DNA of 13,428 nt from a virus (taxonomy: Duplodnaviria; Heunggongvirae; Uroviricota; Caudoviricetes), in IMG/VR virus record IMGVR_UViG_2579778791_000027. One strand, 5' to 3'. The notes beneath the pieces were generated by a model, which saw only the letters and a list, made by a program, of their open reading frames with translations, had not been told where the DNA came from and ran no database searches. Below are positions 1 through 13,428 of the stretch, piece by piece; positions within the stretch are counted from its first letter, which is position 1, and each line of letters starts with the position of its first letter. A program made the position numbers and the translations under genes.

Positions 1-331
<331 letters not shown>

Positions 332-472
332 CCTGTTTTGGTCTAAGCTGCGGTTGCGTTCCTGAATGGTTACTACGATTGGTTTGGTTGGGTCTGGAAG
401 GATTTGCTGTACTGCGTGAATAGCGTTTTGCTGATGTGCTGGAGATCGAATTTCAAAGGTTAGTTTTTTCAT
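332..472 (-). pseudogene. ninB: ninB (recombination protein NinB/Orf), N-terminal 47 codons only, interrupted by the IS
   Basis: Minus-strand translation from the ATG at 472 reads MKKLTFEIRSPAHQQNAIHAVQQILPDPTKPIVVTIQERNRSLDQNR, matching the lambda NinB N-terminus, then diverges into IS-derived sequence at ~331. Confidence 0.75.
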
Positions 473-545
473 GACTTCCCTCTCCCCCAAATAAAAAGGC
501 CTGCGATTACCAGCAGGCCTGTTATTAGCTCAGTGATGTAGATGG

Positions 546-836
546 TCATCTTTTAACTCCATATACCGCCAATACCCGTTTCATCGCGGCACTCTGGCGA
601 CACTCCTTAAAAATCAGGTTCGTGCTCATCTTTCCTTCCCGTTCTTCCCTAGTAGCGAACCGGTAATACACCGTTCGCCAGACCTTACCTTCGATAACCA
701 GAAGACCTGCCCGTGCCATTTTAGCCGCGGCCTGATTTATGCTGGTTACTGTTGCGCCTGTTAACGCGGCAACGTCCGGCGCACAGAAGCTATTATGCGT
801 CCCCAGGTAATGAATAATTGCCTCTTTGCCCGTCAT
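546..836 (-). CDS. ren: Ren protein (lambda-type)
   Basis: 96-aa ORF MTGKEAIIHYLGTHNSFCAPDVAALTGATVTSINQAAAKMARAG... recognised as lambda Ren; its start overlaps the P stop (ATGA). Confidence 0.88.
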   Translation of the reverse strand: MTGKEAIIHYLGTHNSFCAPDVAALTGATVTSINQAAAKMARAGLLVIEGKVWRTVYYRFATREEREGKMSTNLIFKECRQSAAMKRVLAVYGVKR

Positions 837-1534
837 ACACTTGCTCCTTTCAGCCCAAACTTAGCTTTGATTTCTGCGATCTTCGCCAGAGCCTGTGCAC
901 GATTTAGAGGTCTACCGCCCATGACAGGAAGTTGTTTTACTGGTTCAGGTATAGCCTCACCACGGTTAATTCGTGCGGTCATACAGGACAGTTCATCGGC
1001 AGCCTTGCGCCGTAATTCCGCATCAGTAAGCGCATTGGCCCGCATGTTCTGATACAGGTTGGTAACCAGCCAGTAGTGCGCGTTTGATTTCCACGGATAA
1101 GACTCCGCATCCGGATACAGGCCTCGCTTCCGGCAATACTCGTAAACCATATCAACCAGCTCGCTGACGTTTGGCAGTCCGGCGATAACGGATGCTTCTT
1201 CCCGGCACCATGCAACAAACTGCCCGGGTGATGGCAGAAATGGTCGATTCTGCCGACGGGCTACGCGCATTCCTGCGTTAACCTGTTCCATTGTGGTGAT
1301 CCCGTTTTCCCGGAAAGCCAGAACCCACTGGCGGCGGATTTCGTTCAGTTCGTTCTGGTCACGGTTAGCCAGGCTCGCCGGGAAAGTTGCCAGTAACTGG
1401 CTGAACACACCGTTGATGATCTGCGCTACCTGCTGTACCTGAGGCTTTTCGTCGTACTGTTCCGGCATGTTGTTGGCGATCCGACGCATCTGCTCACGGT
1501 CAAAGTTAACCATCTGTGCGGCGATGTTTTTCAT
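833..1534 (-). CDS. P: Replication protein P (DnaB helicase loader)
   Basis: 233-aa ORF MKNIAAQMVNFDREQMRRIANNMPEQYDEKPQVQQVAQIINGVF... recognised as lambda P; start overlaps the O stop. Confidence 0.95.
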   Translation of the reverse strand: MKNIAAQMVNFDREQMRRIANNMPEQYDEKPQVQQVAQIINGVFSQLLATFPASLANRDQNELNEIRRQWVLAFRENGITTMEQVNAGMRVARRQNRPFLPSPGQFVAWCREEASVIAGLPNVSELVDMVYEYCRKRGLYPDAESYPWKSNAHYWLVTNLYQNMRANALTDAELRRKAADELSCMTARINRGEAIPEPVKQLPVMGGRPLNRAQALAKIAEIKAKFGLKGASV

Positions 1535-2430
1535 AAATCCACCCCGTAAATCCAGTCTGTGTTTGTCAGGTCGAGTTTTGGTTTGCTGGCTGTCACGACT
1601 GCCTGTTGCTTGTTACGGTTGATTTCGAGCTGGGTCCACTTGTCGCGGAGTTTGGCCGGGCTCAGCACATTACCGGACCAGAAGTTGTCCTGGCAGGCCC
1701 AGCGGAACAGCACACACATATCGCGGTGGTTACGTCCGTCACGTTCACGCATCAGGCGGATATCGTTAGCCCACCCTGCAAAATTCGGTTTTCTGGCTGA
1801 TGGCGCGATAGTCTTCACCATGTCAAACATCCACTCTGCGGCGGTCAGGTCTTCTGCTGTCCCCCATTTGCTGCCGCTCTGAATTGCAGCATCAGGTTTC
1901 ACCACAGAAAGGTCGTTTTCTGGCTGGTCAGAGGATTCGCCAGAATTCTCTGACGAATAATCTTTTCTATTTTCTTTTGTATTAGTGTCTTTTGTGTTCC
2001 CCTGTTTTGAGGGATAGCAATCCCCCAATTTGAGGGATGTTTTATCCCTCGTTTTAGGGGATTTTCCCTCGTTTTGAGGGATACACCATTCTGAGATGTT
2101 TTTATTTGGTCCAAACATGCCGCCTTGCTGCTTGATAATATTCATTCTGACGAGTTCTAACTTGGCTTCATTGCACCGTTTGACAGGTAACTTTGTAATC
2201 TCGCTAAGTTGAGAATCGGTGATTCTGTCCATTGGTTTATTCCACCCATAGGTTTTACGCAGAATGGCAAGCAGCACTTTAAACTGTCGCTTGGTCAGAT
2301 CTGCGCCTGAATAAGCCTCAAGCAGCATATTTGATAGTCTGGCGTAACCATCATCGAGATCTGCCACATTACGCTCCTGTCCGGCAAAGTTACCTCTGCC
2401 GAAGTTGAGTATTTTTGCTGTATTTGTCAT
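1531..2430 (-). CDS. O: Replication initiator protein O
   Basis: 299-aa ORF MTNTAKILNFGRGNFAGQERNVADLDDGYARLSNMLLEAYSGADLTKRQFKVLLAILRKTYGWNKPMDRITDSQLSEITKLP... recognised as lambda O; the ori iterons lie inside it. Confidence 0.95.
   Translation of the reverse strand: MTNTAKILNFGRGNFAGQERNVADLDDGYARLSNMLLEAYSGADLTKRQFKVLLAILRKTYGWNKPMDRITDSQLSEITKLPVKRCNEAKLELVRMNIIKQQGGMFGPNKNISEWCIPQNEGKSPKTRDKTSLKLGDCYPSKQGNTKDTNTKENRKDYSSENSGESSDQPENDLSVVKPDAAIQSGSKWGTAEDLTAAEWMFDMVKTIAPSARKPNFAGWANDIRLMRERDGRNHRDMCVLFRWACQDNFWSGNVLSPAKLRDKWTQLEINRNKQQAVVTASKPKLDLTNTDWIYGVDL
1998..2083. repeat. ori-lambda: four ~19-bp O-binding iterons, with the AT-rich unwinding region alongside at about 1955-1997
   Basis: Four tandem near-palindromic units read directly: tcccctgttttgagggata (1998-2016), atcccccaatttgagggat (2020-2038), atccctcgttttaggggat (2044-2062), tccctcgttttgagggata (2065-2083), flanked by an A/T-rich tract. 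Confidence 0.85.
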
Positions 2431-2440
2431 AATGACTCCT

Positions 2441-2517
2441 GTTGATAGTTCCAGTAATAACCTCAGAATTCCATCTGGATTTGTTCAGAACGCTCGGTTG
2501 CCGCCGGGCGTTTTTTA
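2441..2517 (+). ncRNA. oop: oop antisense RNA (about 77 nt), antisense to the cII 3' end, with its intrinsic terminator
   Basis: Terminator cggttgccgccgggcgTTTTTTATT at ~2493-2519 on the + strand, antisense to cII and just downstream of the O start, as in lambda. The 5' end is placed by analogy with lambda, not read from sequence. Confidence 0.55.
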
Positions 2518-2756
2518 TTGGTGAGAATCGAAGCAACTTGTCGTGCCAATCGAGCCATGTCGTCGTCGACGACACCCCATTCAAGAACAGCAAGCAGCAT
2601 TGAGAACTTTGGAATCCAATCCCTCTTCCACCTGCTGATCTGCGACTTATCAACTCCCACAGCTTCCGCTGTCTTCTCAGTTCCAAGCATTGCGATTTTG
2701 TTAAGCAACGCACTCTCGATTCGTAGAGCCTCGTTGCGTTTGTTTGCACGAACCAT
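2463..2756 (-). CDS. cII: Transcriptional activator CII
   Basis: Translation from the ATG at 2756 gives MVRANKRNEALRIESALLNKIAMLGTEKTAEAVGVDKSQISRWKRDWIPKFSMLLAVLEWGVVDDDMARLARQVASILTNKKRPAATERSEQIQMEF, recognised as lambda CII (97 aa). The longer 117-aa track ORF is an upstream in-frame extension. Confidence 0.95.
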   Translation of the reverse strand: MVRANKRNEALRIESALLNKIAMLGTEKTAEAVGVDKSQISRWKRDWIPKFSMLLAVLEWGVVDDDMARLARQVASILTNKKRPAATERSEQIQMEF

Positions 2757-2770
2757 ATGTAAGTATTTCC
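2734..2770 (+). promoter_or_regulatory. pRE-like promoter with a CII binding motif TTGC-N6-TTGC
   Basis: TTGCgtttgtTTGC at 2734-2747 with an AAGTAT -10-like hexamer at 2761-2766, oriented toward cI on the + strand. Confidence 0.6.
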
Positions 2771-2790
2771 TTAGATAACAATTGATTGAA

Positions 2791-2812
2791 TGTATGCAAA
2801 TAAATGCATACA
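2791..2812 (-). promoter_or_regulatory. Inverted repeat in the cro-cII leader (tR1 region)
   Basis: tgtatgca-aataaa-tgcataca: 8-bp perfect stem with a 6-nt loop. Its role (Rho-dependent tR1 region or structured cII leader) is assigned by position only. Confidence 0.4.
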
Positions 2813-2835
2813 CCATAGGTGTGGTTTATTTTGAT

Positions 2836-2867
2836 GCCCTTTTTCAGGGCTGGGATGTGTAAGAGCG
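2836..2867 (-). promoter_or_regulatory. nutR (boxA plus boxB hairpin) N-utilisation site
   Basis: Minus-strand boxB GCCCTGAAAAAGGGC at 2836-2850 and boxA CGCTCTTAC at 2859-2867, immediately downstream of cro. Confidence 0.75.
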
Positions 2868-2875
2868 GGAATGTC

Positions 2876-4228
<1,353 letters not shown>

Positions 4229-4278
4229 TCCCCACCTCAATCTCGATAACAAAAAAACAAACTATTTTCCGTTTAAAA

Positions 4279-4346
4279 ACAATGGAGTTTGTTTTTCACG
4301 CCCCTTTTTACAATATTTCTTGTTTACAATATACAATCTTCCTTGT
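4279..4346 (+). promoter_or_regulatory. OL operators (three 434-type ACAA-N6-TTGT sites) with a pL-like promoter
   Basis: acaatggagtttgt (4279-4292), acaatatttcttgt (4310-4323), acaatcttccttgt (4333-4346); candidate -35 TTTACA at 4323-4328 and an A/T-rich -10 near 4346-4351, oriented toward N. Confidence 0.75.
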
Positions 4347-4391
4347 AATTTTAAGCCATCAGCAGGACGCACTGACCACCATTGAAGGTGA

Positions 4392-4422
4392 GGCTCTTAA
4401 AAATTAAGCCCTGAAGAAGGGC
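4392..4422 (+). promoter_or_regulatory. nutL (boxA plus boxB hairpin)
   Basis: boxA-like GGCTCTTAA at 4392-4400 and boxB GCCCTGAAGAAGGGC at 4408-4422, upstream of N. Confidence 0.8.
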
Positions 4423-4579
4423 AGCATTCAAAGCAGAAGGCTTTGGTGTGTGTGATACGAAACGAAGCATTGGCCGGAAGTGCGAATCCGGATTAGCTGC
4501 CAATGTGCCATTGCGGGGTGTTTTCGTTCAGGACTACGACTCCCACACACAACCAAAGCTAACTGACAGGAGAATCCAG

Positions 4580-4903
4580 ATGGATGCACAAACACGCCGC
4601 CGCGAACGTCGCGCAGAGAAACAGGCTCAATGGAAAGCAGCAAATCCCCTGTTGGTTGGGGTAAGCGCTAAACCAGTTAACCGCCCTATTCTCTCGCTGA
4701 ATCGCAAACCGAAATCACGAGTAGAAAGCGCACTGAATCCGATAGACCTTACGGTGCTGGCTGAATACCACGAACAGATTGAAAGCAACCTGCAACGTAT
4801 TGAGCGCAAGAATCATCGAGTTTGGTATAGCAAGCCAGGTGAGTTCGGTATAACTTGTCAAGGAAGACAAAAGGTTAAAGGGGAATCCATTCCATTGGCA
4901 TGA
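4580..4903 (+). CDS. N: Antitermination protein N
   Basis: Translation from the ATG at 4580 gives MDAQTRRRERRAEKQAQWKAANPLLVGVSAKPVNRPILSLNRKPKSRVESALNPIDLTVLAEYH... (107 aa), recognised as lambda N with an arginine-rich N-terminus. The 151-aa track ORF is an upstream extension through nutL. Confidence 0.93.
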   Translation: MDAQTRRRERRAEKQAQWKAANPLLVGVSAKPVNRPILSLNRKPKSRVESALNPIDLTVLAEYHEQIESNLQRIERKNHRVWYSKPGEFGITCQGRQKVKGESIPLA

Positions 4904-4911
4904 GGTACGTA

Positions 4912-5781
4912 ATGAAGAAGATTGATTACAAGTCCATACCAAAACCAATAGACTCAGCATCAGAGCGAAAAAAACACAAAAAAGAGGCTGAAAAATTAGC
5001 AAATTATATCAGTTTTATTAGAAACAATGCTCACGGCGATGGCGACAAGAAGTTGCTTTCAGATGCTCGGACCCAAGCGTTCGGTATACTTCGTAAGCAG
5101 ATGCAATATCGTCTTCATCCTGGCTACATAATTGAAATTCGCCCTACTGAAAGACAATTGTTCTTATTAAACTCTGTCTTTGACTTTGTAAACGTAGTTG
5201 GAGATCTTATCGACAGGTCTGTAGATAAGGATCCTGATACAAATAGTTTTCTTCTAACAAATAAAGAATACTTATATGGTAAATTCGGTATAAACGGATG
5301 GCAAAAATATGTACGCTTCTTACGTGCATTCGTTGATGCGTATAAAAATTCCGACATGATTTATACATATTTGCCTGGTGGTGATAATTGTACGCTTTCG
5401 GCAGACAATAGAATATTCATACCTGTACTTGGTCTTGGGCTGATTAATGCAGTAAATGAAAAAGATGTTATAATTGTTAAGCAGTGGCGAAAATATGAGG
5501 GATATAGATATCTGCCATGCTTTGATATATTAAAAATACAGAATAAATTCTATGTAAAAATTAAATATAAAGAAGATATTTTCTTCCTCAGAAAAAACAT
5601 AGATCTTTTACAAGAACTTTCTGGTACAATAGATGTCATCTTAGGTTCTAGGTTTATAAAAGAACTGAAAGAAAGCAGGTCTTTCTCTCGTGTAGAGATA
5701 AGCGAGTCAGAGTTATGGGGTATATCAAATAATCCTGTAAACCACGCTCACCAACGAAACCCAAACAAAAAGTGGTCATAA
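4912..5781 (+). CDS. Hypothetical protein of unknown function (~289 aa, AT-rich), in the slot lambda uses for ral/sieB; candidate accessory or exclusion gene
   Basis: Uninterrupted ORF. ATG at 4912 has a GAGG RBS 6 nt upstream; an alternative ATG at 4900 overlaps the N stop. Composition is visibly A/T-rich, unlike flanking lambda genes. I do not recognise the protein; no Walker A motif or transmembrane segment seen by eye. Confidence 0.7.
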   Translation: MKKIDYKSIPKPIDSASERKKHKKEAEKLANYISFIRNNAHGDGDKKLLSDARTQAFGILRKQMQYRLHPGYIIEIRPTERQLFLLNSVFDFVNVVGDLIDRSVDKDPDTNSFLLTNKEYLYGKFGINGWQKYVRFLRAFVDAYKNSDMIYTYLPGGDNCTLSADNRIFIPVLGLGLINAVNEKDVIIVKQWRKYEGYRYLPCFDILKIQNKFYVKIKYKEDIFFLRKNIDLLQELSGTIDVILGSRFIKELKESRSFSRVEISESELWGISNNPVNHAHQRNPNKKWS

Positions 5782-5923
5782 CCCGCTCAGGCGGATTTCA
5801 TTTTCACGCAAACAACAGAATAAACACAGCGCTGTGTATTCATTCCAACGAGTGAATACACGGAGCAATGTCGCTCGTAACTAAACAGGAGCCGACTTGT
5901 TCTGATTATTGGAAATCTTCTTT

Positions 5924-5950
5924 GCCCTCCAAGATGAGGGCGATTTTTTA
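5924..5950 (+). terminator. Intrinsic terminator-like hairpin between the unknown ORF and ea10
   Basis: gccctc-caagat-gagggc followed by gaTTTTTTAt. Confidence 0.55.
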
Positions 5951-5969
5951 TCTGTGAGGATATGAACAG

Positions 5970-6338
5970 ATGTCAAACATCAAAAAATACATCATTGATT
6001 ACGACTGGAAAGCATCAATAGAAATTGAAATCGACCATGACGTAATGACAGAGGAAAAACTTCACCAGATTAATAATTTCTGGTCAGACTCTGAATACCG
6101 ACTCAATAAACACGGCTCTGTATTAAATGCTGTATTAATCATGCTGGCGCAACATGCTCTGCTTATAGCAATTTCAAGCGACTTAAATGCATATGGTGTT
6201 GTGTGTGAGTTCGACTGGAATGATGGAAATGGTCAGGAAGGATGGCCTCCAATGGATGGTAGTGAAGGAATAAGAATTACCGATATCGATACATCAGGAA
6301 TATTTGATTCAGATGATATGACTATCAAGGCCGCCTGA
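5970..6338 (+). CDS. ea10: Ea10 protein (lambda early-left; Ssb-like)
   Basis: 122-aa ORF, same length as lambda Ea10 and with the same 72-bp spacing to cIII as in lambda; the sequence matches my recollection of Ea10. Confidence 0.8.
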   Translation: MSNIKKYIIDYDWKASIEIEIDHDVMTEEKLHQINNFWSDSEYRLNKHGSVLNAVLIMLAQHALLIAISSDLNAYGVVCEFDWNDGNGQEGWPPMDGSEGIRITDIDTSGIFDSDDMTIKAA

Positions 6339-6410
6339 GCGCGGCGTTACCGCATACCAATTACGCTTCACTCGAGGCGTTTTTCGTTATGTATAAATAA
6401 GGAGCACACC

Positions 6411-6575
6411 ATGCAATATGCCATTGCAGGGTGGCCTGTTGCTGGCTGCCCTTCCGAATCTTTACTTGAACGAATCACCCGTAAATTACGTGACGGATGG
6501 AAACGCCTTATCGACATACTTAATCAGCCAGGAGTCCCAAAAAATGGATCAAACAATTATGGCTATCCAGACTAA
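6411..6575 (+). CDS. cIII: CIII protein (FtsH inhibitor protecting CII)
   Basis: ATG at 6411 with a GGAG RBS; translation [54 protein letters not shown] (54 aa) recognised as lambda CIII. Below the track threshold, found by manual translation. Confidence 0.92.
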   Translation: MQYAIAGWPVAGCPSESLLERITRKLRDGWKRLIDILNQPGVPKNGSNNYGYPD

Positions 6576-6687
6576 ATTCACTATCGCCACTTTTATTGGC
6601 GATGAAAAGATGTTTCGTGAGGCCGTCGACGCTTATAAAAAATGGATATTAATACTGAAACTGAGATCAAGCAAAAGCATTCACTAA
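6544..6687 (+). CDS. kil: Kil protein (host-killing, FtsZ inhibitor)
   Basis: 47-aa product [47 protein letters not shown]; overlaps the cIII 3' end and gam 5' end as in lambda. Confidence 0.88.
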
Positions 6688-7058
6688 CCCCCTTTCCTGT
6701 TTTCCTAATCAGCCCGGCATTTCGCGGGCGATATTTTCACAGCTATTTCAGGAGTTCGGCCATGAACGCTTATTACATTCAGGATCGTCTTGAGGCTCAG
6801 AGCTGGGCGCGTCACTACCAGCAGATAGCCCGTGAAGAGAAAGAGGCAGAACTGGCAGACGACATGGAAAAAGGCCTGCCCCAGCACCTGTTTGAATCGC
6901 TATGCATCGGTCATTTGCAACGCCACGGGGCCAGCAAAAAAGCCATTACCCGTGCGTTTGATGACGATGTTGAGTTTCAGGAGCGCATGGCAGAACACAT
7001 CCGGTACATGGTTGAAACCATTGCTCACCATCAGGTTGATATTGATTCAGAGGTATAA
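6642..7058 (+). CDS. gam: Gam protein (RecBCD inhibitor)
   Basis: 138-aa [64 protein letters not shown]... recognised as lambda Gam. Confidence 0.95.
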
Positions 7059-7063
7059 AACGG

Positions 7064-7849
7064 ATGAGTACAGCACTCGCAACGCTGGCAGGGAAGCTGG
7101 CTGAACGTGTCGGCATGGATTCTGTCGACCCACAGGAACTGATCACCACTCTTCGCCAGACGGCATTTAAAGGCGATGCCAGCGATGCGCAGTTCATCGC
7201 ATTGTTGATCGTCGCCAACCAGTACGGCCTTAATCCGTGGACGAAAGAAATTTACGCCTTCCCTGATAAGCAGAACGGCATCGTTCCGGTGGTGGGCGTT
7301 GATGGCTGGTCCCGCATCATCAATGAAAACCAGCAGTTTGATGGCATGGACTTTGAGCAGGACAATGAATCCTGTACATGCCGGATTTACCGCAAGGACC
7401 GTAATCATCCGATCTGCGTTACCGAATGGATGGATGAATGCCGCCGCGAACCATTCAAAACCCGCGAAGGCAGAGAAATCACGGGGCCGTGGCAGTCGCA
7501 TCCTAAACGGATGTTACGGCATAAAGCTATGATTCAGTGTGCCCGTCTGGCCTTCGGATTTGCTGGTATCTATGACAAGGATGAAGCCGAGCGCATTGTC
7601 GAAAATACTGCATACACTGCAGAACGCCAGCCGGAACGCGACATCACTCCGGTTAACGATGAAACCATGCAGGAGATTAACACTCTGCTAATCGCCCTGG
7701 ATAAAACATGGGATGACGACTTATTGCCGCTCTGTTCCCAGATATTTCGCCGCGACATTCGCGCATCGTCAGAACTGACACAGGCCGAAGCAGTGAAAGC
7801 TCTTGGATTCCTGAAACAGAAAGCCACTGAGCAGAAGGTGGCAGCATGA
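7064..7849 (+). CDS. bet: Bet (Red-beta single-strand annealing protein)
   Basis: 261-aa [71 protein letters not shown]... recognised as lambda Beta. Confidence 0.95.
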
Positions 7850-8526
7850 CACCGGACATTATCCTGCAGCGTACCGGGATCGACGTGAGAGCTGTCGAAC
7901 AGGGGGATGATGCGTGGCACAAATTACGGCTCGGCGTCATCACAGCTTCAGAAGTTCATAACGTAATAGCAAAACCCCGCTCCGGAAAAAAGTGGCCTGA
8001 CATGAAAATGTCCTACTTCCACACCCTGCTTGCTGAGGTTTGCACCGGTGTGGCTCCGGAAGTTAACGCTAAAGCGCTGGCCTGGGGAAAACAGTACGAG
8101 AACGACGCCAGAGCCCTGTTTGAGTTCACTTCCGGCGTGAATGTTACTGAATCACCGATCATCTATCGCGACGAAAGTATGCGTACCGCCTGCTCTCCAG
8201 ATGGTTTATGCAGTGACGGCAACGGCCTTGAACTGAAATGCCCGTTTACCTCCCGGGATTTCATGAAGTTCCGGCTCGGTGGTTTCGAGGCCATAAAGTC
8301 AGCTTACATGGCCCAGGTGCAGTACAGCATGTGGGTGACGCGAAAAGATGCCTGGTACTTTGCCAACTATGACCCGCGTATGAAGCGTGAAGGACTGCAT
8401 TATGTCGTGGTTGAGCGGGATGAAAAGTACATGGCGGGTTTTGACGAGATGGTGCCGGAGTTCATCGAAAAAATGGACGAGGCACTGGCTGAAATTGGTT
8501 TTGTATTTGGGGAGCAATGGCGATGA
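7846..8526 (+). CDS. exo: Exo (lambda 5'-3' exonuclease, Red-alpha)
   Basis: 226-aa [71 protein letters not shown]... recognised as lambda Exo; start overlaps the bet stop. Confidence 0.95.
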
Positions 8527-8705
8527 AGCATCCTCACGATAATATCCGGGTAGGTGCGATCACTTTCGTCTACTCCGTTACAAAGCGAGGCTGGGTATTT
8601 CCCGACCTTTCTGTTATCCAAAATCCACTGAAAGCCCAGCGGCTGGCTGAGGAGATAAATAATAAACGAGGGGCTGTATGCACAAAGCATCTCCTGTTGA
8701 GTTAA
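8523..8705 (+). CDS. Lambda orf60a-like small early-left protein
   Basis: 60-aa product [60 protein letters not shown], immediately after exo; start chosen to give 60 aa (an in-frame ATG at 8517 also exists). Confidence 0.75.
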
Positions 8706-8869
8706 GAACGAGCATTGAGATGGCACATAGCCTTGCTCAAATTGGAGTCAGGTTTGTGCCAATACCAGTAGAAACAGACGAAGAATTTCATACGTTAGCC
8801 ACATCCCTTTCACAAAAGCTGGAAATGATGGTGGCGAAAGCAGAAGCAGATGAGAGAGACCAGGTATGA
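8678..8869 (+). CDS. Lambda orf63-like small early-left protein
   Basis: 63-aa [66 protein letters not shown], in the position and size of lambda orf63. Confidence 0.75.
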   Translation: MHKASPVELRTSIEMAHSLAQIGVRFVPIPVETDEEFHTLATSLSQKLEMMVAKAEADERDQV

Positions 8870-8949
8870 CAACCACTGAATGCATTTTTCTGGCAGCGGG
8901 CTTCATATTCTGTTTGCTTATGCTTGCCGACATGGGGCTTGTTCAGTGA
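8866..8949 (+). CDS. Possible small hydrophobic peptide (27 aa), translationally coupled
   Basis: ATG overlaps the orf63 stop (ATGA); product MTTTECIFLAAGFIFCLLMLADMGLVQ is a single hydrophobic helix; its stop overlaps a GTG (GTGA) that opens the next frame. Below the track threshold; weak support. Confidence 0.3.
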   Translation: MTTTECIFLAAGFIFCLLMLADMGLVQ

Positions 8950-9161
8950 CACCTCAGCAAGAAAACGCCCTTCGCAGCATTGCCCGTCAGGCTAATTCTG
9001 AAATCAAAAAAGCCAGACAGCAGTTTCCGGATAAAAACGTCGATGACATTTGCCGTAGCGTACTGAAGAAGCACCGCGAAACGGTAACGCTGATGGGATT
9101 CACACCGACTCATTTAAGCCTGGCGATCGGCATGTTAAACGGCGTCTTTAAGGAACGGTGA
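8946..9161 (+). CDS. Small early-left hypothetical protein (start uncertain)
   Basis: Open frame ending at 9161 (...VTPQQENALRSIARQANSEIKKARQQFPDKNVDDICRSVLKKHRETVTLMGFTPTHLSLAIGMLNGVFKER). Candidate GTG start at 8946 is coupled to the upstream peptide; the frame is open back to an ATG at 8880. Confidence 0.45.
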   Translation: MTPQQENALRSIARQANSEIKKARQQFPDKNVDDICRSVLKKHRETVTLMGFTPTHLSLAIGMLNGVFKER

Positions 9162-9183
9162 GCATGAAAAGCAAAATCATCAG

Positions 9184-9207
9184 GGAGCTACAGGCTCCTT
9201 TTTTATT
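9184..9207 (+). terminator. Intrinsic terminator-like hairpin
   Basis: ggagc-tacag-gctcc followed by TTTTTTATT. Confidence 0.5.
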
Positions 9208-9259
9208 GTTCGCATTCACCCTCAAGCGTATTAACCAACAATTCAGGGATTAATGGAAG

Positions 9260-9481
9260 ATGGCAGACATCATTGATTCAGCATCAGAAATTGAAGAATT
9301 ACAGCGCAACACAGCAATAAAAATGCGCCGCCTGAACCACCAGGCTATATCTGCCACTCATTGTTGTGAGTGTGGCGATCCCATAGATGAGCGAAGACGC
9401 CTGGCCGTTCAGGGTTGTCGGACTTGTGCAAGTTGCCAGGAGGATCTGGAACTTATCAGTAAACAGAGAGGTTCGAAGTGA
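9260..9481 (+). CDS. TraR/DksA-family C4 zinc-finger protein (lambda Orf73-like)
   Basis: 73-aa ORF with CxxC...CxxC (CCECGDPIDERRRLAVQGCRTCASC), typical of the TraR/DksA family and consistent with lambda Orf73. Confidence 0.8.
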   Translation: MADIIDSASEIEELQRNTAIKMRRLNHQAISATHCCECGDPIDERRRLAVQGCRTCASCQEDLELISKQRGSK

Positions 9482-9691
9482 GCGAAATTAACTAGAAGCC
9501 AAAGATAAAATCATCGCTGAGCAGGAGAAAATCGCTAACGGAGAAAAGACAGTAAGTCAGTATATGAAAACCGCATGATATCATCAGATAAAAATCGATC
9601 GTAAAGCGAAATATTAATACCAGAATAAACGAGTCGAGGTAAATTATATTACCTCGATAAATTAACTAAAACTTGCCCGCTATATACTATC

Positions 9692-10294
9692 TCATTCAGT
9701 ATCATCACGCGCGGTCTGTGCATATGTTACTACCGCACCTAATGTATTAATTTTCTTTTCAACATAGATAATATTATCGTACTCATAATTGCCATACGGA
9801 TAGCAAATGCGAATATTCTCATGTAGATCGGGGTCATCCACCTCAGCTCCAGAACAACTTTTTGAACTACCGGAAGTATACCGATACGGTGCAACATAAG
9901 ACGATGTCTCTCCAGGCAAAAAATAAGTTAGTGTTGTAAGGGGTATAATCAGAAAAAATCCAGCAAATATGCACATCCCTGCATAAACCTTAAGGTATGC
10001 TGACAGACTCTTCCAGCCGCTTTGTTTTACTATCCCCTTCTTAACCCAAAACAGAGATAACAGAAAAGCTATTCCCATGCTAAACAGAATGTAATAGTGG
10101 GATATACTCTGATTAAGAAACGTGACCCTGTAAATATCTGCCCGCCACCAGAAGAAAAGGAAAATAAAGATCAGGCCTGAAACTGTCATGCAAATCAAAT
10201 AAGGATACGAATCTTTTTTCATGTTTAGCGTCCATAAAATTTTTCCTGCCCCGGACAAATTTACCATCCATTTTTTGCGCAGAAAATAGCTCAT
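9692..10294 (-). CDS. Hypothetical integral membrane protein (multiple predicted TM helices plus a ~70-aa C-terminal soluble region), AT-rich, opposite in orientation to the early-left operon
   Basis: 200-aa ORF. Hydrophobic stretches YLICMTVSGLIFIFLFFWW, YYILFSMGIAFLLSLFWV and AGMCIFAGFFLIIPLTTLTYFL. Three in-frame ATGs (10294, 10267, 10222), none with a strong SD, so the start is uncertain. Not recognised as a lambda protein. Confidence 0.6.
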   Translation of the reverse strand: MSYFLRKKWMVNLSGAGKILWTLNMKKDSYPYLICMTVSGLIFIFLFFWWRADIYRVTFLNQSISHYYILFSMGIAFLLSLFWVKKGIVKQSGWKSLSAYLKVYAGMCIFAGFFLIIPLTTLTYFLPGETSSYVAPYRYTSGSSKSCSGAEVDDPDLHENIRICYPYGNYEYDNIIYVEKKINTLGAVVTYAQTARDDTE

Positions 10295-10536
10295 TACTTA
10301 CTGCACAATAATACACAAAATTGCGTAAATTTTTTGCATGGATTTTAGCTCTTTCAGCCGACGTTTAAGGGGTAAATAGCATTTCCTAAAAGCAACTGCA
10401 CCAACCCAACAGAATGAGCTACCGCTTACGTTGAGAGCAAAAAAGTGTATAGCAGCAATGAACAGCATCCTCGCACTGACGAGGATTTCTTTTATCTGAA
10501 CTCGCTACGGCGGGTTTTGTTTTATGGAGATGATAA

Positions 10537-10704
10537 ATGCACTTCCGAGTCACAGGTGAATGGAATGGAGAACCATTCAACAGAGTTATCGAAGCAGAGA
10601 ACATCAATGACTGCTATGACCACTGGATGATATGGGCGCAGATAGCACATGCAGACATAACCAATATTCGAATTGAAGAACTGAAAGAACACCAAGCCGC
10701 CTGA
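10537..10704 (+). CDS. Small hypothetical protein (55 aa) immediately upstream of xis, possibly the lambda orf55 equivalent
   Basis: ATG at 10537 with a GGAGA RBS 6 nt upstream; product MHFRVTGEWNGEPFNRVIEAENINDCYDHWMIWAQIAHADITNIRIEELKEHQAA; stop lies in a terminator-like hairpin. Below the track threshold. Confidence 0.5.
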   Translation: MHFRVTGEWNGEPFNRVIEAENINDCYDHWMIWAQIAHADITNIRIEELKEHQAA

Positions 10705-10720
10705 TGGCGGCTTTTTCTTG
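10694..10720 (+). terminator. Intrinsic terminator-like hairpin upstream of xis
   Basis: aagccgcc-tgat-ggcggctt followed by TTTTCTT. Confidence 0.5.
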
Positions 10721-10743
10721 CGTGTAATTGCGGAGACTTTGCG

Positions 10744-10962
10744 ATGTACTTGACACTTCAGGAGTGGAACGCACGCCAGCGACGCCCAAGAAGCCTTGAA
10801 ACAGTTCGTCGATGGGTGCGCGAATGCAGGATATTCCCTCCTCCGGTTAAGGATGGAAGAGAGTATCTGTTCCACGAATCAGCGGTAAAGGTTGACTTAA
10901 ATCGACCAGTAACAGGTAGCCTTTTGAAGAGGATCAGAAATGGGAAGAAGGCGAAGTCATGA
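10744..10962 (+). CDS. xis: Excisionase Xis
   Basis: 72-aa ORF MYLTLQEWNARQRRPRSLETVRRWVRECRIFPPPVKDGREYLFHESAVKVDLNRPVTGSLLKRIRNGKKAKS recognised as lambda Xis; overlaps the int start. Confidence 0.95.
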   Translation: MYLTLQEWNARQRRPRSLETVRRWVRECRIFPPPVKDGREYLFHESAVKVDLNRPVTGSLLKRIRNGKKAKS

Positions 10963-12010
10963 GCGCCGGGATTTACCCCCTAACCTTTATATAAGAAACA
11001 ATGGATATTACTGCTACAGGGACCCAAGGACGGGTAAAGAGTTTGGTTTAGGCCGAGACAGGAGGATAGCAATCACTGAAGCAATACAGGCCAATATTGA
11101 GTTATTTTCAGGACACAAACACAAGCCTCTGACAGCGAGAATCAACAGTGATAATTCTGTTACGTTACATTCATGGCTTGATCGCTACGAAAAAATCCTC
11201 GCCAGCAGAGGAATCAAGCAGAAGACACTCATAAATTACATGAGCAAAATTAAAGCAATAAGGAGGGGGCTGCCTGATGCTCCACTTGAAGACATCACCA
11301 CAAAAGAAATTGCGGCAATGCTCAATGGATACATAGACGAGGGCAAGGCGGCGTCAGCCAAGTTAATCAGATCAACACTGAGCGATGCATTCCGAGAGGC
11401 AATAGCTGAAGGCCATATAACAACAAACCCGGTCGCTGCCACTCGCGCAGCAAAATCAGAGGTAAGGAGATCAAGACTTACGGCTGACGAATACCTGAAA
11501 ATTTATCAAGCAGCAGAATCATCACCATGTTGGCTCAGACTTGCAATGGAACTGGCTGTTGTTACCGGGCAGCGAGTTGGTGATTTATGCGAAATGAAGT
11601 GGTCTGATATCGTAGATGGATATCTTTATGTCGAACAAAGCAAAACAGGCGTAAAAATTGCCATCCCTACAACATTGCATGTTGATGCTCTCGGGATATC
11701 AATGAAGGAAACACTTGATAAATGCAAAGAGATTCTTGGCGGAGAAACCATAATTGCATCTACTCGTCGTGAACCGCTTTCATCCGGCACAGTATCAAGG
11801 TATTTTATGCGCGCACGAAAAGCATCAGGTCTTTCCTTCGAAGGGGATCCGCCTACCTTTCACGAGTTGCGCAGTTTGTCTGCAAGACTCTATGAGAAGC
11901 AGATAAGCGATAAGTTTGCTCAACATCTTCTCGGACATAAGTCGGACACCATGGCATCACAGTATCGTGATGACAGAGGCAGGGAGTGGGACAAAATTGA
12001 AATCAAATAA
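10940..12010 (+). CDS. int: Integrase Int (tyrosine recombinase)
   Basis: 356-aa ORF MGRRRSHERRDLPPNLYIRNNGYYCYRDPRTGKEFGLGRDRRIAITEAIQANIELFSGHKHKPLTARINSDNSVTLHSWLDRYEKILASRGIKQKTL... recognised as lambda Int. Confidence 0.97.
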   Translation: MGRRRSHERRDLPPNLYIRNNGYYCYRDPRTGKEFGLGRDRRIAITEAIQANIELFSGHKHKPLTARINSDNSVTLHSWLDRYEKILASRGIKQKTLINYMSKIKAIRRGLPDAPLEDITTKEIAAMLNGYIDEGKAASAKLIRSTLSDAFREAIAEGHITTNPVAATRAAKSEVRRSRLTADEYLKIYQAAESSPCWLRLAMELAVVTGQRVGDLCEMKWSDIVDGYLYVEQSKTGVKIAIPTTLHVDALGISMKETLDKCKEILGGETIIASTRREPLSSGTVSRYFMRARKASGLSFEGDPPTFHELRSLSARLYEKQISDKFAQHLLGHKSDTMASQYRDDRGREWDKIEIK

Positions 12011-12098
12011 TGATTTTATTTTGACTGATAGTGACCTGTTCGTTGCAACAAATTGATAAGCAATGTTTTTTTATAATGCCAACTTAGTATAAAAAAGC
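12011..12098. other. attL: attL prophage-host junction: P' arm with Int arm-type and IHF sites plus the 15-bp common core
   Basis: Core ttagtataaaaaagc (12084-12098) is the reverse complement of the lambda att core GCTTTTTTATACTAA. Arm-type motif gatagtgac at 12027-12035 and an IHF-like site near 12053-12065. Sequence after the core (aggcttcaacgg...) is host DNA leading into ybhC. Confidence 0.85.
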
Positions 12099-12144
12099 AG
12101 GCTTCAACGGATTCATTTTTCTATTTCATAGCCCGGAGCAACCT

Positions 12145-13428
12145 GTGAACACATTTTCAGTTTCCCGTCTGGCGCTGGCATTGGCTTTTGGCGTGACGCT
12201 GACCGCCTGTAGCTCAACACCACCCGATCAACGTCCTTCTGATCAAACCGCGCCTGGTACCTCTTCTCGCCCGATTCTGTCGGCAAAAGAAGCGCAGAAT
12301 TTCGATGCTCAACACTATTTTGCATCCCTGACACCAGGTGCTGCAGCGTGGAATCCTTCCCCGATTACCCTGCCTGCGCAACCTGACTTTGTTGTCGGCC
12401 CGGCGGGTACTCAAGGTGTAACGCATACCACGATTCAGGCGGCGGTAGATGCGGCAATTATCAAGCGCACTAACAAGCGCCAGTATATTGCCGTGATGCC
12501 TGGTGAGTATCAGGGAACGGTGTATGTCCCTGCTGCTCCGGGTGGAATTACTCTGTACGGTACAGGTGAAAAACCGATTGATGTGAAGATTGGGCTTTCC
12601 CTTGATGGGGGCATGAGCCCTGCCGACTGGCGTCACGACGTCAACCCGCGCGGCAAATATATGCCAGGTAAACCAGCGTGGTATATGTACGATAGCTGCC
12701 AGAGCAAACGCAGCGACAGTATCGGTGTTCTCTGCTCTGCGGTCTTCTGGTCACAAAACAATGGCCTGCAACTGCAAAATCTGACCATCGAAAACACGCT
12801 GGGCGATAGCGTAGATGCAGGTAACCATCCGGCGGTGGCACTGCGTACTGATGGTGACCAGGTACAGATTAACAACGTTAACATTCTCGGTCGTCAGAAC
12901 ACCTTCTTTGTCACCAACAGCGGTGTGCAGAACCGTCTGGAAACCAACCGTCAGCCGCGTACGCTGGTGACCAACAGCTACATTGAAGGGGATGTGGATA
13001 TCGTTTCTGGTCGCGGCGCAGTGGTGTTCGATAACACCGAATTCCGCGTGGTGAACTCACGTACTCAGCAAGAAGCGTATGTGTTTGCACCGGCTACGCT
13101 GTCCAACATTTACTACGGTTTCCTCGCCGTAAACAGCCGTTTCAATGCTTTCGGTGATGGTGTGGCGCAACTGGGCCGCTCGCTGGATGTTGATGCCAAT
13201 ACCAACGGTCAGGTGGTGATCCGTGATAGCGCCATCAACGAAGGTTTTAACACGGCTAAACCGTGGGCCGATGCGGTGATCTCTAATCGTCCGTTTGCGG
13301 GTAATACCGGCAGCGTAGATGATAACGACGAAATACAGCGCAATCTGAATGACACTAACTACAACCGCATGTGGGAATACAATAACCGCGGCGTGGGTAG
13401 TAAAGTGGTTGCAGAGGCGAAGAAGTAA
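12145..13428 (+). CDS. ybhC: Host outer-membrane lipoprotein YbhC (pectinesterase-fold protein, putative acyl-CoA thioesterase), complete
   Basis: 427-aa ORF with a lipoprotein signal peptide and lipobox (LALAFGVTLTAC); GTG start with a GGAG RBS; different codon style from the phage. Sequence and position next to att-lambda match E. coli ybhC. Confidence 0.88.
   Translation: MNTFSVSRLALALAFGVTLTACSSTPPDQRPSDQTAPGTSSRPILSAKEAQNFDAQHYFASLTPGAAAWNPSPITLPAQPDFVVGPAGTQGVTHTTIQAAVDAAIIKRTNKRQYIAVMPGEYQGTVYVPAAPGGITLYGTGEKPIDVKIGLSLDGGMSPADWRHDVNPRGKYMPGKPAWYMYDSCQSKRSDSIGVLCSAVFWSQNNGLQLQNLTIENTLGDSVDAGNHPAVALRTDGDQVQINNVNILGRQNTFFVTNSGVQNRLETNRQPRTLVTNSYIEGDVDIVSGRGAVVFDNTEFRVVNSRTQQEAYVFAPATLSNIYYGFLAVNSRFNAFGDGVAQLGRSLDVDANTNGQVVIRDSAINEGFNTAKPWADAVISNRPFAGNTGSVDDNDEIQRNLNDTNYNRMWEYNNRGVGSKVVAEAKK

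Follow-up and report, generated by a model that had tools for sequence, protein, structure and literature searches.

A phage 434 gene beside N encodes a protein with a predicted TnpB/Cas12-like core and a Nun-type RNA polymerase arrest tail

Introduction

In phage lambda, the interval between N and ea10 is a hot spot for conflict genes within the pL operon. It holds sieB, encoding a membrane exclusion protein, and ral, encoding a small anti-restriction protein. The stretch of DNA analysed here (13,428 nucleotides, hereafter the window) is a lambdoid prophage that carries a different gene in this interval. We asked what this candidate gene encodes and which function it may serve. A second phage, HK022, proved central to the answer. 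Its Nun protein is a transcription arrest and lambda-exclusion factor that is suppressed by the rpoC alleles R322H, D264G or D329G. The Nun tail runs through the space that the beta-prime rudder, the RNA/DNA hybrid and the downstream DNA leave in an elongation complex and keeps the complex from translocating; Nun has become the textbook protein that stops RNA polymerase by physical wedging.

Results

A foreign gene follows N in the pL operon

The locus has the following features.

4407..4423, plus strand: nutL boxB hairpin of the lambda type, GCCCTGAAGAAGGGC (from the sequence; nutL is annotated at the matching phage 434 position)
4580..4903, plus strand: N antiterminator of the lambda type, 107 aa, immediately 5′ of the candidate (from the translation; annotated as N)
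4894..5809, no strand assigned: non-lambda substitution, 916 bp, 35.5% GC (blastn boundaries against lambda and lambda annotation)
4912..5781, plus strand: candidate CDS, 289 aa plus stop, with an alternative start at ATG 4900
5922..5951, plus strand: intrinsic terminator-like hairpin and T-run, the first one 3′ of pL, N and the candidate
5970..6338, plus strand: ea10 (DUF2528), the downstream flank (ORF and annotation)

Hairpin prediction also recovered the nutL boxB hairpin. Performing blastn against lambda, we find 92.4% DNA identity across 4357-4893 and no homology anywhere in 4894-5809. The latter segment replaces 983 bp that carry sieB, orf28 and ral in lambda. A sequence-only reading of this DNA had described an AT-rich ORF of about 290 aa between N and ea10 that replaces the lambda ral/sieB module, and both points held. 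The gene has 34.6% GC (30% at third codon positions), compared with 48.8% for N, 52% for gam-exo and 46.2% for the window, so the compositional contrast with the flanking genes that the reading had wanted computed is there. The ORF itself spans 4900..5781 on the plus strand. ATG 4912 is the likelier start: GAGG lies upstream at 4902-4905, and the phage 434 annotation and the N-termini of relatives agree with it. The alternative, ATG 4900, shares bases with the stop codon of N (ATGA).

The gap between the end of N and the candidate start is 8 nt, and no plus-strand terminator is predicted in this interval. Thus, the candidate is probably co-transcribed with N from pL, in line with the earlier proposal, and its position would be that of an immediate-early lytic gene. 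A terminator hairpin after the gene, proposed as well, is present at 5922-5951 and belongs to the backbone common to lambda. The suggestion of an exclusion or conflict function fared unevenly. The conserved tail and the defence-island homologues described below favour a role in conflict. However, exclusion by the resident prophage is unsupported, as the gene lies within the repressed pL operon and we found no promoter for its lysogenic expression. Nothing in our data pointed to abortive infection.

The gene had been called unrecognised, but it is already on record as phage 434 gene CPT_434_48 (UMO75312.1; RefSeq WP_001299183.1). Its GenBank label, 'Nun C-terminal peptide-containing protein', tells that the depositors had seen the Nun peptide. 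The announcement of the phage 434 genome says nothing about the gene. Searching the literature, we found no functional study of CPT_434_48, no paper that joins 'Nun' with 'TnpB' and none with either of the two tail peptides described below. The protein matched nothing in Pfam, NCBIfam and PADLOC, and neither did its relatives. The sole full-length family match was PHROG 12139, labelled 'unknown function'. Homology to sieB or ral was not detected by Pfam, PHROG or NCBIfam; the lambda genes share the interval with the candidate but neither sequence nor fold. Among 5426 complete E. coli genomes, 83 contain the intact ORF. As it also has homologues (38-68% identity) and a confidently predicted fold, it is not a chance ORF.

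The protein ends in a selectively conserved Nun tail

5736..5951, plus strand: HK022-like DNA stretch (blastn, 94.6-94.7% identity to the HK022 nun 3′ end and downstream DNA)
5737..5778, plus strand: Nun-type RNA polymerase arrest tail, VNHAHQRNPNKKWS, residues 276-289 (PHROG 5632 match, alignment and codon analysis)

The last 14 residues of the candidate are identical to residues 96-109 of HK022 Nun (PHROG 5632), and in both proteins they sit on a disordered linker. In the candidate, this linker covers residues 259-275 (about 17 residues), and the model has pLDDT <50 for residues 250-282. Relatives down to 38% identity all keep nine tail residues unchanged (V276, N277, H278, A279, H280, R282, K286, K287 and W288). 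Seven of these, namely N277, H278, H280, R282, K286, K287 and W288, correspond to Nun N97, H98, H100, R102, K106, K107 and W108, which contact RNAP, RNA or DNA (PMC5386594). The position matching the dispensable Nun N103 varies among relatives. At the nine conserved positions, pairwise codon comparison of eight genes gave 119 synonymous and 0 nonsynonymous differences. Judged from these codons, the tail is clearly under purifying selection in the candidate family.

The two phages also share DNA here. The 3′ coding end of HK022 nun and the sequence downstream are 94.7% identical to the candidate region, the HK022 counterpart of 5736-5951 being interrupted by IS903, and the mosaic junction falls exactly at the first tail codon. 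Such a junction is what recombination predicts, and it could mean that exchange with a nun-carrying phage grafted an idle tail onto an unrelated moron ORF, leaving a functionless mosaic product. We regard this as very improbable, because relatives of only 38-68% identity have the tail with diverged codons and without nonsynonymous change at the functional positions; the tail must thus be old in the candidate family and under selection there. A later exchange within already shared sequence explains the identity between 434 and HK022 better.

In other respects, the candidate departs from Nun. HK022 Nun has 109 aa and is largely disordered, whereas the candidate has 289 aa with a folded core, far outside the small-protein range of the Nun family (about 90-120 aa). 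All known arrest determinants of Nun fall within its residues 87-109. Nun H93 stacks on DNA and the R94A substitution strongly weakens binding (PMC5386594). The candidate has N273 and N274 at these two positions, and the third histidine of the zinc motif has no counterpart either, so that the full three-histidine zinc motif is absent. Across the 290-aa family, the region of residues 273-274 varies (NNP, NSP, GQA, DKA, VSI), while small Nun-like proteins keep an aromatic residue or His plus a basic residue at the H93/R94 position. Since equivalents of H93, R94 and the third zinc histidine are lacking, the affinity for RNA polymerase may be low.

The candidate also lacks the arginine-rich motif by which Nun binds boxB. 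Its residues 16-29 (SERKKHKKEAEKLA) are just mildly basic and do not qualify as a nut boxB-binding arginine-rich motif. We had considered residues 16-31 (SERKKHKKEAEKLANY) as an N/Nun-like motif, in which an aromatic residue falls where N has W18, and rejected them: the segment is unconserved in the relatives P0003, P0004 and P0006 and is part of a packed hairpin in the model. Scanning viral and genome collections for the Nun tail, we found it at the end of dozens of small arginine-rich proteins (79-123 aa) and otherwise only on the 290-aa scaffold. This pattern fits a portable effector peptide that is paired with varied targeting modules.

The core resembles a TnpB/Cas12 recognition lobe without nuclease

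4957..5106, plus strand: N-terminal helical hairpin, residues 16-65, moderately basic at its start (AF2 helices 16-38 and 43-65, pLDDT 86-97)
5125..5562, plus strand: TnpB/Cas12-like WED-REC core, residues 72-217 (strand 1, helical bundle, six strands)
5578..5685, plus strand: long C-terminal helix, residues 223-258, where the RuvC of TnpB would begin (AF2)
5671..5700, plus strand: motif E-S-R-S-F-S-R-V-E-I, residues 254-263, conserved, in a low-confidence region

The AF2 model used here was made from a 29-sequence alignment; a run with 4 sequences gave a pLDDT of 42.6 and was useless. The predicted structure has the WED plus REC fold of TnpB/Cas12. The elements follow in the same predicted order as in the WED-REC lobe of TnpB and Cas12, including Cas12n, Cas12f and Fanzor (strand, helical bundle, beta-barrel), and the strand-1/helix-1 motif x-h-x-L-x-P-x-x-x-Q is in register. 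The link of the core to TnpB thus comes from the predicted structure, with sequence profiles below significance: a PDB sequence-profile search with the candidate gave no match, and hhalign against ISDra2 TnpB aligned 26 residues at a non-significant E of 0.025. The N-terminal helical hairpin is confined to the lambdoid branch of the family and is missing from the distant branch. The motif at residues 254-263 is common to the BREX/defence branch as S-x-x-Y-x-R-x-D-F.

The WED-REC module of TnpB/Cas12 reads duplex DNA (TAM/PAM) and contacts RNA. The RuvC nuclease with its D-E-D triad is absent from the candidate, where the core is followed only by helix 223-258 and the disordered tail. The zinc-finger/target-nucleic-acid-binding domain of TnpB is absent as well; the protein has two cysteines (C160 and C203) and no CxxC. 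Instead, it has a C-terminal effector peptide.

A TnpB/Cas12 fold brings to mind an RNA-guided repressor like TldR or dead Cas12, whose guide-bound core would block transcription at complementary sites. A guide could be sought in the 191-nt region 3′ of the candidate, which is strongly structured (z -6). However, starting at 5810 this region belongs to the lambda/HK022 backbone, and phages without the gene have it too. The cIII thermoregulator was the sole Rfam match in the window, the loci of relatives gave none, and the BREX-embedded homologues have flanking spacers of just 22 and 34 nt. Moreover, the RuvC and zinc-finger lobes, the main holders of omega RNA, are gone, and the protein stops 72 residues past the core. 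An RNA-guided function therefore has very little probability in our estimate. TldRs and dead type V effectors still offer a parallel, as the candidate too would be a TnpB-derived scaffold apparently exapted to block transcription and not to cut. TldRs retain the inactivated RuvC lobe and omega RNA and act as promoter roadblocks, whereas the candidate lacks the entire RuvC lobe and would cause arrest by pushing a peptide into RNA polymerase.

Family genes follow N or occupy the nun slot

In the lambdoid phages examined, the family gene always lies after N or in the nun slot. It directly follows N genes of three arginine-rich-motif types (in the window and in loci L005, L090, L106 and L133), and in the HK022-like loci L016 and L082 it is the first pL gene, in the nun slot. 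In one phage, the 290-aa gene stands between N and a small nun-like gene. The candidate and HK022 nun are both pL-operon genes at or beside the N position, with the difference that the candidate comes after N in phage 434 and nun replaces N in HK022.

Strict adjacency to N or the nun slot in divergent phages, a geometry with N that suits translational coupling and a WED-REC core that could read a DNA motif might together speak for a regulator of the phage's own early transcription, that is, an N-linked brake on pL (or pR) that arrests at defined genome sites. We consider this improbable. The gene occurs with three unrelated N types and also without N, which makes a specific partnership with N unlikely, and a phage regulator would not be expected to have homologues in BREX and defence loci. 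Nun, the only studied carrier of the tail, has no role in the growth of its own phage.

The same synteny bears on whether the protein shuts off host transcription by arresting ordinary host complexes early, with the N-modified complexes of the phage (put-modified in HK022-like phages) being resistant. Every carrier phage has processive antitermination adjacent, either N or an HK022-like putL region. The close spacing after N with no terminator until 5922-5951 and the lack of an arginine-rich motif for nut targeting agree with it, and Nun at high concentration arrests non-nut complexes too (Kd about 300 nM). Against this, lambda and the classic lambda imm434 hybrid do without the gene, which is thus dispensable, and conservation of the folded core points to specific recognition more than to general inhibition. 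A host-transcription shut-off of this sort is also not known from lambdoid phages. We hold such a function to be unlikely, if less so than a brake on the phage's own operon.

Distant relatives carry another tail and include a BREX clade

Profile comparison recovered distant homologues of the candidate (hhalign 99.4%, E 9.4e-22). They end in another portable tail, GGLPSLGKRR, in place of the Nun tail of the candidate. One clade (P0027/29/32/33) is encoded between brxC and pglX in BREX type 1 loci (brxA-brxB-brxC-pglX), and its neighbours match BrxA, BrxB, BrxC and PglX (E 1e-73 to 0). One further homologue lies in a DISARM-like island. The BREX clade is about 20% identical to the candidate and is only one clade of the distant branch, other members being solitary or on plasmids. 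The candidate itself is not in a BREX operon, and the window has no BREX genes. The BREX models of PADLOC-DB 2.0 (2023) matched neither the candidate nor 8 relatives. For P0053, P0058 and P0011, which represent further distant subfamilies, the contexts were short and uninformative.

These relatives give some substance to the earlier suggestion of an anti-restriction function: the candidate may derive from a BREX-associated protein, the phage copy serving as decoy or inhibitor of host defence and substituting functionally for lambda ral. A protein with a fixed place between brxC and pglX is a homologue of its core, ral lies in the same interval in lambda, and immediate-early expression is typical of anti-defence genes. 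This support is circumstantial, however. Identity with the BREX clade is low, other distant members lie outside BREX, no PADLOC or other family link was found, and the selectively conserved Nun tail is left unexplained. An anti-defence protein thus seems to us an improbable identity for the candidate.

Discussion

The identity and selective conservation of the tail, the predicted core fold, the homology to defence-island proteins and the synteny with N and nun are shown here. The conservation of the tail, the mosaic junction, the distant relatives with GGLPSLGKRR and the position after N or in the nun slot are newly found. From the sequence and the predicted structure, we infer that the candidate may be a two-module transcription-arrest factor used in phage/host conflict. 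We prefer this explanation, while holding it tentatively and at a little less than even confidence. The first module (residues about 72-217 with the flanking helices) would be a nuclease-less WED-REC unit of the TnpB/Cas12 type, and the second (residues 276-289) the Nun tail on its disordered linker. In certain elongation complexes, the core would dock close to the upstream fork or the RNA exit, on a partner or a specific nucleic-acid feature, thus raising the local concentration of the tail. The tail would then wedge into RNA polymerase and cause arrest, as Nun does after its arginine-rich motif has bound boxB. Targeting would thus fall to the WED-REC core in place of this motif. It speaks against the model that the phage has its own lambda-type N and nut and depends on host RNA polymerase, so that it would itself suffer from an arrest factor that is not kept in check. 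The biological role would be conflict with competing phages or elements, by exclusion or defence, with the product made from the pL operon together with N. The arrest model is open to existing Nun assays and to the Nun-resistant rpoC alleles.

A broader proposal is more doubtful, and we would call it possible rather than probable. The 434 protein may be the lambdoid member of an undescribed class of conflict effectors, in which RuvC-less, TnpB-derived WED-REC modules deliver interchangeable short C-terminal peptides (the Nun tail or GGLPSLGKRR). Phages would encode such effectors next to N in their pL operons, and bacteria would have them in defence loci; in some BREX systems they would form an additional component that has gone unrecognised. 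The BREX-operon relatives give a testable lead on the mechanism of BREX, namely an accessory protein whose C-terminal docking peptide is conserved. A scaffold that is a nuclease-less TnpB/Cas12 recognition lobe, as the model predicts, would mean that the TnpB lineage has been exapted in a new way.

Until now, Nun has been seen as a singular case linked to boxB RNA. We find its peptide under purifying selection on a wholly different folded scaffold, in a founding model phage. If the proposal is true, Nun would stand for one of many combinations in which a portable arrest peptide is joined to a targeting module. Since dozens of different arginine-rich heads bear the peptide as well, targeted polymerase arrest would be a strategy of phage-phage conflict that is modular and probably widespread.

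The candidate gene stands in for lambda's sieB/ral region in a phage-434-type prophage

The window is a phage-434-type prophage, with 99.6% identity to phage 434 (OL657226) across 10.4 kb. It carries the following features.

4407-4423, + strand: nutL boxB, with oL/pL, after cI434 and hex
4580-4903, + strand: lambda-type N
4912-5781, + strand: candidate gene
5922-5951, + strand: terminator-like hairpin
5970-6338, + strand: ea10, then cIII, kil, gam, bet, exo, xis and int
6398-6456, + strand: intact Rfam Lambda_thermo element (cIII thermoregulator), 88.5 bits
12145-13428, + strand: host flank ybhC (NCBIfam PRK10531, E 3e-220), which we take to adjoin the lambda attachment site

The sequence-only reading held that a single A/T-rich ORF between N and ea10 replaces the ral/sieB module, and this was borne out. 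Lambda homology ends at 4893 and restarts at 5810, and the 916-bp segment stands in for the 983 bp that carry sieB, orf28 and ral in lambda. The candidate has 34.6% GC (GC3 30%); the window as a whole has 46%, and N and gam-exo have 49-52%. It also lies directly after N as proposed (same strand, 8-nt gap), and the hairpin that the reading placed behind it is found at 5922-5951 and looks like a terminator. Its transcription from pL is a prediction: since no + strand terminator was predicted from pL to 5922, the gene should sit on an N-independent immediate-early transcript.

The ORF is genuine. Translation more likely starts at ATG 4912, because GAGG lies 6 nt upstream, phage 434 is annotated from it, and the resulting N-terminus MKKIDYKSIPKP aligns with MRKINYRSLPKP of the homologous protein P0003. 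An alternative start at ATG 4900, overlapping the N stop codon as ATGA, is possible.

The 191 nt between the candidate and ea10 (5779-5969) form a much more stable fold than shuffled versions (-64 kcal/mol, z -6) and contain the terminator and a perfect 14-bp hairpin (5835-5862). Lambda shares this region from 5810 onward, and HK022 shares 5736-5951. Elsewhere, two leftward AT-rich ORFs of 200 and 56 aa (9692-10468, - strand; about 38% GC) stand between a TraR/DksA-like gene and xis. They resemble a second moron and are labelled 'putative membrane protein' in phage 434; an NCBIfam scan of the 200-aa ORF gave no match. An otherwise identical prophage in E. coli 2015C-3163 (L002, 8333-9546) has an IS3-family element between kil and gam, which the window lacks.

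The candidate ends in the Nun arrest peptide

The last 20 residues of the candidate match the Nun PHROG at its C-terminal end (E 5e-5), and residues 276-289 (VNHAHQRNPNKKWS) are identical to residues 96-109 of HK022 Nun. By cryo-EM, only residues 87-109 of Nun are ordered, and all known arrest determinants fall within them. Nun N97, H98, H100, R102, K106, K107 and W108 touch the rudder, the hybrid, DNA and a beta-prime pocket, while N103 is dispensable (PMC5386594). Among six family members of 38-68% identity, the tail residues V, N, H, A, H, R, K, K and W are invariant and the N103 equivalent differs. Comparing codons of eight genes (these six and two nun genes), we counted 119 synonymous and 0 nonsynonymous pairwise differences at the nine invariant positions. 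This invariance and codon pattern argue that the tail is ancient in the 290-aa family and under purifying selection. Judging from its sequence, the candidate carries a selectively maintained Nun arrest peptide. Unlike HK022 Nun, it has no H93/R94 equivalents (N273 and N274 stand there), and it lacks the upstream portion of Nun's contact as well as the complete zinc motif.

Window positions 5736-5848 are 94.7% identical to the last 15 HK022 nun codons plus 67 nt downstream, and 5840-5951 match HK022 sequence past its IS903 insertion. Since the nun identity begins at 5736, the mosaic junction falls on the first tail codon (5737). We rejected the idea that this junction marks how the 290-aa scaffold first acquired its tail and read it as a recent exchange within a shared module, because diverged relatives have the tail with diverged codons.

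Two portable C-terminal tails

Scanning with a degenerate DNA pattern for V-N-H-A-H-x-R-x3-K-K-W, we found the tail in at least 120 viral contigs and in 6 genomes (Providencia, Proteus, Photorhabdus, Shimwellia, Escherichia and an Oxalobacter MAG); arithmetic from the pattern degeneracy gives a chance expectation of about 0.3 matches in the genome collection. The 64 distinct tail-bearing ORFs show two architectures only: proteins of 79-123 aa with arginine-rich heads very different from one another, and the roughly 290-aa family. Tail proteins of 88 aa with an almost lambda N head (MDAQARRREKRKEKQEEWK... or MDAQARRREKRKEKQEEWKRQNP...) occur on L047, L050, L061, L062, L101 and L040, and look like natural N/Nun hybrids. 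L040 has two tail-bearing ORFs in tandem, with a short N-like gene before them. In L005, N is followed by the 290-aa gene (P0031) and then directly by an uncalled ORF.

L005 9037-9345, + strand: 102-aa nun-like ORF with arginine-rich motif KGRRRALRMQQRRD and Nun tail VVNHAHQRRPNKKWS

Across 1.84 billion representatives, an exhaustive search with HMMER returned only 24 family matches. The close branch retains the Nun tail. The distant branch (213-326 aa) aligns to candidate residues 73-274 (hhalign 99.4%, E 9.4e-22) with a conserved S-x-x-[YF]-x-R-V-[DE] motif, and ends in G-x-x-V-x-GGLPSLGKRR. This second tail, as SGGLPSLGKRR-COOH, also terminates unrelated small viral ORFs of 54-114 aa (L144, L146, L147, L149 and L151), two with Zn-ribbon-like CxxC motifs, so both tails behave as portable C-terminal peptides. 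A literature search found no paper containing the second peptide.

The predicted core resembles the WED-REC lobe of TnpB

The AF2 model of the candidate, built from a 29-sequence alignment, has pLDDT 83 and pTM 0.78 and is ordered over residues 11-248, with these elements.

16-65: helical hairpin
72-77: strand
80-145: helices
152-217: six strands and one helix
223-258: long helix

The linker before the tail is predicted to be flexible (pLDDT below 50 at residues 250-282). The top Foldseek match is ISDra2 TnpB (E 0.036, probability 0.97), and the top BFVD matches are mimivirus and klosneuvirus TnpB-like 'transposases'. Unlike TnpB, the candidate is too short for the RuvC nuclease domain and has no CxxC motifs. 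An hhalign comparison with TnpB aligned the strand-1/helix-1 motif only, in register (E 0.025); sequence profiles did not confirm homology of the core. By predicted fold, the core is a WED-REC-like lobe, of a type that recognises nucleic acids, and it likely shares descent with TnpB.

Relatives sit beside antitermination genes and in defence loci

The 290-aa gene begins 1-8 nt past N in the window, L005, L106, L133 and L090, and the preceding N genes are lambda-like, P22-like or of other arginine-rich-motif types. L016 and L082 share 75% identity with HK022 across the cro-cI-pL-leader region and have no N gene there; the 290-aa gene is the first pL gene, in the exact nun position of HK022. In the distant branch, the genes of clade P0027/29/32/33 are flanked by brxC and pglX (gaps 22 and 34 nt), with bona fide BrxA, BrxB, BrxC and PglX as neighbours and a divergent WYL regulator close by. 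P0028 neighbours RelA/SpoT, PLD, DUF1998 and helicase genes, P0035 is near trfA, P0023 is solitary, and contexts of other distant subfamilies are uninformative. PADLOC matched no family member. The position of the gene next to the antitermination gene is conserved, and its relatives sit in defence loci.

Two BREX loci with the distant homologue (L010 12329-16867 and L006 12257-16831) also have, after pglX, three genes whose products are 376 aa, 423 aa and 610 aa long, the last HSP70-like, and a second MmeI-type methyltransferase. The first three had no PADLOC match, and the set may be an embedded, undescribed system. Downstream of the homologue P0053, L159 8790-10398 has a stretch of over 1.1 kb in which no genes are called. 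It is filled by GC-rich dispersed repeats of 24-77 nt, spaced about 365 and 1215 nt apart, with no Rfam match.

A putative arrest factor pairing the Nun tail with another targeting module

From sequence and predicted structure, we class the candidate as a putative arrest factor of the Nun type whose targeting module is new. Its tail would enter the elongation complex as Nun's does, and its body would remain close to the upstream fork and the RNA exit, like Nun residues 44-86. In that position the WED-REC core could recognise either upstream duplex DNA or nascent RNA, as a specificity counterpart of Nun's boxB binding. The role would be one of conflict, namely competitor exclusion or possibly host shut-off. 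Rival readings are host shut-off as such, self-regulation, an anti-BREX decoy, a guide-RNA repressor and an inert mosaic.

The gene occurs in 83 of 5426 complete E. coli genomes, and tblastn against 50,697 phage records matched two only, phage 434 and 434B. The description of the ORF as unrecognised needs amending: GenBank names CPT_434_48 of phage 434 a 'Nun C-terminal peptide-containing protein', so the Nun peptide is the known part, while RefSeq and all other sources give 'hypothetical protein'. The phage 434 genome announcement does not discuss the gene. It plausibly was never studied because the lambda imm434 hybrid, the basis of most 434 work, has lambda's sieB/ral instead. Four points are apparently new: a core that resembles TnpB, relatives in BREX and defence islands that carry a second portable tail, the exact position of the mosaic junction, and tail shuffling as a general pattern. 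A literature search found no paper combining these terms. There is more to the candidate than an AT-rich ORF of no known family.

Follow-up and report, generated by a model that had tools for sequence, protein, structure and literature searches.

The window (the whole 13,428-nt stretch of DNA that was analysed) carries on its + strand a pL operon with the gene order gam, bet, exo, orf60a, orf63, orf61 and orf73, followed by xis and int. The last gene of the first series, orf73 (9260-9481, +), encodes a TraR/DksA-type zinc-finger protein (Pfam zf-dskA_traR, E = 7.7e-9; phrog_54) and is 98% identical to lambda at the DNA level. Convergent with it is a membrane-protein gene on the - strand, and no record matching the window has any annotation between the two. 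The lambda Orf73 protein has been studied (PMC9239242). The reference lambda record (NC_001416, 30396-30838; L009, 2697-3139) has no gene annotated for orf73. Upstream, in the orf61 homolog (ORF 8880/8946-9161), an A-run at about 9000-9012 differs by 1 nt in length from lambda, which alters the upstream reading frame between the window phage and lambda.

Over positions 9260-9700, identity is 100% to phage 434 (OL657226/7) and phage 2B8, and 97.5% to mEp332. As a whole, the window matches E. coli prophages integrated beside ybhC; it is a 434-like prophage at that site. Phage 434 has ORF114 (345 nt) between ORF55 and xis, and this gene is absent from the window (~10705-10745) and from mEp332. 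Because the window lacks ORF114, unlike OL657226 and M60848.1, it represents a 434-like prophage and not 434 itself. Among 5,426 complete E. coli genomes, about 900 carry a 434-type prophage.

The TGA of orf73 overlaps a GTG start codon. From this GTG runs a stub of five codons, GTG AGC GAA ATT AAC (9478-9492, +), closed by TAG at 9493-9495 (VSEIN*). The stub is identical to the beginning of lambda ea22, a member of the ead/Ea22-like family (PF13935, IPR025153) that occupies the same place after orf73, with the same overlapping GTGA and the same first five codons. Among 80 IMG/VR loci, the ea22 alleles 3' of orf73 all begin VSEIN[S/Y]Q..LR, except for a few with VSVIHSQALR (the V in VSEIN alleles is the GTG start codon). 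An earlier reader of this DNA had overlooked 9478-9492 as the start of ea22.

In a pairwise alignment, identity to lambda is ~98% up to 9493; the sequence is then unrelated, and identity resumes at 10467. The left edge common to the window and lambda is GTGAGCGAAATTAACT, and homology to PhiR5_1 ends at 9494. A non-lambda block of 973 bp (9494-10466) therefore stands in place of the lambda ea22 body and ea8.5. The earlier note had proposed that ea22-type genes were lost here by deletion or replacement, and named colinearity with lambda as evidence to the contrary; the alignment showed that the interval is not colinear with lambda, with breakpoints at 9493/9494 and 10466/10467, in agreement with replacement. 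At the right end of the replaced block lies the tL4 hairpin (10467-10486, +), identified by the lambda alignment and by a match in a scan for terminator-like elements; the old 434 record M60848.1 annotates a t-L4 terminator at window positions 10463-10493.

Between the stub and the membrane gene, an open frame of 28 codons (9492-9575) ends in a TGA at 9576-9578 and translates as LEAKDKIIAEQEKIANGEKTVSQYMKTA*. An in-frame TAA (9489-9491) lies directly 5' of this frame, whose sole in-frame start codon is an ATG at codon 25, so that it has no usable start; the ORF list for the window contains no + strand ORF of at least 20 aa over 9492-9578. The frame had been reported before as lacking a start codon, which is correct, and as ending at 9572, which is 3-6 nt short of its true end at 9575 or at the TGA. 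An open frame of 28 codons is not unusual by chance, and its significance therefore has to come from homology.

The homolog was reached through relatives of the neighbouring membrane protein. One of these (P0042, 78% identical) is encoded in a P2-like prophage, L091, where an Ea22-like gene lies downstream of the membrane gene in convergent orientation. Positions 9492-9535 of the window (LEAKDKIIAEQEKIA, +) match, in frame, LETKDNRIAELEKIA of the Ea22-like gene of L091, L102 and L105 at 34 of 44 nt (77%). Comparison of window positions 9470-9700 with L091 yielded three colinear HSPs: 9479-9494 (15/16 identities, the ea22 start), 9492-9535 (E = 2e-6), and 9585-9699 (68% identity, covering the spacer, the hairpin described below and the end of the membrane gene). 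The L091 Ea22-like gene is itself frameshifted by a 1-nt deletion in a G-run, and contig L102 has the same allele intact (127 aa, P0085), convergent with a 176-aa membrane gene. The reconstructed L091 protein scored 101 bits against Pfam Ead_Ea22 (E = 8.6e-29). A 196-aa protein, P0078, described by its source as an ead/Ea22-like family protein, is 98% identical to the reconstruction and confirms the join at the frameshift (VGDPEV).

As described in PMC10834534, Ea22 proteins begin with a short N-terminal segment and end in a C-terminal domain that is variable and mosaic; the centre is a coiled coil (IPR025153), and it is there that the alignment places 9492-9535. The assignment to the Ead/Ea22 family comes from in-frame homology within a conserved gene order (34/44 nt, to a homolog that itself scores 101 bits against PF13935), and this homology extends over no more than 44 nt (15 aa) of a coiled coil with biased composition. 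The protein score of the fragment against the L091 allele exceeded those of 1996 of 2000 shuffles and was matched by 4; its score against 120 family members exceeded 499 of 500 shuffles and was matched by 1. Against lambdoid Ea22 alleles other than the L091 type, the fragment scored at shuffle level (518/2000), as is expected for a short coiled-coil segment. The surviving piece is closest to an allele of P2-like prophages and not to the lambdoid alleles. Compared with intact ead/Ea22 genes, the remnant is missing both the variable region at the N-terminus and all of the C-terminal domain, and stops after 5 codons. MAFFT (alignment A5) had placed the fragment in the N-terminal region of Ea22 (REKAEKATKG); this placement was rejected as an artefact, since the colinear nucleotide match gives a coiled-coil position.

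Searches that started from the fragment itself returned its own kind. TBLASTN of the 28-aa peptide, suggested earlier as the way to identify the ancestral gene, matched just 434, 2B8 and mEp332 among 50,697 phage records, and so did distant BLASTN of 9490-9700; the homolog was found in prophage contigs instead. When 9495-9600 was compared by distant BLASTN with 5,426 E. coli genomes, there were 910 hits, and since every one of them covers at least 80% of the query, these genomes hold no intact ancestor at the DNA level. The 28-aa fragment had no Pfam match at E <= 10, a test for which it is too short. When the X-padded peptide was used to search 5.8 billion proteins, three ORFs were returned and all were rejected as artefactual: P0001 is a read-through, P0002 is the BAA-2192 fusion described below, and P0003 is a fusion to unrelated upstream DNA at a contig end.

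The stub and the coiled-coil piece meet in a microhomology, CTA (9492-9494, +), shared between the ea22 5' end (AAC TAt) and a coiled-coil codon (CTA/CTG). This junction is defined by the overlap of the colinear L091 HSPs 9479-9494 and 9492-9535 (alignment A6). Relative to the intact 127-codon L102 allele, ~235 nt are missing between codon 5 and the LLDW/LE position. The CTA joint creates the TAG at 9493-9495 and puts the downstream piece out of frame with the stub; a functional Ea22 gene, with an intact frame, coiled coil and C-terminal domain, is not present at this locus.

Downstream of the coiled-coil piece is an orphan tail of 49 nt (9536-9584, +), which comprises the last 13 codons of the frame (NGEKTVSQYMKTA), the TGA and 6 more nt. 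In the phage collection, the E. coli genomes and the 5.8 billion proteins it matches only 434-type sequences; it does not align to L091 or L102 and has a counterpart in no Ea22 allele. The earlier note had described the frame as the 3' end of a lost gene and left that gene unnamed. The homology makes the frame a gene relic and supplies the name, ead/Ea22-like, with the first five codons of the gene surviving at 9478-9492. That the frame includes a native 3' end is unproven, because its last 13 codons and stop have no homolog anywhere searched, and without a counterpart for 9536-9584 the TGA cannot be shown to be the native stop.

The tail lends some weight to a different history, in which a gene other than ea22 stood here before the moron and the frame is its genuine 3' end, with ea22 lost separately. 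Such a history would explain 13 terminal codons and a stop that no Ea22 allele shares, and Ea22 C-terminal regions are known to be highly mosaic (PMC10834534). We nevertheless consider it unlikely: the one homology that could be detected for the frame leads to an Ea22-like coiled coil, placed with respect to the membrane gene as it is in L091 and L102, and the tail was found in no other gene among the 5.8 billion proteins. That the frame is a chance stop-free stretch in an AT-rich spacer, with no gene ancestry, was already disfavoured and is very improbable. Stop-free runs of 28 codons are common by chance, the fragment alone has no Pfam, PHROG or TBLASTN match, and its similarity to most Ea22 alleles is at shuffle level; against this stands the in-frame match, at 77% of nucleotides, to the gene shared by L091, L102 and L105. 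The ea22 start and the membrane-gene 3' flank lie colinearly on either side of this match, and shuffles reach its score at a frequency of roughly 0.002. On this homology, the 9492-9575 frame is a piece of an ea22-family pseudogene and not a chance frame.

Three left junctions were found within 13 nt: 9494/5 in 434-type sequences, 9499/9500 in the C11 type and 9506/7 in BAA-2192. In C11 and like strains, a 1.2-kb deletion fuses exo to position 9500 at a GCCAxAAAG microhomology. In the rare BAA-2192 variant, ea22 codons 1-10 are joined in frame to KIIAEQ..., producing a 33-aa ORF (MSEINYQALRKIIAEQEKIANGEKTVSQYMKTA) that scores 15.1 bits against PF13935 (cut-off 27); the corresponding protein cluster consists of a single protein from a single contig. 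Three junctions so close together are not explained by a model of random deletion. The junctions at 9494-9507 may reflect events anchored at the same homology boundary, and the cluster (9494-9507; L004, 3495-3505; L007, 715-725) may mark a recombination-prone spot.

Variation among strains fits a neutral, non-functional remnant. An IS4-family element lies inside the remnant in strain 2e, and insertions of this family lie in or beside the remnant and the membrane-gene cassette in some E. coli strains (L006, 2190-3398; L004, 4537-5531), consistent with a dispensable stretch. At the end of contig L008, foreign and possibly IS-derived DNA abuts the fragment. Coding-position variants among the 434-type loci are nonsynonymous (A>D, Q>H), except for one change of the stop from TGA to TAA. 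The remnant is a pseudogene, because nothing there can be translated: the frame has no start codon, and a TAG follows the 5-codon stub. Programmed frameshifting was considered and rejected, as the sequence has no slippery site. Continued expression as a mini-protein, by frameshifting or through variants such as the 33-aa BAA-2192 ORF, would fit the in-frame joint of that variant and the retention of 9507 onward in all three junction types, but is the least credible reading, given the TAG after 5 codons and the lack of a slippery motif in 434-type sequences, the single-member, single-contig BAA-type cluster, and the tolerance of IS insertions and nonsynonymous changes.

The convergent membrane gene has its stop codon at 9692-9694 and its start at 10294 or, more likely, at the ATG 10220-10222 (-). 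Since its relatives are mostly 169-178 aa long, the ATG is the probable start, and the protein would have 176 aa rather than 200. Together with its own 5' and 3' flanks the gene forms a moron (9585-10300, -), with 76% identity to L091 over 9585-10359 and a GC content of 0.36-0.40, against 0.45-0.48 in the flanking DNA. Two P2-like prophages, L091 and L105, whose flanks are 97-98% identical, differ by a 712-bp insert that consists of the membrane gene with 78 nt upstream and 103 nt downstream. In L091, the insert replaces the last 220 nt of a 196-aa Ea22-like gene that is present in L105. Homology of the window to L091 begins exactly at the insert boundary (9585) and runs to about 10359. The earlier idea that ea22-type sequence was lost when the moron arrived is borne out in this P2-like pair, where the moron cut off the 3' part of an Ea22-like gene.

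The insert is present or absent as a unit between near-identical genomes, and the 434-like block is absent from lambda. Phage morons are promoter-gene-terminator cassettes between conserved genes. The insert described here resembles them in being discrete, with ~80 and 100 nt of flanking sequence, in the orientation of its gene against the surrounding operon, in its lower GC content and in its 3' hairpin. Unlike typical morons, it has a weak terminator signature and no convincing sigma-70 promoter: a consensus scan of the minus strand upstream of the membrane gene found none. The OL657226 entry has, at about 10305-10318, a CII-site pattern (TTGT-N6-TTGT) marked by its depositor.

Relatives of the membrane protein (45-78% identity), among them proteins of 170-178 aa, lie in the gpA-gpQ hotspot of P2-like prophages of Salmonella, Klebsiella and E. 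coli (L091-L099, L108, L110); a Logan contig, L100, was left out because it looked rearranged or chimeric. In P2, the interval between gpA and gpQ (the tin/old locus) is known from earlier work as a hotspot for cargo genes (Rousset et al. 2022, PMC9122126). Beyond the moron, positions 10301-10416 resemble P2-like backbone, with 73-77% identity to L105 (4130-4188 and 4267-4329) and to the phages Chuche and Shae_phiSM (a Citrobacter phage), in all of which this backbone is found regardless of the cargo carried. From the homology of 9585-10359 to L091, the backbone-like 10301-10416 and the drop in GC content, we infer that the block 9494-10466 probably came from a P2-like phage, out of its gpA-gpQ cargo hotspot. 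Relatives of the membrane gene sit at this cos-proximal hotspot in the P2-like prophages, as does the Ea22-like allele that most resembles the fragment; the locus analysed here differs in that the block lies in the lambdoid exo-xis region and in that a defence role is only putative.

Ea22 is usually discussed just as a lambdoid exo-xis gene. In the P2-like prophages, Ead/Ea22-like genes (L105, 3501-4091; L091, 3622-4004) are resident cargo, beside parM/stbB, and the 196-aa allele has a CxxC...C zinc-ribbon-like N-domain. OL657226 annotates a 56-aa ORF (10298-10468, -) as a putative membrane protein. This ORF occupies DNA whose homolog in the P2-like backbone is non-coding, starts within the tL4 hairpin, has no family match and is probably spurious.

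In the 3' flank of the moron, 34 nt downstream of the membrane-gene stop, is a perfect hairpin with a 9-bp stem and a 6-nt loop (9634-9657, -). It had been reported earlier as an 8-bp stem (cgaggtaa/ttacctcg, 9635-9656); that description is correct, and the stem extends by one further pair. Both features noticed before, the open frame and the hairpin, are real. Folding of the + strand yields -13.8 kcal/mol (z = -5.1) and folding of the - strand -12.9 kcal/mol (z = -3.2); the stem of the hairpin, with 4 G-C pairs among the 9, is of the kind found in terminators. The 13.4-kb window contains 2 perfect 9-bp hairpins, versus 0.25 expected in shuffles; the other lies at 5834-5861 and has a 10-nt loop. 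On the minus strand, the tail CTCGTTTATT (9633-9624) is a weak T-tail, with 5 T in 8 starting 3 nt past the stem, and passes a lenient scan. The + strand tail ATAAATTAAC has no T-run, and a consensus scan calls the hairpin on the - strand only. Rfam had no family within 9200-10900.

The hairpin is invariant in the 434-type loci except in C11, which has an A.C mismatch. Most of the stem survives in L091 and L102, where a double change has turned one A-T pair into G-C, one G-C pair has become G.T, and each sequence has one mismatch; the T-tail is absent from both, and the more distant relatives have no equivalent hairpin. Across four sequences, covariation was not significant (231/500 shuffles), and 92% of cells could pair, versus 59% or less in shifted registers (n = 4). 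The hairpin most likely forms in the membrane-gene mRNA, on the minus strand, and would serve there as a weak terminator and/or a stabiliser of the 3' end.

The earlier note had suggested that the hairpin may terminate both convergent genes. A bidirectional intrinsic terminator, serving orf73 and the pL transcript as well as the membrane gene, would suit a stable, symmetric stem of -13 to -14 kcal/mol on both strands between convergent genes, but we think it improbable. The + strand tail is without a T-run and the consensus call is for the - strand only, as described above, and N-antiterminated pL transcripts must continue to xis and int. Bidirectional termination is therefore not supported, because pL transcription has to pass the hairpin to reach these genes; the annotated tL4 lies further on, at 10463-10493. 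The lambda pL Rho-independent terminators, of which tL4 is an example, are likewise stem-loops in the same operon region; tL4 has a + strand T-run and is conserved with lambda, whereas the 9634-9657 hairpin has no + strand T-run and is not found in lambda. At best, the hairpin is a weak terminator for the membrane gene, and not a bidirectional one.

Alternatively, the 9+6+9 perfect palindrome could be a DNA site for a dimeric protein, such as a regulator or recombination factor, rather than an RNA element. Its perfect symmetry would suit such a site, the A-T to G-C double change in L091 and L102 keeps DNA symmetry as well as it keeps RNA pairing, and the T-tail is not conserved. However, the window contains no second copy of a half-site, no known binding motif was recognised, and a place just 3' of a gene is typical of terminators; we give the DNA site little credence.

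Taken together, 9482-9691 is best explained as non-coding debris followed by the 3' flank of a cargo gene. We assign a probability of roughly 0.78 to the overall reading, that an ea22-family pseudogene (stub plus coiled-coil piece) and a cargo-gene hairpin lie in a block that replaced ea22 and ea8.5. An ead/Ea22-family gene would once have stood 3' of orf73, with its start now joined out of frame to a 44-nt coiled-coil piece. The C-terminal part of the Ea22-like gene would already have been cut off by the discrete moron of ~710 bp (the membrane gene and short flanks), and a P2-like phage, through its cos-proximal cargo hotspot, was probably the source of the whole block 9494-10466 with its ~115 nt of P2-like backbone. 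In this lineage, the captured block would have replaced the lambda ea22 body and ea8.5, either by homologous exchange followed by an internal deletion, or by a single illegitimate joint. The hairpin, in the 3' flank of the moron and in minus-strand mRNA, might limit antisense transcription into orf73 and exo. While the sequence relationships, breakpoints and folding energies were observed directly, we deduce from them which way the block moved, in what order the events took place and what the hairpin does. Of the earlier interpretation, the replacement, the gene relic and the moron cut stand; the bidirectional terminator does not, and the gene is no longer an unknown one.

The 434-type prophages thus have no functional ea22 or ea8.5, and in their place carry an ea22 pseudogene that had gone unannotated. 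The exo-xis genes ea22 and ea8.5 are reported to bias the choice between lysis and lysogeny. The locus is a clean case, dated by comparison, of a moron that truncates a gene and, on this reading, is followed by a microhomology deletion, and it suggests that the lambdoid exo-xis region and the P2 gpA-gpQ hotspot have exchanged cargo. A more far-reaching proposal can be made only tentatively, and we would bet against it as a whole: that the block 9494-10466 was captured directly by a lambdoid phage from a P2-like anti-phage hotspot, with Ea22 genes as the 'linker' through which cargo shuttles, the membrane protein an uncharacterised exclusion or defence gene, and 9494-9507 a recombination-prone joint in the ea22 coiled coil. 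The locus as explained above is ordinary phage mosaicism and leaves current concepts unchanged; its value lies mainly in annotation and in phage history.

The analysis also draws attention to the membrane protein (phrog_1416), which is widespread and a candidate exclusion factor; PADLOC gave no hit for it. A scan of genome contigs with the protein returned one match, which was rejected as lying on a mis-binned contig. Enterobacter has a chromosomal homolog with a LysR gene on one side and a GGDEF gene on the other.

Follow-up and report, generated by a model that had tools for sequence, protein, structure and literature searches.

SieA of phage P22 is an inner-membrane protein of 162-164 amino acids with three predicted transmembrane (TM) segments (PMC10883804). 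Gp15 of phage HK97 is a superinfection-exclusion (Sie) protein encoded by a moron, and its homologs are mostly chromosomal genes of Enterobacteriaceae (PMC3594210). In P2-like phages, the interval between gpA and gpQ, also known as the old/tin locus, is a defence hotspot validated by Rousset et al. (PMC9122126). In lambda, the gene order orf73-ea22-ea8.5-orf55-xis (PMC8614690) places two genes for soluble proteins of the pL operon, ea22 and ea8.5, between orf73 and orf55.

Here we describe a gene that lies in this last interval in a stretch of 13,428 nucleotides (hereafter the window) from a Caudoviricetes virus (IMG/VR record IMGVR_UViG_2579778791_000027). Like P22 sieA, it is a solitary prophage-borne gene read against the neighbouring operon, apparently from a promoter of its own, and the two products are alike in size (about 165-176 amino acids), in their three predicted TM segments and in lacking a cleavable signal peptide. 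The two proteins differ in what is conserved: SieA has a motif, FxRYPxEAxxFNK, that is predicted to be cytoplasmic, and has no beta-barrel, whereas the conserved element here is a predicted periplasmic, cysteine-containing barrel. The SieA motif, which is found in types A-C, is absent from the alignment of the present family, and homology to SieA was rejected after an hhalign comparison of the family profile with P22 SieA (probability 0.2%, E = 0.28, 9 columns). With HK97 gp15, an inner-membrane protein related to YebO, the gene has in common the character of a moron, an own promoter (putative in our case), a deviant GC content and homologs that are restricted to Enterobacteriaceae and in many cases chromosomal. 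Gp15, however, is encoded in the tail operon and is by description a small protein, whereas the 176-aa protein analysed here has a structured periplasmic domain according to its model. The cargo of the P2 gpA-gpQ interval (old, tin and other defence systems) provides a third comparison: homologs with 55-70% identity are found at exactly this locus in Salmonella and Klebsiella, but the 176-aa protein is unlike the listed systems, as judged with PADLOC, and the E. coli gene resides in lambdoid prophages. A literature search by accession and on exclusion by phages 434 and mEp332, on CP-933K and on the svsR sRNA found nothing on this gene.

Genomic position and coding sequence

Sequence identity over the region of interest (9480-10540 of the window) is 100% with Escherichia phage 434 (OL657226 and OL657227), 99.9% with phage 2B8 and 98.8% with mEp332. 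The pL operon runs on the plus strand, where exo (7846-8526) is followed by homologs of orf60a and orf63 and by a TraR/DksA zinc-finger gene homologous to orf73 (9260-9481; Pfam PF01258, zf-dskA_traR). Further along the same strand come the orf55 homolog ORF55 (10537-10704; PHROG 676), xis (10744-10962; PF07825) and int (10940-12010). The final ORF of the window, encoding 427 amino acids (12145-13428), has the same position as ybhC after int in EDL933 and SCEC020001, which indicates that the window derives from a prophage at the lambda attachment site.

The minus-strand gene is placed between the orf73 and orf55 homologs and, given the lambda order, takes exactly the place of ea22 and ea8.5, in agreement with the slot proposed by the first-pass annotation. 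It shares with these two genes the genomic interval but has the opposite orientation, an unrelated membrane-bound product and, apparently, its own promoter; it is a replacement of ea22 and ea8.5 and no homolog of them. Lambda does not have the cassette at this position. The A/T-richness described earlier is also borne out, with a GC content of 38.8% for the ORF at 9692-10294 and 37.9% for the block at 9482-10466, against 49.1% from exo to the TraR-like gene and 45.7% from ORF55 to int.

As first drawn, the ORF extends over 9692-10294 on the minus strand between the TraR-like gene and ORF55/xis/int, begins with ATG and encodes 200 amino acids. A minus-strand ORF is indeed present, but the gene boundaries are off by 72 nucleotides, the true start being almost certainly Met25 of the 200-aa ORF. 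The resulting coding sequence of 531 nucleotides (9692-10222; ATG at 10222-10220, stop codon at 9694-9692) encodes a predicted inner-membrane protein of 176 amino acids. This assignment follows from the onset of conservation, from a stop codon within the extension and from the higher density of variable sites in the latter. In an alignment of 22 homologs, conservation sets in at Met25; the homologs with 42-78% identity all begin with MKK(D/Y)SYP and are 169-180 amino acids long, and two E. coli variants (P0022 and P0027) have a different reading frame upstream of Met25. Codon 9 of the extension (W9) is changed from TGG to TAG in strains E148 and HD12481, where PGAP calls the 176-aa form; copies L020 and L021 combine this change of W9 to TAG with GTG in place of M10. 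Among seven E. coli copies, 13 of 528 nucleotides vary in the core, compared with 7 of 72 in the extension and 16 of 171 in the region of a further ORF upstream. The 24 codons of this "N-terminal extension" (10223-10294, minus strand) show no conservation among homologs. Some lineages of E. coli have a stop codon in them, and they are most likely non-coding, corresponding to the 5' UTR plus the core promoter.

The further ORF, of 56 codons (10298-10468, minus strand), is annotated in the records of phages 434 and mEp332; it appears as CPT_434_35, a "putative membrane protein", in 434, as a "hypothetical protein" in mEp332 and as ORF-22+ in M60848. It carries independent 1-bp deletions in relatives, at 10444 (L020 and L021) and at 10399 (L022), has no match in PHROG, PADLOC or NCBIfam, and is left uncalled by PGAP in E. 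coli genomes. We consider it probably non-coding. In view of the two deletions, treating the A/T-rich region of about 240 bp upstream of the gene as non-coding was probably right. This region also contains the pL-strand terminator tL4 (10467-10486).

Comparison with the Salmonella copies gave dN/dS values of 0.08-0.16, with dS near saturation at this distance. At closer range, seven synonymous and no nonsynonymous differences separate the gene from its copy in E. coli E148, and five synonymous and one nonsynonymous from that of mEp332. With a dN/dS of about 0.1, these comparisons indicate that the 176-aa gene is under strong purifying selection; together with the seven synonymous versus zero nonsynonymous changes within E. 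coli, this excludes a degraded fragment of a known gene, the alternative that the first-pass annotation had named.

Putative promoter, flanking elements and the mobile module

A strict sigma-70 scan upstream of the gene returned no promoter. With lenient settings, the scan identified a -35-like TTTTCT (10286-10281), a 17-nt spacer and the extended -10 element TGGTAAATT (10266-10258), in which the hexamer TAAATT is preceded by TG. The -35 element is poor, and 35 nt separate the end of the -10 hexamer from the ATG at 10222. In five diverged lineages, namely the copies of 434, Cedecea, Citrobacter and two Salmonella subtypes, an extended -10 of the form TGnTAAnTT is found 35-39 nt 5' of the ATG, despite the poor conservation of the surrounding upstream sequence; among the seven E. 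coli copies, positions 10258-10266 show zero substitutions. The lenient scan and this conservation together designate 10258-10286 (minus strand) as a candidate sigma-70 promoter, and its location inside the extension is added evidence for the start at Met25. A promoter had been expected within 10295-10440; the sole conserved promoter-like element is instead the one just described (TTTTCT, 17 nt, TGGTAAATT; 10286-10258), which lies inside the ORF as originally drawn.

Upstream of this candidate promoter, direct repeats with a period of 10 bp (TTTGTGTATT/ATTGTGCAG) occupy 10301-10319 on the minus strand. Such 10-bp-period repeats are also present in Salmonella, with two copies in L004 and three in L005. 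The repeat ATTGTGCA is not enriched within the window, and only its conservation across contexts speaks for it. In the phage 434 record, 10305-10318 is marked as a CII-consensus site. CII-dependent promoters of the pRE/pI/paQ type are defined by TTGC-N6-TTGC straddling the -35 region and by a -10 hexamer that follows after about 13-15 nt, and the proven CII-type sites of the window, pRE at 2734 and pI at 10718, have precisely this arrangement (TTGC-N6-TTGC, -10 hexamer at 13-15 nt). The site at 10318-10305 reads TTGT-N6-TTGT and is followed by TATTTT 16 nt downstream and by the conserved extended -10 38 nt downstream; moreover, the same upstream repeats occur in P2-like prophages, which do not have CII. 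On these comparisons, the CII site of the 434 annotation appears doubtful, and the further possibility that repeats of the TTGY-N6-TTGY type make the gene inducible by a lambdoid CII/C1 activator is much less likely, to the point of being highly improbable.

These data also bear on the earlier gene model, in which a 200-aa protein is translated from 10294 under a promoter in 10295-10440, perhaps in a two-gene operon with the 56-aa ORF. Its merits are that the long ORF is unbroken in most E. coli copies, that PGAP gives 200 amino acids in EDL933, and that the 434 record annotates both ORFs together with the CII-consensus site at 10305-10318. It conflicts, however, with conservation that begins only at Met25, with the stop codon in the extension in E148 and HD12481, with the frameshifts in the 56-aa ORF, with a conserved -10 motif located downstream of 10294, and with the end of DNA homology to the P2-borne copies at about 10318-10355. 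The 200-aa model is thus disfavoured, and we regard it as very unlikely.

On the 3' side, a hairpin with a perfect 9-bp stem and a 6-nt loop (9634-9657, minus strand) is found 35 nt 3' of the stop codon, between the latter and the convergent TraR-like gene. The perfect hairpin reported in the first reading of the sequence is therefore present, but its U-tract (CUCGUUUAUU) is weak, the z-score of its fold is only -1.6, and it falls outside the shared module and is not carried along with the gene in other contexts. The stem carries a sole substitution (9654; L020 and L021), by which the minus-strand RNA acquires a G-U pair and the plus-strand RNA an A-C mismatch. Pairing is kept in the minus-strand RNA alone, which lends weak support to a hairpin acting on the minus-strand transcript, and a role as a weak terminator of this transcript is possible. 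A search of 9400-10800 against Rfam retrieved no known RNA.

The 434 copy and the P2-borne copies of Salmonella share about 70% DNA identity from 10355/10318 to 9724 of the window, which delimits a mobile unit of about 630 bp consisting of the putative promoter plus the coding sequence. The hairpin, the remaining upstream region, tL4 and a second pL-strand terminator (10498-10517) lie outside this unit. The GC content of the cassette falls short of that of the surrounding DNA by about 10 points in the copies from E. coli, Salmonella, Cedecea and Citrobacter. Two features of morons are observed here: a deviant base composition (37.9% GC, against 49.1% and 45.7% on either side), and absence from a related phage, lambda, combined with presence in unrelated genomes, namely P2-like prophages and chromosomes. 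Taken with the shared unit of about 630 bp and the extended -10 of the five lineages, they support the view, already expressed in the first-pass annotation, that the cassette is a self-contained moron, apparently transcribed on its own.

Predicted protein and family

The initial description of a multi-pass membrane protein with a C-terminal soluble domain was upheld by hydropathy and AlphaFold2, which both delineate three hydrophobic segments and a domain of about 75 residues. The membrane region (9920-10210, minus strand) comprises three predicted TM helices at residues 5-29, 38-61 and 70-101, counted from Met25, with Kyte-Doolittle peaks of 2.09, 1.69 and 2.04, respectively. Loop 1 is a short conserved loop, predicted to be periplasmic, with the sequence WWxxxIYRVTFL and invariant residues W26, I30, R32, T34 and L36. 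Loop 2, predicted from its charge to be cytoplasmic, contains five K/R and no D/E, and the C-terminal 74 residues are net acidic (12 D/E versus 6 K/R). Under the positive-inside rule, the charge of loop 2 and the MKK at the N-terminus indicate an N-in, C-out topology.

The C-terminal domain (about 75 residues; 9695-9919, minus strand) is accordingly predicted to be periplasmic, and to fold as a five-stranded OB-like beta-barrel. AlphaFold2, run with 19 sequences, modelled the whole protein with a pLDDT of 85.1 and a pTM of 0.71; the helices have pLDDT values of 87-91 and the C-terminal domain alone reaches 90.9. In the model, loop 1 contains a short strand, and residues 105-171 form a beta domain of five strands. 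Two cysteines, C123 (in SCSGAxVxDPxL) and C140 (in IRICYPxGxY), are kept without exception, down to the most distant members of the family, and in one distant member (P0109) a signal-peptide-like N-terminus is fused straight to the domain; both observations argue that the conserved domain is located outside the cytoplasm. We infer that a C123-C140 disulfide probably staples the periplasmic barrel. The predicted architecture of the 176-aa product, an inner-membrane protein of N-in, C-out topology whose three TM helices are followed by a periplasmic OB-like barrel, is solid.

Across genera, sequence identity amounts to 67-72% in the C-terminal domain and to 43-50% in the TM region. The 176-aa protein matched no profile of Pfam (run on all 19 family members), NCBIfam, PADLOC or the PDB, and a search of PADLOC-DB v2 at E <= 1 gave no match for it. 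Its neighbours in the P2 hotspots likewise had no PADLOC match. The small membrane-anchored OB-fold proteins NfeD and DUF1093/YxeA were considered for the C-terminal barrel, with no Pfam or significant fold match. PHROG 1416 ("unknown function") matches TM3 plus the domain only. The family is small, with 61 clusters among 1.84 billion representatives, all from Enterobacteriaceae, and 185,579 species genomes yielded 10 loci. A match of 3074 amino acids (P0121, nine matched stretches) was dropped, as it is repetitive and has no informative Pfam domain, and short matches of 86-144 amino acids, considered as a separate short family, proved to be mostly fragments or miscalls.

The gene is present in 916 of 5426 complete E. 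coli genomes (about 17%, or roughly one in six), O157:H7 EDL933 included. Lambdoid prophages of the phage-434 type carry it in E. coli, Shigella and E. marmotae, and it is contained in only five deposited phage genomes. In EDL933 the gene survives in a degraded prophage adjoining ybhC; it is likewise retained in degraded prophages of E148 and HD12481, and is also found in prophage remnants at the dsdC/torI site. Homologs in P2-like prophages have identities of 70% and 58% in Salmonella and 55-56% in Klebsiella michiganensis. The P2-borne homologs (P0044, P0048 and P0055) always lie between gpA and the portal gene gpQ, as judged from flanking Phage_GPA and Phage_portal/terminase domains; the copy of the window is not in this hotspot but in a lambdoid prophage. 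The Klebsiella P2-like copy adjoins a gene for a STAND/NB-ARC NTPase.

Other homologs are chromosomal. In Enterobacter, a single syntenic locus is shared by at least six species, with flanks that are 78-95% identical and a GC content that has been ameliorated, reaching 52%. At this locus, 16 nt separate the gene from a LysR gene upstream, the extended -10 motif is missing, and E. cloacae keeps the gene even where the LysR region is deleted. These Enterobacter orthologs are vertically inherited. A second chromosomal locus is partly common to Cedecea and Pseudescherichia, the Cedecea copy adjoining an integrase fragment, and further chromosomal sites were found in Klebsiella sp. and in Citrobacter, where the gene adjoins tus and an rstB-like kinase gene. 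GC amelioration extends to the Klebsiella sp. copies as well as those of Enterobacter. No conserved partner or toxin gene was found among the neighbours in the P2, Citrobacter and Cedecea contexts.

Candidate functions and implications

Being solitary, apparently self-transcribed and opposed to pL, the gene should be on in the lysogen. The cassette would be expressed from its own promoter in a repressed prophage, and during lytic growth antisense transcription from pL would oppose it. This expression logic, the prophage accessory/defence slots in which the gene is found, the SieA-like layout and the precedent of HK97 gp15 lead us to favour superinfection exclusion at the inner membrane over the other readings; by analogy with these systems, it is the most likely single function, and we put it forward tentatively as a candidate role. 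In such a scheme, the protein would act at the periplasmic face of the inner membrane, where loop 1 and the barrel may bind a conserved envelope or injection component required by the DNA-delivery machinery of an incoming phage. DNA entry would be blocked after adsorption and the cell spared, as in the cases of P22 SieA and HK97 gp15.

Exclusion is favoured by the homologs with 55-70% identity in the P2 gpA-gpQ defence hotspot and by the location of the conserved domain outside the cytoplasm, where the injection machinery passes. [quoted passage not shown] Exclusion is further countered by the lack of a PADLOC match and of SieA homology, by the syntenic, GC-ameliorated orthologs of Enterobacter, by the negative strict sigma-70 scan and the poor -35 element, and by the periplasmic domain, in which conservation is highest within the protein, whereas the SieA types diverge fast. 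Slow evolution of the periplasmic domain is more readily explained by a conserved host target than by an arms race; should phage exclusion be its role, the protein is thus predicted to bind a host component of the entry route and not a variable phage protein. The more specific proposal of a new single-gene exclusion/defence family, whose 630-bp module is common to lambdoid and P2-like prophages and whose disulfide-bonded barrel acts on a host component of DNA entry, is doubtful at this stage.

The absence of a PADLOC or SieA relation, the 15-32% figure, the vertical inheritance in Enterobacter and the slow evolution of the domain make a non-phage role in the envelope nearly as likely as exclusion. 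The gene may originally have encoded a chromosomal membrane protein of Enterobacteriaceae, an accessory of envelope physiology whose barrel binds a host envelope component and which may modulate a sensor, a transporter or a cell-wall process; prophages would then carry it as a lysogenic-conversion gene that aids fitness or stress tolerance. The single syntenic and GC-ameliorated locus of Enterobacter (flanks 78-95% identical, with the gene kept in E. cloacae despite deletion of the LysR region) looks housekeeping or physiological, and the locus of Cedecea and Pseudescherichia, the Citrobacter site by tus and the rstB-like kinase gene, and the amelioration of GC in the Enterobacter and Klebsiella sp. 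copies are in line with it. The greater conservation of the periplasmic domain relative to the TM part also suits this possibility, as do the upstream repeats, whose 10-bp period may recall sites of the response-regulator type. What tells against a physiological function is that no functional domain was recognized, that the mobile branch is repeatedly found in prophage accessory/defence slots, and that so narrow and patchy a family (10 loci in 185,579 species genomes) would be unusual for it. In an abortive-infection scenario, the protein would be a membrane effector that permeabilizes the inner membrane on sensing a phage. Suicide effectors are frequent among the transmembrane proteins of known defence systems (PMC9122126), and the P2-hotspot location would be appropriate for one; on the other hand, there is no conserved partner or sensor, the neighbours differ in every context, PADLOC gave no match, and apparent expression from an own promoter together with stable chromosomal retention is difficult to square with a toxic effector. 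We judge this scenario improbable.

A slightly less improbable, yet still unlikely, alternative is that of an orphan immunity protein, whose TM bundle and periplasmic domain would neutralize at the inner membrane a toxin acting on the membrane or in the periplasm, such as a pore-forming or periplasmic bacteriocin or a T6SS or CDI effector. Inner-membrane colicin immunity proteins have a comparable size and a multi-TM layout. A solitary gene on mobile elements, a putative promoter of constitutive type and a conserved extracytoplasmic domain with a putative disulfide are all compatible with such a role, for which phage Cor offers a precedent in that it also protects against colicin M (PMC3594210). 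However, no toxin gene adjoins the gene in any context examined, and none of the solved immunity proteins resembles the protein in sequence or fold. Superinfection exclusion is retained as the leading candidate, and our best guess is that the protein has a protective role in the envelope of the lysogenic cell, where it may, for instance, prevent other phages from entering.

The analysis corrects the public annotation of this locus with respect to the start codon, the 56-aa "membrane protein" gene, which is probably spurious, and the doubtful CII site. The 176-aa gene appears as an uncharacterised member of the prophage membrane morons, present in pathogenic and commensal E. coli, for which an anti-phage role is plausible. 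If it excludes phages, it would constitute a new and very compact entry-blocking determinant, carried by about one in six sequenced E. coli and by Salmonella and Klebsiella prophages, with a bearing on host range in phage therapy and on competition between prophages, and its periplasmic domain could point to a host factor of phage DNA entry. If its role is physiological, it would exemplify a chromosomal gene that was combined with a promoter and moved back and forth between unrelated prophage families.

Sequences flanking the gene

Upstream of the gene, which encodes a 176-aa predicted inner-membrane protein on the minus strand (9692-10222), direct repeats of ATTGTGCA(G) with a period of 10 bp occupy positions 10301-10319 of the window on the same strand. 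Two to three copies are kept 5' of the gene in lambdoid and P2-like prophages alike, and in L004 and L005, Salmonella P2-like prophages carrying two subtypes of the gene, the counterparts lie at about 5900-5935. The phage 434 record marks the repeats at 10301-10319 as a CII site, but their tetrads read TTGT and their spacing is atypical. The same region holds a 56-aa ORF (10298-10468, minus strand), listed as the 'putative membrane protein' CPT_434_35 in public phage 434 records and as ORF-22+ in M60848, which is likely a spurious CDS because two independent frameshifts occur in relatives and PGAP does not call it.

Beyond the stop codon, TCGATAAATT at 9654-9663 (plus strand) partly covers the 3' arm of the hairpin (9634-9657) located between the gene and the convergent TraR-like gene. 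We take this sequence to be a high-affinity H-NS nucleation motif; together with a GC content of 38%, it points to possible silencing of the cassette by H-NS in E. coli.

Genomic settings of the homologs

In the Klebsiella michiganensis P2-like prophages L017 and L018, the homolog adjoins, in a hotspot between gpA and the portal gene gpQ, genes for two proteins (2281-5623 in both), one of 279 aa and the other a STAND NTPase of 790 aa (AAA_16/NB-ARC). PADLOC returned a match for neither, and the two form a candidate Avs-like defence pair. In the Salmonella P2 hotspots (L004-L012), the gene has a variable set of small ORFs beside it at about 5100-5890 (81, 119 and 123 aa, none with an assigned family), and one hotspot contains a YafO-toxin gene together with an ORF of 200 aa (L005 6703-7687). 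None of these neighbours shows a consistent association with the gene.

A protein 99% identical to that of the window is also encoded on a 3.5-kb contig (JARKOR010000073.1) of a 'Candidatus Nanosynbacter' MAG; the contig is almost certainly a contaminant of this bin that stems from E. coli or its prophage.

The ORF55-xis interval and relation to phage 434

Terminator-like sites are enriched across 9400-10800, with seven observed against 1.1 expected. A tandem pair of such hairpins just 5' of ORF55 (10537-10704) on the plus (pL) strand comprises 10467-10486, which is tL4 of M60848, and 10498-10517. A bidirectional one at 10694-10713, after ORF55, is directly followed by the pI CII site at 10718; its position matches that of the terminator which the 434 records place 5' of xis (t'I in M60848).

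Phage 434 itself carries ORF114 between ORF55 and xis (L001 4254-4598), whereas the window lacks it (10705-10743) and resembles mEp332 and E. coli prophages in this interval. The window thus represents a prophage of 434-like type, located at the lambda attachment site, rather than phage 434 proper.

Just past attP in the phage 434 record (L001 6461-7061, outside the window), an NleC-like type III effector metalloprotease is annotated; virulence-type cargo would not be expected in a classical laboratory phage.
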